NCBI GenBank assembly: GCA_040390065.1
Contig: JAZJZE010000009.1
Location: forward strand, 544,713-608,712
DNA: 64,000 nucleotides
Source: a bacterium
Lineage (GTDB): Archaea > Thermoplasmatota > E2 > JACPAO01 > JAHFTW01
Reading direction: 5' to 3'
Part shown: piece after piece, positions 1 through 64,000 of the stretch
How positions within the stretch are numbered: the stretch's first letter is position 1
How the letters are laid out: every line of letters starts with the position of its first letter
The notes under the pieces: model-generated
What the model was told of the DNA's origin: nothing
Database searches by the model: none
What the model saw: only the letters and a program-made list of their open reading frames with translations
Program-made: the position numbers and the translations under genes

Positions 1-396
1 CGGTTCCGCGGCACCATCCACTACCACGGCGGCGCCATCCGCGGCACGCTGCTTCTCGGCGGCTTCGAGCACTCCATCTACGAGGCGACGCGCGACCCGC
101 AGGGCGACCGCTTCCACAACGGCGAGGCCTACCGCCTCACCAGGCACACCCGATTGCAGAGCGCCGGCACGACGTACGACTTGCCCGCGATGGTACCGCA
201 CTGGCTGAAGCCGACTCGGCTCACCCTGACCAACTTCGAGGAAGACGACAACGGCCTCATGGGCGACCTCGTCAATCCAGCCGCAGACGTCGACATCGAC
301 GAGCACCGGTGGACGCAGGCGCAGGCGGATGCGTTGCTGCCCGTGCTGCTCGAGTTCATCGATGCGAAGCTGGCCGAATTGACCGTCCTGGCTTGA
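1..396 (+). CDS. Hypothetical protein, 5'-truncated by window edge (possibly cupin-like)
   Basis: Frame 1 is open from base 1 (RFRGTIHYHGGAIRGTLLLGG...) to TGA at 394-396, with host-like codon usage. Confidence 0.6.
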   Translation, partial: RFRGTIHYHGGAIRGTLLLGGFEHSIYEATRDPQGDRFHNGEAYRLTRHTRLQSAGTTYDLPAMVPHWLKPTRLTLTNFEEDDNGLMGDLVNPAADVDIDEHRWTQAQADALLPVLLEFIDAKLAELTVLA

Positions 397-507
397 GGCG
401 GCCCGGACAGGCCCCTCGGCGCCCGGAGGCGACGAGGGGCACATCTTGGCCGTCGAAGCGGAGCGTCCGCGACGCTGAGACGGCGTAAGTGTGAATCGCG
501 AAGCGAT

Positions 508-891
508 TCACATCTTCGTGATCATCTGGCGGCCCATCGCCACGATGTAGGAGACGTCGGCGCCGGCCACGAGGCCTTCGGCGAACTCCTCGGGGACCTG
601 GATGTCGAAGGTCTCGAAGGATTCCTTGTCCATGAGTTGCGCCGTGCCGGCGTGGAACGAGAGAAGCTGCGCCTGGCGGCGGTCGACGATGGGGACCCAG
701 ACCTTGTCCGAGACGGTGCCCAGCAGGGTGCGCTTGGCGTTGGTGAAGATGCTGCGGGCCTCGATGCGGGCCTTCGAGGCGCCGTGCTTGCCCGGCTTGG
801 ACTTCTCGATGGAGTCGATCTTGCACGGCTCGTCGTCGATCAACACGAAGCGGCCTTCCTTCAGTTCGCGGATCTCCGCCTGTTCCTTCAT
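508..891 (-). CDS. eif5a: Translation factor aIF-5A
   Basis: Hypusination motif SKPGKHGASK; ATG at 891 preceded by AGGAG; TATA-like CCCTTTATC upstream on the minus strand. Confidence 0.97.
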   Translation of the reverse strand: MKEQAEIRELKEGRFVLIDDEPCKIDSIEKSKPGKHGASKARIEARSIFTNAKRTLLGTVSDKVWVPIVDRRQAQLLSFHAGTAQLMDKESFETFDIQVPEEFAEGLVAGADVSYIVAMGRQMITKM

Positions 892-941
892 ACGGCTCCT
901 CGGGCCGGGCACAGTTGGGGGTTGATAAAGGGTTTCGAGGG

Positions 942-2018
942 CTACGCCGGCTGGACGCCGTTCGTGGCCGGCGTAAAGGTCGTGCCGAAGAGCAGTGGGG
1001 AGGGGTAAGGATGCGCCGGCGCCGACCAGTCGTATTGGAAGGACCAGGGTCCAAATTGTCGAGAGAACTCCAGCTCGATGATGCCGGGCGGAGCGACGGT
1101 CTCCACGGTTCCATCCGGGCGGACATATCTTGCATGGCCGTCCGTGGCGTTTTCCAAGCCGGTTCCTTGCGGGCCCACCGAGGAAAACGGCAGGAAGCCA
1201 AGGACGAGGGTTTTCCCGTCAATTCCCAGCGAGCGGTCGAGTTGCACCATGGCGCTGGCCTGCACATCGTAGCCGGCCGATGCGGCGCCGACTTGAGCAC
1301 CCTGCTGGGCATCGCTTCGTTTCGCAAGAAAGACTCCCTCCGCGTCGCCGTAAGAAACCGACAAGGCAGTGTTGTTCCAGTGGCCCTGCAGGGTTGGGGG
1401 GGCCGCAAGCTCCGTGGACAGCAGCATGAAGATGTGCCCAAATGCGTCTGGGCCGCACATGCGTTGCGCCGCTTTCCATCCCTCGCGGGTTACGTCAACA
1501 ACGAGGGATATCCTGCTTCCGTCGGTCCCCTGGAGGATGCCCATGTCAGGCCCGGGTCCTGTGGCGTTGGCTTGCTTGGCGCCTGCCCCGACCCAGACGG
1601 CGGTCATCGGTGGCGCTCCAGTCGTGAGCTCGGACATCATGCCCCAACAGTCGCGCCATTCCGCTCCTTGCAACCTGGGCCCGCCAAATCCCACCGTAAA
1701 AATCTGGTTGGTCGTGGACTTCGGGGGCATCGTCCAATTGACCCACAACCGCAGGTCGCCATCCATATGGTCCCCTCCGGCGGGAAACGAAATGTCAATC
1801 CAAACCAATCCCGGAACGGTTCGGCGCAGGGTTCCGCTGGTGGGAATGAGTTGCGGCGTATCGTGTCCCTGATTGGTCCCCGCGACCACTTGGGTTGCCG
1901 GCGCCCTGGAGGAGTCGGATTCTGGCGGGAGGCTCGCTTCATTGGTAGGCCGGTGGGCGCTGCAGCCTGCCAGCACGAAACCAAGGAAGAGGAGGGGGAG
2001 GAGCAGCCGGCCTAGCAT
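942..2018 (-). CDS. Hypothetical lipoprotein
   Basis: Hydrophobic signal peptide with lipobox VLAGC; atypical codon usage. Confidence 0.75.
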   Translation of the reverse strand: MLGRLLLPLLFLGFVLAGCSAHRPTNEASLPPESDSSRAPATQVVAGTNQGHDTPQLIPTSGTLRRTVPGLVWIDISFPAGGDHMDGDLRLWVNWTMPPKSTTNQIFTVGFGGPRLQGAEWRDCWGMMSELTTGAPPMTAVWVGAGAKQANATGPGPDMGILQGTDGSRISLVVDVTREGWKAAQRMCGPDAFGHIFMLLSTELAAPPTLQGHWNNTALSVSYGDAEGVFLAKRSDAQQGAQVGAASAGYDVQASAMVQLDRSLGIDGKTLVLGFLPFSSVGPQGTGLENATDGHARYVRPDGTVETVAPPGIIELEFSRQFGPWSFQYDWSAPAHPYPSPLLFGTTFTPATNGVQPA

Positions 2019-2464
2019 GTTGCCGTGGCCGTCTGTTCGGCGCCGTCGGAGGGATCAACCACAAGGTGGAAGTGGCCGATGATTGAGGCATAGGCCGTAA
2101 TGGACTCCCCCGTGTTCATGAGGTGGCTTGCGGCGCCGTCCTGGTGCGTGCCAGGGTCGATTGCGCCCGGTACGTTGACGCCCGTTGTGTGGGTGTAGTA
2201 TGAGACGCCGTATTCGTAGTCATAATCGGCGAGGGTCGACGAGCCACTGACGCTTGTGAACCACTCGGCGCTGCAACCGCTTCCGTAGGGGTGCAGGATG
2301 ACCCAGGCAACGGCAGTGGTGGTGATGCACTGGGCAGGAGGAGTGCCGTAGAGAGTCTGGCAGATAGTGGCTGCGTCCGGCGTCCCGGACACCGGCAGCG
2401 CCGTCAATACGAGCATTCCCATTGCAATCAAGCCGAACATCCTGGGCATAGAGTTGTTGGTCAT
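2012..2464 (-). CDS. Hypothetical secreted protein
   Basis: Signal-peptide-like MPRMFGLIAMGMLVLTALPVSG, Cys-containing; overlaps the start of the next gene; start codon uncertain. Confidence 0.65.
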   Translation of the reverse strand: MTNNSMPRMFGLIAMGMLVLTALPVSGTPDAATICQTLYGTPPAQCITTTAVAWVILHPYGSGCSAEWFTSVSGSSTLADYDYEYGVSYYTHTTGVNVPGAIDPGTHQDGAASHLMNTGESITAYASIIGHFHLVVDPSDGAEQTATATC

Positions 2465-2508
2465 TGCGTTTGTCCTGACCCCACCGTGAGGCCAAACGCT
2501 GCCAAGGC

Positions 2509-2520
2509 GGGGGGGGGGGG
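2509..2520. repeat. G12 homopolymer in divergent intergenic region
   Basis: Twelve consecutive G between the divergent genes starting at 2464 (-) and 2619 (+). Confidence 0.9.
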
Positions 2521-2618
2521 TATCTATCTGCCGGCGAGATGACTGGAACGATTCCAACAGCAGGCCGCCTCCCGACCGATTCGAGAACGCTTATCCTCCG
2601 CCGCCCAGGTGGTCGCCT

Positions 2619-4157
2619 GTGGCAGGAGGGCGGCTGCGAAGTCTTGGCGTCCTGGTCGCCGTCGCAATCGTCGCCGTCGCGCTCGGCCAGGCCCAGACCA
2701 GTGGCCCTACGGATCTCGAATCGTCCCGTTGTTGGACGTGCCACAAGGTCGGCGGCACTGTCGAGGGCACGCCGCTCAAGGTGATGTATTCCCTGCATCC
2801 GCCGGGCAGCCTGGCGCTAGCCCCGGGGACGCCGACACCGCTCAACCTCGAGGTGCGCAACGACTGGCTGGCAAACCTGCACAACATCGTGGGCACCCTT
2901 GACTTGTCGAAGGCGCCGTCGCTGGCGTTCCAGCCGCCGCCCGCGCCCGTGACTGGCGTCCACGTCGACGGCTCGCTGCCGTTTACCGCGACGCAACTCA
3001 ACCAGCCGGAACGGACGACGGTGCTCAAACTGCCCGTGCCTGCTGGCGCCACGGACATCCGCGTCACGCTGTCGCCCACGCGCACGACGGGCGCCGACGC
3101 CCCCGACCTTGCTCTGCGCATCTGGGGCGACGGCATCTTCGCGCAGCCCGCCACCGCGCGCTCCGTCGACAACGCCGGAAAGGGCCTGCCCGAGGTGTTC
3201 CACACGAAGGACGCGGACACCATCGGCGCGCTGGGCTACGGCAACTGGTCGGTGGCGGCCGTGCAAGCCGGCTTCTCGACGAAGCCCGATGCCGCGGCAC
3301 TCGAGGAGCAGGGGTTCAGCATCGCCATCGACGCCTGGTTCAACCTGACCGGCGACCGGACGCAATTCGTCGGCTCCACGGCGCGCCTCGACGGCAAGAG
3401 TGACGGCCCTCACTCGACCACTCTGACGTGGAACCTTTTCGTGCGTGCGCCGCCACACGTCGGCGAAGAGCTCGTGTTCACCGTGAACGCCGTCGCCTCG
3501 TTCCAGCATCCAGCACAGTTCAACGCCGTCGACGACTGGGCCTTCACCCAGACGCTGCACGTGCCCATCCAGCCACCGCCCCCCACGACGGACACCGGGG
3601 GACCACCGCCGCTTACGAACATCCAACTCAACACGACGCCCACGCCGGACACCGCGTTGGAGGTTGACCATCTGGTCATCACGGAGAAGGCCGTCGGCGA
3701 GGCGGTCGGCTACTTCACGGCCTTCGTCATGGTCGTGAGCCTCGTCACGGGCGGAATCTTCGGCAGCGCCAGTCGCCGCGGCCTGAACCGCATCCTCACC
3801 AGTGCCCAGCGCCGCATCGCCTTCCACAACCTCACGAGCTACCTCATCCTCATCGCCGCCGCCGCACACACGTACTTGTTCATCCACGAAGCCGAATTCC
3901 CATGGACCTTGGGCTTGCTGTGGGGTGGCCTCGGCATCCTCGCACTTGCAGCCCTTGGCGTGACGGGGGCATGGCAATTGCCGCTCATCCGCAGTTGGCA
4001 TTACGGCCCCTGGCGCGTCGTGCACTACACGTGCGCCGTGCTCGCAGTCGTGTTCACCCTCCTGCACATGGGCCTCGACGGCATCCACTTCACGAACCTG
4101 CAGAAGGACGTAGGTTGGCAAGACCCGGTCGGGAAGTGGCTCGGCACCACCGCCTAA
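2619..4157 (+). CDS. Secreted/membrane protein with N-terminal CxxCH and C-terminal His-containing 4-TM (cytochrome b/ferric reductase-like) domain
   Basis: Signal peptide, CWTCH motif, and C-terminal TM helices with His (AFHN, AAHT, VVHY, LLHM). Confidence 0.7.
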   Translation: MAGGRLRSLGVLVAVAIVAVALGQAQTSGPTDLESSRCWTCHKVGGTVEGTPLKVMYSLHPPGSLALAPGTPTPLNLEVRNDWLANLHNIVGTLDLSKAPSLAFQPPPAPVTGVHVDGSLPFTATQLNQPERTTVLKLPVPAGATDIRVTLSPTRTTGADAPDLALRIWGDGIFAQPATARSVDNAGKGLPEVFHTKDADTIGALGYGNWSVAAVQAGFSTKPDAAALEEQGFSIAIDAWFNLTGDRTQFVGSTARLDGKSDGPHSTTLTWNLFVRAPPHVGEELVFTVNAVASFQHPAQFNAVDDWAFTQTLHVPIQPPPPTTDTGGPPPLTNIQLNTTPTPDTALEVDHLVITEKAVGEAVGYFTAFVMVVSLVTGGIFGSASRRGLNRILTSAQRRIAFHNLTSYLILIAAAAHTYLFIHEAEFPWTLGLLWGGLGILALAALGVTGAWQLPLIRSWHYGPWRVVHYTCAVLAVVFTLLHMGLDGIHFTNLQKDVGWQDPVGKWLGTTA

Positions 4158-4200
4158 AGGTTGAAGGGCAACCGTCAAGAGCCACCGCGCCCCATGGCGG

Positions 4201-5691
4201 ATGGCCATGCCGCCCGCCGCACCCACGACGACGGCGGAGGAGCCGCCCGCGGAAGGCGGGCTGCGGCGCGACCTGAACCTCTTCGGCGCCGTCTCGATGA
4301 TCGTCGGCATCGTGATCGGCTCGGGCATCTTCATCGGTGTCAACCGCGTGGCAGCCGGCGCCGGGTCGCCTTGGCTCATCATCCTCGTCTGGGTCATCGG
4401 TGGCCTTCTCACCTTGATGGGCGCCTTGACGTACGCGGAACTGGGCGTCATGTTCCCCCGCGCCGGCGGTCCGTACGTGTTCCTTCGCGAAGGACTCGGC
4501 CCGCTCCCCGCGTTCCTTGCCGGCTGGACGACCTTCACGGTCAACCTCGCAGGCTCCGCCGCGGCTCTTGCCCTGGCCTTCGCGACGCAGTTCAACCAGT
4601 TGCGCCCCGGCGGCTGGATGCCGCTGTTTCCCGACCACCCGGAATGGTCGGCCAAGATCATCGCAGCCTGCGTCATCCTGCTCATCGCGATCCTGAACTA
4701 CTTCGGCCTGCGCCTCGGCGGCAACGTGCAGAAGTCGCTGACCGTGCTGAAGGGCACCCTCATGGTCTTCCTGGCAGCGGCGGCCCTCTTCTGGTTGGGC
4801 AACTCCGCGTCCCCCGTGCCGGGCCTGTTCGACGCGCCAGCATACCAGACGCAGGCCGCGGCCGCCGCCCCCGTCATCCATGAGGGTTTCGACCTCGCAG
4901 GATTCTTCGGACTGGCCCTCGTCGCAGCGCTGTTTGCGTACGACGGCTGGACCAACGTCACGACCGTCGGCTCCGAGATCAAGAACCCGTCGCGCAACCT
5001 GCCGCGCGCAATGCTCCTCGGCATCGGCGCGGTCATCGTGCTCTACATCCTCCTGAGTTTCGGCTACATGCATGTCCTCGGCCTGCAGGGCTTCGCGGAC
5101 GGCAAGTTCGCCGGCTTCGGCGACGCGAGCAAGGTCGCAGGCAACACCGCCTCCGTGCTGTTCGGGGACGCCGGATTGCGCATCGTCGCCGCCACCATCC
5201 TCGTCTCGGTGCTTGGCAGCCTGAACGGCATCACGATTTCCGGGCCGCGTTACTACTACGCCATGGCGCGCGACGGGCTCTTCCCGCGCTTCTTCGGCGG
5301 CGTCAACCGGCACCATGTCCCCGGCCACTCCATCTGGGGGCAAGCCATCCTGAGCGTGCTGTTCCTGCTGTTTCTGGACTTCGACCAGCTCACCAACAAC
5401 GTCGTCTTCGTCTCGCTCTTCTTCTACTCCCTGTGCGCCGTGGCTCTCCTGGTCCTGCGCCGGCGCCGCCCCGACTTGCCACGACCGTACAAGGTGCCGC
5501 TCTATCCCTGGATCCCCCTCACGTACATCGCGGCGAGCATGCTCTTTGCCGGCTACCTCACTTACCAAGCGGTGCTCGACGCAAGCGGCATGGCGTACCG
5601 CTTCCTCGGCCTCGCCATCATCGCGGCTGGCGTCCCGATGTACTACGCCTTCCGCTGGTACTACCGCCGCGGGACGCCGCAGCCCAACTAG
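4201..5691 (+). CDS. APC family amino acid permease
   Basis: Motifs GIVIGSGIF, YAELGVMFPRAGGPYVFL and FAYDGW; about 12 TM segments. Confidence 0.93.
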   Translation: MAMPPAAPTTTAEEPPAEGGLRRDLNLFGAVSMIVGIVIGSGIFIGVNRVAAGAGSPWLIILVWVIGGLLTLMGALTYAELGVMFPRAGGPYVFLREGLGPLPAFLAGWTTFTVNLAGSAAALALAFATQFNQLRPGGWMPLFPDHPEWSAKIIAACVILLIAILNYFGLRLGGNVQKSLTVLKGTLMVFLAAAALFWLGNSASPVPGLFDAPAYQTQAAAAAPVIHEGFDLAGFFGLALVAALFAYDGWTNVTTVGSEIKNPSRNLPRAMLLGIGAVIVLYILLSFGYMHVLGLQGFADGKFAGFGDASKVAGNTASVLFGDAGLRIVAATILVSVLGSLNGITISGPRYYYAMARDGLFPRFFGGVNRHHVPGHSIWGQAILSVLFLLFLDFDQLTNNVVFVSLFFYSLCAVALLVLRRRRPDLPRPYKVPLYPWIPLTYIAASMLFAGYLTYQAVLDASGMAYRFLGLAIIAAGVPMYYAFRWYYRRGTPQPN

Positions 5692-6488
5692 GGCACGAGT
5701 CCCCGCAGGGCCGCCGAAACTTGGCCGTACTCCCACGGCGACACCTGGGTTGCGGTCCGAGCCCCGACTTGCAGCTGCTCCTGCACTTGCGTGATGGCTG
5801 CGGACGGCAACCCGAGGTCGCCGGCAAGGGGAGCAAGGCTGTGCCGCAGCGTCCGCTTGCGCGCCGACCAGGCCGCATCGAGGACGACATCGAGCAACGC
5901 GAAATCCACGGTCGGGTCTGGCGCCTTCGGCACGACGGCGACGACATGCGATGCCACGTCGGGCGGCGGATGGAAGTCGTGCCGGCGAAGAGGGAACAGC
6001 GCCTTCGACTTGGCCCGCAACGCCATCTGCACGGTGAGTTTGCCATAGGCCTCGTCGCCTGGCTTCGCGGTCAAGCGCTCGGCGAGTTCGCGGGGCATGA
6101 CCAGCACGGCGCGGCCGAAACCGTGCTCCAGCAGGCGCGCAAGAAGACCCGGAATGATGCGGTAGGGCGGATTTGCCACCACGGCGTCGATGCGCGCCGG
6201 CAGCCGGACCTTGAGGGCGTCACCGGTCGTCACGGTCAGACCCGGAAGGGCGAGTGCCTCGAGGGACTGCGCCAGGGCCGGCGCCTTCTCCACGGCGACG
6301 ACCGACCCGCCTGGAGCGACGCCCGTGCACAGCAGGCGCGTGATGGCGCCGGCGCCGGCCCCCACGTCGAGGACGTGCTCACCGGGCCGCAGCGCAGCGG
6401 CCTCGACGATGCGCGCCACCGCCGACCCGGCCGGGTCGAGGAAGTGGGCGCCGCGACTGCGCCGGTCGGGGTCGGTGCGCTTCGCCAC
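5688..6488 (-). CDS. ksgA: 16S rRNA dimethyladenosine transferase (KsgA/Dim1)
   Basis: Motifs GAHFL, VLDVGAGAG, VANPPY, YGKLTV and FHPPPDVAS; GTG start inferred. Confidence 0.9.
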   Translation of the reverse strand: MAKRTDPDRRSRGAHFLDPAGSAVARIVEAAALRPGEHVLDVGAGAGAITRLLCTGVAPGGSVVAVEKAPALAQSLEALALPGLTVTTGDALKVRLPARIDAVVANPPYRIIPGLLARLLEHGFGRAVLVMPRELAERLTAKPGDEAYGKLTVQMALRAKSKALFPLRRHDFHPPPDVASHVVAVVPKAPDPTVDFALLDVVLDAAWSARKRTLRHSLAPLAGDLGLPSAAITQVQEQLQVGARTATQVSPWEYGQVSAALRGLVP

Positions 6489-6540
6489 GCCGCGGGCAGG
6501 CAACCCAAGACCTAAACCCCCTCCCCGTAGTGGCGCAAGC

Positions 6541-8250
6541 GTGGCCCCGGCCGAGGAGCATGACCCGCTGCAACTGGCGATGCTGCTGGCCGACGCCGCG
6601 ACGGTGGCGTGGCGTCGCATCGCGGACAACAGCGACCGGCACGACAAGGTCGGCCTCGGCGCCGGGGGCAACCTCACGTCGAAGGCCGACTTGGAACTCG
6701 AGACCGCGATTCTTGCCAAGGCGGCTGAACTGGGCCTGACCGTGCTGTCGGAGGAGGTGGGCCTGGTCGACAAAGGCTCGCGCCTCATCGCCGTCGTCGA
6801 CCCTCTCGACGGCTCCCGCAACGCCGGCCGCGGCATCCCGTTCCATTGCACGAGCATCGCCATCGGCGACAAGGGCGGCGCCCTCTCGACGCTGCATGCC
6901 GGCGTGGTTCGCAACCTCGTGACGGGGGACACGTACACGGCCGTGCGCGGCAACGGGGCATGGTGCAACGGTAAGCCCGTCAAGCCGTCGCCGTTCCACG
7001 CTGATGAAGTCATGGTTGGCATCATCGCCGACTACTCGGACACCGAGATTGCCGAAGCGCACGCCAACCGCAACCACCACATCCGCGACCTCGGCTCTGC
7101 GGCGCTGGAGATGTGCCTCGTGGGGACCGGCGCGATGGATGCCTTCATCGTGCGCAAGCCGTGGCTGCGCGTCGTCGACATCGCCGCCGCGACCTTGTTC
7201 GTGCGCGAAGCGGGCGGTTCCGTCCATGATCCACTCACCGGTCGCGACCTGGAGGTGCCCTTCGACATGTCGGCCCGCTGCGCCGTGCGCGCCGCCCACA
7301 GCGCCGAGGCACGCCAGGCCGTCTCGGGAATGCGCTTGCCCGTGCGCACACCGTCCGGACGCATGACGGGGCCACTCTTGCGCGGCGAGGCCAGCCTCGA
7401 CGAGCCCGGGGCAATGCCGCTTGTGTGGGCCCTGGTCGGCAAGGCCGGGATTCCCCACATCCGCAAGGAGGCAACCTGGGTGCGCGACCACCTGCGGCAA
7501 CGCGGCCAGACCGTCCTCGTCGAGCACGACCTCGCGGCAGCCTTCGGCGACAAGCCGCACACCTTCGAGGAGCTCGACCGCCTCGCGGACATCTTTCTCA
7601 CCGTGGGGGGCGACGGCACCATCCTTCTCGCGCTGTCGCACACGGACAAGCCCATCTTCGGCGTCAATGCAGGCGCCATCGGTTTCCTGTCCGAACTCGA
7701 GCCGCCGCAAGCCGCGCAAGGCATCGACCAGGTCATCCGCGGCGACTACCGCATCGAGGAACGCGACAAGCTGTCCGCCTGGCTCGACGAGACACGGCTG
7801 CCCGACGCCACGAACGAGGTGACGCTGCAGACGAGCCGCATCGCCAAACTCATCCGCTTCCAGATCACGGTGTCGGGGGAAATGCTCGACACGCTGCGCG
7901 GCGACGGCATCATCGTGTCCACGGCGACCGGCTCGACGGGCTACGCCATGTCCGTCGGTGGGCCCCTCGTGCATCCACTCGTGCACGGCACCGTACTCGC
8001 CCCGATTGCGCCCTTTCGCCTCTCCGCTCGGCCCTGGGTCGTCCCCGCCGACGCCGTCGTCGAGGTCACCCTGCTCGACCGTGACTCCGCCCAAGGCGAG
8101 CAGCAGGCGCGCGTCGTCGTCGACGGCCAGCACGGCTTCGACATCGCGCCCGGCGCCAAGGTCCGCATCGCGCCCTCGCCGCGCAAGGCTCGCTTCATCC
8201 GGCTCGGCTCCGGCTTCTACGAACGTGTGCGTACCAAGTTGACGAGGTAA
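6541..8250 (+). CDS. Bifunctional inositol monophosphatase-family (NADP phosphatase)/NAD kinase
   Basis: N-terminal SEE...VDPLDGS...GSAALE; C-terminal GGDGT, NE and STATGSTGY kinase motifs. Fusion known from methanogens (MJ0917 type). Confidence 0.9.
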   Translation: MAPAEEHDPLQLAMLLADAATVAWRRIADNSDRHDKVGLGAGGNLTSKADLELETAILAKAAELGLTVLSEEVGLVDKGSRLIAVVDPLDGSRNAGRGIPFHCTSIAIGDKGGALSTLHAGVVRNLVTGDTYTAVRGNGAWCNGKPVKPSPFHADEVMVGIIADYSDTEIAEAHANRNHHIRDLGSAALEMCLVGTGAMDAFIVRKPWLRVVDIAAATLFVREAGGSVHDPLTGRDLEVPFDMSARCAVRAAHSAEARQAVSGMRLPVRTPSGRMTGPLLRGEASLDEPGAMPLVWALVGKAGIPHIRKEATWVRDHLRQRGQTVLVEHDLAAAFGDKPHTFEELDRLADIFLTVGGDGTILLALSHTDKPIFGVNAGAIGFLSELEPPQAAQGIDQVIRGDYRIEERDKLSAWLDETRLPDATNEVTLQTSRIAKLIRFQITVSGEMLDTLRGDGIIVSTATGSTGYAMSVGGPLVHPLVHGTVLAPIAPFRLSARPWVVPADAVVEVTLLDRDSAQGEQQARVVVDGQHGFDIAPGAKVRIAPSPRKARFIRLGSGFYERVRTKLTR

Positions 8251-8252
8251 CA

Positions 8253-8798
8253 ATGGGCCTCTTCGGCCGCAAACGGAAGTTGCGTGAACGCGTCATCCGC
8301 GCCGATTACCGCAACTTGCCGGAGGAGGAGTGGACGGACGACGAGTACGACCATTGGCTGCAGTCGCTCACCGACCAGGAGTATTGGGAGTACTGGGAAG
8401 ACTGGAGCAAGGAGGCCGTCGAGCATCCGACCATCAAGGGCGTCCGACGCTCGGTGCTGCAAATGGCCGCCGAATGCGCCAAGGCGAGCTACCCGCAGGA
8501 GTTCGGCTCCATGCTTCGCGTCGAGAAAGGCATCATCACAGAACTCATCCTCGTCCCCGGCACCATCCAGGGCGACCGGCACGCCATCTTCCAGTTCCAG
8601 ATGCTTCCCGTCGACCGCAGCATCAACGGCACGCTGCACAGCCACCCGAGTCCGCACCCGTATCCGAGTGACGCCGACTTCGCGCTCTTCGAGAAGTATG
8701 GCTCCATCCACATCATCTACGGCCACCCCTACGGCCCGGAGGATTGGCGCTGCTACGACCACACGGGGACGCCGACGAAGCTCCGCATCCTGGACTAA
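8253..8798 (+). CDS. JAMM/MPN+ metalloprotease
   Basis: YPQE plus HSHPSPHPYPSDAD JAMM motif. Confidence 0.9.
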   Translation: MGLFGRKRKLRERVIRADYRNLPEEEWTDDEYDHWLQSLTDQEYWEYWEDWSKEAVEHPTIKGVRRSVLQMAAECAKASYPQEFGSMLRVEKGIITELILVPGTIQGDRHAIFQFQMLPVDRSINGTLHSHPSPHPYPSDADFALFEKYGSIHIIYGHPYGPEDWRCYDHTGTPTKLRILD

Positions 8799-10285
8799 GT
8801 GTATCCTTCCGAGCGCGGGTCGGGCCGGACCATGTTGGACAAGAGCGAGTCGCCGATGAGCTGCTTTGCCAGCACGGGGTCGCGGTCCATGCAGGCCTTC
8901 AGGCTCGCGGCGGCCTTGGTGGCTTCACCGCGCGCCGCGTGCACGCAGGCCCACAGGTAGTCGCGTGTGGCGTCGCTCCCCCGCCAACCCTCGAGGGTCT
9001 GCGCGGCGGCCTCGCTCCGGTCGGTCAGGAGTTGCGCGACGGCGAGCTGCGTGCGCACCGCGGCGGCGTAGCGCCGCAGCCGGAGCATGCGTGGCTTGGT
9101 CGCAGCGATCACGCCCTCGTAGTCGCCCGCCTCCATGGCGAGCTTGGCAGTGGCGAGTTGCCGCAGGGTCCGCCGGTGCAGCGACCAGGCAGCGGCGGCC
9201 GCGGCGGCGACGACGACGAGGGCGACCGTCGCCGTCGGGAGGATGGGGAACCCGGAGGGGGCGGACCCAAAGGACGCCGGCCTGCCGTCGACGGACGCGG
9301 CCGTGGGGTTGCCCTTGACGTCCAGGAGGAAGGATCCCGCCTGCAATCCGGAGAACTCCGTGACGAAGCGCCCCTCGAGCCAGTCGCCGTCGCGCAGCGT
9401 GCGCACGCCGTCCGCCGTGGTGACCGTCCCCTGCGGCGTCTCCAGCGTGATGCGGCCGTCCACGGCTCCCGAGACGGGGCGAAGCTCCAAGCCCGTCGCG
9501 GATCCCACGGGCATGATGGCGTCCAGCGTGGCCCCGTGCACCTCCAGGAAGATCTGGCGCTCCTCGTAGCGACCGACGGTGTCGTAGCCGCCCGCCGAAG
9601 GGACTACTGGCTGGTATTGGTAGCCCGATGTTGCCGTGACGACGTCCCCGCCGGACGAAATCGAGACGTCCCACTCCCACAGGGTGATCGCGAAGTCACC
9701 CTCGATGCGCACGTCGCGCAGCCCGTCGTTGCCGATGGCCACGCCCGGCAAGGCCCCGGCCTCGAGCGACGGGCGGTCCGTTGGGACGCGGCGTGCCGGC
9801 TCCTTGGCGACCGCATCGGTCGGTGCCAGGTTGGCCGAGATGGCCTGCGCGTGGACCGTGGGAAGCGGACGTCCCGGCAAGGGCGCCACGAAGAACAAGA
9901 AACCTTGCCGGACTGCGCGCGTTGCCAGATGCACATCCGTGACGTCGAGGGGAGGCTCGGTGTGCCGGTCTGGGGCGCCGGCGTACGGGCTGCCCATGGC
10001 CGTCTCGACGTCTGTCTCGAGATGCAGGGTCCGGGCAGACAAGCGCAGCTGTGCCGGAGGCAGGCGTGAGGCGGGTGCTGGTTGGGGCGGGCCCAGCGGC
10101 AACGGCAGACTGACGGGCACATCCGGATCCCCGGTCGAGTGGAATGCGGACAGGGAACCATCCACGGTGACCGACCCACCCAGCGAGGCGCCGGCGACGT
10201 TGGCCTGCAGGATGGCTGGCGGACCCTCGCCCGATGCCAAGGGCAGCATGAGCACGAGGGTGAGGAGTGCGGCCTGGAAGCGCAT
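8795..10285 (-). CDS. Hypothetical secreted single-TM protein with TPR-like C-terminus
   Basis: Signal peptide MRFQAALLTLVLMLPLA, TM segment before a helical C-terminal domain; coupled to the upstream FN3 gene. Confidence 0.7.
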   Translation of the reverse strand: MRFQAALLTLVLMLPLASGEGPPAILQANVAGASLGGSVTVDGSLSAFHSTGDPDVPVSLPLPLGPPQPAPASRLPPAQLRLSARTLHLETDVETAMGSPYAGAPDRHTEPPLDVTDVHLATRAVRQGFLFFVAPLPGRPLPTVHAQAISANLAPTDAVAKEPARRVPTDRPSLEAGALPGVAIGNDGLRDVRIEGDFAITLWEWDVSISSGGDVVTATSGYQYQPVVPSAGGYDTVGRYEERQIFLEVHGATLDAIMPVGSATGLELRPVSGAVDGRITLETPQGTVTTADGVRTLRDGDWLEGRFVTEFSGLQAGSFLLDVKGNPTAASVDGRPASFGSAPSGFPILPTATVALVVVAAAAAAAWSLHRRTLRQLATAKLAMEAGDYEGVIAATKPRMLRLRRYAAAVRTQLAVAQLLTDRSEAAAQTLEGWRGSDATRDYLWACVHAARGEATKAAASLKACMDRDPVLAKQLIGDSLLSNMVRPDPRSEGYT

Positions 10286-10286
10286 G

Positions 10287-10808
10287 CTACACCGGAAGCG
10301 GGAACAGGCAGGACACATGGACGTCGTAGTACGGCGGCGACGTGTAGACGCTTGCAACACTGCAGTGGGGGTAATTGTCGACATCCTTGTTCGTGACGGG
10401 GAGAGACGGGATGCTTTCCGAGGGCGCGGCGCTGCCGTACGTCGCCGTCACGAAGTAGACGTAGGTGTCCGCGTCGTCGGCCCACGCATCGTGGACGGAA
10501 GTGCGCGCCGGGTTGAGCTGGATGGATATCGTCTGGCCCTCCTGGTCCGGCCCGGGGACTCGGTAGACGGTGTATCCTGTCAGCGGCAGTCCGCCGACGT
10601 TGCTTGGCGGGTCCCAACTCACGCGGTAGCCGGCGTTGGCCGCCGTGATGGTGACGTTCTGCGGCGCGTCCAGCGATTGGCCGCCGTAGGCGTCGATCGT
10701 GTACCCATCCGAGTCGTCGACGGAGATGGACAGGTCGGCCGTCGCGGTGGGAGCCGCCAAGAGCGACACGACCAAGGCGAGGGGTGCAAAGACGGCAAAT
10801 CGGCGCAT
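10287..10808 (-). CDS. Fibronectin type III domain secreted protein
   Basis: Signal peptide; APQNV...VSWDPPSNVGGLPLTGYTVYR...YVYFVTA. Confidence 0.85.
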   Translation of the reverse strand: MRRFAVFAPLALVVSLLAAPTATADLSISVDDSDGYTIDAYGGQSLDAPQNVTITAANAGYRVSWDPPSNVGGLPLTGYTVYRVPGPDQEGQTISIQLNPARTSVHDAWADDADTYVYFVTATYGSAAPSESIPSLPVTNKDVDNYPHCSVASVYTSPPYYDVHVSCLFPLPV

Positions 10809-10949
10809 GACACATCACCCAGATGGAGCGGCTGGAGGAGCAGGTCGGTGGTATATGACGCGATGCTCCGCGGCAGCGTCCATGGGGGGAAACCACGAGC
10901 AAGCATTTTTGTGTCTGAAGGCAGTGTCCCTGGCCACGGGTCGGCCGCC

Positions 10950-11432
10950 GTGACACGCCTTGACGAGACGAACGTCCAGCTTCTGCTGCTCCTTCAGAAG
11001 GACGGCCGCATGAGCGTTGCTGACCTTGCCACGGCCGTCGGCCGCTCCGAATCGACGGTCCGAGAGCGCATGGGTTCGCTGGAGCGCGAAGGCTTGCTGC
11101 GCGGCTACCACGCGGACATCGACTGGTCACGCGCCGGCCTCCCCGCAAGCGTCGTCCTGCACGCCCGCTGCGACCCGGCCAAACTGCCGGAACTCCGGCG
11201 CCGCCTTGCCAGCCTGCCCAACGTGACGGCGGCCTCCGTCGTCACTGGGGACCGCCCGCTCATGGCCCACCTCCAGGTGCGCGACATGCAGCACCTCCGG
11301 GAAATCCTGCAACGCAGCCTGCCGGACCTGGTTGCGCCCGAGGCCCGAGTCGTGCTCGAGTCGCTCGTCGACTGGCGCCCACCCACCGTGCCCGGCGCCG
11401 GCGCCGACCTCGACCCTCCAAGCCGCGGGTAG
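10950..11432 (+). CDS. Lrp/AsnC family transcriptional regulator
   Basis: LDETNVQLLLLLQKDGRMSVADLATAVGRSESTVRERMGSLEREGLLRGY HTH; GTG start. Confidence 0.92.
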   Translation: MTRLDETNVQLLLLLQKDGRMSVADLATAVGRSESTVRERMGSLEREGLLRGYHADIDWSRAGLPASVVLHARCDPAKLPELRRRLASLPNVTAASVVTGDRPLMAHLQVRDMQHLREILQRSLPDLVAPEARVVLESLVDWRPPTVPGAGADLDPPSRG

Positions 11433-11447
11433 CCAGGCGGCGTCGCG

Positions 11448-12440
11448 TTGGGACAGGCTTGGGAACCTTGGGCGGCGGCCGCGTTCGCCCCGATTGCCGT
11501 ATGGGTCCTGTGGCGGTTGCAGATCCTGTCCGTCGAGCTGCTTCGCTGGCGCCTCGTCAAACTGGCCGGCTGGCGCGGCACCCGCTGGCTCTACTCCATC
11601 GTGTCCTGGTTCGGCGTCTTCCTGCACGAGCTCAGCCACGCAAGCGTCCTACTCTTGTCCGGCCACGGCGTGAAGCAGTTCCGCGCCGGCGTCGAGCAGG
11701 GCCATGTCCTTCCGACGCGCATGCGGCGCGGGCCCATCGCGTTCCTGTCCTTCCTCCTGGCTGCGCTGGCGCCGCTCTTCATCCCGCCCGCCCTCGTCCT
11801 GGGAGGCCTCCTGCTCCTGGTGGACCCCAACCTGCTTGGGCTCCAAGACGGCGGGGCGGGCCTGCAAGGGGCCGTCGACGTGCTGCGCCATGAGTTCGTG
11901 GACTTCCCGGCAGCGCTGGCGCGCGCGCTCGCCGGCCTCGACCTGGCCGCGTGGCCGCAAGCGGTGGTCTTCGCCCTCGTGCTCGTTGGGATGCCCTCTT
12001 CGCGCCCCAGCCACATCAAGGGCAGCCGGTTCCACGGCACCTCCGACGAAGGCGACGTGGCCGTCTTGCGCTCGCGCATCCGGCAGAACCCCTTCATCTT
12101 CATCGCCTTCCTTGCGGTCCTGTACGCGGCATATTTTGCGGCGACGGCCGTCGCCGCTGCAAGCCGGCCGTACTGGTTCGCGTTCGAGGTGCTCTGGGCC
12201 ATCGCGCTCACCGGCATCGTCCTGGCGGTCGCCGGCGCCGTCTGGTGGACGCTCACGGGCCTGATGGCGCGCACCATCGCGCCGTTCGGTTGGCTAGGCC
12301 CCCTCGCGTTTGTGGCCTCCCAGGTCGTCCTGCGCGCACCGCACACGCTGTCCGTGGTGCAGGTCAACGGCCTCAGCGTCGCCATCTGGGCCGGCGTGGC
12401 CCTGGCCCTCCTCGTGCTCTTGCCACGCCGCCGCGGCTGA
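11448..12440 (+). CDS. Membrane metalloprotease (M50-like)
   Basis: FLHELSH zinc motif within a multi-TM protein. Confidence 0.75.
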   Translation: MGQAWEPWAAAAFAPIAVWVLWRLQILSVELLRWRLVKLAGWRGTRWLYSIVSWFGVFLHELSHASVLLLSGHGVKQFRAGVEQGHVLPTRMRRGPIAFLSFLLAALAPLFIPPALVLGGLLLLVDPNLLGLQDGGAGLQGAVDVLRHEFVDFPAALARALAGLDLAAWPQAVVFALVLVGMPSSRPSHIKGSRFHGTSDEGDVAVLRSRIRQNPFIFIAFLAVLYAAYFAATAVAAASRPYWFAFEVLWAIALTGIVLAVAGAVWWTLTGLMARTIAPFGWLGPLAFVASQVVLRAPHTLSVVQVNGLSVAIWAGVALALLVLLPRRRG

Positions 12441-12484
12441 AGCGGTTGCAAGGCCTTATTCCGCCAACACCGGTGGACTTCCTG

Positions 12485-13252
12485 ATGGCAGGGCCGCCAC
12501 TCTTGCCGGGTGAGCACGAGGAGTTGCGGTTGCGCCCTGCCGCCGCTGGCTGGCTCGGTCGTTACGCCCAGGCGCTGGTTCCGGCAGTCGGCGGCTTGGC
12601 GTTCTGGGCCCTCGCGGCGTGGCGCGGTGTCTGGGAGAACCCGCAGGCCAGCGCCCCCGACTGGCAGTTCTGGCTGCATTTCTGGGGCGACGACCAAGCG
12701 CTCGCATTCTACGTCGTCCTCGCCCTCGTGGCGTTCTGTATCGTGCATTACCTCCTGCGGCGACGCGTGCGCGCCTTCATCGTGGGCACCGCGGCGCTCC
12801 TTGCCATCATGGCGGGCTCCTCCATCTTCCGTGGCCTGCACATGCCGACGAGCACGGCGCTGCCCATCCTTCTGGCCTGCCTGTCTTTGCCGGCGCTTGC
12901 CTGGGCAGAATGGCGTCGCCGCAACACGTGGTACCTGTTCACCAACCTGCGCTTTGTCGTGCGCACGACGGGCCCGCTGCGGCGCGAGGAGTCGGTGCGC
13001 CACCAGGACCTCGTCGACTTGCAGGCCCGCCCCGGCATGGGCGACGTGGGCGCCCTGGTCCCGGTCCTCGGCCGCGACGCCGCCGCCTCGGGCGCCGCGG
13101 CCCCCCGCCTGCAGGGGATCCGGCCCTTCGCCCGTCTCAAGCCGTTTGCCGAACTCCTCGTGCAGCGCGCCACCGCAGGCGACTACCTGCGCGCCGAGGA
13201 ACGGCTCGACCAACGCATCGCCGAAGCCCGCTCCGCGCTGCAACGGCGCTAG
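12485..13252 (+). CDS. Membrane protein with bacterial PH-like C-terminal domain
   Basis: Four TM segments followed by RRNTWYLFTNLRFVV, typical of bPH domains. Confidence 0.7.
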   Translation: MAGPPLLPGEHEELRLRPAAAGWLGRYAQALVPAVGGLAFWALAAWRGVWENPQASAPDWQFWLHFWGDDQALAFYVVLALVAFCIVHYLLRRRVRAFIVGTAALLAIMAGSSIFRGLHMPTSTALPILLACLSLPALAWAEWRRRNTWYLFTNLRFVVRTTGPLRREESVRHQDLVDLQARPGMGDVGALVPVLGRDAAASGAAAPRLQGIRPFARLKPFAELLVQRATAGDYLRAEERLDQRIAEARSALQRR

Positions 13253-13303
13253 CGCATGCCCCCGGAGGCAAACCCTAAGTGGGGCATCGGAGTCAAGCCA
13301 CCC

Positions 13304-13618
13304 GTGCCCTTCTGTCCGAACTGCAAGAAGCTGGTCTACCCGGTAGCCGGCAAACTGCAGTGCAAGAACCCTGCCTGCGGCTGGACGTCGGAAGGCCCCG
13401 GGGCGAGCAACATCCACCGCACCGAGTCCAACGAGGGCAAGCGCCGTGTCGTCTTGGAGGAGAAGGTCGAGGCCCGCCCGGAGCAGGTGACGACGTGCCC
13501 GAAGTGCCAGCACGACAAGGCGTACTTCCACCTCATGCAGACGCGGCGCTCCGACGAACCGCCCACGCAGATCAACGAGTGCACCAAGTGCGGGCACTCC
13601 TGGCGCGACTACGGATGA
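13304..13618 (+). CDS. tfs: Transcription factor S (TFS/RpoM family)
   Basis: Two zinc ribbons; QTRRSDEPPT acidic hairpin. Confidence 0.93.
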   Translation: MPFCPNCKKLVYPVAGKLQCKNPACGWTSEGPGASNIHRTESNEGKRRVVLEEKVEARPEQVTTCPKCQHDKAYFHLMQTRRSDEPPTQINECTKCGHSWRDYG

Positions 13619-13632
13619 CCCAAGGCCGCACT

Positions 13633-14178
13633 TCAGCGTGAACGCCGCGTGACGCGGCGCGTCGTGGTATGCGTCCGGCGCACGCCCCGCACCGGCCGAC
13701 GCGAGATGCTCTTGGTCTTGCGGGTCACGACCTGCTTGCGTCCGCTCGACGTGCGCTGCACGACGGAATCCGTGCGCACGGTGCCTTGGACGATGGAGCC
13801 GTCGGGCTGCCTAAGCGCCGAGCGGGCGATGCCGGTGTATTGCGTGGTGCCAGGCGCGACGGGCGGCAACGTGACGGCCGTCGGCTGCTCCGCTGCGGGC
13901 GCTTCCGTCTCGGCCTGTGCCGTGTAGACCCGGCGGCGCGCCGGCCGCGCGGACGGCCGGTAGGTCTCGACAACGGTCACGCTTGCCGGCGTCGCCCTTT
14001 GCGTGTGCCGCTGGTTGGCGGAACGGGCCGTCAGCAGCAGGGCCGCCACGATGACGAGGCCGACGCCACCAAGGATGTACGGCGCCCATGCGAGACCGGT
14101 TTGCATGGCCACGAGGACCACCGCCACGGCGACGAGGGCGATGCCGAAGAACCAGAGGACACCGCGCGCAAAGCTCAT
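13633..14178 (-). CDS. Hypothetical membrane protein with basic C-terminal tail
   Basis: Two N-terminal TM segments and an Arg/Thr-rich tail; TATA-like TTAAA upstream. Confidence 0.7.
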   Translation of the reverse strand: MSFARGVLWFFGIALVAVAVVLVAMQTGLAWAPYILGGVGLVIVAALLLTARSANQRHTQRATPASVTVVETYRPSARPARRRVYTAQAETEAPAAEQPTAVTLPPVAPGTTQYTGIARSALRQPDGSIVQGTVRTDSVVQRTSSGRKQVVTRKTKSISRRPVRGVRRTHTTTRRVTRRSR

Positions 14179-14231
14179 GATGGACCCTCGGCGCGCTGCG
14201 TTTAATGCGTTTTCCCCGCGTCGCGGCCGAC

Positions 14232-14416
14232 CTATACGTCGCTTGCGGCCGCGGCAGGCATGGCCGGCGCCGTCGCGGCGGTGGCGGGCACCACGGACAG
14301 GCCGTCGCCATCCTCGACGCGCACCAGTCCGCTTTGCTCCGGCCGCCGGACGTGGTAATGCGCAGCGCCGTACGTGAGGCCGACCCGGGCTGCGATTTCG
14401 CCGAGCCTTGCGCCTC
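14232..14416 (-). pseudogene. Winged-helix HTH gene remnant abutting MITE
   Basis: RLGEIAARVGLTYGAAHYHVRR..SGLV HTH-like segment whose 5' part is replaced by the MITE. Confidence 0.5.
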
Positions 14417-14684
14417 GAGGCCGTTTCATAACTGCCAGGGTGCCTGCGTCATTTTCCGGCCTTCGCAATCCCGTTGCGGGCGGCCGCCGGCGGGCCGGCA
14501 GCCCGCCAAGGCCGCCCGCGACGGGAGTGTGTGGCCGGAAAATGACCCGGAGGGCGCGCCGCTTTACGGCGGATGGCGTCGTCGGAATTGCCTCGGCGTG
14601 GCGGTGCCACGTGGTCGGCAACTCCTCCTAGCCCTCCTTGCAAACCGGCGCGCGCAGGCTTCCTGGAAGTTATGAAACAGCCTC
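14417..14684 (-). mobile_element. MITE family A, copy 1 (268 bp)
   Basis: Imperfect ~32-bp TIRs (GAGGCCGTTTCATAACTGCCAGG... / ...CCTGGAAGTTATGAAACAGCCTC); homologous, inverted, to 59757-60024. Confidence 0.88.
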
Positions 14685-14915
14685 TACTGTCGCGACGGGG
14701 ACGACCGCCAGCCTCAGGGTTGCAAGGGCACAGAGGGCCAGGGTCGCACGGACCATGGAACTGAACCATCCGAATGCGATTCTAAAGGAGTTTGGTCATC
14801 CCCTGAGTCGCCCAGCTTGCCCGCGCGGGCCACGGCCTCCATGTGAAACCATCCCTCGCCTGTTGCTTACGCTTAAGTCCGAACCTCCTTTGGCTCGGCC
14901 AATCCCGGTGCGTTC

Positions 14916-15653
14916 ATGTTCAAGGCCAAGGTCAAAGTCGAAGTCCTCACCACCGTTCTCAATGCCGTGTCGACGTTGGTGGACGAGGCCAAGATCCAGT
15001 TGACGCCGGAAGGCCTGAACCTGAAGGCCGTCGACCCCGCCCACGTCGCCATGGTCGACCTCAGCCTTGGCAAGAAGGCCTTCGCCGAGTACAAGGCGAC
15101 GGACATGGACATCGGCGTCGACCTCGACAAGCTGAAGGACATCCTCAAGCTCGCCGGCGGCCAGGACACCATCGACATCGAGTACAAGGAAGACGCGCAC
15201 AAGCTGGTCTTCAAGATCGGCCACGTCACGCGCCGCATGTCGCTCGTCGACACGGCCAACATCAACGACCCGAAAGTGCCAAACCTCAACCTGCCCAACC
15301 AAGTCACGGTCCTGGCCCGCGAACTGAAGAACGGCATCCGCGCCTCGGAGGCCGTCTCCGACCACATCGCCCTCGTGGCGCACGGCAAGTCGTTCGAGCT
15401 CCTCGCCGAAGGCGACACGGACCAGGTTCACCTCAAGCTCGAGGGCGACGATATCATCAAGATCCAGGCGCCGGACAAGTCGCGCAGCCTCTTCTCGCTC
15501 GATTACTTCAGCAACATGGCGAAGGTCGTCGGCGACGCAAGCGCCATCACGCTGCACCTCGGCTCCGACTACCCCGTCCGCATCGAGTTCGACATCGCGG
15601 ACGGGGCGGGACACATCGTGTACCTTCTGGCGCCGCGTATCGAGAGCGAATAG
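14916..15653 (+). CDS. pcn: DNA polymerase sliding clamp PCNA
   Basis: AVDPAHVAMVDL...YLLAPRIE; TATA-like CTTAAG about 40 bp upstream. Confidence 0.97.
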   Translation: MFKAKVKVEVLTTVLNAVSTLVDEAKIQLTPEGLNLKAVDPAHVAMVDLSLGKKAFAEYKATDMDIGVDLDKLKDILKLAGGQDTIDIEYKEDAHKLVFKIGHVTRRMSLVDTANINDPKVPNLNLPNQVTVLARELKNGIRASEAVSDHIALVAHGKSFELLAEGDTDQVHLKLEGDDIIKIQAPDKSRSLFSLDYFSNMAKVVGDASAITLHLGSDYPVRIEFDIADGAGHIVYLLAPRIESE

Positions 15654-15655
15654 GC

Positions 15656-16039
15656 ATGCGGGCCGCCGCGGGGCTCTGCGTCGTCGCCGCCCTGCTTGTC
15701 GCCGGTTGCTCGGGCGGCAGTTCGCCGACCCTGGACCGCACCTTGCCGGGCGCGGCCCACATTTCCGGCTCCGGGTTCTCAACGAATGTCCAGACGGACC
15801 ATGTCCAGTGCGCCGCCCACGGGCACATGGATGTCCATACCAACGGTTTCGGCACCTTGACCGTGGATTTGCGCGACGCATCCGGTCGCTTGGTCTTCAC
15901 GGTCACGACCGTAAATCAAGGCGAGACGACCCGTCACGAGGACGTCAACGGCACGGCCGGAGTCTGGACGCTGACGGTCGACCCGGGCGCGCCCCACTAC
16001 CAGGGCGACTTCGACGTCAAGCTCGACTGCAAGGTCTAA
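15656..16039 (+). CDS. Small lipoprotein (paralog 1 of 3)
   Basis: Lipobox VAGC; C-terminal GVWTLTVD...FDVKLDC. Confidence 0.75.
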   Translation: MRAAAGLCVVAALLVAGCSGGSSPTLDRTLPGAAHISGSGFSTNVQTDHVQCAAHGHMDVHTNGFGTLTVDLRDASGRLVFTVTTVNQGETTRHEDVNGTAGVWTLTVDPGAPHYQGDFDVKLDCKV

Positions 16040-16089
16040 GCGGCACGCCGGCCCCCTAGATTCATGAGGCCTCTCACGATGGCGAGGAC

Positions 16090-16500
16090 GTGCGCGCCCT
16101 GGCGACCCTGCTCGTGCTATTGTCCGTTGCCGCCTTCACGTCGGGCTGCGCCTCCCCACAACCCGAGAACCTCTCCGGCCACTACGCCTACATCGACTGG
16201 AACGAATCGACCCAGTCGTGCACCAACAACAATTGTGATTACGGCACGAACAACCGCGTCCTCACCTACAACGTGACCTGCGGACCCGACCCTATCCTCA
16301 GTTGGGACCTCAAGAACTGGATCCACGGCTCCATGGTCGTGCGCGTCCTCGACCCGACCGGCGCGCAGGCGGACAAGCGGACGTTGTCCAGCAACAGCCA
16401 CGGCTCCGCGCCCATGCACGGCCCGGGAGGTGCGTGGACTCTGGAAGGCACGAGCCACGACGCCAACGGCAACTTGCAGGTCCGGCTGACCTGCGCGTAG
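16090..16500 (+). CDS. Small lipoprotein (paralog 2 of 3)
   Basis: Lipobox TSGC; C-terminal GAWTLEG...LQVRLTC. Confidence 0.75.
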   Translation: MRALATLLVLLSVAAFTSGCASPQPENLSGHYAYIDWNESTQSCTNNNCDYGTNNRVLTYNVTCGPDPILSWDLKNWIHGSMVVRVLDPTGAQADKRTLSSNSHGSAPMHGPGGAWTLEGTSHDANGNLQVRLTCA

Positions 16501-16531
16501 GTTCAAGAGACCCTCTCATGATGAGCGGGGC

Positions 16532-16909
16532 ATGCGTGTCGCGGTCGTCGCCATCGTCGTCCTCCTGGCCGGTTGCTCGGCGCCCCTCCGGCTGCGCATC
16601 GACGTCCATGACTCCTACGGTGGCACGACGACGATCAACGGCGACGTCCGCTACAACCCGACGGGCCACCAGCAGGACTACACGGCCTCGTGTGGCGGCA
16701 CCGGCCACCTCAAGGTCGGCCTGTCCGAGTACCATCTGGGCGGAGCCGCGTTCGTGGCCAAGGACGCCGGCGGCATCGTCCTCGCGGAGATTCACCTCAA
16801 CCAGGTGGACTCGCAGGAGCGCGACATCTCCGGCGGAGCGGGGATGTGGCTGGTCCACGTGGGCCTGGACCGCTTCAACGGCGCCTTCGACTTGCAACTC
16901 TCCTGTTGA
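16532..16909 (+). CDS. Small lipoprotein (paralog 3 of 3)
   Basis: Lipobox LAGC; C-terminal GMWLVHV...FDLQLSC. Confidence 0.78.
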   Translation: MRVAVVAIVVLLAGCSAPLRLRIDVHDSYGGTTTINGDVRYNPTGHQQDYTASCGGTGHLKVGLSEYHLGGAAFVAKDAGGIVLAEIHLNQVDSQERDISGGAGMWLVHVGLDRFNGAFDLQLSC

Positions 16910-16950
16910 CCCCCCCAAAGTCTGAAGGGGAAAGCCGGCGTGGCCCAAGC

Positions 16951-18078
16951 GTGGCCGACCTGGTCCGCCTGGCATTCTACCCGTTCCTGCCGGAGGTGCG
17001 GGACGCGGTGCGCGAGGCCGGACCTGACCTGGATGCGGTGCTTCGTTCGCCCCTGTACCAGGGTGTGCGCAGCCGGGCGGTGCAGCGCGTCGAGGGCGCG
17101 CTCGGCGACGGCTTTGGCCCGGCTCAGGTCGTCGACGAACGGACCGGGCTCCTCGAACTCCTCTCCATCCCGGTCGCGCGCATGCTCATCGTCCTGCTCG
17201 GCGAGAAAGGCGTCGTGCCGCGCTACGCCGCCGCCGAAGCCCGCCTCGTGCATGACCGCATCGTCGCCGACCACGACGACGAAGCCGTCGTGCAGGCCGC
17301 CGCCGCCCTCGGCATCCCGGCCGAGGGAACAGACTCCGTATGGCGGATGCACTTCTCGGCCTACATCCGCCTGGCTCCCGTGCACTTGCCGCAATGGAAG
17401 CTGCTGCGGCGGCCCGTGCAGGCCGGCAACGTGTGGCTGGACCGCAGTGACATGGCGAGACTCATCGAGGAGGCCTTGAAGCGCCGCATCGCGGACGACC
17501 TCGATGCAGAGCGGGCCAAGCCGCTGCCGGAGGAGGTCAAGGCCGCCCTCGCCCCGTTGGTCGAGCGACTTGCTCCGCGGCTCGAGGAAGCGCGCGAAGC
17601 GTGGAGCCAAGGCGACTTCGGTCCCGTCAAGCCCGAGTTGTTCCCGCCGTGCATCAAGGAGATTTTCGAGTCCCTGAAGCGCAGCGAGAACGTGCCGCAC
17701 CACGGCCGCTTCGCCTTCGCCACCTTCCTGCACACCGTTGGCTGGAACTCCGAGGCCATCCTGGATTACCTTGCATCGACGCCGAACTTCGACCGCGAGA
17801 AGTCACGCTACCAGATCGAGCACGTGACGGGCGGCAAATCCGTGCAGGCGTACACGCCACCCGGCTGCGGCACGATGCAGACGAACGGCGTCTGCCCCCT
17901 GGCCAAGCGTGACGGCTTGTGCTTCAAGATCAAGCATCCGCTCAGCTACTACCGGGCGCAACTCAAGTTCAGGGCGCGTGACGAGGAGAAGGCGGCGGCG
18001 ATTCTGGCTGCGACGACCCCGTCACAACCGCCGATACCGCCGATGACGCCGAACGCCGCCTCGGAGGTTAGGCCGTGA
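16951..18078 (+). CDS. priL: DNA primase large subunit
   Basis: YPFL, FPPCI, HHGRF and YTPPGC...GVC...C..IKHPLSYY Fe-S domain motifs. Confidence 0.95.
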   Translation: MADLVRLAFYPFLPEVRDAVREAGPDLDAVLRSPLYQGVRSRAVQRVEGALGDGFGPAQVVDERTGLLELLSIPVARMLIVLLGEKGVVPRYAAAEARLVHDRIVADHDDEAVVQAAAALGIPAEGTDSVWRMHFSAYIRLAPVHLPQWKLLRRPVQAGNVWLDRSDMARLIEEALKRRIADDLDAERAKPLPEEVKAALAPLVERLAPRLEEAREAWSQGDFGPVKPELFPPCIKEIFESLKRSENVPHHGRFAFATFLHTVGWNSEAILDYLASTPNFDREKSRYQIEHVTGGKSVQAYTPPGCGTMQTNGVCPLAKRDGLCFKIKHPLSYYRAQLKFRARDEEKAAAILAATTPSQPPIPPMTPNAASEVRP

Positions 18079-18091
18079 CGCCGACGGAACG

Positions 18092-18161
18092 AACCACTGA
18101 AACCACTGAACGCACTGAAACGCCGGACGGTAGTTCAGTGGGTTCAGTGAGCTCAGTGGTT
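18092..18161. repeat. Inverted pair of 3x9-nt repeats (ACCACTGAA) forming a 28-bp hairpin
   Basis: Arms 18092-18119 and 18134-18161 are reverse-complementary with about 4 mismatches. Confidence 0.85.
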
Positions 18162-18348
18162 AGGGCGGCGGTGCCGCGTGGTTGACGCCCCCCGAATCGC
18201 CCAGAACACTGAGCGCGTTGAACGTGTCGTGGGTAGCCCAGTGAAGTCCGTGCGTTCGGTGGCTCGGCCGGGGTCCAGACGGAGCACCGACAGTGGAAAG
18301 GGAGGGTTGAGCGTTGTCTCGAGGCCGTATGTTCCGCGGGCGACGTTC

Positions 18349-18690
18349 ATGTTGCGGCTGGCCTCCGTACTACTTGCGCTCGTCAGCGTGACTCAGATAT
18401 TGGTCTCCCTTGCGCGCCTTTTCTCCCTTCGCCCTTGGGCGATTGGCTTCTTCATCTCTGGCCTCCTGGCCGGATGCGCGGCGTGGGGCGCCTGGAACAG
18501 CAAGGCTTGGGCGCGCTGGGTGAGCTACGCGAGCCTGGCCGTGGCGGCCGCGGCGACGGCAATTGGTAGCTACGGACAGTCATGGGCCTGGCTGGCCTGG
18601 TGGTGGTGGGCCGGGTCGTACCTCTGGCCTGAATTGGCCTTGCATGCCGCGATGATCCGTCGCCCCTTGGCCGAGGTGCCGCGTGCCTGA
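18349..18690 (+). CDS. Small hypothetical membrane protein
   Basis: Four hydrophobic segments; overlaps the priS start; lower-GC codons. Confidence 0.55.
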   Translation: MLRLASVLLALVSVTQILVSLARLFSLRPWAIGFFISGLLAGCAAWGAWNSKAWARWVSYASLAVAAAATAIGSYGQSWAWLAWWWWAGSYLWPELALHAAMIRRPLAEVPRA

Positions 18691-20059
18691 CGCATCCGAT
18701 TCGTCGGTGAAATCGGTGGTTCCGCCCGAGGCGAAACCAACCGCGCCCGAGCAACCTCCAGCTAAACCTCCGCAGCCCACCACGTTCCCCCCCGCCGTCG
18801 CGAAGACGATTGACTGGCTGCAAGGCCAATACGCCGATTGGTACCGCGACAACCCGCCACCGATGCCGGACCGCTTCACGCGCCGCGAATTCGGTTTCAT
18901 CCTGTGGCCAGACAAGCCGGGGCCGCCGCCATTTGTCCGGCACCGCGCGTACGAGAACGCCGATCGCTTGCATTGGTACTTGCAGAAGCAGGGTCCGCAC
19001 TCGGCGTACTACTCGACGGCGTACTACCGCCGGCCGGGCGAGATGAAGATGCTCGACAAGCAGTGGCTCGGCGCGGAACTCATCTTCGACTTGGACGCCG
19101 ACCACCTCGTCGAAGCCGAGAAGGCGAAGGCGGAAGGCCACGAGATGCCGCTGGCCGAGCAGCTCGCACTCGTCAAGACGCAGTTCAAGCGCCTTCTTGA
19201 CGAATTCCTCTTCGGCGACTTCGGCCTCGGAGAAGACGACGTGTGGATCACGTTCAGTGGCGGCCGCGGCTACCACGCCCACGTCATCGAGGAGCGCCTC
19301 ATGCAGTTGGATTCCAAGGCGCGGCGCGAGATCGTCGACTACATCACCGGCAAGGTGCCGACGGAGAAGGGCACCGAAAAGCCGGACCTGTCGCTGTTCA
19401 TCACGGAGACCACCGTTGCCGCGGATTCGTTTGCCGGACGCACCAAGAAGCTCACTCAGGAGCGCATGGCGCCGGCGGGGACGCCCGGATGGCCCGGTCG
19501 CCTTACGCGCACGCTGGCCCAGACGTTGCGGACGCACGTGCTCGATGCCGAAAAGAAGGACGCCAAGCGGTGGCTCACCAGCATGGACGGCATCGGCGAA
19601 GGCGGGGCCACGAAGTTCATCGAGCGCTTCGATGAGAAGTCCCTGGCCCGCATCGAGCAAGGGTTCGTCGACCAGGGCCCAGTCATCCGTCGCATCTGTT
19701 ACCACGTCCTGCAGCAGGCCACGATCCCGATGGCCAAAGGCGAGACGGACGAGCCCGTCACGGCGGACACGAAGCGCCTCATCCGCCTGCCGGGAAGCCT
19801 GCATGGCAAATCGGGGCTCAAGGTCGTGACCTTGCGCCGCGACGACTTGGACGCCTTCGAGCCGCTGCGCGACGCGGTCGCGTTCAGCATGGAGCCGACG
19901 CGCATCGTGCCCCGCAACGACGCCGAGATGACGCTGGCAGGGGAACGCGTCGTCGTGAAGAAGGGCGAAGCCGTCGACGTGCCGAAAGCGCACGCCGTCT
20001 TCTGGCTGGCGCGCCAAGGCGGGACGATTTTCCAGGAGCAGCCGTCCACCAACCGTTAA
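18683..20059 (+). CDS. priS: DNA primase small (catalytic) subunit
   Basis: RREFGF, ELIFDLDAD, FSGGRGYH and DEPVTADTKRLIRLPGSLHGKSG motifs. Confidence 0.96.
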   Translation: MPDASDSSVKSVVPPEAKPTAPEQPPAKPPQPTTFPPAVAKTIDWLQGQYADWYRDNPPPMPDRFTRREFGFILWPDKPGPPPFVRHRAYENADRLHWYLQKQGPHSAYYSTAYYRRPGEMKMLDKQWLGAELIFDLDADHLVEAEKAKAEGHEMPLAEQLALVKTQFKRLLDEFLFGDFGLGEDDVWITFSGGRGYHAHVIEERLMQLDSKARREIVDYITGKVPTEKGTEKPDLSLFITETTVAADSFAGRTKKLTQERMAPAGTPGWPGRLTRTLAQTLRTHVLDAEKKDAKRWLTSMDGIGEGGATKFIERFDEKSLARIEQGFVDQGPVIRRICYHVLQQATIPMAKGETDEPVTADTKRLIRLPGSLHGKSGLKVVTLRRDDLDAFEPLRDAVAFSMEPTRIVPRNDAEMTLAGERVVVKKGEAVDVPKAHAVFWLARQGGTIFQEQPSTNR

Positions 20060-20083
20060 ACGCCCGGTGCCGCTCAAAGGGTC

Positions 20084-20908
20084 GTGGCGGAAGAGGGACG
20101 CGATGCACCCCGGCAGGGCACGCACACCTCCGCCCGACCGGCCGCAACCGACGCGGAGAAGGAGGCGGTCTCCTACGAGATGCTGCAGGACCTCCTGCGC
20201 TCCGAGCGGCGCAGCAACAAACTCATGCCGGTGACGGCGCGCTTCTGGTTCCTCGTGCGCGAATTCCTGGAGGCGGTCACGAACGAGTTCCGGGCCGAGC
20301 AGGCGAAGGACCCCTTCAGCCGCAAGGTCATGCTTCTGACGGACGAAGTCAAGAACGCTCGTCACGCCGCCGAGTCGCTTTGGGCTTTGCGTGAACGCAA
20401 GCTCGCAATGTTGGCCCTGGCTGCGACGAAGGACCGCAAGCGCCCGGAAGGTGTCACGCCCGACGAGGCCGAACTGTACGATGGCTTCCTGCAGGCGCTT
20501 GGAACCGCCCGCACGCGGTTGTTCGACGGCCTCCTGCCGCCGCCCACGCTCCAGCCGCCGCCCGTCCCGGTCCCGAGTCCCGCACCCGGCGCGACGACGG
20601 CGCCGCCCGTGCAGATGCCGATCCAGGAGCCGCCGCGGCCTGACGCGAAGGCCCCAGTCATGTCGGTCCCGGTGGCACCGCCTCCTCCCGCGACGGCAGC
20701 CGGCGGCCCGGGTGTCCACGTCGTCCCCCACGACACCACCCAAACCGTGCAGATGGTCACCATCCGGGCCCTCGGCGACATTCCGCCTTTCGTCGGCCCC
20801 GACATGCAGACGTACCTGCTCAAGGCCGGCGACCTCGCAACGGTCCCGCCGAGCATCGCGAACCTGCTGGTGAGGCGAAACAAGGCGGCCATCGTCAACA
20901 TGGGCTGA
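20084..20908 (+). CDS. GINS subunit (Gins15/51-like) with Pro-rich linker
   Basis: RSERRSNKL...RERKL helical A domain; C-terminal IPPFVGPDMQTYLLKAGDLATVP B domain; located after priS. Confidence 0.88.
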   Translation: MAEEGRDAPRQGTHTSARPAATDAEKEAVSYEMLQDLLRSERRSNKLMPVTARFWFLVREFLEAVTNEFRAEQAKDPFSRKVMLLTDEVKNARHAAESLWALRERKLAMLALAATKDRKRPEGVTPDEAELYDGFLQALGTARTRLFDGLLPPPTLQPPPVPVPSPAPGATTAPPVQMPIQEPPRPDAKAPVMSVPVAPPPPATAAGGPGVHVVPHDTTQTVQMVTIRALGDIPPFVGPDMQTYLLKAGDLATVPPSIANLLVRRNKAAIVNMG

Positions 20909-20921
20909 ATCCGCCCGCTCG

Positions 20922-21011
20922 GGTCAACAGATGCTCGAGATGACGACGGCTTTTCCGTCACGACTTCGCCTCCGTCGTCGGCATCGGTTTCATCGGTTCA
21001 ATCTGTTGACC
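20922..21011. repeat. Intergenic palindrome with 9-nt triplet (CATCGGTTT)
   Basis: GGTCAACAGAT (20922-32) pairs with ATCTGTTGACC (21001-11); triplet at 20982-21008. Confidence 0.75.
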
Positions 21012-21075
21012 AGGAGTCGTCTCGGGGGCGACGCGACATCACCTCCAAATAGGCCCGCGAAACTCGCCGAGAACG

Positions 21076-21423
21076 ATGCCCGACCGCACCCCCTTCCGCA
21101 AGCAGCCGTTCTCGGATGAGGAAGCGGAGAAACTGTACCACAACTCGCACGACCTTCGCGAGATGTACACGCGGGAGAACACGGAACGCCGCCGCGCCGG
21201 GGCGCACACGCTTCGCCGCTACCTGACGACGGCGCAGGATAAGCTTCTCACCGCCCACATGACGAAGATCCGCGACGAGTACGAGACAGCCAACAACGAC
21301 GACGTCGTCGTGGTGTTCGTGCAGAAGGCCATCGCCGAGGGAAAGACAGCCGAGTTTGCTCCGCAGCTCGTGGAGTATGCGAAGAAGGCCGTCGTGCCGA
21401 AGCGGACGACGCCGGTATACTAG
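21076..21423 (+). CDS. Hypothetical protein
   Basis: 115-aa ORF with host-like codon usage. Confidence 0.7.
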   Translation: MPDRTPFRKQPFSDEEAEKLYHNSHDLREMYTRENTERRRAGAHTLRRYLTTAQDKLLTAHMTKIRDEYETANNDDVVVVFVQKAIAEGKTAEFAPQLVEYAKKAVVPKRTTPVY

Positions 21424-21554
21424 TCGGCGTTCAGGCTAAATACCACCTCCGTGTCGCCAACCTTGCCTTCCGTAGATTTCCCCGCCACCGCATCCCTTGG
21501 GAGCGGACGTCGGGACAGTCTTCGCCGTTGGAAGGCCGGCGAAGGTGTGATACC

Positions 21555-21851
21555 ATGAAACTCCCCCGCACCGTGAAGCGGTACTGCCCTTCGGCCAAGT
21601 GCCAGAAGCACCAGGACCACGACGTCGAACGCGTCAAGAAACGCCGCGCCAGTGAACTCAGCTGGGGTCAGAGGCGGTTCCGCAAGGTCACCTCCGGTTA
21701 CACGGGTTTCCCCCGTCCGAAGCCCGAGGGCCGCGAGAAGCCGACGAAGCGCATCTTCCTGAAGTACGTCTGCAAGGTGTGCAAGAAGGCCCACCAGCCG
21801 GCCGCCTTCCGCGCCAAGAAGTTCGAACTCATCGAGGTGAAGGGCAAATGA
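21555..21851 (+). CDS. rpl44e: 50S ribosomal protein L44e
   Basis: [15 protein letters not shown]...GQRRF...KPTKR...CKVCKKAH. Confidence 0.97.
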
Positions 21852-22024
21852 CCGCAATCCGTGCTCAATTCGTGAAAGTGAAGTGCGGCGACTGCGGCAA
21901 CGAGCAGATCGCCTTCAACCGCGCGGCCACCAAGGTCAACTGCCTCGTCTGCGGCGCAACCCTTGCGACGCCGACCGGCGGCGAGGCCAAGTTCAAGGCG
22001 GAAATCACGCACACGTTCGATTAG
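21848..22024 (+). CDS. rps27e: 30S ribosomal protein S27e
   Basis: [13 protein letters not shown]...[14 protein letters not shown]. Confidence 0.97.
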
Positions 22025-22039
22025 TCTTGCGTCCAACGG

Positions 22040-22203
22040 TGTCCAGGTTTGGCCCTTAGCGCAAGCTCGGCCAGCATTGGAATCCACAGAATCCTGCGTC
22101 GAAGCGCTGTCAAGGTTTGGCCCCCGCGCCGAGCTCGCCCAGCATTGGAATCCACCGAATCCACAGAAAGTAGCGGGCGGTTTCGGTGGATTCAGTGGAT
22201 TCC
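22040..22203. repeat. 55-bp direct repeat pair plus 23-bp hairpin of GAATCCAC(C/A) 9-mers
   Basis: 22040-22094 is similar to 22108-22162; arms 22147-22169 and 22181-22203 are inverted with 2 mismatches. Confidence 0.85.
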
Positions 22204-22221
22204 TGTTTCAGTGGGGCCGCG

Positions 22222-22689
22222 TTAAGCCAGCAATAGGACGGCGGCCGTGAGGCCAATCCCAGCGACAAAGGTCCACCAAAGGAGGCTCTCCCGATGCCCC
22301 GCGCGGCGCCATTCCTCGGACGGCACGCCCTCCTTCATCGCTTGCATCAGCCGGAAAGAACTGGCCAAACCCATGGCGATGAACGAGCCGCACAGAGCCC
22401 AGCCTGCGGCGACGGCTATCCATGCGGCCCAGGCGGCACCCTCGGGCTTGACCCACACCGCTACGACGACGAGGCCAACGAGCAGGAAAATCGGGTAAAG
22501 CCCCCAGAACCAGACGCGGTCGCGACGCCACAATGCTTCGACGCGAGCGTCGTTGTCGGCGCGGAAGTCGACACGCCATACACCGAAGCGTTCGCGTTCG
22601 AGGCGGATCTGGCGGCCATGGGCCTTGGCCGAGATGAGGATCAGCGCGAGAGTGGCGACGGTTTCGGCGGCCAGGGCCCAATCGCGCAC
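22222..22689 (-). CDS. Hypothetical membrane protein inserted antisense in the ribosomal cluster
   Basis: About 4 TM segments, Trp-rich; GTG start inferred. Confidence 0.65.
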   Translation of the reverse strand: MRDWALAAETVATLALILISAKAHGRQIRLERERFGVWRVDFRADNDARVEALWRRDRVWFWGLYPIFLLVGLVVVAVWVKPEGAAWAAWIAVAAGWALCGSFIAMGLASSFRLMQAMKEGVPSEEWRRAGHRESLLWWTFVAGIGLTAAVLLLA

Positions 22690-22747
22690 AACCCTGGAGA
22701 AAACCGGTCCCCTAAAGCCTGATATCAGAGACGCTTCTCCCCAAACC

Positions 22748-23551
22748 GTGGCTAAACTCAACCCCTTCCCTGAGGAGGGCGAACTCGTCGTCGGTACCGT
22801 GCGCGAGGTGCAGAACTTCGGCGCCTTCGTGACGCTCGAGGAGTACAAGGGCAAGGAGGGCTTCTGCCACATCCGCGAAGTCGCTCCGGGTTGGGTGAAG
22901 CGCATCCGCGACTACGTGCGCGAGAAGCAGCGCGTCGTGTGCAAGGTCATGGGTGTCGACGCCAAGAAGGGCCATATCGACCTCAGCATCAAGGCCGTCA
23001 ACGACCACCAGAAGCGCGAGACCATCCAGGCGTGGAAGAACGAGCAGAAGGCGGACAAGTTCCTCGAGATCATGGCGGAGCGCGAGAAGACCACGGTCGA
23101 GGCGCTCATGGCCACGTTCGGCCGCGACGTCATCGCCAAGTTCGGGACACTTTACCAGGCCTTCGTCGAATCCGCCGAACTCGGCGCAGAGGCGCTGGAG
23201 CAAGAGGGCCTGAAGGGTCCGTGGGTCGCGTCGTTCGTGGCGTTCGCGCAGGAGAACATCCAGGCGCAGTTCGTCGACATCGCCGGCTACGTGGACATCC
23301 AGAGCCCCCTGCCCGACGGCGTGAAGCACGTGTCCAAGGCGCTCAAGCAGGCGGAGAAGTCCGAGTTCGAGGACGTCACCATCGAGGTCGCCTACATGGG
23401 GGCGCCGCACTACCGCGTCACCGTCCGAGCGCCCGATTTCAAGATTGCCGAGACGGAATTGGAGAAGGCGGCGGAGCGCGCCGTCGACGCCATCAAGAAG
23501 GCGGGCGGGTCCGGCTCCTTCCACCGCGAACTCGAGGTCAAGAAGGCCTAG
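22748..23551 (+). CDS. eif2a: Translation initiation factor aIF-2 alpha
   Basis: FPEEGELVVGTV...S1 domain...KGHIDLSIK...YMGAPHYR. Confidence 0.97.
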   Translation: MAKLNPFPEEGELVVGTVREVQNFGAFVTLEEYKGKEGFCHIREVAPGWVKRIRDYVREKQRVVCKVMGVDAKKGHIDLSIKAVNDHQKRETIQAWKNEQKADKFLEIMAEREKTTVEALMATFGRDVIAKFGTLYQAFVESAELGAEALEQEGLKGPWVASFVAFAQENIQAQFVDIAGYVDIQSPLPDGVKHVSKALKQAEKSEFEDVTIEVAYMGAPHYRVTVRAPDFKIAETELEKAAERAVDAIKKAGGSGSFHRELEVKKA

Positions 23552-23552
23552 G

Positions 23553-23729
23553 ATGACGAACGCCCTCATGCGGTATTGCGGCACCTGCTCCGAGTACACG
23601 CTGAAGGAGGCCTGCCCGCGCTGCGGCGGCAAGACGGCGCAGAAGACGCCGGCCAAGTTCAGTCCCGAGGACCATTACGGCGAGTACCGACGCAAGCTCA
23701 AGAAATTGGATGCGTCCGAGAAGGCGTAG
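23553..23729 (+). CDS. nop10: H/ACA RNP protein Nop10
   Basis: C..C..YTLKEACPRCGG...PAKFSPEDHYGEYRRKLK. Confidence 0.96.
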   Translation: MTNALMRYCGTCSEYTLKEACPRCGGKTAQKTPAKFSPEDHYGEYRRKLKKLDASEKA

Positions 23730-23740
23730 GGCATCGGTCC

Positions 23741-24124
23741 ATCGAAACCAACCAACTTGCGGCCACGTCAACCTCCGACGGCGGCGACGCGCACGAGGTG
23801 GCCGCTTGCTTGAGTTTGGGCGGCCTGGAAAAACAGTGAACCCCATGAAACGGCAGGCGACAGGACATCGGTTTCCCTGGGTTCGGGTGGTGCACTATTT
23901 TCCGCGGCCTCCCACACTCAGCGACGCCCCGCAAGCAAGATGAATCCCAGCCCCCCCGGCGGCCCCCGCGCGCTCGCTACGCATCGCGCACTGGCCTCGC
24001 CCTCGCACGCCCGCGCTGCGCTGCGGGCTGCTCGCCCCGACCGGGGGCCCGCTTCGCCTTTCCTCCATTCCCTCAAGGCGTCGGCGCCGTCGGAGGACGA
24101 CGGGAATGGCTCGGTGGCTTGGAC
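23741..24124 (-). repeat. Dispersed structured repeat family B, copy 1
   Basis: Reverse-complement homolog of 30159-30580; long internal hairpin. Confidence 0.85.
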
Positions 24125-24174
24125 AAGCAGGAATCAGTCCAATCCGTGCAATCCGTGGTTCGCGTGGGCGACGG

Positions 24175-25131
24175 CTAGTGCGCCATGCGTGCCAACTTTT
24201 CCGCCTTCGTTGGCTGGTGCACGTGCGTGATGAGGTGCGTCCATGCGAGGAGCCGCACGAGCCATGCGCCGGTGTCGACTTGCCACCATTTCATGCCGAT
24301 GTAGGCGGCGTTGGGGAAGGCGTGGTGGTTGTTGTGCCAGCCTTCGCCCCAGCCGAAGATGGCGACGATGGGGTTGTTGGCGCCGCGGTCGTTCGTCTTG
24401 AACGGGCGGCGGCCCGACATGTGGCCGATGGAGTTGACGCTCCACGTCGTGTGGTGCATGAGGCCGACGCGGATGAGGCCGCCCCAGACGAAGCAGTCGA
24501 AGGCGCCGGCAAGCGTTCCGTAGGCGAGGTAGCCGATGATGGCGGGCAGCACAAGAGAGAATGTGGTCCAGAAGACCCAGGTACGTGTGAAGAACGCGAC
24601 CACCTTGTCCTGCATGAGCTTCTCGTAGGCGAGTCCGCCGTAGACCATGCGGTCCTTGAGCATCCATCCCATGTGTGCGTGCCAGAAGCCTTCCAGTGGG
24701 CTGTGGGGGTCGCCGGGCCGGTCGGCCTTGGCGTGGTGGCGCAGGTGCGTTGCCGCCCAACCGGCTGGCGGGCCTTCGAGGGCCATCGTGCCGGCCATGA
24801 GGAGTCCGATCTTCGCGGGGGTCTTGGCGGTAAAGGCGCGGTGGGTGAGCATGCGGTGGAAGCCGACGCTGACGCCGAGGCCGGTCAGGAGCCAGCCGCC
24901 GATGAGGAGGCCAATCTCGAGCCAGCCGACGCCATGGCCCCAGAGGCGCCACCCGGCGTAGCCGAGGGCCAGCAGGGGGAGGAAGACGATGACCAGGATG
25001 AGGAGCTTGCCCCACCACGGGTCGTGGCCGAAGGGGAACGGGTCCTGGCCCTTGTGTTCGCCTTCGTGGGCCGTCTGGTCCCACTCCTGTTGTTCGGGGT
25101 CTTGGGCGTGCGCTTGGTTCGACATGGGCAT
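24175..25131 (-). CDS. Membrane fatty acid desaturase (delta-9/OLE1-DesC-like)
   Basis: His boxes HRMLTH, HLRHH and GEGWHNNHH, plus DPHSP. Confidence 0.93.
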   Translation of the reverse strand: MPMSNQAHAQDPEQQEWDQTAHEGEHKGQDPFPFGHDPWWGKLLILVIVFLPLLALGYAGWRLWGHGVGWLEIGLLIGGWLLTGLGVSVGFHRMLTHRAFTAKTPAKIGLLMAGTMALEGPPAGWAATHLRHHAKADRPGDPHSPLEGFWHAHMGWMLKDRMVYGGLAYEKLMQDKVVAFFTRTWVFWTTFSLVLPAIIGYLAYGTLAGAFDCFVWGGLIRVGLMHHTTWSVNSIGHMSGRRPFKTNDRGANNPIVAIFGWGEGWHNNHHAFPNAAYIGMKWWQVDTGAWLVRLLAWTHLITHVHQPTKAEKLARMAH

Positions 25132-25325
25132 CCCTCCTGAGAGTCATCCGGAGGGCTGCTAACCGGGCGGACGCTGCTTCCAGATTGAAACCTATGTTCG
25201 CTGTGGAAGTGGTTAAGGCCGGAGGTTAGGGGAACGGCTGCTGGTATCCTGCGCGACACCAAGGAGGTCTCCCGGCCGAGAAGAAACGAATGTGGAACGA
25301 GGGGAAGAGGAAGCGTTGGAGGTTC

Positions 25326-26075
25326 TCAGTCGTCGCCCTTGGCGTGGCGGCTGCGCTCGTCTTCGGCGTCGCGTTCGCGCATGCGCTCGCGGCGTTCGTC
25401 GTCGTGCGGCCGGTCGCCCTTCTCGCTCTCGAGATGCAGGACGGGCTTCAGCATCCACTTGCCGTTGCCGGTCTGGTGGAGGCTGCGGTCGAGGTCGAAG
25501 TCGATGGTGAGCTTCGTCTCCTTTCCGTCGTCGACGGTGAAGTGTCCCTTGATGCGCAGGTTGTGGCCCGGCACGGTCACGTTCGCCGTGCTGCCATCCT
25601 TGAGCGTGAGGCTCGCGGAGTCGACGGTGAGGCGGATCTGGTTGTAGGCGCCGACGGGTACGTCCGCGTCGCCCAGGAAGGCGCTTGCCGAGCCGTTGAA
25701 GGCCAGCAGGTCGACCGTGGTGGGCTTGTCCATGACCGTGATCCAGGCGCTCTCGTTGTCCGTGTCGTTGTCCTGTTGGACCTCGATGCTGATGGCGATG
25801 CGGCCGTGACCCGGTGCGGCGGAGACGTTGGCGCGCGCCGATTCATCGTCGCGTTCCTTCTCCTCCCGCTCCTGCTCCTCGCGTTCGGAATCGTTGTCGG
25901 TCTGGTGCAACTGCACCTTGCTGAACGTGACGTACACATGCGTCACGTCGTCGGTGGGGGCGTCCTTGACGAAGACGGAAGCCGTGCCCGTGGACCCGCT
26001 GGCTGACATGCAGCCGGCAAGGGCGGTGACTGCCAACGTCGCGACGAGGGCGATGCCGATGGTTCGATGGTTCAT
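25326..26075 (-). CDS. DUF4382-like lipoprotein
   Basis: Lipobox LAGC; VKDAP...VDLL...YNQIRL...LTIDFDLDRSL...LKPV. Confidence 0.85.
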   Translation of the reverse strand: MNHRTIGIALVATLAVTALAGCMSASGSTGTASVFVKDAPTDDVTHVYVTFSKVQLHQTDNDSEREEQEREEKERDDESARANVSAAPGHGRIAISIEVQQDNDTDNESAWITVMDKPTTVDLLAFNGSASAFLGDADVPVGAYNQIRLTVDSASLTLKDGSTANVTVPGHNLRIKGHFTVDDGKETKLTIDFDLDRSLHQTGNGKWMLKPVLHLESEKGDRPHDDERRERMRERDAEDERSRHAKGDD

Positions 26076-26173
26076 GTTGTTCGCACCTGCCTTGTCCCTG
26101 CGCGGGACGGCATATAGGGCATATCGGTCATTTGTCGAAGAAACGCGCGATGGCGGTTGCCGCAAACGAAAGT

Positions 26174-27544
26174 CTACGGCGTGACCCGTGTCACGTCGCG
26201 CGGGAACAGGATTGCTTCGCGGATATTGGGCAATCCCAGCATCATCATGAGAATCCGTTCGATGCCGATGCCGCAGCCGCCATGCGGTGGCATGCCGTAC
26301 TTGAACGCCTCGAGGTAGGCCATGAAGTCCTTCGGGTCGAGACCCCAGCGCCGGATGCCTTGCTCCAGGAGGACGGGGTCGTGGATGCGTTGGCCGCCGC
26401 TGATGAGTTCGACGCCGCGGTAGTCCAGGTCGAAGCCGCGGCACAGGCGTGAGTCCATCGTGCCGTCTTCGGGCATGACGTAGAACGGCTTGGGGGCAAG
26501 AGGCCACTTCGTGATGAAGTAGAAATCGTGGCCCTCGCGCTTCATGGCACGCCACAGCACTTTCTCGGCGGCGCTCCCGATGTCGTCGCCGAACTTCAGT
26601 TCCGCCATGCGCAAGTCGGCGTCGAGGTCCGCGGCCTTGAGTTCCTGGTTGATGATGGCAAGCGCATCCTCGTACGGGACGCGGCGGAAGGGTTGGCGCG
26701 GCACCTTGACGTCGGCGCCGAGGACGGCGACCTCGTCCGGCGTCTCCGTCACGACTTCGGCCCAGATGTGGCTGAGGAGCCCCTCGATGCTCTGCATGAC
26801 GTCCTCCTCCGACTCGATGAAGGATTGCTCGATGTCGAACGCCGTGGACTCGTTCAGGTGCCGCACCGTGTTGTGCTTCTCGGCGCGGAAGTACCAGCCG
26901 ACCTCGAAGACCTTGTCCAGGCCGCCGGCCATCATCATCTGCTTGTACAACTGCGGGCTCTGCGCGAGGTACACCTTCTTGCCGAAGTAGTCGAACTTGT
27001 AGGTGTCCGTGCCGCCCTCCGACGAGGCTCCGAGGATGTTGGAGGTGTGGATCTCGGTGAAGCCGTTGGCGCGCAGCCACGTCGTTCCCGCCTCGATGAC
27101 CTTGGCGCGGATGGTGAAGATGGCCTTGCTGCGCGGGCCCCGCAGGTCGAGGAAGCGGTGGTCGAGGCGCGTGTCGAGGCCGGTCTCGATCTTGTCGTCC
27201 CAGACGGCGAACGGCAGCGGCGTCGCGGCGGCGTTGAGGACCTTTCCGCCCGTGGGGATGACCTCGAAGCCCGCCTTCGCCTTCTCCGTCTTCTGCACGA
27301 GGCCGGTGAGGCTCACGACGGATTCGGGTGTGAGGGCGACGATCTGGTCGAAGAGCGCACCGAGGCCCTTGCCCTGCATCTCCTCCTTCTTGCACACGAA
27401 CTGCACTTGCCCTGTCCGGTCGCGAAGGACCAGGAATGCCATGACGCCCTTGGCGCGCACGGCGTGCACCCAGCCAGCAAACGTCTGAGTCGTGCCGAAG
27501 TGCGCGGGCGTGACCTGGCCGCAGCCGAGGGTTCGGAGGGTCAT
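26174..27544 (-). CDS. aspS: Aspartyl-tRNA synthetase (archaeal type)
   Basis: TRLDHRFLDLR, LAQSPQLYKQ, FRAEKHNTVRHLNE and GMPPHGGCGIGIER motifs. Confidence 0.97.
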   Translation of the reverse strand: MTLRTLGCGQVTPAHFGTTQTFAGWVHAVRAKGVMAFLVLRDRTGQVQFVCKKEEMQGKGLGALFDQIVALTPESVVSLTGLVQKTEKAKAGFEVIPTGGKVLNAAATPLPFAVWDDKIETGLDTRLDHRFLDLRGPRSKAIFTIRAKVIEAGTTWLRANGFTEIHTSNILGASSEGGTDTYKFDYFGKKVYLAQSPQLYKQMMMAGGLDKVFEVGWYFRAEKHNTVRHLNESTAFDIEQSFIESEEDVMQSIEGLLSHIWAEVVTETPDEVAVLGADVKVPRQPFRRVPYEDALAIINQELKAADLDADLRMAELKFGDDIGSAAEKVLWRAMKREGHDFYFITKWPLAPKPFYVMPEDGTMDSRLCRGFDLDYRGVELISGGQRIHDPVLLEQGIRRWGLDPKDFMAYLEAFKYGMPPHGGCGIGIERILMMMLGLPNIREAILFPRDVTRVTP

Positions 27545-27586
27545 CGCGAGTTTGCACCCGATGCGGCGCTTAAGGGCAGCGGCGCC

Positions 27587-28156
27587 TTACTTCGCCTTCT
27601 TGCTGGCCGCCTTCGGGGTTGGCGGGGCTGCGGGTGGGGCAGCGGCCATGGGCTGCGCGGCGGGACGAGCCATCATGAGTTGCACCATGGGCCAGGCGAG
27701 GACGAGGCAAAGCGCCGCGGCAAACAGGGTGAGGGGCGCCGCGCCGCCGTAATCGGATGCCGGGGTCGTGAAGGCCAGGATGGCCGTCAAGGCTGCGATG
27801 GCAAGCCCGGCCTGGAACAGCCAGGCGGGCGACAGCGACGGCCGGCGCACGTACAGGATCACGCCGACGGGGACGAGGCAAGCCAGGACCGTGAGGGCAA
27901 GGCGGATGTCGCCGACGCTGGGGATGATGGTCTTGTTGTTGCCGTAGACCGGGAAGTTGAGGAGCGGGACGAGGCCGACGAGAAGGGTCACAATTCCCAG
28001 GACGAGGTTGGTTCGGCCACGGGAAAGCAAGACGAGAACCCCGGTCACCATGATGGCCGCCACGTCGACCAGCGGCACGACGTCCCCGCCGACGACAAGG
28101 GATGCCGCGCCAAGGACGGCGCACACGGTTCCAGCAATGGGCAGGGCTTTGCTCAT
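27587..28156 (-). CDS. Hypothetical membrane protein
   Basis: About 6 TM segments with an Ala/Pro/Lys tail. Confidence 0.7.
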   Translation of the reverse strand: MSKALPIAGTVCAVLGAASLVVGGDVVPLVDVAAIMVTGVLVLLSRGRTNLVLGIVTLLVGLVPLLNFPVYGNNKTIIPSVGDIRLALTVLACLVPVGVILYVRRPSLSPAWLFQAGLAIAALTAILAFTTPASDYGGAAPLTLFAAALCLVLAWPMVQLMMARPAAQPMAAAPPAAPPTPKAASKKAK

Positions 28157-28291
28157 GCCATCAGATTGACGACCGTGATAGAAACGCTTCGCACGCGACG
28201 CGGCGGCACGAAACGGACGGCCGGCGCATCTGGGCTGAACCGAATCGGCGCGTTCCATGCGTGGCAGCCCGGAGAGCAATCTGCGCAAGAT

Positions 28292-29950
28292 TCACTCGCG
28301 GTTGCCCTTGAAGCCCTCGCTCCAGAACACCATGACGAGGATCCATGCGACCAGGATGGCTCCGGCGCCGAAGAGGAATTGGCCGACGCGCGCCGACGGC
28401 GCCGCCGACGAGTAGACGAGGGCGAGGCCGAGGACCAGCGCGGCGGCCATGATCGTGAACCCGGTCTTGAGGATACCGCGGCCTTGCGCTGACTTGATGC
28501 CCTCGAGGCCCGCGACCTCGACGCGCGTCGTGAGTTCGTTGCGCTCGATCTTGCGCAGTACCGTGTTGAGGGTGTGCGGCAACGTCCGGCCGAACTTGAG
28601 AAGCTCTGTCAGCGCCTCCTGCACCATCTCCTTCTGCGCGCCCGGGCTGGAGATGTTCTTCCAGGCGACGTCGGCCACGAACGGGTCGAGGACCTCCACG
28701 AGCTCGAAGTCGGGGTCGAGGGTTCGGCAGATGCCCTCGAACTGGAACAGCGCCCGCGTGATGAGCGCGAAGTCCGGGGGCAGGAGCATGCGGTGGCTGC
28801 GCGCCAGGCCCACGATGAGGTCCATGAGGACCGGGTCGGCCACCGAGACCTGCTCCCGGTCGATGTAGTCCATGATGCGCTCGACGTCGGCGCGCAACCG
28901 CTTGGAATCGACTTCCGCCCGCTGGTCGCAAAGGTCGAGGATGGCTTCGACGGTCCCTTCCACGTGGCCGCCGCCCAACGCCGTGATGAGTTGCAAGATC
29001 GTCTTCGCGCGGCGCTCCGAGACGATGCCGACGGCGCCGAAATCGAGGAAGGCGACGACGTTCCCGGGCAGGATGAGGATGTTGCCCGGCGACGGGTCCG
29101 CGTGGAAGACGCGGTCCACGAAGATCTGCTTCGCCATGGATTCCGTGAGAATGCGCGCCACACTCGGCCCGTCGACGCGCGACAGGGCAAGGGGCCCGGT
29201 GAGCTTCACGCCGTCCATGAACTCCATCACGAGGACCCGCTTGCTGCACAGCTCAGGGACGACTTCCGGGATGCGGACCTTGCTGTTGCCACGACAGTTG
29301 TCCGCAATGCGCTGCGTGTTGCGCATCTCGTAGCGGTAGTCCAGTTCGCGCTCCATCATGAGGCGCAGCTCCTCCAGGTGGTCGGATGGTTGCCAGACCC
29401 GCGAGCCGGCGAAGGTCTTCTCCACGAAGGTGACCAGCCTCCGGAGAATGCGGAAGTCGGCCTCCATCTCCTCCTCGATGTCCGAGTGCTGCACCTTCAC
29501 CGCGACGCGGCGTCCGTCCCGGAGTGTCGCCTCGTGGACTTGCCCGATGGACGCGCTCGCGATGGGAACGGGGTTGAATGCGGCGAAAACCTCGCTCGCG
29601 TCGCGGCCCAACTCGGCGCGGATGATGCGGGCCACCTCGTTTGGCGACGTGGCCGGCGCCTGGTCGTACAGCTTACGGAACTCCTCGACGTACTCCTTCT
29701 CCAGGAGATCGGGGCGCGTGGCCAGCAGTTGGCCGAGCTTGATGAAGGTCGGGCCAAGTTGCTCGAGGAGCTTCCGGGTCCGCACCGGCGCGGGCTCCAG
29801 GTTCTCGGGCTGCGCCTTGCCGCGAAGGACCGTCGACAGGAGTCCCCACGCGTTGTTGCGAATCAGGATGGTGAGGATCTCGTTGAAGCGCGAACGACGG
29901 CGCCGCACGGCGAGGGCTTCCGCGACGGCTTCGGGCACGGTGTGGGCCAT
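28292..29950 (-). CDS. UbiB/ABC1 atypical kinase family protein
   Basis: LGPTFIKLGQLLATRPDL, ASASIGQVH, VAVKVQ, FHADPSPGN and LDFG motifs. Confidence 0.95.
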   Translation of the reverse strand: MAHTVPEAVAEALAVRRRRSRFNEILTILIRNNAWGLLSTVLRGKAQPENLEPAPVRTRKLLEQLGPTFIKLGQLLATRPDLLEKEYVEEFRKLYDQAPATSPNEVARIIRAELGRDASEVFAAFNPVPIASASIGQVHEATLRDGRRVAVKVQHSDIEEEMEADFRILRRLVTFVEKTFAGSRVWQPSDHLEELRLMMERELDYRYEMRNTQRIADNCRGNSKVRIPEVVPELCSKRVLVMEFMDGVKLTGPLALSRVDGPSVARILTESMAKQIFVDRVFHADPSPGNILILPGNVVAFLDFGAVGIVSERRAKTILQLITALGGGHVEGTVEAILDLCDQRAEVDSKRLRADVERIMDYIDREQVSVADPVLMDLIVGLARSHRMLLPPDFALITRALFQFEGICRTLDPDFELVEVLDPFVADVAWKNISSPGAQKEMVQEALTELLKFGRTLPHTLNTVLRKIERNELTTRVEVAGLEGIKSAQGRGILKTGFTIMAAALVLGLALVYSSAAPSARVGQFLFGAGAILVAWILVMVFWSEGFKGNRE

Positions 29951-30158
29951 GGCCTGCGTCGGTTTAAGAAAGAAGGGGGCGGCGCCCGCCCCGACTTCTC
30001 CACAGATTTCGCGGAATCGTCGGTCTGCATTCGGGCGAGCTCTTGCACGTCCTGCACGCACTCCGACTGGGAGCAGATTCCGCCGATTGACGTTCAGGCC
30101 TGCTCCGGTTCGAACCACCGAACGCACAGAACATACCGAACCGCCGGGGAACCTACGT

Positions 30159-30580
30159 GTCCAAGCCAACGAGCCATTCCCGTCGTCCTCCGACGGCGGC
30201 GACGTCGTGAAGGAATGGCAGGAGACTGGGGCGACGCCCGGTCAACCGACGCAACGGACGCAACCGACACCGACGAGCCCCCGGCCGGGGCGAGCGACTG
30301 CGCCGCGAAGCGCGCAGAGCGAGGGCGTGGCAAGCCGCGAGGCGAAGCCGCGGCGAGGGCCGCCGGGGGCCTGGGATTCATCTTGCTTGCAGGGCGTCGC
30401 TGAGTGTGGGAGGCCTCGGAAAACAGTGAACCACCCGAAACCAGGGAAACCCATGTCGTGTCTCCTGCCCTTTCATGTGGTTCACTGTTTTTCCAGGCTG
30501 CCCACACCCCACTATGCGGCCACCTCGTGCAAGTCGCCGGCGCCGCAGGATGATGTGGCCGGGAGGTGGTTGGTTTCGAC
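30159..30580 (+). repeat. Dispersed structured repeat family B, copy 2
   Basis: Ends GTCCAAGCCAAC ... GTTGGTTTCGAC (imperfect 12-bp inverted repeat); long hairpin at ~30404-30507; homolog of 23741-24124. Confidence 0.85.
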
Positions 30581-30709
30581 CGACGGCTTCGGCGTCCCAA
30601 CGCCCAGCCGGCCGAGGCTCCCCCTCCACCCGAAGCAAGTCTTATCCAACCGGCTGCAAAGGAAGCACAGGAAGCGTGCAGCCGGGGCCGCACCCGTAGC
30701 GAGCTTTCC

Positions 30710-30726
30710 GGAAAATGCCCTTAATC
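30710..30726 (+). promoter_or_regulatory. Putative archaeal BRE/TATA promoter for the large ncRNA
   Basis: Purine run GGAAAA then CCTTAATC about 20-25 bp upstream of the structured region; same TTAA-core boxes precede pcn, aspS and dedA. Confidence 0.6.
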
Positions 30727-30743
30727 CCCCGCCCATTCAGGGT

Positions 30744-31556
30744 GTTTGCCCGCGCAAGCGGGTAACGGTCATCGCGGTGGGAGGGGCTGGAAACGGCCTC
30801 CCCGACGCCCGAGGGTTCGGAGCAATCCGGATCCGCGGGCGCGCCGGGACCGGCGGGGTGCACTTCGGTGTTCTCCCCCGTCGGCGACGGCACTCGGCGT
30901 CCCGCAAGGGACGTCGCGGCACTGCGATGGATGGGCCGCCTTCGGGTGGTCCTTCGCCGTGCACCAACCGCACCATCGTCCTCCCTCGTGGAAGGCGGTG
31001 ATGGGATCCAGTCGGGAAACCGGCCGGAGAACGACGCGCTTTGCAAGAAGCGTGATGCGGTGGATCGTCTGGCATTCGGGTCAGGCTGTTCTTCTGGCCG
31101 CAAGGTCGGGCCCCGCGGACTTGTTCCGTGGACGCCTCGGGTCATCATCCGGGAAGATGCATGGGACTCTGCATCCGCCCCACACCAAACCAGGCATGCG
31201 TCTGAAGAGTTGCAGGCTTTCGGCAACGACGCGCTGCACGGCAAACCGCAAGGCAAGCCGACGGCATGACCTGATCCAAACGGGATTGCCCTTCGGGGCA
31301 AGCGGCCCGCCACTTCGGAAACGAAGAAGGGCCTAGGCGACCGAGTACGGTCCCGGAATGGATGCCGCCGACCCTCCGGGGAAGGCGACCGCGCATCGCA
31401 AGGTTCGCGGGGAACGGCAACCCGCAAGGGTGGCCGTGGCGTGGCGCCGCAAGGCGTCGGAACTGGCTTCGGCCAGACTGGCAGGGGGTCCGGGCAAGGT
31501 CAAGCCCGATCCGGGAAACCGCAAGGCGACCCGGGTCTCCGCTTGCGTGGGCAACC
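30744..31556 (+). ncRNA. Candidate large (~810 nt) highly structured non-coding RNA, family unknown
   Basis: 5' 30746-30761 pairs with 3' 31539-31554; 10 GCAA, 3 GAAA and 4 UUCG tetraloop hairpins on the + strand; many G-U pairs; no credible ORF. Confidence 0.85.
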
Positions 31557-31566
31557 TCTTCTCTCT
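31557..31566 (+). terminator. Pyrimidine tract, putative archaeal terminator
   Basis: TCTTCTCTCT directly after the closing stem, convergent with the stop codon at 31565-31567. Confidence 0.5.
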
Positions 31567-32758
31567 AGGCCGCGGCCATTCGGTAGACCGCGCCGCCGTG
31601 GTCGACGACGTAGATGTCGCGCTGGGCGTCTTCGCCGAACGAGCTGACCTGCAGAGCCGTTTCGAGCACGACGCGCGGCGTCCAGGTCGTGCCGGCTTTC
31701 GTCAAGGCCCAGATTGTTCCCGAGCAGTAGTCGGCGTACAGATACGCGCCGGCGAGGGCCGGCACCGTCGAACCACGGTACACGTACCCGCCCGTGATAG
31801 AGCAGCGCCCGCCGTCGTGACTGTACTCGGCGACCGGCAGGACCGCGCTCGACGCGTCGACGTCGTCGCGGAATGGATGCGCGCCCTCGAATGCGTTCCA
31901 GCCGTAGTTGGTGCCGCCGCGGCCGGGCTGTTCCAGGTCGACTTCCTCCCATTGGTTCTGGCCGACGTCGCCAATCCACAAGTCGCCGGTCTGCGCGTCG
32001 AAGCTGAAGCGCCAAGGATTGCGCATGCCGTAATCCCAGATCTCACCGCGGCCCCCGCCGTTGGCAAACGGATTGTCGCTGGGGATACGCGGCACGGTTC
32101 CCGCATGGGCGTCGCCCGGTGGCCCGATGTCAATGCGCAGGATTTTTCCCAGAAGCGTGTCGAGGTCCTGGCCGTTGCCTTGCGGGTCGCCCCCGGATCC
32201 GCCGTCGCCCATGCCGACGTAGAGCATGCCGTCCGGTCCAAAGGCGACCATGCCGCCGTTGTGGTTGGCGTACGGCTGCGCGATGGACAGGAGTGTGCGC
32301 GTCTTCACGGGGCCGACCGTCCCGCCAGCGAGCCCCCCGACCATCTGGTACTCGACCACCTGAGTGTCGCCGCGCAAGTCGGTGTAGTCCACGACGAAGC
32401 GAGCATCGCCGGTTGCGAAACGTGGATGGAAGGCAAGACCCAGCAGACCCTGCTCGGCGCCGCCGCTCACTTGTCCCCGCAAGTCCAGGAAGTGCTGCGT
32501 CGCGCCGGGCGTGGCACGCGGCATCGAGACGACGAGGCCGTCCTGCTGGACGATGTAGAGCGTCCCGGACCCGGGGGCTTCCGTGACGAAGAGGGGCTGC
32601 GAGAGTCCGTCGATGATTTGGACGAGCTTCATGACGGGGCCGCCGCCTGGGAGGGACGACGTGGGAGTGGACGAGGACGCCGCGCCGCCGCTCGACCCGT
32701 ACGGGCCGCCGTTGCATCCCGCGAGGGCGACCGCTGCCAGGACGACGAGGACGCGCAC
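31565..32758 (-). CDS. PQQ-dependent sugar dehydrogenase (GSDH family) lipoprotein
   Basis: Lipobox LAGC; EQGLLGLAFHP, NHNGG.V.FGPDG.LY, GMRNPWRFSFD and NYGW motifs. Confidence 0.93.
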   Translation of the reverse strand: MRVLVVLAAVALAGCNGGPYGSSGGAASSSTPTSSLPGGGPVMKLVQIIDGLSQPLFVTEAPGSGTLYIVQQDGLVVSMPRATPGATQHFLDLRGQVSGGAEQGLLGLAFHPRFATGDARFVVDYTDLRGDTQVVEYQMVGGLAGGTVGPVKTRTLLSIAQPYANHNGGMVAFGPDGMLYVGMGDGGSGGDPQGNGQDLDTLLGKILRIDIGPPGDAHAGTVPRIPSDNPFANGGGRGEIWDYGMRNPWRFSFDAQTGDLWIGDVGQNQWEEVDLEQPGRGGTNYGWNAFEGAHPFRDDVDASSAVLPVAEYSHDGGRCSITGGYVYRGSTVPALAGAYLYADYCSGTIWALTKAGTTWTPRVVLETALQVSSFGEDAQRDIYVVDHGGAVYRMAAA

Positions 32759-32794
32759 GACGGCGCAGCGATCGACGCGGGTTTGGCCCTTGCG

Positions 32795-33017
32795 GCTCGG
32801 CCCCACAGCCCTACGAAATCGTCACGGTGCCATGCATTCCCGCATCGAAGTGCCCGGTGATGTTGCACGCACGAGGGGGGCTGCCGCTGCGGCGTCCGCC
32901 GCAGCTCCGCCCCCTTCGAACCCCCCGCGTGGGGCCTCGCCGCGCTCGGCCCCACAGCCCTACGAAATCGTCACGGTGCCGTGCATGCCCGCATCGAAGT
33001 GCCCGGTGATGTTGCAC
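32795..33017. repeat. 74-bp direct duplication of the coxB 3' end flanking a 75-bp palindromic spacer
   Basis: 32795-32868 matches 32944-33017 with 2 mismatches. Confidence 0.92.
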
Positions 33018-34336
33018 CACATCTCCCAGTTGCCCTTCATGTCCGCCGTGGGCACGAAGAGGAATGAGCCGGTCGAGCCGCCCGCAATCGTCGCCGAGCT
33101 GGCAAGCACGTTGCCGCCGTGGGTGCCGATGTACAGGTTGTGCGGAATCGTGTGCACGTCCTTCAGGGTCACGAGGTACGTCTTGCCGACCGTGAAGTCA
33201 ACGTGGTCCGGGATGAGACGGAACTCGCCCAGGCGGACCTCGGTGAGTTCCGCGTGGACGATGTTGAACGTGACGTGCGCCACATGGCCCGCGGACTGGA
33301 CGCCTAGGACGGGCGAGCCCGATGGTGGAACGTCGACCGCGAAGAACGCTTGGCCACCTGCAGGCACGCTGTTTGGACCGGCACCTGCCAGAGTAGCCGA
33401 CGGGAACGGCTGGTCGTTCCACGTGATGTTGGCCGGCTGGGCCGTCGGGTTCGTCACGTTCAGGATGATGCGCGCGCCACTCACCACCGTCTGGTCGCCC
33501 GTCAAGGAAAGGCCGGTAGCCGTGATCGTGGCGTCGTAGTCCATGACGACGGAGGCGGCGGGCTCCATGGCCTGCAGCTGGTGGTGCAGAAGCCACATGT
33601 CGTACATGGGACGCGGCACCGACTTGATGGCGGCGTGCATGTAGGCGTGGCCCGGATTGAGGCACATCTTGTTGCACTGCACCAGGTAGTCGCCCTCGGG
33701 GAGGCTTACCGTTTGATCGTTGTACTTGTTCGCCCCAAGCGGGTTGGCGTCGACGAACATGACGTAGGCGCGGTTGGCGTCCAGCACTTGCCAGGCGTGG
33801 ATGACGTCTGCCGACGTGATGTTGAATCGGATGGGCTCGTCCCGCGGCACCCAGAACGTGTTGGCCGCAGACACCGGGCCGCCCGTGAGGTCGGCCGGGG
33901 ATTCGACGCGCACGTTGTGGCCGTAGTCCGCCTCCCAGTTCCATTGGCTGGCCGTGATGCGGATCTCGATGTGCACGTCCTTCGGGTCGATGCCGTGGTC
34001 GAGCTGGACGAGGCCGCCATAGGCCGCGTAGCCGATCCACAGCACCATGATGAGAGGGATGACGACCCAGGTGATCTCTGCATTCAAGTTGTGGCGCTCC
34101 TTCTCATGCGTCGCGCGGCCGTGGCCCGACCCTTCGCGGAACCGCACGATGACGACGACGAGCCACACGAAGACGATGGTGAAGACGATCGTGCCAAGCA
34201 GCGCGATGGTGTTGTACAGGCCCTCGACGAGCTGGCCGCGCGAGGTCAAGGCATGGGGCATGCCGAAGCCGGCCGACGCCGGCGCCGCCAGGAAGGCCAC
34301 AAGGAGACTCAGGAGGGCGGGGAAAAGCTTGCGCAT
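32960..34336 (-). CDS. coxB: Heme-copper oxidase subunit II with fused C-terminal cupredoxin domain(s)
   Basis: Two TM segments, QWNW, SADVIH, CuA-like CNKMCLNPGHAYM; C-terminal PHNL...CNITGHFDAGM type-1 copper motif. Confidence 0.9.
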   Translation of the reverse strand: MRKLFPALLSLLVAFLAAPASAGFGMPHALTSRGQLVEGLYNTIALLGTIVFTIVFVWLVVVIVRFREGSGHGRATHEKERHNLNAEITWVVIPLIMVLWIGYAAYGGLVQLDHGIDPKDVHIEIRITASQWNWEADYGHNVRVESPADLTGGPVSAANTFWVPRDEPIRFNITSADVIHAWQVLDANRAYVMFVDANPLGANKYNDQTVSLPEGDYLVQCNKMCLNPGHAYMHAAIKSVPRPMYDMWLLHHQLQAMEPAASVVMDYDATITATGLSLTGDQTVVSGARIILNVTNPTAQPANITWNDQPFPSATLAGAGPNSVPAGGQAFFAVDVPPSGSPVLGVQSAGHVAHVTFNIVHAELTEVRLGEFRLIPDHVDFTVGKTYLVTLKDVHTIPHNLYIGTHGGNVLASSATIAGGSTGSFLFVPTADMKGNWEMWCNITGHFDAGMHGTVTIS

Positions 34337-34457
34337 GGCGCTTCGGGCGGCGCACGGGAGGGGGGTCCAAAAGCGTATGGTTCACTGCGCGCACGCCTGC
34401 GGCACTGCCGGGGAGTCAACACCGTTTTGAAGGTGTCCTGTGTCGCGGCACCCGACC

Positions 34458-36110
34458 ATGTCCGCGGCCCAGTTCGTCCTCGGTGAATCCAGCCACCCCC
34501 GCAAGGGCCTGAAGCGCTGGCTGACGACCACGGACCACAAGGAAATCGGCATCATGTACCTCTGGGCCGGTTTCATCTTCTTCATCCTGGGCGGCATCGC
34601 GGCTCTCCTCATGCGCCTCGAGCTCTACCAGCCGGGGCTGCAGTACGTGACGGGCCAGCAGTTCAACGAGCTGTTCTCGCTGCACGGCACGACGATGGTG
34701 TTCTTGTGGATCATGCCGGCCCTGGCGGGGCTTGGCAACTACTTCGTGCCCATCATGATCAAGGCCAAGGACATGGCCTTCCCGCGCGTCAACGCCCTGT
34801 CGTTCTGGCTCATCCCGCCCGCCGGCCTGCTGCTGTACATCCCGCTGGTCCTCAAGGGCGTGGACTTCGTCAACGTCACGTGGGTCGGCTACCCGCCGCT
34901 CTCGACGGACCTCCCCGGCGTCGGCCTCGACATGTGGCTCTTCGCCCTCATCCTTCTCGGCATGGCCTCGACGATGGGCTCCGTCAACTTCCTGGTCACC
35001 ATCTTCAAGATGCGCGGCCCCGGCGTGACACTGCACAACATGCCGCTCTTCGTCTGGGCGCAACTGGCGACATCGGTCCTGCTCGTCTTCTCGCTTCCCG
35101 TCGTCACCGTCGCCTTCGGCATGCTCCTCATGGACCGCGACTTCGGCACGCACTTCTTCAGCGGTGTTGCCTCGGGCGCCGAGCCGATCCTCTACCAGCA
35201 CCTGTTCTGGTTCTTCGGCCACCCCGAAGTGTATGTTCTCATCATTCCGCTGATGGGTGTGGTGAACGAGGTCATCCCGAAGTTCAGTCGCCGCCCCGTC
35301 TTCGGCTACACGTCGATGGCCTACGCCATGCTGGGCATCGCCATCGTCGGATTCCTCGTCTGGGCCCACCACATGTTCACGACCGGCATCAACCCGACCG
35401 TGCGCGCCGTCTTCATGTTCAACACAATGCTGGTCGGCGTGCCGACAGGCATCAAGGTGTTCAACTGGCTCACGACCATGTGGGGCGGCCAGATTAGCTT
35501 GCGCGCTCCCATGAAGTACTGCCTGGGTTTCATCTGGCTGTTCGTGATCGGCGGCATCACGGGCGTCATGCTCGGCGCGATTCCCGTCGACTACGCCCTG
35601 CACGACTCGTACTTCGTCGTGGCGCACTTCCACTACACCATGGTGGGCGGCGCCGTCTTCGGCATCTTCGCGGGAATCTACTACTGGTTCCCCATCCTCA
35701 CGAACGGCCGGATGTACAACGAGCGCATGGCCAATTGGCACTTCTGGCTCATGTTCATCGGCTTCAACATGACATTCTTCCCGCAGTTCCTGCTCGGCCT
35801 CAACGGCATGCCGCGGCGTGTCGTGAACTACGACGATGTCGGCGACATGGTTCCGCTCAACCAGATCAGCACCATCGGGGCGTTCATGATCGGCCTCTCG
35901 GTCCTGATCTTCATCGTGAACTACTTCTACAGCATGGCGAAGAACGTCCGCGTCACCACGGATCCGTGGGGGGGCGCGCGCCACATCGAGTGGAAACTGT
36001 GGGAGGAGGGCCGCGTCGTTCTAGGCCAGGGCCTCATCACGGACCACGAGCCTGAGCCGCTTGCAGTGCAAGAGGCTCGCAAGGTCGCCCGCTTGGAGGC
36101 GCCGCTATGA
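34458..36110 (+). CDS. coxA: Heme-copper oxidase subunit I (A1 type)
   Basis: TTDHKEIG, WFFGHPEVY, VWAHHMF and HDSYFVVAHFHY motifs. Confidence 0.97.
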   Translation: MSAAQFVLGESSHPRKGLKRWLTTTDHKEIGIMYLWAGFIFFILGGIAALLMRLELYQPGLQYVTGQQFNELFSLHGTTMVFLWIMPALAGLGNYFVPIMIKAKDMAFPRVNALSFWLIPPAGLLLYIPLVLKGVDFVNVTWVGYPPLSTDLPGVGLDMWLFALILLGMASTMGSVNFLVTIFKMRGPGVTLHNMPLFVWAQLATSVLLVFSLPVVTVAFGMLLMDRDFGTHFFSGVASGAEPILYQHLFWFFGHPEVYVLIIPLMGVVNEVIPKFSRRPVFGYTSMAYAMLGIAIVGFLVWAHHMFTTGINPTVRAVFMFNTMLVGVPTGIKVFNWLTTMWGGQISLRAPMKYCLGFIWLFVIGGITGVMLGAIPVDYALHDSYFVVAHFHYTMVGGAVFGIFAGIYYWFPILTNGRMYNERMANWHFWLMFIGFNMTFFPQFLLGLNGMPRRVVNYDDVGDMVPLNQISTIGAFMIGLSVLIFIVNYFYSMAKNVRVTTDPWGGARHIEWKLWEEGRVVLGQGLITDHEPEPLAVQEARKVARLEAPL

Positions 36111-37078
36111 GCAGCGTTCGCGCCGGCATGGACATCGGGAAGGACGGCGCCGCCCTCGCAGCCGCCATCGACGCCCGCGGCCAGGCTGCGCACCCCAACG
36201 ACGACCACGCCATGCACCTGCCGCACGGCTCATGGTGGCCGTTCTGGCTGGCCCTCAGCATCTTCCTCCTTGGACTCGGCATCATGGCCGTCGGGCAGGG
36301 GCTGCACATGACGCCCGCCGACGGCGCCGCCGCCGTGGCCGAGCACCGCATCCTCCACCCGTCGATGCCCAGCATGTTCGCCCTGGCCGTCCTCGGCCTC
36401 GGACTGTTGGCCGTCGTCGGCAGCCTGGTCGGCTGGTTCGTCCAGGACTACCACTGGTGGGACAGCAAGACGGGCACCGGCACGACCATCCCGCGCGCCG
36501 GCACGCTCCTCTTCATCAGCTCCGAAGTCTTCCTCTTCGGCGCGCTGTTTGCCAACTACTTCACGTTCAAGGCGTCGCACCCGACGTTCTGGCCCGACAT
36601 CACGACGGAAGGCGGCGAAGCGTTCTCGCTGCCGGTCCTGAAGACGTTCATCTTCAGCATCTTCCTGTTCTCGTCGTCGTACACCGTCCACCAAGCCGAG
36701 AAGCACTTGCTTGCCGGCCGCCACCGCAAATTCGTCAACTGGTGGGGCCTCACCATCCTGCTCGGCCTCGTGTTCCTGGGCGGCCAGGTCAACGAATACA
36801 TGAACCTCATCCGCGAAGGCCACACCCTGGGCTCGTCGCAGTTCATGACCGCATTCTTCATCCTGACCGGCACGCACGGCCTGCACGTCTTCGGCGGACT
36901 GTGCATCCTCACCGTCATGTGGGTGCGCGCCATGAAGGGCCAGTTCTCCAGCGAACGCCACGCGGGCCCGCAAGTCGCGGCCATGTACTGGCACTTCGTC
37001 GACCTGGTCTGGGTGTTCGTCTTCGGCATCATCTACCTGCTGAACGTGCACGACTGGAGCAAGGTGCTGTCCTTCTAG
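36107..37078 (+). CDS. coxC: Heme-copper oxidase subunit III
   Basis: FISSEVFLFGALF, TGTHGLHV and YWHFVDLVW motifs. Confidence 0.95.
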   Translation: MSSVRAGMDIGKDGAALAAAIDARGQAAHPNDDHAMHLPHGSWWPFWLALSIFLLGLGIMAVGQGLHMTPADGAAAVAEHRILHPSMPSMFALAVLGLGLLAVVGSLVGWFVQDYHWWDSKTGTGTTIPRAGTLLFISSEVFLFGALFANYFTFKASHPTFWPDITTEGGEAFSLPVLKTFIFSIFLFSSSYTVHQAEKHLLAGRHRKFVNWWGLTILLGLVFLGGQVNEYMNLIREGHTLGSSQFMTAFFILTGTHGLHVFGGLCILTVMWVRAMKGQFSSERHAGPQVAAMYWHFVDLVWVFVFGIIYLLNVHDWSKVLSF

Positions 37079-37080
37079 CC

Positions 37081-37293
37081 ATGAGCGAACGCGCCAAAGT
37101 CACGAACCTCATCCGCTGTATCGCGGTCTTCGTCTCGATCCCCACGATCACCATCGGACTCGTCCTCTACCTGTACGACCCGGCCGCCCACGCGTACCAC
37201 ATGGCGGCGTTCCTGGTCCTCGGCGCCGTCTCGCTCGTCGTCGTGGCCGTGGCGCCAAGACTCGCGGCGCGCTGGGTGCCAGAGGATGCCTAG
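37081..37293 (+). CDS. Small 2-TM protein (possible oxidase accessory subunit)
   Basis: ATG two bases after the coxC stop; two hydrophobic segments. Confidence 0.6.
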   Translation: MSERAKVTNLIRCIAVFVSIPTITIGLVLYLYDPAAHAYHMAAFLVLGAVSLVVVAVAPRLAARWVPEDA

Positions 37294-38339
37294 CGCCTTG
37301 CCTCCTTGACGCCATCCACCCAAATTGTGGCGGCAAGCTTTGGCCCACTCGGGCCCACGAGTCCCCAGTGCCTCTCGGCTTCACCGAAGTGTTCGGCAGT
37401 GCTGCTGTCCGGAGTGTCCAGCCACGAACGGTAGAGGATGGCCGTCACGTTGAGGTCGCGTAGCTCGTCGAGTCCCCTGAAGAAGCCTTCGAGGCCGAGG
37501 GCTTGCGCCATGTCGGCGCCCGGGTAGCTGGACATGCCGACGTCCTGGATCAAGACGGGTTTGCTAAACAGCCGCCGCAGGTCCTGGACGGCGGACTTCG
37601 TCGATTCGAAGACGCCGTTGTAGTCGTCGCGGCCGTTCGTCGCACGTCCGCCAAGAGCCTGGACGCCCACCCAGTCGCTTGCCGCAGCCGCGCGGTCCCA
37701 CGTCGACCACGCGGCCCGGTTCCAGTTGCCGAAAGCCAGGACCACGGTGGCTTGTGGATACGCGGCATGCAGGTAGTCCGCCTTCTCGGCCAGGTACCCA
37801 TCCAGCGGCTCGTAGGTCGCGACGGAGCCCTTGTTGAACTCGGTTTCCAGGATGACGAGAGCCGGCTTGCCGTGCAGGTGTTTGTTCATCGTCTCGGCGA
37901 GCGCCACGGCAAGGCGTTGCCAGCCCGCCTGGTCCTTCGCGAGGCCATGCGTGGGCGATGTGCAGCCATTCTCCAGGCACGACACGGACATGTCGTCGCC
38001 CCAGTAGTAGAAGTGGATGGCCGGTGTGACGTTGTTGGCGTACAGGTCGTCGAGGATGCGGTTCGGATCACGCCACCCGTGCGCGAGGTTCCACGGGCCG
38101 ATCCACAGCGTCGCGTAGTCGGGTCGCGCTCCTGCCTCCGCCTGCAGTCGCCACGTCGGCGCGTCCATGCCGAAGCGGATGGGCGGGTCGGGGACCGGCG
38201 GTCGCGCTGCGTGGGCGACGGGCTGCACGTCGGGCGCCGCGTGAAACACGGCCACGGAGAAACCCGCAATGACAAGCAGCGTCGCGACGGCGACGAGGGC
38301 GAGTCTGGCGTCCATGCCAAGGAAGGGTCTTGCCGCCAT
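37290..38339 (-). CDS. Secreted glycoside-hydrolase-like (TIM barrel) protein
   Basis: N-terminal TM; ILETEFN and KPVLIQDVG motifs resemble clan GH-A; assignment tentative. Confidence 0.6.
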   Translation of the reverse strand: MAARPFLGMDARLALVAVATLLVIAGFSVAVFHAAPDVQPVAHAARPPVPDPPIRFGMDAPTWRLQAEAGARPDYATLWIGPWNLAHGWRDPNRILDDLYANNVTPAIHFYYWGDDMSVSCLENGCTSPTHGLAKDQAGWQRLAVALAETMNKHLHGKPALVILETEFNKGSVATYEPLDGYLAEKADYLHAAYPQATVVLAFGNWNRAAWSTWDRAAAASDWVGVQALGGRATNGRDDYNGVFESTKSAVQDLRRLFSKPVLIQDVGMSSYPGADMAQALGLEGFFRGLDELRDLNVTAILYRSWLDTPDSSTAEHFGEAERHWGLVGPSGPKLAATIWVDGVKEARR

Positions 38340-38418
38340 CGCTTTTCCTCTTTTGCGAACGGGGCGCGGGGCGTCAAGGTTGCGACGCGCCTGTCCCTGC
38401 CGCGACGGGCCTTGTCCC

Positions 38419-39921
38419 TCAAGGGTTATCGGCGACGACGGCCGACGCCGCCCGGTAGGAGCGGCGCGTGAGGAAGTAGAAGGGGATGCCGACTGTGATG
38501 ATGGCCAGGTCGACCAAGGCCTTGTACCGGTATCCCGCCTGGTCCTCCGTCCACCACAAGGCGGCGACGACGATGGCCAGGCTCGTCAGGCCGAAGAGGA
38601 CGGGGATCACGGCGCCGCCGGGCGTGCGGTAGCCGCGTTCGATGTCCGGGCGCAGGCGGCGCAGCCTCAACCAGGCCGCTGCCGTAAGGACGTGGAACAG
38701 GAACACCGCAAAGATGACGCTCGCCACGAGTGCGTCGTACAGGCCCGACATGACGAGCAGGCAAGCCCAAATGGCGCACAAAGCCGAGCCGTAGGCAGGT
38801 GTGCCGTGGCGCGGGTCCAACCGCGCCATGCTGCGCAGGAAGAGACCCTCCTTGGCCTGCGCGTAGGCGATGCGGGGGGCGGTCATCACGTAGGCGTTTG
38901 TCGTGCCGAAGATGGACACCAAGGCAATCGTGCCCACGAGGCCGAAGCCGACGGCGCCGAGGGCGTTCTCCGCGGCCTTGCCAGAAAGGTAGTCCGTGCG
39001 CGTGGCTGAGATGCTCAAGGCGTCCGGCAGTGACACGGCGTACAGGCTGGCCGCTGCAACGGCGAGGTAGATGGCCGTCGTCACGAGGGGGGCCAGGGTC
39101 AAGGCAAGGGGGCCATCGCGCTTCGGGGAACGCATCTCGTGCGCAACGTACGTGGCCATGTACCAGCCGTCGTACGCGAAGAGGATCAGGAGCAGGCCGA
39201 GCATGAATCCCTGCACCGTGTCGCCCGTCGAGAACGGTGTGCCGTCGGCGTGCAGCGGCGTGCCGGGCGACAGGAGGTGCCCTGCGCCGTGGTAGAAGGC
39301 GAGCACCAGGACGACGACCAAGGCCAGGCCAGCGGCCTTGGCGAAGGTGCTCACGTTGCTGATGAATGCCCCGAAACGGACGCCGTACCGGTTGATGACG
39401 GTGAGCAGGATGATGATCGCGATTGCGAGGAATGCTTGACCGTACGGCGGAATCGTGAACAGCAGCGTGCCATCCCCCGGCGTGAGCTTGTGCACGTCGT
39501 GCGCCACGAGGAGCTTGGAGCCACCGGCGACGACGTCGACGGCGTATCCCGGCAGCGCCACGAAGCGGGCGGCCACCGTCGCGAAGGCGGCGGCCACGGC
39601 GGCGATCGTCCCGGTCTGGATGACCCAGAAATTCGTCCACCCGAAGAGGTAGGCCGGGAACGGCCCGAAGGCTTCCTTGAGGTAGACGTACTGGCCGCCT
39701 GCCTTCGGGTACATGCCGGACAGTTCGGCGACCGTCATCGAGCCGAGGACCGTGAGGGCGGCGGCCACGAGGAAGATGCCCATCACCCACAACGGCGACG
39801 GCAGCAGGCCGAGCATGTCCGCAGGGAGGATCATGATGCCCGAACCGATCATGGCCCCGACGATGATGGTGACCGCCGTGACCAGTCCGATGGAGCGTTG
39901 CGGGTGGGCTTCCTGCTGCAC
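38419..39921 (-). CDS. APC family amino acid permease
   Basis: GAMIGSGI, ELSGMYPKAGGQYVYL and FAYDGW motifs. Confidence 0.92.
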   Translation of the reverse strand: MQQEAHPQRSIGLVTAVTIIVGAMIGSGIMILPADMLGLLPSPLWVMGIFLVAAALTVLGSMTVAELSGMYPKAGGQYVYLKEAFGPFPAYLFGWTNFWVIQTGTIAAVAAAFATVAARFVALPGYAVDVVAGGSKLLVAHDVHKLTPGDGTLLFTIPPYGQAFLAIAIIILLTVINRYGVRFGAFISNVSTFAKAAGLALVVVLVLAFYHGAGHLLSPGTPLHADGTPFSTGDTVQGFMLGLLLILFAYDGWYMATYVAHEMRSPKRDGPLALTLAPLVTTAIYLAVAAASLYAVSLPDALSISATRTDYLSGKAAENALGAVGFGLVGTIALVSIFGTTNAYVMTAPRIAYAQAKEGLFLRSMARLDPRHGTPAYGSALCAIWACLLVMSGLYDALVASVIFAVFLFHVLTAAAWLRLRRLRPDIERGYRTPGGAVIPVLFGLTSLAIVVAALWWTEDQAGYRYKALVDLAIITVGIPFYFLTRRSYRAASAVVADNP

Positions 39922-39997
39922 GCCTTCACCAAAGGCGGGTCGCGATAAAGGATTCCGGATGCACGACTTGAGCGGATCGAGCCGCGGCGGTCGGCCC

Positions 39998-41266
39998 TCA
40001 TCCGGTCGTGCGCCTTCGGGTCGCGGCCATTCGGGCCACGTCCTCGTCGATGCCAGCCGCCGTGTCGGCGTCGAGGCCGAGTTGCCTGCGCGCCTCGGCG
40101 AGCATCAGGCGTTCGTTGGCGCCCAGGCGGCCGTCGACCCATGCGACTTCCACTTGGCGACGGTACCTGGCCGCCGGAGATGCGACCCCGCCGGCGTGCT
40201 GGCGGCGGCGTTCGACGGCGCGTTCGGCCAGGCGCTGCAGTGGGAAGATGGCGAAGACGACGGCGCCAGCGACGACGCCGCCCAGGGCCAGGCCCAGCGC
40301 TGAACTGAGGAAGTTCTGGGCGACTTGAGCGGCGATGAAGAGCGTCGCGAGCCCGACGGAGGCGAGGGTGCCGGCACGGATGGTGCGCGGCCGCAAGCCG
40401 ATGCCCAAGGCATCGAGTTGGAGGACCGCGTAGGCCAACGGGGGAAAGGCGAGGATCCGTACGATTCCCGTGGCGGTGCCGCGTGCGGAGACCTCGGGGA
40501 TGAGCCCGAAGAGGATGCCGGCCATCGCGTAGGCAACGAGCGCCAGCACGACGTTGCGGGCCAGTCTCCCATGCGGGCCGGCCGTCGCGCGCAGCCCCCA
40601 TAGGATGGCCGGATAGGCGAAGGCGACCATGAGGACGGACCCCCATGTCGCTGCCAAGGGGGAAACCGCAAGGCGCGTAAAGGCAGCGCCGGCAACGAAG
40701 ACGCCTTGCGACGCCAGGTTGAAGGCGAGGAGGGCATGGGCCTTGGCCTGCCGCTCCGGCAAGGCCGGGTCTCGCAGGGCTTCCGCCGACGCCATGGCGC
40801 TCGCGGCAAACAGGGCCCAGAACAAGGCGAAGAGCGAGAAGTAGAGCCAGAGGAGCAGCGGCGGGGCAATGTGGACAATGAAAGTGGAATGGACGTTCGC
40901 GCGGTCCTGGTACAGCATGGCGGAGCCGACTGCGACCAGGACGAGGTTGGCCAGGACCACGCGAGTGAGCGTTCGCCTCGCCGCCATCGTGCGAACCTGG
41001 TCCCGGAAGAGCAGCCAGCCGGCCACAACGGCGGGGAGAGTCAATGCAGCGGCGACCAAGGTGCCATTGGCGGCCACGGCTTCGTCGGTCGAACTGGCGT
41101 TGATGGCGATGAGCGATAGGCTGGAGAACAGCAGCAGCACGCCGAGGGCCCGGTTGCGGCGCGAGAGGCCACCGACCAGGAGGATGAAGAGGCCGAAGCC
41201 CGCATAGAGAAGACCGGCGCCGCCGCGGACGAAGACGCCTGGAAGGTCCACGGCGACGCGGTTCAC
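39998..41266 (-). CDS. Multi-TM hypothetical membrane protein
   Basis: About 10 TM segments plus a short C-terminal helical domain (AWVDGRLGANERLML). Confidence 0.7.
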   Translation of the reverse strand: MNRVAVDLPGVFVRGGAGLLYAGFGLFILLVGGLSRRNRALGVLLLFSSLSLIAINASSTDEAVAANGTLVAAALTLPAVVAGWLLFRDQVRTMAARRTLTRVVLANLVLVAVGSAMLYQDRANVHSTFIVHIAPPLLLWLYFSLFALFWALFAASAMASAEALRDPALPERQAKAHALLAFNLASQGVFVAGAAFTRLAVSPLAATWGSVLMVAFAYPAILWGLRATAGPHGRLARNVVLALVAYAMAGILFGLIPEVSARGTATGIVRILAFPPLAYAVLQLDALGIGLRPRTIRAGTLASVGLATLFIAAQVAQNFLSSALGLALGGVVAGAVVFAIFPLQRLAERAVERRRQHAGGVASPAARYRRQVEVAWVDGRLGANERLMLAEARRQLGLDADTAAGIDEDVARMAATRRRTTG

Positions 41267-41420
41267 CTTTCCCAGGCGCGCATGGACAGGGCCAAGTCCG
41301 TCGCGCTATTTGGGTCCGCCGCAGCGTCCAGAAATGCTGCGCACTCCCGGTGTCCGGCCTGCGCCGGACGCGCGCACCGAGAACGTCGCTCGCTGCGCTC
41401 GCTCCTTTCCTCGGTGCTTG

Positions 41421-41543
41421 CTTCTTGAAGTAGTCGGCGTTGATCACCGCACTGCCGACTTCGCCGGCAGCGCTCGGATCATTTCCGACATTCATCGAAG
41501 GAAGCGCTTCGCGCTTCACTTCTTGAAGTAGTCGGCGTTGATC
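41421..41543. repeat. 25-bp exact duplication of the ferredoxin 3' end
   Basis: CTTCTTGAAGTAGTCGGCGTTGATC at 41421-41445 and 41519-41543. Confidence 0.9.
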
Positions 41544-41776
41544 TGTGTATACTGCTTCGACCCTTCCGGCACTTCGTCGTCGGGGAAGATGGCATTGACG
41601 GGGCAGGCGGACTCGCAGGCGCCGCAGTCGATGCACTCGTCAGGGTTGATGTAGAGTTGGGTGGCGGCCGCGTAGTCGGGTTCGTCCTTCTTCGGGTGGA
41701 TGCAGTCCACCGGGCAGACGTCGACGCAGCTCGTGTCCTTGGTGCCGATGCACTTCTCGGTGATTGTGCGGGTCAT
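41516..41776 (-). CDS. Ferredoxin (7Fe/8Fe dicluster, FdxA type)
   Basis: CIGTKDTSCVDVCPVDCI...CIDCGACESACPVNAI. Confidence 0.95.
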   Translation of the reverse strand: MTRTITEKCIGTKDTSCVDVCPVDCIHPKKDEPDYAAATQLYINPDECIDCGACESACPVNAIFPDDEVPEGSKQYTQINADYFKK

Positions 41777-41843
41777 GGGCAACGCTCCGTTGGTTGTTCT
41801 CGGGGACACTGCGCGACTTACTTAACGGTGATGATGGAAACCT

Positions 41844-42596
41844 TCAGGCCCACCGCCGGCGGCAGGCGACCAAGGCCCCGAGGACGACCACCAGCAGGAC
41901 GAGTTCCACACCGGGGATGTGGTTGGCCTGGCGCGCCAGGTCCGCCTGGTGGTTTAGGGTCGCCAACTGGTAGGCCGCAGCGCCCCCGACGCCGGCCGCG
42001 ATGCCGACCCCGCCCGGGACGACGACGTCGGCCGCCTTCGACCCGCCCTTCGTCGCCATCAGGATGGCGCCCGCCACGGCGAGGCCGAGGGCGCCGTAGA
42101 ACAGGATCGCGATGGCCCCGAAGATGCCGCCGCCGGACGACGGCCAGAACAAGAAGGTGGGCCCGTAGCCCTGCTCCACGGTGGTGGCGAGCCAGAACCC
42201 CAAGACAGCTGCGATGGCCGCCGCGATTCCTAGCCGCATCGCGTGGCGACGCGTGAACACGGCAGCGGCCACGACCGCGGCTCCGGCCAACACGACGCAG
42301 GTCGAATAGGCGGCGCCGGCCGGACCGGTAAGCGGCTCGCTGCGGTTGATGTTGGAGAAGCCGTTCATGAACGACGAATAGACGAGGAACGGGGCGGCGA
42401 CGGCAATCCAGAATGGCACGACGTCGCGCCGCTGGAACTTGGGCTCGGCGGGCGCCGCGGCCGCGCGCAGAAGGGGCGGCGCGGCGGCCGGGCTGGCAAG
42501 CGGATGCGCACCAGGGCGGGCGGCGGGCGTTGCGGGACGGCGCGCGGACGCCGCGGTCGGGCGCGGCGCTGGCTGGCGCGGCGGAGACTCCACCAT
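41844..42596 (-). CDS. Hypothetical membrane protein
   Basis: Pro/Ala-rich N-terminus followed by about 6 TM segments. Confidence 0.7.
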   Translation of the reverse strand: MVESPPRQPAPRPTAASARRPATPAARPGAHPLASPAAAPPLLRAAAAPAEPKFQRRDVVPFWIAVAAPFLVYSSFMNGFSNINRSEPLTGPAGAAYSTCVVLAGAAVVAAAVFTRRHAMRLGIAAAIAAVLGFWLATTVEQGYGPTFLFWPSSGGGIFGAIAILFYGALGLAVAGAILMATKGGSKAADVVVPGGVGIAAGVGGAAAYQLATLNHQADLARQANHIPGVELVLLVVVLGALVACRRRWA

Positions 42597-42665
42597 GGGA
42601 CGCCACACGTGTGGGATGATTTGAAGGAAATGGGGTCGCGACGACTTGTAAGAGGGTGTGACGCG

Positions 42666-43355
42666 CTACGAGAAGTAGCTCGTGAGGATCTTCCGCTCTG
42701 CCGACTTGAGGCGGTTGTGGGCGGCGGCCTTGCTGATGCCGAAGACGCCCGCCAGAGTCTCGAGGTTGCAGCGGCGTGGGTTGTCGTAGAAGCCAAGGGC
42801 GAGGCCCATCTTGACGATCTCCGTCTGCTTCGGTGTGAGCTTCTCCTCGAAGTCCCCGATGGGGTGGTCCTCCGGCTTGTACTCGCCCCAGCGGATGAGC
42901 TTCATCGCCAGGCCCGCCTTCTTGAACGACTCGCCGGTCGTGCGGATGATTTCGCCGATCTCGATCTGCGCCGCCGTGATGATGCCGACGGTCATCCAGC
43001 CGTTCTGGATGATGATGGGCCGCAGGATGCGGTCCGGGCCGAGGGCGCGAAGGGCCGCCGTGAAGGGCGCCTTGAGGAACTTCATCTTGTCCTGGTTGGG
43101 CTCGACGAGCACCGAGAGCGCGTGTGGGTCGCGGCGCAGCACCGTGATGTTCTGGTAGAAGTCCTGCAGGCTCTGCAGCAGTTTCGGGAAGTGCTCCTGG
43201 TCGGCGAGCACGGTGAAGACGTTGCGCGTCGGGAAGTGGTCGTCGTCGAACCGGATGTGGTTCATGATGACCTTGGAATCCTTCACTTCGCGGGTGAATG
43301 CCGCCACCGGCCACTCTGGCAGTTCGACTTGGAACAGGAGCTCGGTCATCCCCAT
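42666..43355 (-). CDS. Bacterio-opsin activator-type (HTH_10) transcriptional regulator
   Basis: LTPKQTEIV..LALGFYDNPRRCNLETLA..FGISKAAAHNRLKSAERKIL. Confidence 0.9.
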   Translation of the reverse strand: MGMTELLFQVELPEWPVAAFTREVKDSKVIMNHIRFDDDHFPTRNVFTVLADQEHFPKLLQSLQDFYQNITVLRRDPHALSVLVEPNQDKMKFLKAPFTAALRALGPDRILRPIIIQNGWMTVGIITAAQIEIGEIIRTTGESFKKAGLAMKLIRWGEYKPEDHPIGDFEEKLTPKQTEIVKMGLALGFYDNPRRCNLETLAGVFGISKAAAHNRLKSAERKILTSYFS

Positions 43356-43476
43356 GCGGCGTTCACCAGCGAGTCGAACGGGTTCGGGGTCTTAAGGGAC
43401 GGGGCCGAGGTGGAATCTGTCGAGCCAGACCCTGGCCTCCCGAACCCTTAGAAACCTGGCGTGGGTCGCAATCGGC

Positions 43477-43839
43477 ATGGCCGAACCGCAACTCACTCCC
43501 GCCCTGCAGCAACAGTTGGCGCAACTGCAGTCGCTCAACCAGCAATACCAGATGGCGGCGCAGCAGCGGCAACAATTCGAGGCCATGAAGGCCGAATCCG
43601 AACAAGCCCTCGAGGCCCTCGGCACGCTGCCCGACGACGCGCCCGTGTACCGCAGCGTCGGCTCCCTGCTCGTCAAGGAACCCTCGAAGAAGGCCGCCGC
43701 CGACCGCCTCAAGGATGACCTCGAGACCCTCGAGGTGCGCCTCGCCCGCGTCCAGAAGCAGGAGAGCCAGACCAAAGAGCAGATGGCTGCGCTGCAATCC
43801 AAGCTGCAGGCCGCGCTGCAGCCCAAGCCGGGGAAGTGA
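43477..43839 (+). CDS. pfdB: Prefoldin beta subunit
   Basis: Coiled coil with VYRSVGSLLVK hairpin. Confidence 0.95.
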   Translation: MAEPQLTPALQQQLAQLQSLNQQYQMAAQQRQQFEAMKAESEQALEALGTLPDDAPVYRSVGSLLVKEPSKKAAADRLKDDLETLEVRLARVQKQESQTKEQMAALQSKLQAALQPKPGK

Positions 43840-44690
43840 TGCCTTTGGAGGAGCCGCATGGCGAGCGCGCCGTCGTGCCCGGCGAGCGCTTCATCCTCAT
43901 GGAACCCGACACGGGCTACGCCTACCTCGTCCACGCCGACGGCAAGGGCGCCCGCAAGCTGCGCGGACTTGGCGTCTTCGACCCCGACCGCCTCGTCGGC
44001 ACGCCCTTCGGTACGATTCTCAAGGTGGGCGCCAAGGACGTCGCCGTCCTGCAGCCGACCGGCGCCGACCTGGCCACCACGATTGCCCGCAAGGCCCAGA
44101 TCATCACGCCGAAGGACGCAAGCCGCATCATCTTCGAACTCGGCATCGGCGCCGGCGACCGCGTCTTCGAATCGGGCGTCGGATCTGGCGCAGCCACCGT
44201 CTCGTTGTGCTGGGCCGTCGGCGCCGAGGGCCAAGTCGTCGCTCAGGAACTGCGCGAAGAATTCGCAAAATGGGCGCAGGCCAACGCCGATGCGGCAGGG
44301 CTTGGCGCGCGCCTCGCCATCGCCATCGGCGACACGTCGCAAGGCATTGCGCCCGGCGTAGGGGGACCATTTCGCGCCGCCCTCCTGGACCTCCCCGAAC
44401 CGTGGCTCGCCATTCGCCACCTGCTTGCCCACCTCGCCCCTGGGGCGACCATCGCCTGCTACACGCCGCAAGTGTCGCAGCTCGAGGAAACGGTCCGGAC
44501 GCTGCGGGCCGCGGGCTTCGTCCAAGTGCGCGCCCTGGAACTCATCGAACGCCAATGGGAAGTGAAGGAGCGCGGCTCGCGCCCCTCCTTCGACGGCCTA
44601 GGCCACACGGGCTTCCTCGTCTTCGCGCGGTGGCTGGGCCGCCCCTACACACTCCCCCCCAACCCGCCCCCGCCCGCGGCAGTGTCCTGA
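43839..44690 (+). CDS. trmI: tRNA (adenine-57/58-N1)-methyltransferase
   Basis: RKAQIITPKD, ESGVGSGA, LDLPEPW and GHTGFL motifs. Confidence 0.93.
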   Translation: MPLEEPHGERAVVPGERFILMEPDTGYAYLVHADGKGARKLRGLGVFDPDRLVGTPFGTILKVGAKDVAVLQPTGADLATTIARKAQIITPKDASRIIFELGIGAGDRVFESGVGSGAATVSLCWAVGAEGQVVAQELREEFAKWAQANADAAGLGARLAIAIGDTSQGIAPGVGGPFRAALLDLPEPWLAIRHLLAHLAPGATIACYTPQVSQLEETVRTLRAAGFVQVRALELIERQWEVKERGSRPSFDGLGHTGFLVFARWLGRPYTLPPNPPPPAAVS

Positions 44691-44786
44691 CGCGTCGGCA
44701 CCCACAGGCAAGGCCGCCCCGGCCGGCTGCCCGCTCCCCCTGAGTCAAACCGGCCGATTCAAGATAGGCCGACCGCTCCTCAAACC

Positions 44787-45356
44787 GTGCCAACAGGAGT
44801 GGCGAGCCACTTCCTCAATATCCTCGCCGCGGACCGCCGCTCGGCGGCCTCCAAGGTGGTCGTCTGCACCGTCCTCGCCCTCGGACTCTTCGCCTTGGCC
44901 TACCTCATCCTGCCGGACTGGCAGGGCCCGTCCTTCCACGCCGGCGCCCTGCTCGTCGGCCTCGTTGCCGGCTGGCTCACCGGACGCGCCCGCATCCGGC
45001 GCTACGAAGCCTCCATCCGCGGCACCTGGACCCAGTGGATGCGCTACGCCGTCGCCGCCGAAAGTGTGGCCGAGATCTTCCGCAAGGTGCGCGGCCGCTC
45101 TGGACGCAACCTGCCCGTCGCGTACGCCGCCGTGCTGACCATCGTATGGGGCTCGGAGGTGGGGCTCCTCGTCCTCGGCCTGTCCGCCGGCAAGCACGAC
45201 GTCGCCCTCGCCGCCCCCGTCATCGCATTCAACGGCATCCTCGCCGGCTTCCTCATCGCGTTCTTCGTCGCCATGCGCGCCTGGATGGGCACCTTCGCCG
45301 CCTCAGTCACCGAACTCGTCGAATCAGGCGAGATCAACGTCTGGGGGCTGGCTTAG
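44787..45356 (+). CDS. Hypothetical membrane protein
   Basis: Four TM segments; coupled to pyrC. Confidence 0.7.
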   Translation: MPTGVASHFLNILAADRRSAASKVVVCTVLALGLFALAYLILPDWQGPSFHAGALLVGLVAGWLTGRARIRRYEASIRGTWTQWMRYAVAAESVAEIFRKVRGRSGRNLPVAYAAVLTIVWGSEVGLLVLGLSAGKHDVALAAPVIAFNGILAGFLIAFFVAMRAWMGTFAASVTELVESGEINVWGLA

Positions 45357-46810
45357 TGGCCAAGGCCAAGCCGAAGCCCAAGCCACGGCCGAAGAAGGCC
45401 CCGCCCAAGCCTCGCTCCAGCACGAAGGCCCGACCGAAACCCAGCCCAACCACCAAGGCCCGCGCCAAACCATCCAAGGCCCCGCGTGCCAGCCGCGACG
45501 ACCCGGATGCCGACCTCTCCGTCTCCGGCCAAGTCTACCAGCGCGGCAAACTCGTCCCATCCGTCCTGCACATCGACACGCGCTCCGGCAAGATCGTCCG
45601 CATCGCCAAGTCCACGACACTCGCCACGCACATCGACCTCGGCAACAAGGCCATCCTCCCCGGCGGCATCGACATCCACGTCCACTTCCGCGAGCCCGGC
45701 CACACCCACAAGGAAGACATCCTCTCCGGCTCCACCGCCGCGGCCTTCGGCGGCATCACCGCCTACGCCGACATGCCCAACACGCTGCCCGCCACCATTT
45801 CCGCTCGGGCCCTACGCGAAAAACTCGCCATCATGGCACAGAAATCCGTCGTCGACTACGGCGCCTGGGCCGGCGGCTCCTGGTACACGGGCGACCTGCC
45901 GGAGATGCTGAAGTACGCCGTCGGCGTGAAGACGTACCTCGGCGCAACCACCGGCGACCTCCTCCTCGAAGACCAAGGCAAATTCCAGGCAGTCCTTGCC
46001 GCCGCCGGCCACGCCGCCCGCCCCGCCGTCCTGCACGCCGAAGCCAACCGCGTCCTCGCCCACCTGCGCCGCAGCGAAGCCGGCCTCGAAGACCACGACA
46101 CCCTCCGCCCGCCCCTTGCCGAAGTCGAAGCCATCTACGACGCCATGAAAGCCATGGCCGGCATCAAGCGCCCACCCACGGTCCACATCGCCCACATCGC
46201 CAGCCCCGACGCCGTGCAAGCCGCCACCACCGCCAAATTCTCCACCGGCGTCTGCCCGCACCACCTCCTCCTCGACACCGGCGCGCCCCTCACGCACGCC
46301 TACGGCAAGATGAATCCGCCCCTGCGCAGCCCCACCATGCGCAAAGCCCTCTGGGACCTCTTCGCCAAAGGCAAGATCCCCATCCTCGAATCCGACCACG
46401 CGCCCCACACATCCGTCGAAAAGGAAGACAACTTCCACGCCGCCCCAAGCGGAGTCCCCGGCGTCGAGACCATGATCCCCGTCCTCCTAGCCCAAGTCAA
46501 AGCAGGAAAAATCCCCCTCGACATCGTCGTCGACGCCGCCACCAAGAACCCGGCAGCACTCCTCGGCCTCACCGACCGCGGCACACTGGAAGCCGGCATG
46601 AAAGCCGACTTCGCCGCCTACGACCTCAAGGCCCCCACGAAAGTCGACAGCGCACACCTCCACTCCAAGTGCGGCTGGTCACCCTTCGACGGCCACACCG
46701 CCATCTTCCCCACCCACACCTACCTCGCCGGCCGACCCGTCATCGAAGACGGCGACCTCGTCGCCGCCCCCGGATCCGGCAAGAGCCTGCGCCCCCTACC
46801 CAAGGAATAG
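45356..46810 (+). CDS. pyrC: Dihydroorotase (amidohydrolase) with Lys/Pro-rich N-terminal extension
   Basis: PGGIDIHVHFREPG, DMPNT, CPHHL, KMNPPLR and SDHAPH motifs. Confidence 0.9.
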   Translation: MAKAKPKPKPRPKKAPPKPRSSTKARPKPSPTTKARAKPSKAPRASRDDPDADLSVSGQVYQRGKLVPSVLHIDTRSGKIVRIAKSTTLATHIDLGNKAILPGGIDIHVHFREPGHTHKEDILSGSTAAAFGGITAYADMPNTLPATISARALREKLAIMAQKSVVDYGAWAGGSWYTGDLPEMLKYAVGVKTYLGATTGDLLLEDQGKFQAVLAAAGHAARPAVLHAEANRVLAHLRRSEAGLEDHDTLRPPLAEVEAIYDAMKAMAGIKRPPTVHIAHIASPDAVQAATTAKFSTGVCPHHLLLDTGAPLTHAYGKMNPPLRSPTMRKALWDLFAKGKIPILESDHAPHTSVEKEDNFHAAPSGVPGVETMIPVLLAQVKAGKIPLDIVVDAATKNPAALLGLTDRGTLEAGMKADFAAYDLKAPTKVDSAHLHSKCGWSPFDGHTAIFPTHTYLAGRPVIEDGDLVAAPGSGKSLRPLPKE

Positions 46811-46812
46811 GC

Positions 46813-47175
46813 CTACGCCGCCACGCCATCAGGCCACAACACGAGTATCCACGTCTCCCCACGCGTCTTCGGAACATGCCGCGACCCCGGCTTCATCCAC
46901 ACCAACGTCCCCGCCGGATACGTCCCCGCATCATCGAACGTCTCACCCTCCAAAACCAGATACATCTCCCCCCCGACATGCGTGTGCGCCCCAAACACGG
47001 AATCAGGCGCACCATCCGCAATGTGATACAACACCAACCCCACATTCCCATCCCGCCCAAGACGACCCATACGCGAACCATTCCCGAAATCCTTCCACTT
47101 CACATTCCGCTCCAACCACCCCTTGTCGAAGGAACAGTGCAGCCACGGAGCCAGCGCAACCTGGAAGTTAGGCAT
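46813..47175 (-). CDS. ChrR-like cupin domain protein
   Basis: HTHVGGEMYLVLEG...YPAGT..W..PGSRHVP. Confidence 0.85.
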   Translation of the reverse strand: MPNFQVALAPWLHCSFDKGWLERNVKWKDFGNGSRMGRLGRDGNVGLVLYHIADGAPDSVFGAHTHVGGEMYLVLEGETFDDAGTYPAGTLVWMKPGSRHVPKTRGETWILVLWPDGVAA

Positions 47176-47240
47176 GGCCGGGGAGGCGGCGAGGCGGATA
47201 AAACGGCAGCCTGAAGGCCAGGCAAGTCCAGGCCGACGAA

Positions 47241-47316
47241 GGAACCTCCAGGGTCCTGAAGGCTCCTATAGGAACCTCCGGATTCCTGGAGGCCCCTATG
47301 GGAACCGCCGGGCTCC
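47241..47316. repeat. Tandem repeat: 10-nt subunits (GGNNCCTNNN) with 30-nt super-period
   Basis: GGAACCTCCAGGGTCCTGAAGGCTCCTATA / GGAACCTCCGGATTCCTGGAGGCCCCTATG / GGAACCGCCGGGCTCC. Confidence 0.8.
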
Positions 47317-47419
47317 GCGCGGTGGGCGCGGACGATGGAAGGTACCGTCCACGGACGTCCCGATGCCCTTCCATTCGCTTTGGCCAGGTGTGTGGATGCA
47401 CCCCGCAACCCTCTAACGC

Positions 47420-47641
47420 GTGGTCGTCGTCGCTTGGGCCGTGGCCAAGGAGCGTCGGCTTCGTTATCCGCTTCTGTGGCTGGGCTTCATCGTTCTGATG
47501 ATTGCGGGGGCGACGCTCGTTTCGTCGCCGAGCGGCGGGTTGCAGGCGTTGGGTTTGGCGCTCATCTTGGGCCCGGTCCTGCTGCTTGCGGCCGTGACGT
47601 TGGCGTATTACCTCGTGGAGCGTTTCCGGGCGTCGCGCTAG
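47420..47641 (+). CDS. Small 2-TM hypothetical protein
   Basis: Two hydrophobic segments; G/T-ending codons; start uncertain. Confidence 0.5.
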   Translation: MVVVAWAVAKERRLRYPLLWLGFIVLMIAGATLVSSPSGGLQALGLALILGPVLLLAAVTLAYYLVERFRASR

Positions 47642-47645
47642 GCGG

Positions 47646-47903
47646 CTAGAGGTCGTCGAGTCCTAGGGCCTTGGCGGTCTTCTCCATGGCCTTCTTGGCT
47701 TGTCGCATGGTGCGCCGGATGTCGGCGTAGAGTTCGGGGTTGTCTGCCATGGCTTTGGCGAGGCCCTTGTCGAGTTGGTATTGGGTCTCCTCGGCGGCTT
47801 TCTCGACTGCGGCTTTGACGTCGCGGCCGAGTTGGGCGATCGTCGCTTCGATGGCCTTCGCCTTGGCGGCGAGGTCTGGCGGCGGGGGCGTCTTGGCGGG
47901 CAT
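47646..47903 (-). CDS. Small coiled-coil hypothetical protein
   Basis: MPAKTPPPPDLAAKAKAIEATIAQLG..., amphipathic helix. Confidence 0.7.
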   Translation of the reverse strand: MPAKTPPPPDLAAKAKAIEATIAQLGRDVKAAVEKAAEETQYQLDKGLAKAMADNPELYADIRRTMRQAKKAMEKTAKALGLDDL

Positions 47904-47932
47904 GCCTTTGCATCGAGGCGCGGCGGATAATC

Positions 47933-48613
47933 CTACAGGTCGAGTTGGAATTGCAGGTGGCCGCGGCTGTTCTGGTTCCACACGTAGGCGACGATTTGGT
48001 TGACGCCGGATTCCATGGCGGGCAGTTCGTACGTGTGCACGGACGTGTAGCAGCCGGCTTCGTCCTCGATGGGGGATGGACTTGCGGCATATGTGCCGGT
48101 GCCGCAGACGCCGACGAAGTGGCCGTTGACGAAGACGACGTAGGTGTTGTCCGCCGTGATGGCAAGCCGCGCTCCGCCCCTGGGGGCGGCTTCGCAGCCG
48201 ACGAAGGTGCGTTCGAACATGACGGGCAGGACGGTGGTCTGGTCGTTGCCGGCGCCGACATCCTCGGTCCAGATCCATTGCGCCTCGTCGATGCTCATCC
48301 AGACGTTGCGGGGGATGACGCTGATGGAGGGTTGGCGGAAGCCCATCGGGCCGCCTGCGGGGGCCGCCCACGAGGCGTTGTAGGCGTAGGTCCAGCGCGT
48401 CTGCGGGTCGCTCGTGATCGTCATGTGGCAGACGTGTTTTCCCGGCGGCTGCACGTCCGGGGCGACGGTGCGTGTCGTCGTGTTCGTGACCGTCGTGGTG
48501 AGCACCTTCGTCGTCGTGTGTGTCACCGTCTCGGCGGAACTGGAGCAACCGGCGGACGCGATGGCGGCGATGAGGAGGCAGGCGAGGGCCAGGAGGCGTG
48601 CGACGCGGCGCAT
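47933..48613 (-). CDS. Hypothetical lipoprotein with carbohydrate-binding-like beta domain
   Basis: Lipobox SAGC, Thr-rich linker, AQWIW...ITADNTYVVFVNG. Confidence 0.75.
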   Translation of the reverse strand: MRRVARLLALACLLIAAIASAGCSSSAETVTHTTTKVLTTTVTNTTTRTVAPDVQPPGKHVCHMTITSDPQTRWTYAYNASWAAPAGGPMGFRQPSISVIPRNVWMSIDEAQWIWTEDVGAGNDQTTVLPVMFERTFVGCEAAPRGGARLAITADNTYVVFVNGHFVGVCGTGTYAASPSPIEDEAGCYTSVHTYELPAMESGVNQIVAYVWNQNSRGHLQFQLDL

Positions 48614-48705
48614 GGATGATAGAAACCGGCATGGGCCTTAGGCTGTTCGGGATAGGTTCGGCGGCGACCGACCGGTCGTTTCCCCGTTCGGCGTATGGGA
48701 CTACA

Positions 48706-48845
48706 CGGGCCCATCGAGATTCGGCGCGGCGGCCACGCGAGCGCGGCCGCAGCGTTTCCTCGGCCCCGAGGCCTCGGCGAATCCCGATGTTCCCGGCCCG
48801 CGCGGCGCTACGCGGGCCGCACGCGAGCGGGCCCATCGAGATTCG
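48706..48845. repeat. 18-bp direct repeats flanking GC-rich palindromic insert
   Basis: CGGGCCCATCGAGATTCG at 48706-48723 and 48828-48845. Confidence 0.85.
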
Positions 48846-48962
48846 AACTCGAGTCTGAAGCTCCGGAGGCTTCTGTGCTATCCAAGCTACACTATAGGCC
48901 CAGTGCCGCAAGTCGCCCCGCGGCAACGCGCCGACTCGGGGCGTCCATAAAAGCGTGCGCGG

Positions 48963-49973
48963 CTAGGTGGGTCGGTCTGGCTTGTCCGGCTTTGCCGGCG
49001 GGTCGGCACCCGTGCCGTCGCCGTTTCGGTGTTCGCCCTTCCCGGCCATCCGCGATAGCACGTAGGCGAATTCGTGGCGTACGGCGGCGATGAAGAACAG
49101 GAGCACGATGAGGCTGGAGAGGATGAGGAGCGGCCCGAGCCATGGCGTCGTGGACTCGGCCTGTCCGGCCTGCACGAGTTCTTGCTGCGAGCCACGAACG
49201 AAGCCGCGGAAGGCTGCGGGGGCGGCCAGAAAGAGTGCGATGAAGATGAGGACGACGAGGCATGCGGCGACGACGGCGCCTTCCCAGCCGCGTGGCATGA
49301 GGCGGTTGTAGTGGCGGGCGACGTGTTGCCGGCGTGGCCAGGCGATGAGGAGCGTGATGATGAGGACGACGGCGACGATGGTGATGGCGATCCAGTGGTC
49401 GATGAACCAGGCTTCGAGGCCCTTGTAGGCCTTGGCGGGTCCGCTGTCGGGGCGCCGGGCGGTGAGGTATGCGCCGTAGGCGAGGACGAAGTTGAACAGG
49501 AGGGCGCCGATGGTGGAGAGGAACGTGAACAGCCAGACGTTCATGCGGGCGAGGCCGGCGGGGATGCTGACGAAGGCGCGCAGGAACGGCAGCAGGCGGC
49601 ACGCGAAGACGAGGAAGGCGCCGCTCGGCCGGCGGAAGACTCCTTCGAGGCGGTCGAGTTTGGCTTCGTCCATGTGGAAGAAGCGCTTGTGCTTCAGGAT
49701 GAAGGGTCGGCCTCCATACAGGGCGGCCCAGTACGGGATCATGGAGCCGATTGCGGCGCCGATGGTGCCGACGAAGATGACGGCCAGAAGACGTGCCGCG
49801 GGGTCTTGGTCGGGGACGACGGCGAGGGTGCCGACGGTCATGATGAGTTCGCTTGGAACGCCGTGCAGGATCATGCCGGTCTCGAGTAGCATGAGGACGA
49901 AGATGGCCCACAGGCCGTAGTGCTGGAGGAATTGGATCGACCAATCCACGATGCCCTGGAAGATGTCGAGCAT
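48963..49973 (-). CDS. DedA family membrane protein
   Basis: LMLLE...PSELIM...YGGRPF...RLLPFLRAFVSIPAG. Confidence 0.93.
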   Translation of the reverse strand: MLDIFQGIVDWSIQFLQHYGLWAIFVLMLLETGMILHGVPSELIMTVGTLAVVPDQDPAARLLAVIFVGTIGAAIGSMIPYWAALYGGRPFILKHKRFFHMDEAKLDRLEGVFRRPSGAFLVFACRLLPFLRAFVSIPAGLARMNVWLFTFLSTIGALLFNFVLAYGAYLTARRPDSGPAKAYKGLEAWFIDHWIAITIVAVVLIITLLIAWPRRQHVARHYNRLMPRGWEGAVVAACLVVLIFIALFLAAPAAFRGFVRGSQQELVQAGQAESTTPWLGPLLILSSLIVLLFFIAAVRHEFAYVLSRMAGKGEHRNGDGTGADPPAKPDKPDRPT

Positions 49974-50025
49974 TCCTCAATCCGTCCAGTGGCGTCTTGT
50001 CCTTAATGCCACCGTCGGCCGCCCT

Positions 50026-51531
50026 CTACTTGACCTGAGGGAAGGGCAGGACCTGCTTGATGGAGTCGATGGCCAATATGGTCATGACCAGGCGGTCCAC
50101 TCCGATGCCCAGGCCGCCCGCCGGGGGCATGCCGTGCTTGAGGGCTTGGATGAAGTCGGTGTCCGTGGGCTGCGCTTCGTCGTCGCCGCCGGCGCGTCGC
50201 GCCTCCTGCTCGGCGAACAGCTTCGCTTGCAGGTACGGGTCGTTGAGTTCCGAGTAGGAGTTGGCGTGCTCGCGGCCGCCGATGAAGAGCTCGAAGCGTT
50301 CCACCAGGGTCGGGTCCTTGCGGTGAGCCTTGCAAAGCGGCGTCGTCTCACGCGGGTGGTCGATGACGAACGTGGGCTGGATGAGCTTCGCCTCGGCGAA
50401 GACCTCGAAGAGCTTGGCGACGGCGAGTCCGCGGTTGTAGCCGCCACGGATCACGACGTGGTGCTCGGCAAGGATGCGTTGGATGTCCTCGTCGGTCGCC
50501 GTGTCCGGGTCGGGGCCGCCGTGGGCGCGGATGGCATCCTTCATGGTCACGACGGCAAACGGCTTGGCGAAGTCGAGTGACTCCGTCCCTTCGCGCGTCA
50601 CCGTCGGAGCGCCGTGCACTGCGATGACCGCCTGGCGCACCAGTTTCTCCGTGAGGCGCATCATGTCGTGGTAGTCCCAGTACGCGGCGTAGCATTCCAG
50701 GAGCGTGAACTCGGGGTTGTGCGTCGTGTCGATGTCCTCGTTGCGGAATGCCGGGCCGATGTGGTAGACGCGTTCGAGGCCGCCGACGAGGAGCTTCTTG
50801 AGGGCCAGTTCGTGGCTGATGCGCAGGAACATGGAGGCGTCCTTTGCGTTGGAGTGCGTCACGAATGGCTTGGCGTTTGCGCCGCCGTAGACTTTCTCCA
50901 GGACCGGGATCGCAGCCTCGACGAAGCCAGCCTTCTCCATGGTCGTGCGCAGCGTCGACGTGATGCGGGCGCGGTTGAGGAACACGGCGCGTTCTTTGAC
51001 GCCCTGCATGAGGTTGAGGTACGGCCGGCCGAAGCGCAACTCGGGGTTGTCCGACTTGCCAAGGTCGGCAAACGGCACGAGGGCCTTGGCCAGCAGCGTC
51101 ACTTTTTCCGCGCCGATCGAGGGCTCGCCGCGCTTCGACCGCATCGGGTACCCCTTGACGCCGACGAAGTCGCCCTCGTTCAGCAGGTGAAGAGCGCCAT
51201 CGAAGTCGGCGTCGCCCATCTCGGCGCGGTCGAGGATGGCCTGGATCTTGCCTGATTGGCCTTCGATGTCGAGGAATGCGATGCCGCCGGAGCCGCGCTT
51301 GGCGCGCAATCGGCCGGCGACTTTGTGGCGCTTCTTGGCCGCGTTGCCCTTCTCGCCGGGCTGGAAGGCGGCCTCAATCTTCGCCCGTAGTTTCGCGAGG
51401 TCGGTCTCGGCGGGAAACGAGTACGGCCAGGCCTTCTTGCCGAGGGCGAGGACTTTCTTGACCTGTTCCGGGTCGACGTCTCGCAGTAGTGCTACGACAT
51501 CCTCCACCGTCGGCTGGGGCGGTTTGGCCAC
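50026..51531 (-). CDS. lysS: Lysyl-tRNA synthetase, class II
   Basis: YGGANAKPF, FRNEDIDTTHNPEFT, NSYSELNDP and GMPPAGGLGIGVDRL motifs. Confidence 0.96.
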   Translation of the reverse strand: MAKPPQPTVEDVVALLRDVDPEQVKKVLALGKKAWPYSFPAETDLAKLRAKIEAAFQPGEKGNAAKKRHKVAGRLRAKRGSGGIAFLDIEGQSGKIQAILDRAEMGDADFDGALHLLNEGDFVGVKGYPMRSKRGEPSIGAEKVTLLAKALVPFADLGKSDNPELRFGRPYLNLMQGVKERAVFLNRARITSTLRTTMEKAGFVEAAIPVLEKVYGGANAKPFVTHSNAKDASMFLRISHELALKKLLVGGLERVYHIGPAFRNEDIDTTHNPEFTLLECYAAYWDYHDMMRLTEKLVRQAVIAVHGAPTVTREGTESLDFAKPFAVVTMKDAIRAHGGPDPDTATDEDIQRILAEHHVVIRGGYNRGLAVAKLFEVFAEAKLIQPTFVIDHPRETTPLCKAHRKDPTLVERFELFIGGREHANSYSELNDPYLQAKLFAEQEARRAGGDDEAQPTDTDFIQALKHGMPPAGGLGIGVDRLVMTILAIDSIKQVLPFPQVK

Positions 51532-51641
51532 GAGGGCTTGCGACGGGAGGATTCTATTTGAAGGAAATCCGCCGGCCGGGGTCCCTCAACCGGCCTTGAG
51601 GCAACCCTTTTGCGGTTTCCATTTTCCTTGACAAACTACAA

Positions 51642-52589
51642 TTGGGCTTGAACCGCGCGGCCATTGCCATCCTGGCCCTGTACGGCTGCGCGCTTGCGGC
51701 AGGACAGGCCTCGGGGACGTTTGCCGACTCCGCCGGCTTCTCGGGCCGCAACGGCTTCACTTGCGTCTCGTGCCACCAGCCGCCAAGTCCCACGAATGAC
51801 GCCCTCGCACACCTCGACGGCTTGCCTACAGCATGGGATTTGGGCGTCTCGTACGACCTCACGATCCGCGTGACTGGCGGCCCGCCTGGCATGCCTGCTC
51901 CGCAACCGCAAGGCGGCTTCGACCTGGCCGTCAGTTCTGGTCGGCTTTCGGGCGACCCGCAGCTCCTGCGCACTCCATCGCACGACGAGATCACGTACCG
52001 GCCGGCCGGCACGATGCAACGCGAATGGCACGTCACATGGCAGGCGCCCAATCTTGCGGTTCAACCCACGGCGATCCATTTCTGGCTGGCGGTCCTCGCG
52101 GCCAACGGGAACCACGTCGTGGCCACCAACACGTCGGATTCGGGCGAGACCCTGGATGCCGCCGCGGCCCTGCAAGTCGACGTGCCGCCGTCGGCCGCAA
52201 CCGTCGCCGCGTGGCAGGGCTTGCCGCTGCGCGCTCCGTCCGCCACGCCCTTGCTGCAGGCCACTTGGATCGTCGACGGCGAGCAGCGCGACTTGAACGC
52301 AACGGGAATCGGCCTGCGCCTCGATGGCGGCTCCTGGATTTCCCGTGACGCGGGCTCGCAGTGGCGCGTCCTCATCCCTGACTCTGCCAGCCACGTCCTC
52401 GAGGTGAGGTCGGAAGGGGCCGGCCGAGAATCTCCAGTCGTCACATTGCATATGGCCTTGCCATCGGCCGCCACGGACCACACGCCTGACGGCGCGGCGC
52501 ACACGTCGCCGGCCGTCGGACCCGCTTTCTCCCTCGTCGCCCTGCTGGGCGCCACGCGCTTGCTCGCCATTCGGAGACCTCGACCATGA
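51642..52589 (+). CDS. Secreted Reeler-like protein with CxxCH and C-terminal TM/sorting signal
   Basis: GFTCVSCH, GGFDL...WHVTWQAP...FWLAVLAANGN; C-terminal hydrophobic segment plus RR. Confidence 0.72.
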   Translation: MGLNRAAIAILALYGCALAAGQASGTFADSAGFSGRNGFTCVSCHQPPSPTNDALAHLDGLPTAWDLGVSYDLTIRVTGGPPGMPAPQPQGGFDLAVSSGRLSGDPQLLRTPSHDEITYRPAGTMQREWHVTWQAPNLAVQPTAIHFWLAVLAANGNHVVATNTSDSGETLDAAAALQVDVPPSAATVAAWQGLPLRAPSATPLLQATWIVDGEQRDLNATGIGLRLDGGSWISRDAGSQWRVLIPDSASHVLEVRSEGAGRESPVVTLHMALPSAATDHTPDGAAHTSPAVGPAFSLVALLGATRLLAIRRPRP

Positions 52590-53731
52590 CCAACCTGACC
52601 GGAACCACGCTCGCCATCGCTCTTGCCATCGTCCTTGCTGGCTGCAGCTCCACACCAGCCCATCCCTCGGCGTCGACGCATGTGGGCTTCGCTTTCGGCG
52701 GCGCCCACGCGGACATCGCGGCGGACGTCCCCTTCGATGGGGCGGCCCGGCCGGCAGATTCGTACTTCCGGGACAACGGCGTCACCCACACGAGCTACAC
52801 GGCCTTCGACCAGCTCGTCCAGTGGTCAACGGCCAGCGGCACGCCCATCGTCGTGCGGCACTTCAGTTTCGGTTTCTGCCTCGACAAGGTGGGCGGCGCG
52901 CCGGACAAGGGCTCCTGTGAAGCCGGCGCCAACGCGTACTGGTCCCTGGCAGTGAACGGCACCGAGTCGCAAGTCGGCATGGACGCCGTCACGCTGCACG
53001 CGGCCGACTCCGTGTCGTGGACTCTCACGAGCATCGCGCCGATGTCGACGCCCTCCGCACCCGCGTCGCCCCCAGTCACGTCGACCAATCCTCCTGCCCC
53101 CACGTCCGACACCGTCGCATTCTCCGCACCGACCAACGTCACGGTCCACCAAGGCGTCGCCGTCATCAACGGCACGGCGCCCGCTGGCGTCCTGTCCTTC
53201 AAGGCTGACGCCGATGCCGGCCCGGGGGCCTTCACACGCGGCGCGGGCGGCTCCTACGCGCTGACACTCCCCGTCGCGGCCGGCCAGACCAACGTCACGG
53301 TGACGTTCGACGACGGCAAGGTCCCGACCTCTCACTCGCTCGTCGTCACCCGCCTCGTGCAAGGGACGATGCAGGTGGACTTCCGCGGCGTTCCCGGGCA
53401 CGCCAATCGCAACGACGCCGTCTGGATCGACGTCGACGGCCGCGCCTCGGCGAGTTACTACCAAGGCCAGAGCGTTGCGCACCCCAGTTTCGCGAACGTG
53501 CACGACCTCATGGTGGCATGGACGGCGGCGACCGACGTCCCCGTCGTGTACAAGCCGCACGCCACGTTTGGGCAGCAGGTCATGCAGATCGACGGCGTTG
53601 GCGACGTGACAGGCAACTCGGCGGCATTCTGGTGCTACAAGGTCAACGGTTCCTCGAACGTCCTTGGCATCACGAGCCAGCCGTTTGCGCCAGGCGACGT
53701 CGTGTCGTGGAGCCTCGGCTCGGTCTGCTAG
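52586..53731 (+). CDS. Lipoprotein with two DUF4430 (transcobalamin beta-domain-like) repeats
   Basis: Lipobox LAGC; YWSLAVNGTESQVG...DSVSW and FWCYKVNGSSNVLG...GDVVSW. Confidence 0.8.
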   Translation: MTNLTGTTLAIALAIVLAGCSSTPAHPSASTHVGFAFGGAHADIAADVPFDGAARPADSYFRDNGVTHTSYTAFDQLVQWSTASGTPIVVRHFSFGFCLDKVGGAPDKGSCEAGANAYWSLAVNGTESQVGMDAVTLHAADSVSWTLTSIAPMSTPSAPASPPVTSTNPPAPTSDTVAFSAPTNVTVHQGVAVINGTAPAGVLSFKADADAGPGAFTRGAGGSYALTLPVAAGQTNVTVTFDDGKVPTSHSLVVTRLVQGTMQVDFRGVPGHANRNDAVWIDVDGRASASYYQGQSVAHPSFANVHDLMVAWTAATDVPVVYKPHATFGQQVMQIDGVGDVTGNSAAFWCYKVNGSSNVLGITSQPFAPGDVVSWSLGSVC

Positions 53732-53817
53732 ACGTCATTGCCGCCAGCACAGCGTAGTTGAGGCGGACCGTCGCAACGCCCAGAAGACTCAAGCACCCGG
53801 ACCGTCGAAGGGAATGC

Positions 53818-54123
53818 ATGGACGCGCAACGCCCGAAGCACGGCCACGGCCTGTGGTTCACCATCGTAGGGATTCTCCTCATGGTCATCGGGACCTGGGC
53901 CTTCCAGCAGGGAGCCATCCAGAACAGCACCGGCACGACGCTCTGCGTCGACACGTTCCACTACTGCCAGGTGCAGATGTCGACGGCAGGGACGTCCATG
54001 CAGCTCGCGGCACTCTTTGCCTTCCTGGGAAGCGGCATCCTGCTGACACTCGGGGTCGTGTCGTTCGTGCCGCAGTGGCAGCCCTTGGGCGGCGCCGACT
54101 CTGCCCGACGGCCCCATCCTTAG
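53818..54123 (+). CDS. Small 2-TM hypothetical protein
   Basis: Two TM segments flanking a Cys-containing loop. Confidence 0.65.
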   Translation: MDAQRPKHGHGLWFTIVGILLMVIGTWAFQQGAIQNSTGTTLCVDTFHYCQVQMSTAGTSMQLAALFAFLGSGILLTLGVVSFVPQWQPLGGADSARRPHP

Positions 54124-55640
54124 GCCGTACGGACCGTGGTTTCGCGGCTCTCGAACTCCGCGTCCAACTGGTATCCGCCGACCTTCACGCGCTGCAGGCC
54201 AGTGCGGGCCGACAGGGCAGCGTCCTTCGGGACGGCGAACCCCGCCTCGTGCCGGTGCACGATGATGTCACGGATGGCGTGGTCCGGCAGACGCGTCGCG
54301 TCCGAGACCAGGCGGTGTAGCAGGAACGGTGTCAGGCCGTCGGCCTTGCCCGCGTTGACGCGCACGTGCACGTTGCCGTACTTGTCGGCCAGTTCGTCCC
54401 AGTCCGTCTTGCGCTCGATGCGGTCGGGCTTGCTGCCCTTGCTCTCGGGCGGCATCGACTCCGGGATCTCGCGGCCGATGAGCATCTCGATGCGCTTCAG
54501 CAGCGGCTTGTCGTCGAGGCTGACGAACGAGATGGACTTGCCCTTGCGGCCGGCGCGGCCCGTGCGGCCGATGCGGTGCACGTAGATTTCGGGCTCCGTC
54601 TCCGGCAGGTCGTAGTTGATGACGTGGGTGATGCGGTCGATGTCGAGGCCGCGGGCCGCGACGTCGGTGGCGATGAGGACCTTGACGTGGCCGGCGTCGA
54701 AGTCGGCCAAGACGCGTTCGCGCTTCGACTGCGGCAGGTCGCCGTGCAGCGCCTCCGCCTTGTAGCCCCAACGCGACAGGTCGTCGCGCAGGCGGTCGCA
54801 CATCATCTTCGTGGCGCAGAAGACGAGGACGAGGTCCTGCTCCGGCTCGTTGTCGAGGATGCGGCAGAGCGCCCAGTGCTTGTTGCGGCGGCCGACGGGA
54901 TAGTACACCTGCTCGATTTCGGGGACCGTGAGTTCGTCCGCACTGACGCGCACGAACTGCGGCTGCACCATGAAGCGGCGCGTGAGGCCCTTGATCTCCT
55001 CGGCCAAGGTCGCGCTGAACAGGAGCGTCTGCCGGTGGTGCTTGCCCGGCATGGACTTGAGGATCTTCTCGACGTCAGGCAGGAAGCCCATGTCGAGCAT
55101 GCGGTCGGCTTCGTCCAAGACCAGCAGTTTGGTCTGGCTGAGGTCGAGGGTGCCGCGCTCCATGTGGTCCATGATGCGGCCGGGCGTTCCGACGACGCAG
55201 TGGACGCCGTGCTTGAGGGCCTTGTCCTGGACTTCGTAGCCGGCGCCGCCGTAGACGCAGACGACGCGGAACTCGCGTCCATGCGCGTACTTTTCGAGCT
55301 CGTCGGTGATCTGCAGCGCCAGTTCACGCGTCGGCGCCAGGATCAACGCCTGCACGTGCGTCAGCTTCGGGTCGTACGTCTCGATGATGGGCAGCCCGAA
55401 GGCCGCCGTCTTGCCGGTGCCCGTGCGGGCCTGGCCGATGACGTCGACGCCCTGCAGCAGCAGGGGGATGGTCTTCTCCTGGATGGGCGTCGGATGCTGG
55501 AACCCGATGCGGTCCAGGGCAGCGATGGTGGCGGGGCTGAGCTTCAGGTCCGCAAACGTCGCCTTGAGGTCGACCATCTTCTGGTGCGACGGGTCGAGCT
55601 TGAGTTTCATTCCCTTCGGGATGGGGGCATGCGATGACAT
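54120..55640 (-). CDS. DEAD-box RNA helicase with DbpA-type C-terminal domain
   Basis: Q motif, ARTGTGKT, PTRELA, DEAD, SAT and HRIGRTGRAG. Confidence 0.96.
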   Translation of the reverse strand: MSSHAPIPKGMKLKLDPSHQKMVDLKATFADLKLSPATIAALDRIGFQHPTPIQEKTIPLLLQGVDVIGQARTGTGKTAAFGLPIIETYDPKLTHVQALILAPTRELALQITDELEKYAHGREFRVVCVYGGAGYEVQDKALKHGVHCVVGTPGRIMDHMERGTLDLSQTKLLVLDEADRMLDMGFLPDVEKILKSMPGKHHRQTLLFSATLAEEIKGLTRRFMVQPQFVRVSADELTVPEIEQVYYPVGRRNKHWALCRILDNEPEQDLVLVFCATKMMCDRLRDDLSRWGYKAEALHGDLPQSKRERVLADFDAGHVKVLIATDVAARGLDIDRITHVINYDLPETEPEIYVHRIGRTGRAGRKGKSISFVSLDDKPLLKRIEMLIGREIPESMPPESKGSKPDRIERKTDWDELADKYGNVHVRVNAGKADGLTPFLLHRLVSDATRLPDHAIRDIIVHRHEAGFAVPKDAALSARTGLQRVKVGGYQLDAEFESRETTVRTA

Positions 55641-55840
55641 GGAAATCACGTGCCGCGTCCTTGCCTTGTCCGACAAATGGGCGTCGGATGGCTTTGCGGC
55701 CCACGCGGCGGGGCTTCGCTTCCGGTCTGGGACTGGCCCGGTTCTTAAAGGGGTTGGGGTGCGACGGAGGGTGGGGACAGCCGTGGCGCGGCCGGTGGAG
55801 GGCGCAGCGTGACATGGCTCCGTCCAAATAGCGCGGCGCC

Positions 55841-57961
55841 ATGCAAATGGGCGTGCCCGGACCTGGGGAACTCGCAGTGGCACCCGCTCCCCTTCCGGCT
55901 GATGCCAAGCGGCCTTCCCCCAAGTCTCGAGGACGCAGGCCGCGCAGAGGCCTCGGCCGCTGGTTGCAGAACCTGCGCATCTCACGCAAGCTCGCCGTCG
56001 TCATCATCGTCCACCTCCTGCATGCCACCGTCCTGCTAGCCGTGACGGCGTATGGCGTCAAGGCGGTCGATGCCAGCCGAGCCTGGGTCGACGGCGAAGG
56101 TTTCTGGTCGAAAGCGCAGAAGGAGGCCGTCGTGCAACTCCTCACGTACGCCGACTCCGGAGACGAAGCGACCTTCCACGCCGCGATGGCGCAGTTCAAC
56201 GTCACCCTCGGTGACCGCCAAGCGCGACTTGAACTGGAGAAAGCGTCCCCCAACCTCGACGTCGCGCGCGCCGGCTTCATCCAGGCGCGCAACCACCCGA
56301 GCGATGTCGGGAACATGATCTGGCTGTTCCAGACCTTCCGGCATGAATCGCACATCGACCACGCCATCGCCATCTGGACGCGGGCCGAAGACGACGGCAT
56401 CCAACCCCTGCTGGCACTGGCCGCGCAGCTGCACGCCCAACGCAGCGCGCCCTCGCCGGACCCGGACGCAATCCATGTCACCGTCGACCAGATCCTGGTC
56501 CTCAACACCTTCCTCGAAGGCCTCGAGCACGAGTTCTCGTCCACCCTCGGCGACGGGGCCCGCTTCATCAATCTCGTCGTCATCTGGGGCACCGTCGGCC
56601 TCACCGTGCTGTTCGTCGGCAGCGCCCTTCTCGTGTCCGCCATCGTGGCCCGCCAGATCACACGCTCGCTTGGCCAGGTCAAGGCCGGCGCCGAACGGAT
56701 GGCAAAGGGCGAGACCGGCGTGCAGATCGAGGTGGAGGGCCGCGATGACGTCGCCCAGGTGGCGCAGGCGTTCAACTCCATGAGCGACCAGTTGGGCAAG
56801 AGCATGGTCGAACGCGAGCGCCATGCGTCGGTCCTGGAGGCCACCCTGGAATCCACGGCGGACGGGTTGCTGGTCGCGGACGGCGCCGGGCATATCGTGC
56901 AGTTGAACAAGAACTTCCTCACCATGTGGGGAATCCCGCCCGAGATTGCGGCGGCGCGCGACGATGACCGGGCGCTGGCCTTCGTCGTCGGTCAGCTCGT
57001 CGCTCCAGAGGCCTTCCTCGCGAAGGTCAAGGCCCTCTACGCGGACCCCGAGGCCGACAGTTTCGATCTCCTGCATTTCAAGGACGGCCGCGTCTTCGAG
57101 CGGTACTCGCGGCCGCAGCGCATCGCCGGCCGGACGGTCGGGCGCGTCTGGAGCTTCCGGGACATTACCGAACGCGTCAAGGCGGAGGAGCAGAGCCGCC
57201 GCGCCCTTGTCGAGGCTGAAGAGAACAGGAGGCTGCGCGACCTCGATCTCCTGAAATCGGACTTCATCAATTCGGCGGCACACGAGTTGCGCACACCCAT
57301 GACGCCCATCCGCGCCGAGATGCACATGCTGCGCGCCCGCAAGGCGGACCTCGATCCGCAGACCTTGCGCTCCGTCGAGCTCTTGGACCGGAATCTAGAG
57401 CGGCTCGCGCGCCTCGTCGAGGACGTCCTCGAAGGCTCGCGCCTGCAGTCGGGACAGCTCAGCGTGAAGCGGGTCCCGATGGACCTGGCCAAGACCGTCC
57501 TCGAATGCGTCGAGGCGTTCGAGACGGCCGCGACCGCGAAGGGCGTCCGCCTGACGTGCGCCGCCGAGCCGGCACCGGTCGACGGCGACGACCAGCGCCT
57601 GTCGCAAGTGGTCCTCAACCTCCTCAACAACGCGCTCAAGTTCACGCCGGCCGGCGGATTGGTCGCCGTCGAGGTCCGCCGGGGGCCGCAGGTCGTGACG
57701 GTCACCGTAAGCGACACCGGCATCGGCGTGCCGGAGGACAAGCATGCGCGATTGTTCCGGCCGTTTAGCCAACTGCACGAGGAGGCCGGCCTGCGCAAAT
57801 CGGGGACGGGGCTGGGACTGTACATCTCGAAGGGCATCGTCGAGCTGCACGGCGGTACGATCGGTTACACAAATCGCGCCGATGGCCCGGGCAGCGCCTT
57901 CTTCTTCACGGTTCCGTGCCAGGGCATCGCCACGCAGGCGGCATCGAAGTCCGCGTCATGA
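55841..57961 (+). CDS. Membrane sensor histidine kinase (HAMP-PAS-HisKA-HATPase)
   Basis: HELRTP, NLLNNALKFT, DTGIG and GTGLGL boxes. Confidence 0.93.
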   Translation: MQMGVPGPGELAVAPAPLPADAKRPSPKSRGRRPRRGLGRWLQNLRISRKLAVVIIVHLLHATVLLAVTAYGVKAVDASRAWVDGEGFWSKAQKEAVVQLLTYADSGDEATFHAAMAQFNVTLGDRQARLELEKASPNLDVARAGFIQARNHPSDVGNMIWLFQTFRHESHIDHAIAIWTRAEDDGIQPLLALAAQLHAQRSAPSPDPDAIHVTVDQILVLNTFLEGLEHEFSSTLGDGARFINLVVIWGTVGLTVLFVGSALLVSAIVARQITRSLGQVKAGAERMAKGETGVQIEVEGRDDVAQVAQAFNSMSDQLGKSMVERERHASVLEATLESTADGLLVADGAGHIVQLNKNFLTMWGIPPEIAAARDDDRALAFVVGQLVAPEAFLAKVKALYADPEADSFDLLHFKDGRVFERYSRPQRIAGRTVGRVWSFRDITERVKAEEQSRRALVEAEENRRLRDLDLLKSDFINSAAHELRTPMTPIRAEMHMLRARKADLDPQTLRSVELLDRNLERLARLVEDVLEGSRLQSGQLSVKRVPMDLAKTVLECVEAFETAATAKGVRLTCAAEPAPVDGDDQRLSQVVLNLLNNALKFTPAGGLVAVEVRRGPQVVTVTVSDTGIGVPEDKHARLFRPFSQLHEEAGLRKSGTGLGLYISKGIVELHGGTIGYTNRADGPGSAFFFTVPCQGIATQAASKSAS

Positions 57962-58010
57962 CGTGCAGGTGAATGGACGCCGCGCATGGCCCACCCACGC
58001 GGCAGCGTCG

Positions 58011-59057
58011 TCACTTCCCCGCCAAGTTCTCCAATTCCATGCCGTTGACGGCGCCGAACCACTTGCGCGTCACTTCCCAGTACCACCACGCATCGAGGAC
58101 CTCGAATTGCGTGTGGCCGCCCCAGGGCACGATGAGTGTCTGGATGTTGGGCTTGCCTTCGGCGTAGCGCTCCATGCGGCGGGCGTGGCGAACGGGGACG
58201 ATGGGGTCGTCCATGGCGTGCACGAGGAGTGTTGGCTGCTGGATCATGGGGACCTTCCATTTCGGGTTGGCAAGGTCGTACAACTCCTCGACGGAGGCAA
58301 GGCCGTTGACTCGGGCCGCGTCCTCGAGGAACTCGTCGTAGCGCTCGTACGCGCCGCTGGACTTCATGAGAAGGAGGCGCCGGAAACCACCCCAGGCCTG
58401 GCGAAAGGGGTGCCCCTTTGGCGGCTTCTCGCTGATGTGGCGCACGGCGTCGCGGGCGTCGACGAAGGCGCTGAAGCAGACGGTGCCCCCGGTGAGGATG
58501 TTGGCCCCCGAGCGCGAGTCGTGCGCCAAGGCATTGAGGGCCGCGGCCCCGCCCAGGGACTCGGACAGGACGGCCACGCGCTTGACGCCTGTCTCCTGCA
58601 TGAGGAACTTCGCCGCGCCGTGCACGTCCAGCGCTTCCTTCCATCCCGCGGTGGCGATGCCCGTCGATTCCCCGAAGGCGCGCAGATCGATGGCGAGGAC
58701 AGGCACGCGCCAGTGGCGATGAATGAGGATGGCTTGCCGTTTGTGCACGGTGTCGTCCTTTGTCGCAAACATTCCCGGGACGAGCACGATTCCCCACGGG
58801 CTCGGGCTGGTGCGGTGCTGCGGGCCCAGCCAACCAGCCAGTTGCACGCCGTCCTCGGCGCGAAACGCCACGTGCCGGAACGGTTTCGGGTACGGGTTCA
58901 GGCGCGCCAGGACGCCGGCGACATTGTGGCGCACGTGCGTGATGAAGTCCGCCACGCGGACCGCGCGCAGCCACGCGCCGCGCATCGTGTGGTACGCGGG
59001 CCGTTGCGGCAACGCCTCAAGTTCAGCCCGCAGCGCCGGCCAACGCGCATCGTCCAA
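58011..59057 (-). CDS. Alpha/beta-fold hydrolase (YheT-like)
   Basis: AIDLRAFGES, SESLGG, HAMDDPIV and GGH motifs; start uncertain. Confidence 0.85.
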   Translation of the reverse strand: MDDARWPALRAELEALPQRPAYHTMRGAWLRAVRVADFITHVRHNVAGVLARLNPYPKPFRHVAFRAEDGVQLAGWLGPQHRTSPSPWGIVLVPGMFATKDDTVHKRQAILIHRHWRVPVLAIDLRAFGESTGIATAGWKEALDVHGAAKFLMQETGVKRVAVLSESLGGAAALNALAHDSRSGANILTGGTVCFSAFVDARDAVRHISEKPPKGHPFRQAWGGFRRLLLMKSSGAYERYDEFLEDAARVNGLASVEELYDLANPKWKVPMIQQPTLLVHAMDDPIVPVRHARRMERYAEGKPNIQTLIVPWGGHTQFEVLDAWWYWEVTRKWFGAVNGMELENLAGK

Positions 59058-59097
59058 CGGCCCTGGACGGTCGTCTGCGAGGATGAGCCTTGCGACA

Positions 59098-59712
59098 TCA
59101 CGGCAGCGGGGAGCGCAGGGCGATGTGGATGGCGGCGTCGGTGTGCCGCGAGCCGCTGACGGGCGACCCCGGCGTCGTCGCCTGCTCGGGCACCAGGCTG
59201 ACAGGTCGACCCGGCTGGCTGCGGCGCAGGGCTGCCACGAGCTCGCGTCCTTGGTCGGGAAATCCGTCGCCCACGTGGATGGACCAACGCTCGGCCACAA
59301 GCCCATCGGCCCATGCGGCAAGGCGGCCGACGGCCTGCGCGACGGAGAGCGCCTGACCCACCAGGAGCCAGTGTCCGTCGGCCACGACTGCCAAGCCGAT
59401 CACCTTGCCGGGGTCGACGCCGAACGTGACCGAGCGGTAGCCAGGCCGGCCGTCGTGGCGGTCGAGGTGCGTGAACAAGGCGAGGAGCGTCGTCTCGTGG
59501 TCATCGTGCAGGGCCACGCTGCGCGGGTCATCCGCGGGGCCGCCGAGGAGTGCCCGGACCGAGGGCGGTACGGGTTCGCCTGGGCGCAGGCCCAGGACGG
59601 GCATGCCATGCGATTCGAGGAACGGCACCAGGCGGTGGTACAAGGCGAAGTCCTGCGTCACCAATCCCACGGGGAGGTTGCGCCGTTCGCCCTTGTGGCC
59701 CGTCACGGCCAC
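59098..59712 (-). CDS. RNase H-fold (YqgF/RuvC-like) archaeal protein
   Basis: FGVDPGKVIGLAVVADG...HVGDG...VPEQATT...DAAIHIALR. Confidence 0.75.
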   Translation of the reverse strand: MAVTGHKGERRNLPVGLVTQDFALYHRLVPFLESHGMPVLGLRPGEPVPPSVRALLGGPADDPRSVALHDDHETTLLALFTHLDRHDGRPGYRSVTFGVDPGKVIGLAVVADGHWLLVGQALSVAQAVGRLAAWADGLVAERWSIHVGDGFPDQGRELVAALRRSQPGRPVSLVPEQATTPGSPVSGSRHTDAAIHIALRSPLP

Positions 59713-59756
59713 GGCCAACGCCTGCGGGGGTTTGAACGCCGCGCCATGGGCGTCTG

Positions 59757-60024
59757 GAGGCTGTTTCACAACTTCCAGGAGGCCTGCGCGTGCCGGTTTG
59801 CAAGGAGTGCTAGGAAGTTGAGCCGACCGCGTGGCAGCGCCACGCCGAGGCTCAAGTGACGCCGCAATCCGCCGCAACGCGGCGCGCCCTCCGGGTCGCT
59901 TTCCGGCCGCACACTCCTGGCGCAGGCGGCCTTGGCGGGCTGCCGGCCCGCCGGCGGCCGCCCTCGCCAGGATTGCGAAGGCCGGAAAACGACGCAGGCG
60001 CCCTGGCAGTTGTGAAACAGCCTC
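59757..60024 (+). mobile_element. MITE family A, copy 2 (268 bp)
   Basis: GAGGCTGTTTCACAAC...GTTGTGAAACAGCCTC perfect 16-bp terminal IR; same length as copy 1. Confidence 0.9.
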
Positions 60025-60875
60025 TAGATACAGGGACCCGGGGCCTTGGTGGCGAGGACGGCTCCGCTCCCCGCATCGATGAGGATGGCCAACTGCTCGT
60101 CGCCGCAGTGCGTCCCGTGCACGGTGACGATGCGCACGTCCCATGCCAGGCTTTCCTGCGCGATGGCCGAGAGTTGCTTGACCGGCCGGATGTCGTCGAT
60201 GGGCAGGTCGGAGCACTGGGCGTACTGCCTCGCAATGTCGACGGCTTGCGTCATGTTGAGCACGGGCTTGGCGCCGAGACGATACGCGACGGGCAGTTGG
60301 ATCTCGGTGACCCAGCCGCCGCCCTCGCCGGGTTGGACGTAGGCGTTGTACGTCACGAGCGGCGGTGCCGTATCGTTGTTGGCCGGCCGGATGTAGAAGG
60401 CGATCCCCTCGGCATCGAATGGCAGGACGCCTTGGCGCACGGGCCCCAGGTCGGCCTCCGTGAAGCCGAGCCCGAGAGAGAAGCTGCGCAACTTGGCCGC
60501 AATCTCGGCGGCATTGCGCGAAGGCCAAGCCGAGCCGAACATGATCTTCCAGAAGTAGGCGTCCACCGCCACGTCGGCGGAGGCGTTGCCGGGACCGTAG
60601 TACCGGTCGACGGCTCGCAGCCCGGTCAGCAAGTGCACGCGGCGGATCAATTCGCTGTGGTTGAAGCGCGACGGCCCGAGGAGCAACGCGTTGTGGCTCG
60701 GCAGCGCCGCCGGGTTCGGGTCGCATGCGAGTGGCTTCCATGTAGGCCACGTGCGCGGCGGGTCTGGGAGGATGATGTCCGGGGCCGTCGTCGCCGTCGC
60801 CGACTGGTCTGCCGCCTGCATACAGCCCGCAAACAACGTTCCGAGGACGAGGCCCGCGACCAGGACGCCACGCAC
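60024..60875 (-). CDS. Hypothetical lipoprotein
   Basis: Lipobox FAGC; PepSY-like C-terminus (QAVDIA...ILIDAGSGAVL). Confidence 0.72.
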   Translation of the reverse strand: MRGVLVAGLVLGTLFAGCMQAADQSATATTAPDIILPDPPRTWPTWKPLACDPNPAALPSHNALLLGPSRFNHSELIRRVHLLTGLRAVDRYYGPGNASADVAVDAYFWKIMFGSAWPSRNAAEIAAKLRSFSLGLGFTEADLGPVRQGVLPFDAEGIAFYIRPANNDTAPPLVTYNAYVQPGEGGGWVTEIQLPVAYRLGAKPVLNMTQAVDIARQYAQCSDLPIDDIRPVKQLSAIAQESLAWDVRIVTVHGTHCGDEQLAILIDAGSGAVLATKAPGPCI

Positions 60876-60899
60876 GCATGCCCACCGGGCGGGACCGAT

Positions 60900-61484
60900 T
60901 CAAGCCTTTAGGTGCTGCAAGTGGGCCGAGATCATGGCGGGCAGGGCCCCGAGGGCCGTGGACGTCTCCATGCTGATTCCCTTGCCGGTGATCTCCAGGT
61001 GCCGTGGCGCCGCGTCGAGCACCTCTTGCGGCAAGCCCCGCGGTCCCAGCCCAAAGAGCACCATCTGCGGTTCCCCTGCGGCGAGGAGCTTGGCAACCTC
61101 CAGCGGCGTGCAGGCCTTTTCCGGGTCGGGCTGCGGCGTCGCGGCGACGAGGCGGCCTAGGGCACGGGGACCGGCGTCGCGTTCCCCGCCAAACGGCAGG
61201 ATGTGCAGGCGGTTCGCCTCGACGATTGTCCGCACGTACTCTCCGCCTTCGCCAATGGATGTCCCCGACGCGACGAAATCTGCGACTTCGTGCGCCGTGC
61301 GCAACGCCTCCGACCGCATGGACCCGCGACGGCGTGCCTGCAAAAACGGGAAACCAAACGTGGCGACGTCCGCGTCGAACGCCAAGGCGACGGGGCCCGC
61401 GCGGGCAAGGGTGACGCGCATGATGTCGTACCACTGCTTCGGGTCGTAGCAGTTGTACAATCCGAGGGTCAGGCGTCCCGGCAC
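60900..61484 (-). CDS. DUF531 family protein (archaeal, SPOUT-like)
   Basis: LTLGLYNCYD...ARAGPV..AFD...TSIGEGGEY...GLGPRGLP...LEITGKGISMETSTA. Confidence 0.85.
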   Translation of the reverse strand: MPGRLTLGLYNCYDPKQWYDIMRVTLARAGPVALAFDADVATFGFPFLQARRRGSMRSEALRTAHEVADFVASGTSIGEGGEYVRTIVEANRLHILPFGGERDAGPRALGRLVAATPQPDPEKACTPLEVAKLLAAGEPQMVLFGLGPRGLPQEVLDAAPRHLEITGKGISMETSTALGALPAMISAHLQHLKA

Positions 61485-61558
61485 GTATGCGCACACGCGC
61501 CACGCCGCCTTGATGGTTGCCCCGTCGCCCTGAAATCCGTGGCGGGCTTGGCTTGGCC

Positions 61559-62203
61559 GTGGCCATCCCCCGTACGCAGGTGCGACGCATCCCGAAGCGC
61601 GGCGCCAACGACCGGGCCACGTTGGATGCGATCCTCGACGAGGGCATCGTCTGCCACGTGGGCTTCGTCGAGGGCGCGTCGCCGGTCGTCATCCCCACCG
61701 GCTACGTGCGCGACGGCGACCGCCTGCTCCTGCACGGCTCGACCGCCAGCCGCCTGATGCAGCACTTGGCCGCCGGCAAGGAGGTGTGCATCACGGTGAC
61801 CCTGCTCGACGCCGTGGTCCTTGCGCGTTCCGCCTTCCATCATTCCATGAACTACCGCAGTGCCGTCCTCTTCGGCAAGGCGCGACGCCTCCCCGACGAA
61901 ACCAAGAACGACGTGCTGGCCGTCTACGTCGAGCGGCTGCTTCCAGGGCGGTGGGACACGATCCGACTTCCCAACGCCAAGGAACTCTCCGGCACCGTCG
62001 TGGTCGAGTTCCCCATCGACGAGTTCTCGTGCAAGAGCCGCACGGGGCCGCCCGGCGACGAGCCCGAGGACATGGACTTCCCCGTGTGGGCTGGCATCGT
62101 GCCCGTCCCCACCGTCGTGCAGCCGGCGACGCAGGACCCGCAGCAGAAGGCGATGCCGACGCCGCCGACGGTCGCGGCGTGGCGACCCAATCACAGGAAG
62201 TAG
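61559..62203 (+). CDS. Pyridoxamine 5'-phosphate oxidase-like (NimA-type) flavin-binding protein
   Basis: ILDEGIVCHVG...PVVIPT...LHGS..SRL...HHSMNYRSAV. Confidence 0.9.
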   Translation: MAIPRTQVRRIPKRGANDRATLDAILDEGIVCHVGFVEGASPVVIPTGYVRDGDRLLLHGSTASRLMQHLAAGKEVCITVTLLDAVVLARSAFHHSMNYRSAVLFGKARRLPDETKNDVLAVYVERLLPGRWDTIRLPNAKELSGTVVVEFPIDEFSCKSRTGPPGDEPEDMDFPVWAGIVPVPTVVQPATQDPQQKAMPTPPTVAAWRPNHRK

Positions 62204-62243
62204 CGCCGCCAATCTCATGAGGCGGCGGCCACATCGCCGCGCA

Positions 62244-63464
62244 ATGGGCATCCCCGCCCCGCGCATCGACTCGCCGTACGTCTCCGACCGCGTGCAGCAC
62301 TTCCCCGAATCAGTCATCCGCAGCATGAGCCGCGTCGCCGCGCAGTACAAGGCCGTCAACCTCGGCCAGGGCTTCCCCGACTTCGACCCGCCGCGCGAGG
62401 TCATGGATGCAGCGAAGAAGGCCATCGACGACGGATTCAACCAGTACGCCGTCACATGGGGCGCACCGACGCTCCGCGAAGCCCTGAGCCGGAAACTCAA
62501 GTCGTTCAACCGCATCGACGCCGCGCCGGACGAGAACATCGTCGTGACCTGCGGCGCGACCGAAGCCATGATGGCCGCAATGCTTGCGACCGTCAATCCC
62601 GGCGACAAGGTAGTCCTGTTCGAGCCGTACTACGAGAACTTCGGGCCGGACGCCGTCGTGGCGGGAGCCAAGCCCGTCTTCGTGCCGCTCGGCGAGCCTG
62701 AGTTCCAGCCCGACCAGGAAGCGATGAAGAAGGCGTTTGCGGCGAAGCCAAAGGCCGTCGTCGTCAACACGCCGGGCAATCCCACGGGCCGCATCTTCAC
62801 GGACAAGACGCTGCGCCTCGTCGCGGACTTGTGCACCGACCACGATGTCCTTGCCATGACGGACGAGATCTACGAGCACATGGTCTACGACGGCAAGCAC
62901 CACACGAGCCTCGCCACCGTCGGCTCGATGCATGAACGCACGGTGACGATTGGCGGCTTCAGCAAGACGTATTCGGTGACGGGCTGGCGTCTTGCCTACA
63001 CGGCCGCGCCGAAGCCGATCACGGATGCCATCAAACGGGTGCATGATTTCCTCACCGTCGGCGCGCCACATCCGTTGCAGATCGCGGCCGTGACGGCGCT
63101 GGGCCTGCCGCCGTCGTACTACACGTCGCTGCGCGAGACGTACCAAGCCAAGCGCGACATGCTGCTGGCAGCCCTCACGTCCGCCGGCTTCCGCTGCATC
63201 CGGCCGGACGGCGCGTATTACATCCTGGCGGACTGGACGTCGGTCGTCGACGAACGCAGTTTCACGGATGACACGGCGTTTGCCATGTGGCTGACGAAAG
63301 AGGTCGGCGTCGCCTGCGTCCCCGGTTCGAGCTTCTTCGCCGAGGCCGGAAAGGGACGGCACCTCGTCCGCTTCGCCTACCCGAAGAAGGAGGAAACGCT
63401 GCGCGAGGCCGCCAAACGGCTTGCCCTCACACGCGAGAAGGGCCTGGCGGTCGCGGCCCGGTAG
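62244..63464 (+). CDS. PLP-dependent class I/II aminotransferase
   Basis: NLGQGFPDF, NTPGNPTG, DEIYE and SKTYSVTGWR motifs. Confidence 0.95.
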   Translation: MGIPAPRIDSPYVSDRVQHFPESVIRSMSRVAAQYKAVNLGQGFPDFDPPREVMDAAKKAIDDGFNQYAVTWGAPTLREALSRKLKSFNRIDAAPDENIVVTCGATEAMMAAMLATVNPGDKVVLFEPYYENFGPDAVVAGAKPVFVPLGEPEFQPDQEAMKKAFAAKPKAVVVNTPGNPTGRIFTDKTLRLVADLCTDHDVLAMTDEIYEHMVYDGKHHTSLATVGSMHERTVTIGGFSKTYSVTGWRLAYTAAPKPITDAIKRVHDFLTVGAPHPLQIAAVTALGLPPSYYTSLRETYQAKRDMLLAALTSAGFRCIRPDGAYYILADWTSVVDERSFTDDTAFAMWLTKEVGVACVPGSSFFAEAGKGRHLVRFAYPKKEETLREAAKRLALTREKGLAVAAR

Positions 63465-63497
63465 GCTTGTGAAGACGGTGCGGCCTTCGCGCAGCCG

Positions 63498-63812
63498 ATG
63501 GTGAACCTCGGCCCGTTCTTCCCGGAAGGCACGCCGACCCTCACGTGGGAGTGGGACAATCCGCTTGCGTACTTCAACCTCGGCGGGCTCATCCTGAGCA
63601 TCTTGCTCCTCCGTTCGCTGTCGGCTCGCCGCGACGACTCAGGCCTGGCCAATGGCGGCTGGATGGCGTCCCTCGTCTTCGCCATCGGCACGGGACTTCA
63701 CTTCATCGGCGACGTGATTGGCGTGGCCGAGGCGTGGGACCACCAGTTCATCCACCTCGTCGTCCTGGTGGCACTGCTGGCGTTCTTCTGGAAAGCCCGC
63801 AACGTGGACTAG
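63498..63812 (+). CDS. Small membrane protein
   Basis: Three TM segments with His residues. Confidence 0.7.
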   Translation: MVNLGPFFPEGTPTLTWEWDNPLAYFNLGGLILSILLLRSLSARRDDSGLANGGWMASLVFAIGTGLHFIGDVIGVAEAWDHQFIHLVVLVALLAFFWKARNVD

Positions 63813-64000
63813 GGGTCATTGCATCACCTCCAGGAGGCCTGCGCGCGCCGGTTTGCAAGGAGGGCTAGGAGGATTCGCCGACGGCGTGGCAGCGCCGCGC
63901 TGAGGCGGATCCGACGACGCCGTCCGCCGCAAAGCGGCGCGCCCTTGCGGGTCGTTTTCCGGCCACACAATCTTGGCGGCGCCGGCCTTGGCGGGCTGCC
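63812..64000 (+). mobile_element. MITE family A, copy 3 (degenerate left end, truncated by window edge)
   Basis: CCAGGAGGCCTGCGCGCGCCGGTTTGCAAGGAGGGCTAGGAGG... is colinear with copy 2. Confidence 0.85.

Follow-up and report, generated by a model that had tools for sequence, protein, structure and literature searches.

The locus and its transcription signals

Within the window, i.e. the whole stretch of 64,000 nucleotides that was analysed, about 0.8 kb without coding sequence had been placed by an earlier note between ubiB and a PQQ dehydrogenase gene. This lack of coding sequence holds, but ubiB (ABC1 domain, minus strand) ends already at 30169, so that the non-coding gap really measures about 1.4 kb. 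A candidate gene of a non-coding RNA (ncRNA), about 810 nt long, lies in this gap (Table 1). Ends of the RNA are predicted near 30742-30748 (5') and 31554-31566 (3'). The segment 30404-30560 is an unrelated dispersed repeat.

Table 1. Positions of the putative ncRNA gene, its predicted structural elements and flanking signals in the window
Feature	Position	Strand	Sequence	Remarks
Upstream inverted repeat	30652..30683		GGCTGCA-N18-TGCAGCC	Within conserved block 30632-30704; outside RNA
Promoter (putative)	30705..30727	+	TTTCCGGAAAA then TGCCCTTAATC	BRE-like, purine-rich; then TATA-like
ncRNA gene (putative)	30744..31556	+		About 810 nt; fold z-score, covariation, strand-specific tetraloops, homologues, RNA-library contigs of relatives
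P1, 5' strand	30746..30761	+	UUGCCCGCGCAAGCGG	Pairs with 31539-31554
Junction between P1 and P2	30764..30770	+	AACGGUC	Conserved in 14 sequences
P2, 5' strand	30770..30779	+	CAUCGCGGUG	Closes 5' multibranch domain; in MFE structure; helix 2 of 5-sequence analysis
P3 hairpin	30780..30803	+	GAAA loop	Helix 3; half of its 10 pairs (5) doubly changed
P2, 3' strand	30920..30929	+	CACUGCGAUG	MFE structure, partners in relatives, covariation
Pc, 5' strand	30957..30963	+	CCGUGCA	Closes central domain; helix 6
Hairpin	31093..31109	+	UCUGGCC-GCAA-GGUCGG	Helix 11; 96% paired; recognisable by eye in most homologues
Hairpin, then purine-rich linker	31136..31156	+	CUCGGGUCAUCAUCCGGGAAG	Helix 14; aligned in 11 homologues
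Pc, 3' strand	31158..31164	+	UGCAUGG	Complementarity, covariation
Pk, 5' strand	31165..31172	+	GACUCUGC	Long-range helix closing 3' domain; helix 15
Core motif	31173..31181	+	AUCCGCCCC	CCGCCCC part opposite GGGG-UC-CGG (31485-31493)
3' core	31485..31506	+	GCAAGGUC (Pk, 3' strand); AAGCC	G-rich core partner 31485-31493, Pk 31494-31501, AAGCC 31502-31506
P1, 3' strand	31539..31554	+	CCGCUUGCGUGGGCAA	Duplex and covariation analysis
Pyrimidine/T-rich tract	31557..31566	+	CUCUUCUCUC	Likely termination region; abuts GSDH stop codon at 31565

Conservation against the nearest relative begins at about 30632, i.e. upstream of the promoter. The inverted repeat in this conserved block is almost identical in genome G004, and its GGAAGCnTGCAG part recurs in G008, G012 and G033. 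Since the block differs from that of G004 by a 1-nt indel, it is unlikely to be coding; the repeat is a candidate target of a transcription regulator. When the genome was searched for the GGAAGCnTGCAG element, for the core motif and for P1, all occurrences at other places were attributable to chance.

The earlier note had described a BRE/TATA-like GGAAAA...CCTTAATC upstream and TCTTCTCTCT downstream, taken as the RNA's own promoter and terminator, and both are present. The promoter motif, TTTCCnGAAAA followed by a TATA-like box, could be aligned in 14 homologues, where columns T2, T3, C4, C5, G7, A8, A9, A10 and A11 are invariant or nearly so. Some 20-25 nt separate it from the 5' strand of P1 downstream, the usual distance from TATA box to start in archaea. 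T runs are found 3' of P1 in most homologues (TTTTTTTATTTT in G023, TTTTTT in G035, TTTT in G004), oligo-T being an archaeal signal of transcription termination. As far as sequence signals tell, the ncRNA gene is an independent transcription unit. The same promoter motif also occurs at four paralogous genes; for one of these a Pfam match was sought and none was found.

RNA libraries of four studies contain contigs of relatives, 85-99+% alike, that cover 30752-31467 in pieces (for example 388 nt on 30779-31166 and 476 nt on 30941-31372); these are assembled sequences that carry no information on strand or ends, and DNA can occur in such libraries. The interval 30400-30751 is uncovered and 31544-31700 almost so, gaps that do not count as evidence; the flanks of the relatives are in any case too diverged for placement at 85%.

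Folding, strand and compensatory changes

All 17 tetraloops listed in the earlier note (10 GCAA, 3 GAAA and 4 UUCG) lie exactly where it had put them. Their ungapped flanking stems are 2-9 bp long, with at least 3 bp in 15 and at least 4 bp in 13 cases. Counting as hairpins all GNRA and UNCG loops on stems of 4 bp or more, one finds 15 on the plus strand of the gene and none on the minus strand. The background of the genome is 0.90 hairpins on average (sd 0.97, maximum 10; 6534 non-overlapping 813-nt intervals, both strands). The interval with the maximum of 10 and one of the two intervals scoring 7 overlap the ncRNA locus itself, and the other 7 belongs to the RNase P RNA locus. Over 14 homologues, 123 such hairpins are found on the plus strand versus 22 on the minus strand, the plus strand being higher in each, which agrees with the strand assigned before.

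Minimum free energy (MFE) of the plus strand is -452.6 kcal/mol (z = -6.9; none of 20 shuffles as good) and that of the minus strand -385.7 (z = -2.8). All 14 full-length homologues beat their own dinucleotide shuffles (z = -3.9 to -15.7, 12 shuffles each); by MFE the plus strand is favoured in only 9 of the 14. Stems with G-U pairs that work on the plus strand only, as noticed earlier, are seen in P1; on the opposite strand these pairs would be A-C mismatches.

In the predicted architecture, P1, a GC-rich helix of 14-16 bp, joins the ends of the RNA, P2 closes a 5' multibranch domain and Pc a central domain, and Pk closes the 3' domain together with the pairing of AUCCGCCCC with the G-rich strand. 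P1 and P2 are the two long-range helices that had been drawn from the single sequence; both exist and both are kept in relatives. P1 is a 16-bp duplex (-34 kcal/mol), and each of the 14 full-length homologues has a partner strand for it. Its 5' strand alone can form a CCCGC-GCAA-GCGGG hairpin. In five sequences, 97% of its cells are paired; of 14 pairs, 7 are invariant and 5 show one-sided changes (G-C to G-U). In the adjoining junction, columns A61, C62, G63, G64 and C66 are invariant and T65 is nearly so among 14 sequences. P2 comprises 10 bp, is present in the MFE structure and has partners in relatives with compensatory changes, such as CAUCGUGG/CCACGAUG, CAUCGGG/CCCGAUG and GCCGUGGCG/CGCCACGGC. 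It is well supported in 9 of 14 homologues; in G019, G021, G008, G003 and G001 the best computed duplex is weak or differs from the partner chosen by eye. The CGGAAACGG loop region of P3 is retained in most homologues.

Further downstream, Pc has 7 pairs, two with changes on both sides, and is 97% paired in five sequences. Strands with Pc-like complementarity, chosen by eye and located by script, occur at equivalent positions in 13 of 14 homologues. The hairpin at 31136-31156 is likewise 97% paired with two doubly changed pairs; its 7-nt loop is, we presume, possibly T-loop-like. Pk contributes 8 pairs (three changed on both sides, 92.5% paired). The core motif is exact in 10 of 14 homologues, and its helix (helix 17) has 6 invariant pairs out of 7; being nearly invariant, this helix is conserved, yet covariation says nothing on its pairing. 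Either GUCAAGCC or CCAAGCC is retained in the genome studied here (G000) and in G004, G012, G003, G011 and G001. Around these elements stand about 15 peripheral hairpins capped by GNRA or UUCG loops. They are gained, lost and replaced across species; junction nucleotides and long-range helices are retained. K-turn or box C/D-like GAUG/CUGA pairs, for which the sequences were inspected by eye, are not conserved.

The homologous sequences are 42-57% identical, and their helices are nonetheless maintained by compensatory changes. Among three related sequences, 89.5% of cells are paired and 66 of 211 pairs are changed on both sides, as compared with 27.1±4.0 in shuffled controls (none of 500 reaches 66) and 9-17 with slid partners. 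Among five sequences, 84.2% of cells are paired and 85 of 198 pairs are doubly changed (shuffles 43.7±4.2, none of 500 reaching 85; slid partners 18-30); in both sets, the structures came from RNAalifold on the same MAFFT alignments of few, related sequences, which overstates the margin over the controls. Among the long-range helices, P2, Pc and Pk show compensatory changes. In P1 and the AUCCGCCCC helix the sequence itself is conserved, so that little covariation can come from them. A MAFFT alignment of 12 sequences gave only 27-29 consensus pairs, too poor to fold, and was dropped; for this reason, Pc and Pk across the whole family rest partly on strands picked by eye. Compensatory changes in excess of both kinds of control indicate that base pairing, rather than a reading frame, is conserved.

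Distribution and alternative explanations

Two models of the promoter with the 5' end (R1 and R2) and one of the core (R3) were used to search related genomes. Of 38 genomes that belong to one archaeal order, 15 have a clear homologue and one has a doubtful one; none were found in 113 other genomes of the class and 150 of the phylum. Genome comparison shows the gene to be inherited within this order. Homologues are about 436-1016 nt long, the shortest being that of G008 (436 nt). In the main family they mostly adjoin cytochrome oxidase (heme-copper oxidase) genes, with a convergent COX2 gene in ten of 11 relatives whose surroundings were compared; two family-f3 members are left out of the neighbourhood counts. 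The neighbourhoods examined show no conserved protein-coding gene with a role related to RNA. Since the gene is absent from the syntenic site in five congeners, it is dispensable. In G036 (family f2), the promoter motif and a CCGCCCCACAGACC motif occur with about 560 nt rich in hairpins, but without a clear terminal helix and in another gene context; whether it is a variant of the ncRNA is doubtful.

Several weaker matches were judged to be due to chance: an R1 match in G006 (E 0.004), where the syntenic site has no RNA and which R2 dropped; a second match in G004 (G004:C6, E 0.0096), which spans positions 23-58 only; and three R1 matches outside the order (E 0.002-0.009), recovered by neither R2 nor R3. 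An exact-pattern scan of genome contigs with the 5' motif returned 27 stretches, three of them real, namely three relatives already found. The same kind of scan in metagenome contigs returned three stretches, all by chance and without extended similarity.

In 10 of 11 relatives with examined neighbourhood, the ncRNA is convergent with a GSDH or COX2 gene, and here some 9 nt separate its 3' end from the stop codon (31565) of GSDH, which is convergent. Such an arrangement would suit a regulator of these genes, whose transcription or 3' end collides with, or pairs to, the 3' ends of their mRNAs as a cis-antisense RNA, its folding then being of secondary importance. We regard this as improbable: the partner gene varies (GSDH is downstream in 4 genomes, upstream in 6 and absent in 2), the RNA gene overlaps no adjacent coding region, and the possible family-f2 variant is found in a different context. 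Moreover, antisense action requires no long-range helices, junction motifs or covariation.

The inverted repeats of conserved sequence at both ends, the patchy presence among congeners and the variable position relative to GSDH might also point to a non-autonomous, MITE-like element, whose terminal inverted repeats of 16 nt would serve a transposase and would not form an RNA helix. This is very unlikely for a sequence that occurs as a single copy in its own genome and with one clear match in each of 14 other carrier genomes, at the same locus across genera and, by sequence, without direct repeats flanking its ends. The promoter lies outside the terminal repeats and still comes and goes with the rest of the gene. 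In addition, the interior helices covary, the tetraloops are strand-specific and the terminal G-U pairs fail on the other strand.

Rfam might also have missed a large RNA of known type (RNase P, SRP, ORF-less group II intron, OLE, GOLLD, ROOL or similar) because strong divergence or insertions disguise it. Multiple domains, a terminal helix and many GNRA loops are features of known large RNAs, and a weak 14-bit match to a truncated RNase P model was obtained at 31425-31474. This explanation nevertheless has a very low probability. When the window was scanned with Rfam 15 (4227 families), no match reached the gathering score except one tRNA; at E<=10, nothing relevant appeared in 30300-31800, where no family reaches E<0.07, and at E<=0.1 the 14 loci of relatives gave none except a tRNA. 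OLE, GOLLD, ROOL, raiA and HEARO are all families in Rfam, and their covariance models matched neither the region nor these 14 loci. The earlier note had seen no RNase P, SRP or group II domain V motifs, and covariance models agree. Archaeal RNase P RNA (RF00373) gave no match in 30300-31800 even at E<=10 and archaeal SRP RNA (RF01857) none in the region; bona fide genes of both lie elsewhere in the genome (124.5 bits at G000:C9:468941-469240 and 141.3 bits on contig C2, respectively). As for group II introns, all-Rfam scans found no intron family, no reverse-transcriptase ORF is present at the locus, and its flanks are the promoter and the T-tract, not exons.

Finally, a protein-coding gene or decayed pseudogene can practically be dismissed, as the earlier note had supposed: although ORFs of 196 aa (plus) and 261 aa (minus) cover the region and long stop-free frames occur in all homologues, several frames of both strands are open simultaneously, which a G+C content of 67% would lead one to expect, the two longest ORFs have no Pfam match, tblastx and stop-free frames reveal no reading frame conserved across homologues (collinear matches of G000 with G004 change frame along the way, with only short patches beyond G004), and indels of 1, 14, 16 and 19 nt separate G000 from G004.

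Interpretation and comparison with known large RNAs

Taken together, we estimate at roughly 85% the probability that the plus-strand segment encodes a large, highly structured ncRNA of no described family, which acts through its fold. The earlier proposal of an independently transcribed large RNA of an undescribed class is consistent with the absence of Rfam matches, the covariation, the conserved promoter and the T-rich tract. A full-text literature search returned no description of this RNA; supplementary cluster tables of 2026 preprints, which lay outside the search, might list the locus.

Our best guess is a stable RNA or RNP acting through its fold. The RNA would be made as a discrete, abundant and nuclease-resistant molecule, both ends of which would be sealed by P1. 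Its action would depend on how it folds in three dimensions; most likely it would form the RNA core of a stable particle, of RNA or RNP, and such a role appears preferable to base-pairing to an mRNA. Conserved junction residues may constitute a functional site, and GNRA loops may give tertiary, possibly intermolecular, contacts. The RNA is probably accessory, not essential.

More speculatively, and with the odds clearly against it, this could be the first class of "ornate large RNA" native to archaea: an abundant RNA of 0.45-1 kb in a higher-order particle, catalytic or architectural/membrane-associated, and tied to aerobic respiration. Such a particle would assemble via GNRA loops and the self-complementary terminal sequence. 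Each strand of P1 is a hairpin-forming near-palindrome, so that P1 could form in trans between molecules, and assembly of this kind would resemble the RNA-only cages of ROOL and GOLLD.

Beyond rRNA, RNase P RNA and SRP RNA, we know of no class of large, highly structured archaeal RNA, and the full-text literature search returned none. Bacterial large RNAs of comparable conserved architecture are ribozymes, RNP machines or self-assembling RNA cages; if the RNA described here is catalytic or multimeric, such phenomena extend to archaea. The class is directly usable, since it offers a conserved core of compact size, a promoter that is defined, signs of its occurrence in RNA libraries from the environment and naturally shorter and longer variants. 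The 436-nt G008 variant is a ready minimal construct for probing, cryo-EM and protein pull-downs, and congeners that carry the gene can be compared with those that naturally lack it.

OLE (ornate, large, extremophilic) is a bacterial ornate RNA of about 600 nt with conserved nucleotides between many helices, forming an RNP of still unknown biochemistry. The new RNA resembles it in narrow lineage, own transcription unit and ornate fold with conserved inter-helix nucleotides. In contrast to OLE, it is archaeal and not from Bacillota, matches no Rfam family, has no adjoining partner-protein genes and varies more than two-fold in length.

GOLLD and ROOL, from bacteria and phages, are reported in a cryo-EM study to be RNA-only multimeric complexes (10.1101/2024.12.08.627333). 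Similarities to the new RNA comprise the size class of 0.5-0.8 kb, many peripheral hairpins, patchy distribution and the lack of a known function; by analogy, its abundant GNRA loops could mediate intermolecular contacts. Whereas GOLLD and ROOL occur in prophages or next to tRNAs, the new RNA, which has no match to their covariance models, is located at a fixed chromosomal site beside respiratory genes.

ORF-less group II introns share with it the size of 0.5-1 kb, multiple domains and many tetraloops. They differ in that the new RNA matches no Rfam intron model, is flanked by promoter and T-tract, and is single-copy and syntenic.

Compared with archaeal RNase P RNA (RF00373), the new RNA has twice the length and is lacking in many relatives, and the genome carries a canonical RNase P RNA elsewhere. 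Both, however, have a terminal helix, domains closed by long-range pairing, a conserved junction core and a variable periphery, and the RNase P locus is the sole other site in the genome with a high density of GNRA/UNCG hairpins.

Folding, strand and base pairing of the candidate RNA

All 17 tetraloops that the earlier note placed in the candidate RNA (window 30744-31556) are present at their positions, each flanked by complementary bases. When any GNRA or UNCG loop with at least 4 ungapped closing pairs was counted, the + strand showed 15 capped hairpins and the - strand 0. The genome-wide mean is 0.90 (sd 0.97; 6534 non-overlapping 813-nt windows, both strands) and, the RNase P RNA gene window set aside, the top two windows overlap the candidate locus. 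The + strand folds at -452.6 kcal/mol (z = -6.9, equalled by 0 of 20 shuffles) and the - strand at -385.7 (z = -2.8), and both long-range helices proposed from the sequence, P1 (joining the 5' and 3' ends) and P2 (closing the 5' multibranch domain), proved real.

Each of 14 full-length homologues also folds better than its shuffles (z = -3.9 to -15.7). MFE alone favours the + strand in just 9 of them; capped tetraloops number 123 on the + versus 22 on the - strand, with + excess in every sequence. It is the tetraloops rather than MFE that decide on + as the RNA strand.

To follow base pairing in evolution, RNAalifold consensus structures were derived from the host genome (G000) with relatives G004 and G012 (211 pairs, 89.5% of cells paired), and from these three plus G003 and G011 (198 pairs, 84.2%). 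Both sides are changed in 66 of 211 pairs, compared with 27.1±4.0 in controls that exchange 3' partners at random between sequences (0/500 reach 66) and 9-17 when partners are moved by 1-3 columns. The larger set gives 85 of 198 pairs, against 43.7±4.2 (0/500) and 18-30, respectively. Homologues preserve base pairing by compensatory changes rather than a frame, in most hairpins and three long-range helices (see table). P1 variation is confined to G-C to G-U changes. CCGCCCC and the facing GGGG-UC-CGG do not vary at all, and represent conserved sequence rather than proven pairing.

In distant homologues, P2 and Pc strands are complementary at equivalent positions despite quite different sequences (Pc: CCGUGCA/UGCAUGG, CCGUGAC/GUCACGG, GCUGCAGUC/GAUUGCAGC, UCGCUGACGC/GCGCAGCGA), which is weaker evidence because the strands were partly chosen by eye. 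Entire hairpins are gained, deleted or swapped between species; such turnover is typical for the periphery of large RNAs. Both Pc strands are followed by a C-rich motif (AACCGCACC / AUCCGCCCC), seen also in the G018 and G021 homologues and nearly identical in its two G018 copies. This hints at internal pseudo-symmetry or an ancient duplication.

Features of the candidate RNA locus (window coordinates unless a contig is named)
Feature	Position	Strand	Remarks
ubiB (ABC1 kinase domain)	28292-30169	-	one flank of candidate RNA region
Dispersed repeat	30404-30560		~157 nt; long hairpin, 17-bp arms, ~40-nt loop
Further repeat copy	~23761-23917
Best permissive Rfam match	30413-30498		microRNA model, on unrelated hairpin repeat
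Conserved upstream block	30632-30704
Inverted repeat	30652-30683		GGCTGCA-N18-TGCAGCC
P1	30746-61/31539-54		16 bp, -34 kcal/mol
P2	30770-79/30920-29		10 bp, in MFE structure; 2/10 pairs with compensatory changes
Pc (closes central domain)	30957-63/31158-64		2/7 pairs with compensatory changes
Pc strands with following C-rich motif	30957-30975 and 31158-31181
Pk (closes 3' domain)	31165-72/31494-501		3/8 pairs with compensatory changes
CCGCCCC/GGGG-UC-CGG	31175-81/31485-93		invariant
GSDH (glucose/sorbosone-dehydrogenase) gene	31565-32806	-	other flank of candidate RNA region
RNA-library contig, 388 nt	30779-31166
RNA-library contig, 476 nt	30941-31372
RNA-library contig, 186 nt	30759-30944
Paralogous gene	G000 C5:68874	+	RNA promoter motif
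Paralogous gene	G000 C9:430137	+	RNA promoter motif
Paralogous gene	G000 C9:349181	-	RNA promoter motif
Paralogous gene	G000 C17:5030	-	RNA promoter motif

Promoter, termini and occurrence in RNA libraries

A BRE/TATA promoter and oligo-T termination are expected of an archaeal gene, and the layout of the candidate RNA matches this expectation. In 14/14 full-length sequences, TTTCCnGAAAA and behind it a TATA-like element (CTTAAT, CTATAC, CTAAAC, TTATC) lie ~20-25 nt upstream of the 5' helix strand CCGCGCAAGCGG and invariant ACGGUC. The complement of this strand is found ~415-1000 nt downstream, again in 14/14 (duplex energies -25 to -35 kcal/mol; one duplex carries a 3-nt bulge), and in most homologues T runs follow immediately 3' of the terminal helix.

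Upstream of the promoter, an inverted repeat constitutes a candidate regulator binding site. It is embedded in a block that is near-identical in the nearest relative, G004, where its conservation exceeds that of flanking genes; the GGAAGCnTGCAG portion is retained in three further relatives (G008, G012, G033). The promoter motif (TAGCGA..TTTCCnGAAAAT..TAT) also precedes four paralogous G000 genes outside the window, all of which have a conserved leader of ~150 nt and encode an N-terminus resembling, by eye, a signal peptide. The 175-aa product of the one that was translated matches no Pfam family. The common motif suggests a shared strong promoter or common regulation.

A few 31-mers of the stretch recur in nine public RNA libraries, which come from five studies. 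Contigs were taken from four of these libraries, each belonging to a different study (soil and freshwater metagenomes by label); they show 85% to over 99% similarity and span 30752-31467 piecewise, several with other sequence in place of variable hairpins. Relatives of the RNA, both close and more distant, thus occur in RNA libraries, a presence that falls short of proof of transcription, strand or ends.

Distribution and gene neighbourhood

BLASTN found the region once in G000, with matches in three congeners. We built covariance models of the promoter and first ~65 nt from 4 sequences (R1), of the promoter/5' end from 14 sequences (R2) and of the conserved core (R3). R1 and R2 gave clear matches in 14 of 38 genomes of the order, across two families, plus one doubtful match in a third family. 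R3 contributes one more congener, whose contig stops within the RNA gene, bringing the count to 15/38. R2 and R3 produced no match in a sample of 113 further genomes of the class, nor did R2 in a sample of 150 from the phylum, and exact-pattern scans of large genome and metagenome collections yielded no additional homologues. Three R1 matches outside the order (E 0.002-0.009) were unconfirmed by R2 or R3. Full-length homologues measure ~436 to 1016 nt and share 42-57% pairwise identity, two close pairs excepted (69% and 81%).

In G036, of the third family, the same promoter motif precedes a ~560-nt hairpin-rich stretch (contig C3, ~1564-2130) with GNRA loops and a CCGCCCCACAGACC motif, without clear terminal helix and in another gene context. 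This stretch could be a highly divergent relative or else a different RNA using the same promoter.

The RNA gene faces the 3' end of COX2 (cytochrome oxidase subunit II), with COX1 and COX3 beyond, in 10 of 11 relatives' neighbourhoods examined; in the eleventh (G015) the contig stops inside GSDH, short of COX2. On the opposite side lie an aspartyl-type tRNA synthetase and ubiB. GSDH is situated between RNA and COX2 in 4 genomes (G000 included), upstream and divergent in 6, and absent in 2. Across window 31565-34336 and its counterparts in relatives, the RNA keeps its COX2-ward orientation while GSDH flanks it on one side or the other depending on the genome, which implies translocation of GSDH or the RNA gene, not inversion.

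In five congeners without model match, GSDH or the synthetase directly adjoins COX2 at the same site, where no promoter motif, core motif or tetraloop excess was detected. The shared site and these absences indicate that the RNA gene is old in the order, occupies one inherited site in the main family and was repeatedly lost. It is dispensable.

Novelty and likely role

A divergent member of a known RNA family is unlikely. Scanning the whole window with all 4227 Rfam families returned only a tRNA well away from the locus. A permissive scan (E<=10) of 30300-31800 gave six matches, all chance-level, among them a spurious mir-671 match caused by the dispersed hairpin repeat; the 14 loci of relatives gave nothing at E<=0.1 except one tRNA. 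G000 carries canonical archaeal RNAs of RNase P (124.5 bits) and SRP (141.3 bits) elsewhere, so the organism is an archaeon and the candidate RNA is neither. Full-text searches on large or structured archaeal ncRNAs and term look-ups in two 2026 preprints clustering prokaryotic intergenic regions, supplementary tables aside, yielded no description of it. We rate it as a new RNA class, with the reservation that bacteria already have large ornate RNAs without known function as a familiar descriptive category.

Cis-antisense action on GSDH/COX2 is unlikely as well, since the neighbour gene varies and the RNA structure would be superfluous. The same holds for a MITE: the element is single-copy and syntenic, its promoter lies outside the terminal repeats, its helices covary and its tetraloops are strand-specific. 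The nearby dispersed repeat, with at least 10 more copies in G000 (68-85% identity), is itself MITE-like. A protein-coding gene is excluded for practical purposes: several frames at once are long and stop-free, as the genome's 66.8% G+C predicts, long ORFs of both strands have no Pfam match, collinear tblastx matches to G004 change frame repeatedly amid indels of 1, 14, 16 and 19 nt, and in more distant relatives matches are limited to short patches.

The candidate RNA is a separate gene with conserved promoter. It comprises a compact conserved core, made up of junction nucleotides plus long-range helices, a fast-evolving periphery of stable capped hairpins and a helix sealing both ends. Such an RNA would act as a stable folded molecule, probably at the centre of a particle made of RNA and protein or of RNA only, rather than as an antisense regulator; none of its neighbours has an obvious RNA-related role. 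In 14/14 sequences each P1 strand is a near-palindrome able to form a GCAA- or UUGC-capped hairpin, so P1 could form within one molecule, between molecules, or switch.

Multimeric assemblies are reported for ROOL and GOLLD (10.1101/2024.12.08.627333). With its self-complementary P1 strands and many GNRA loops, the candidate RNA might assemble likewise, though we regard a multimer of the ROOL and GOLLD kind as rather improbable.
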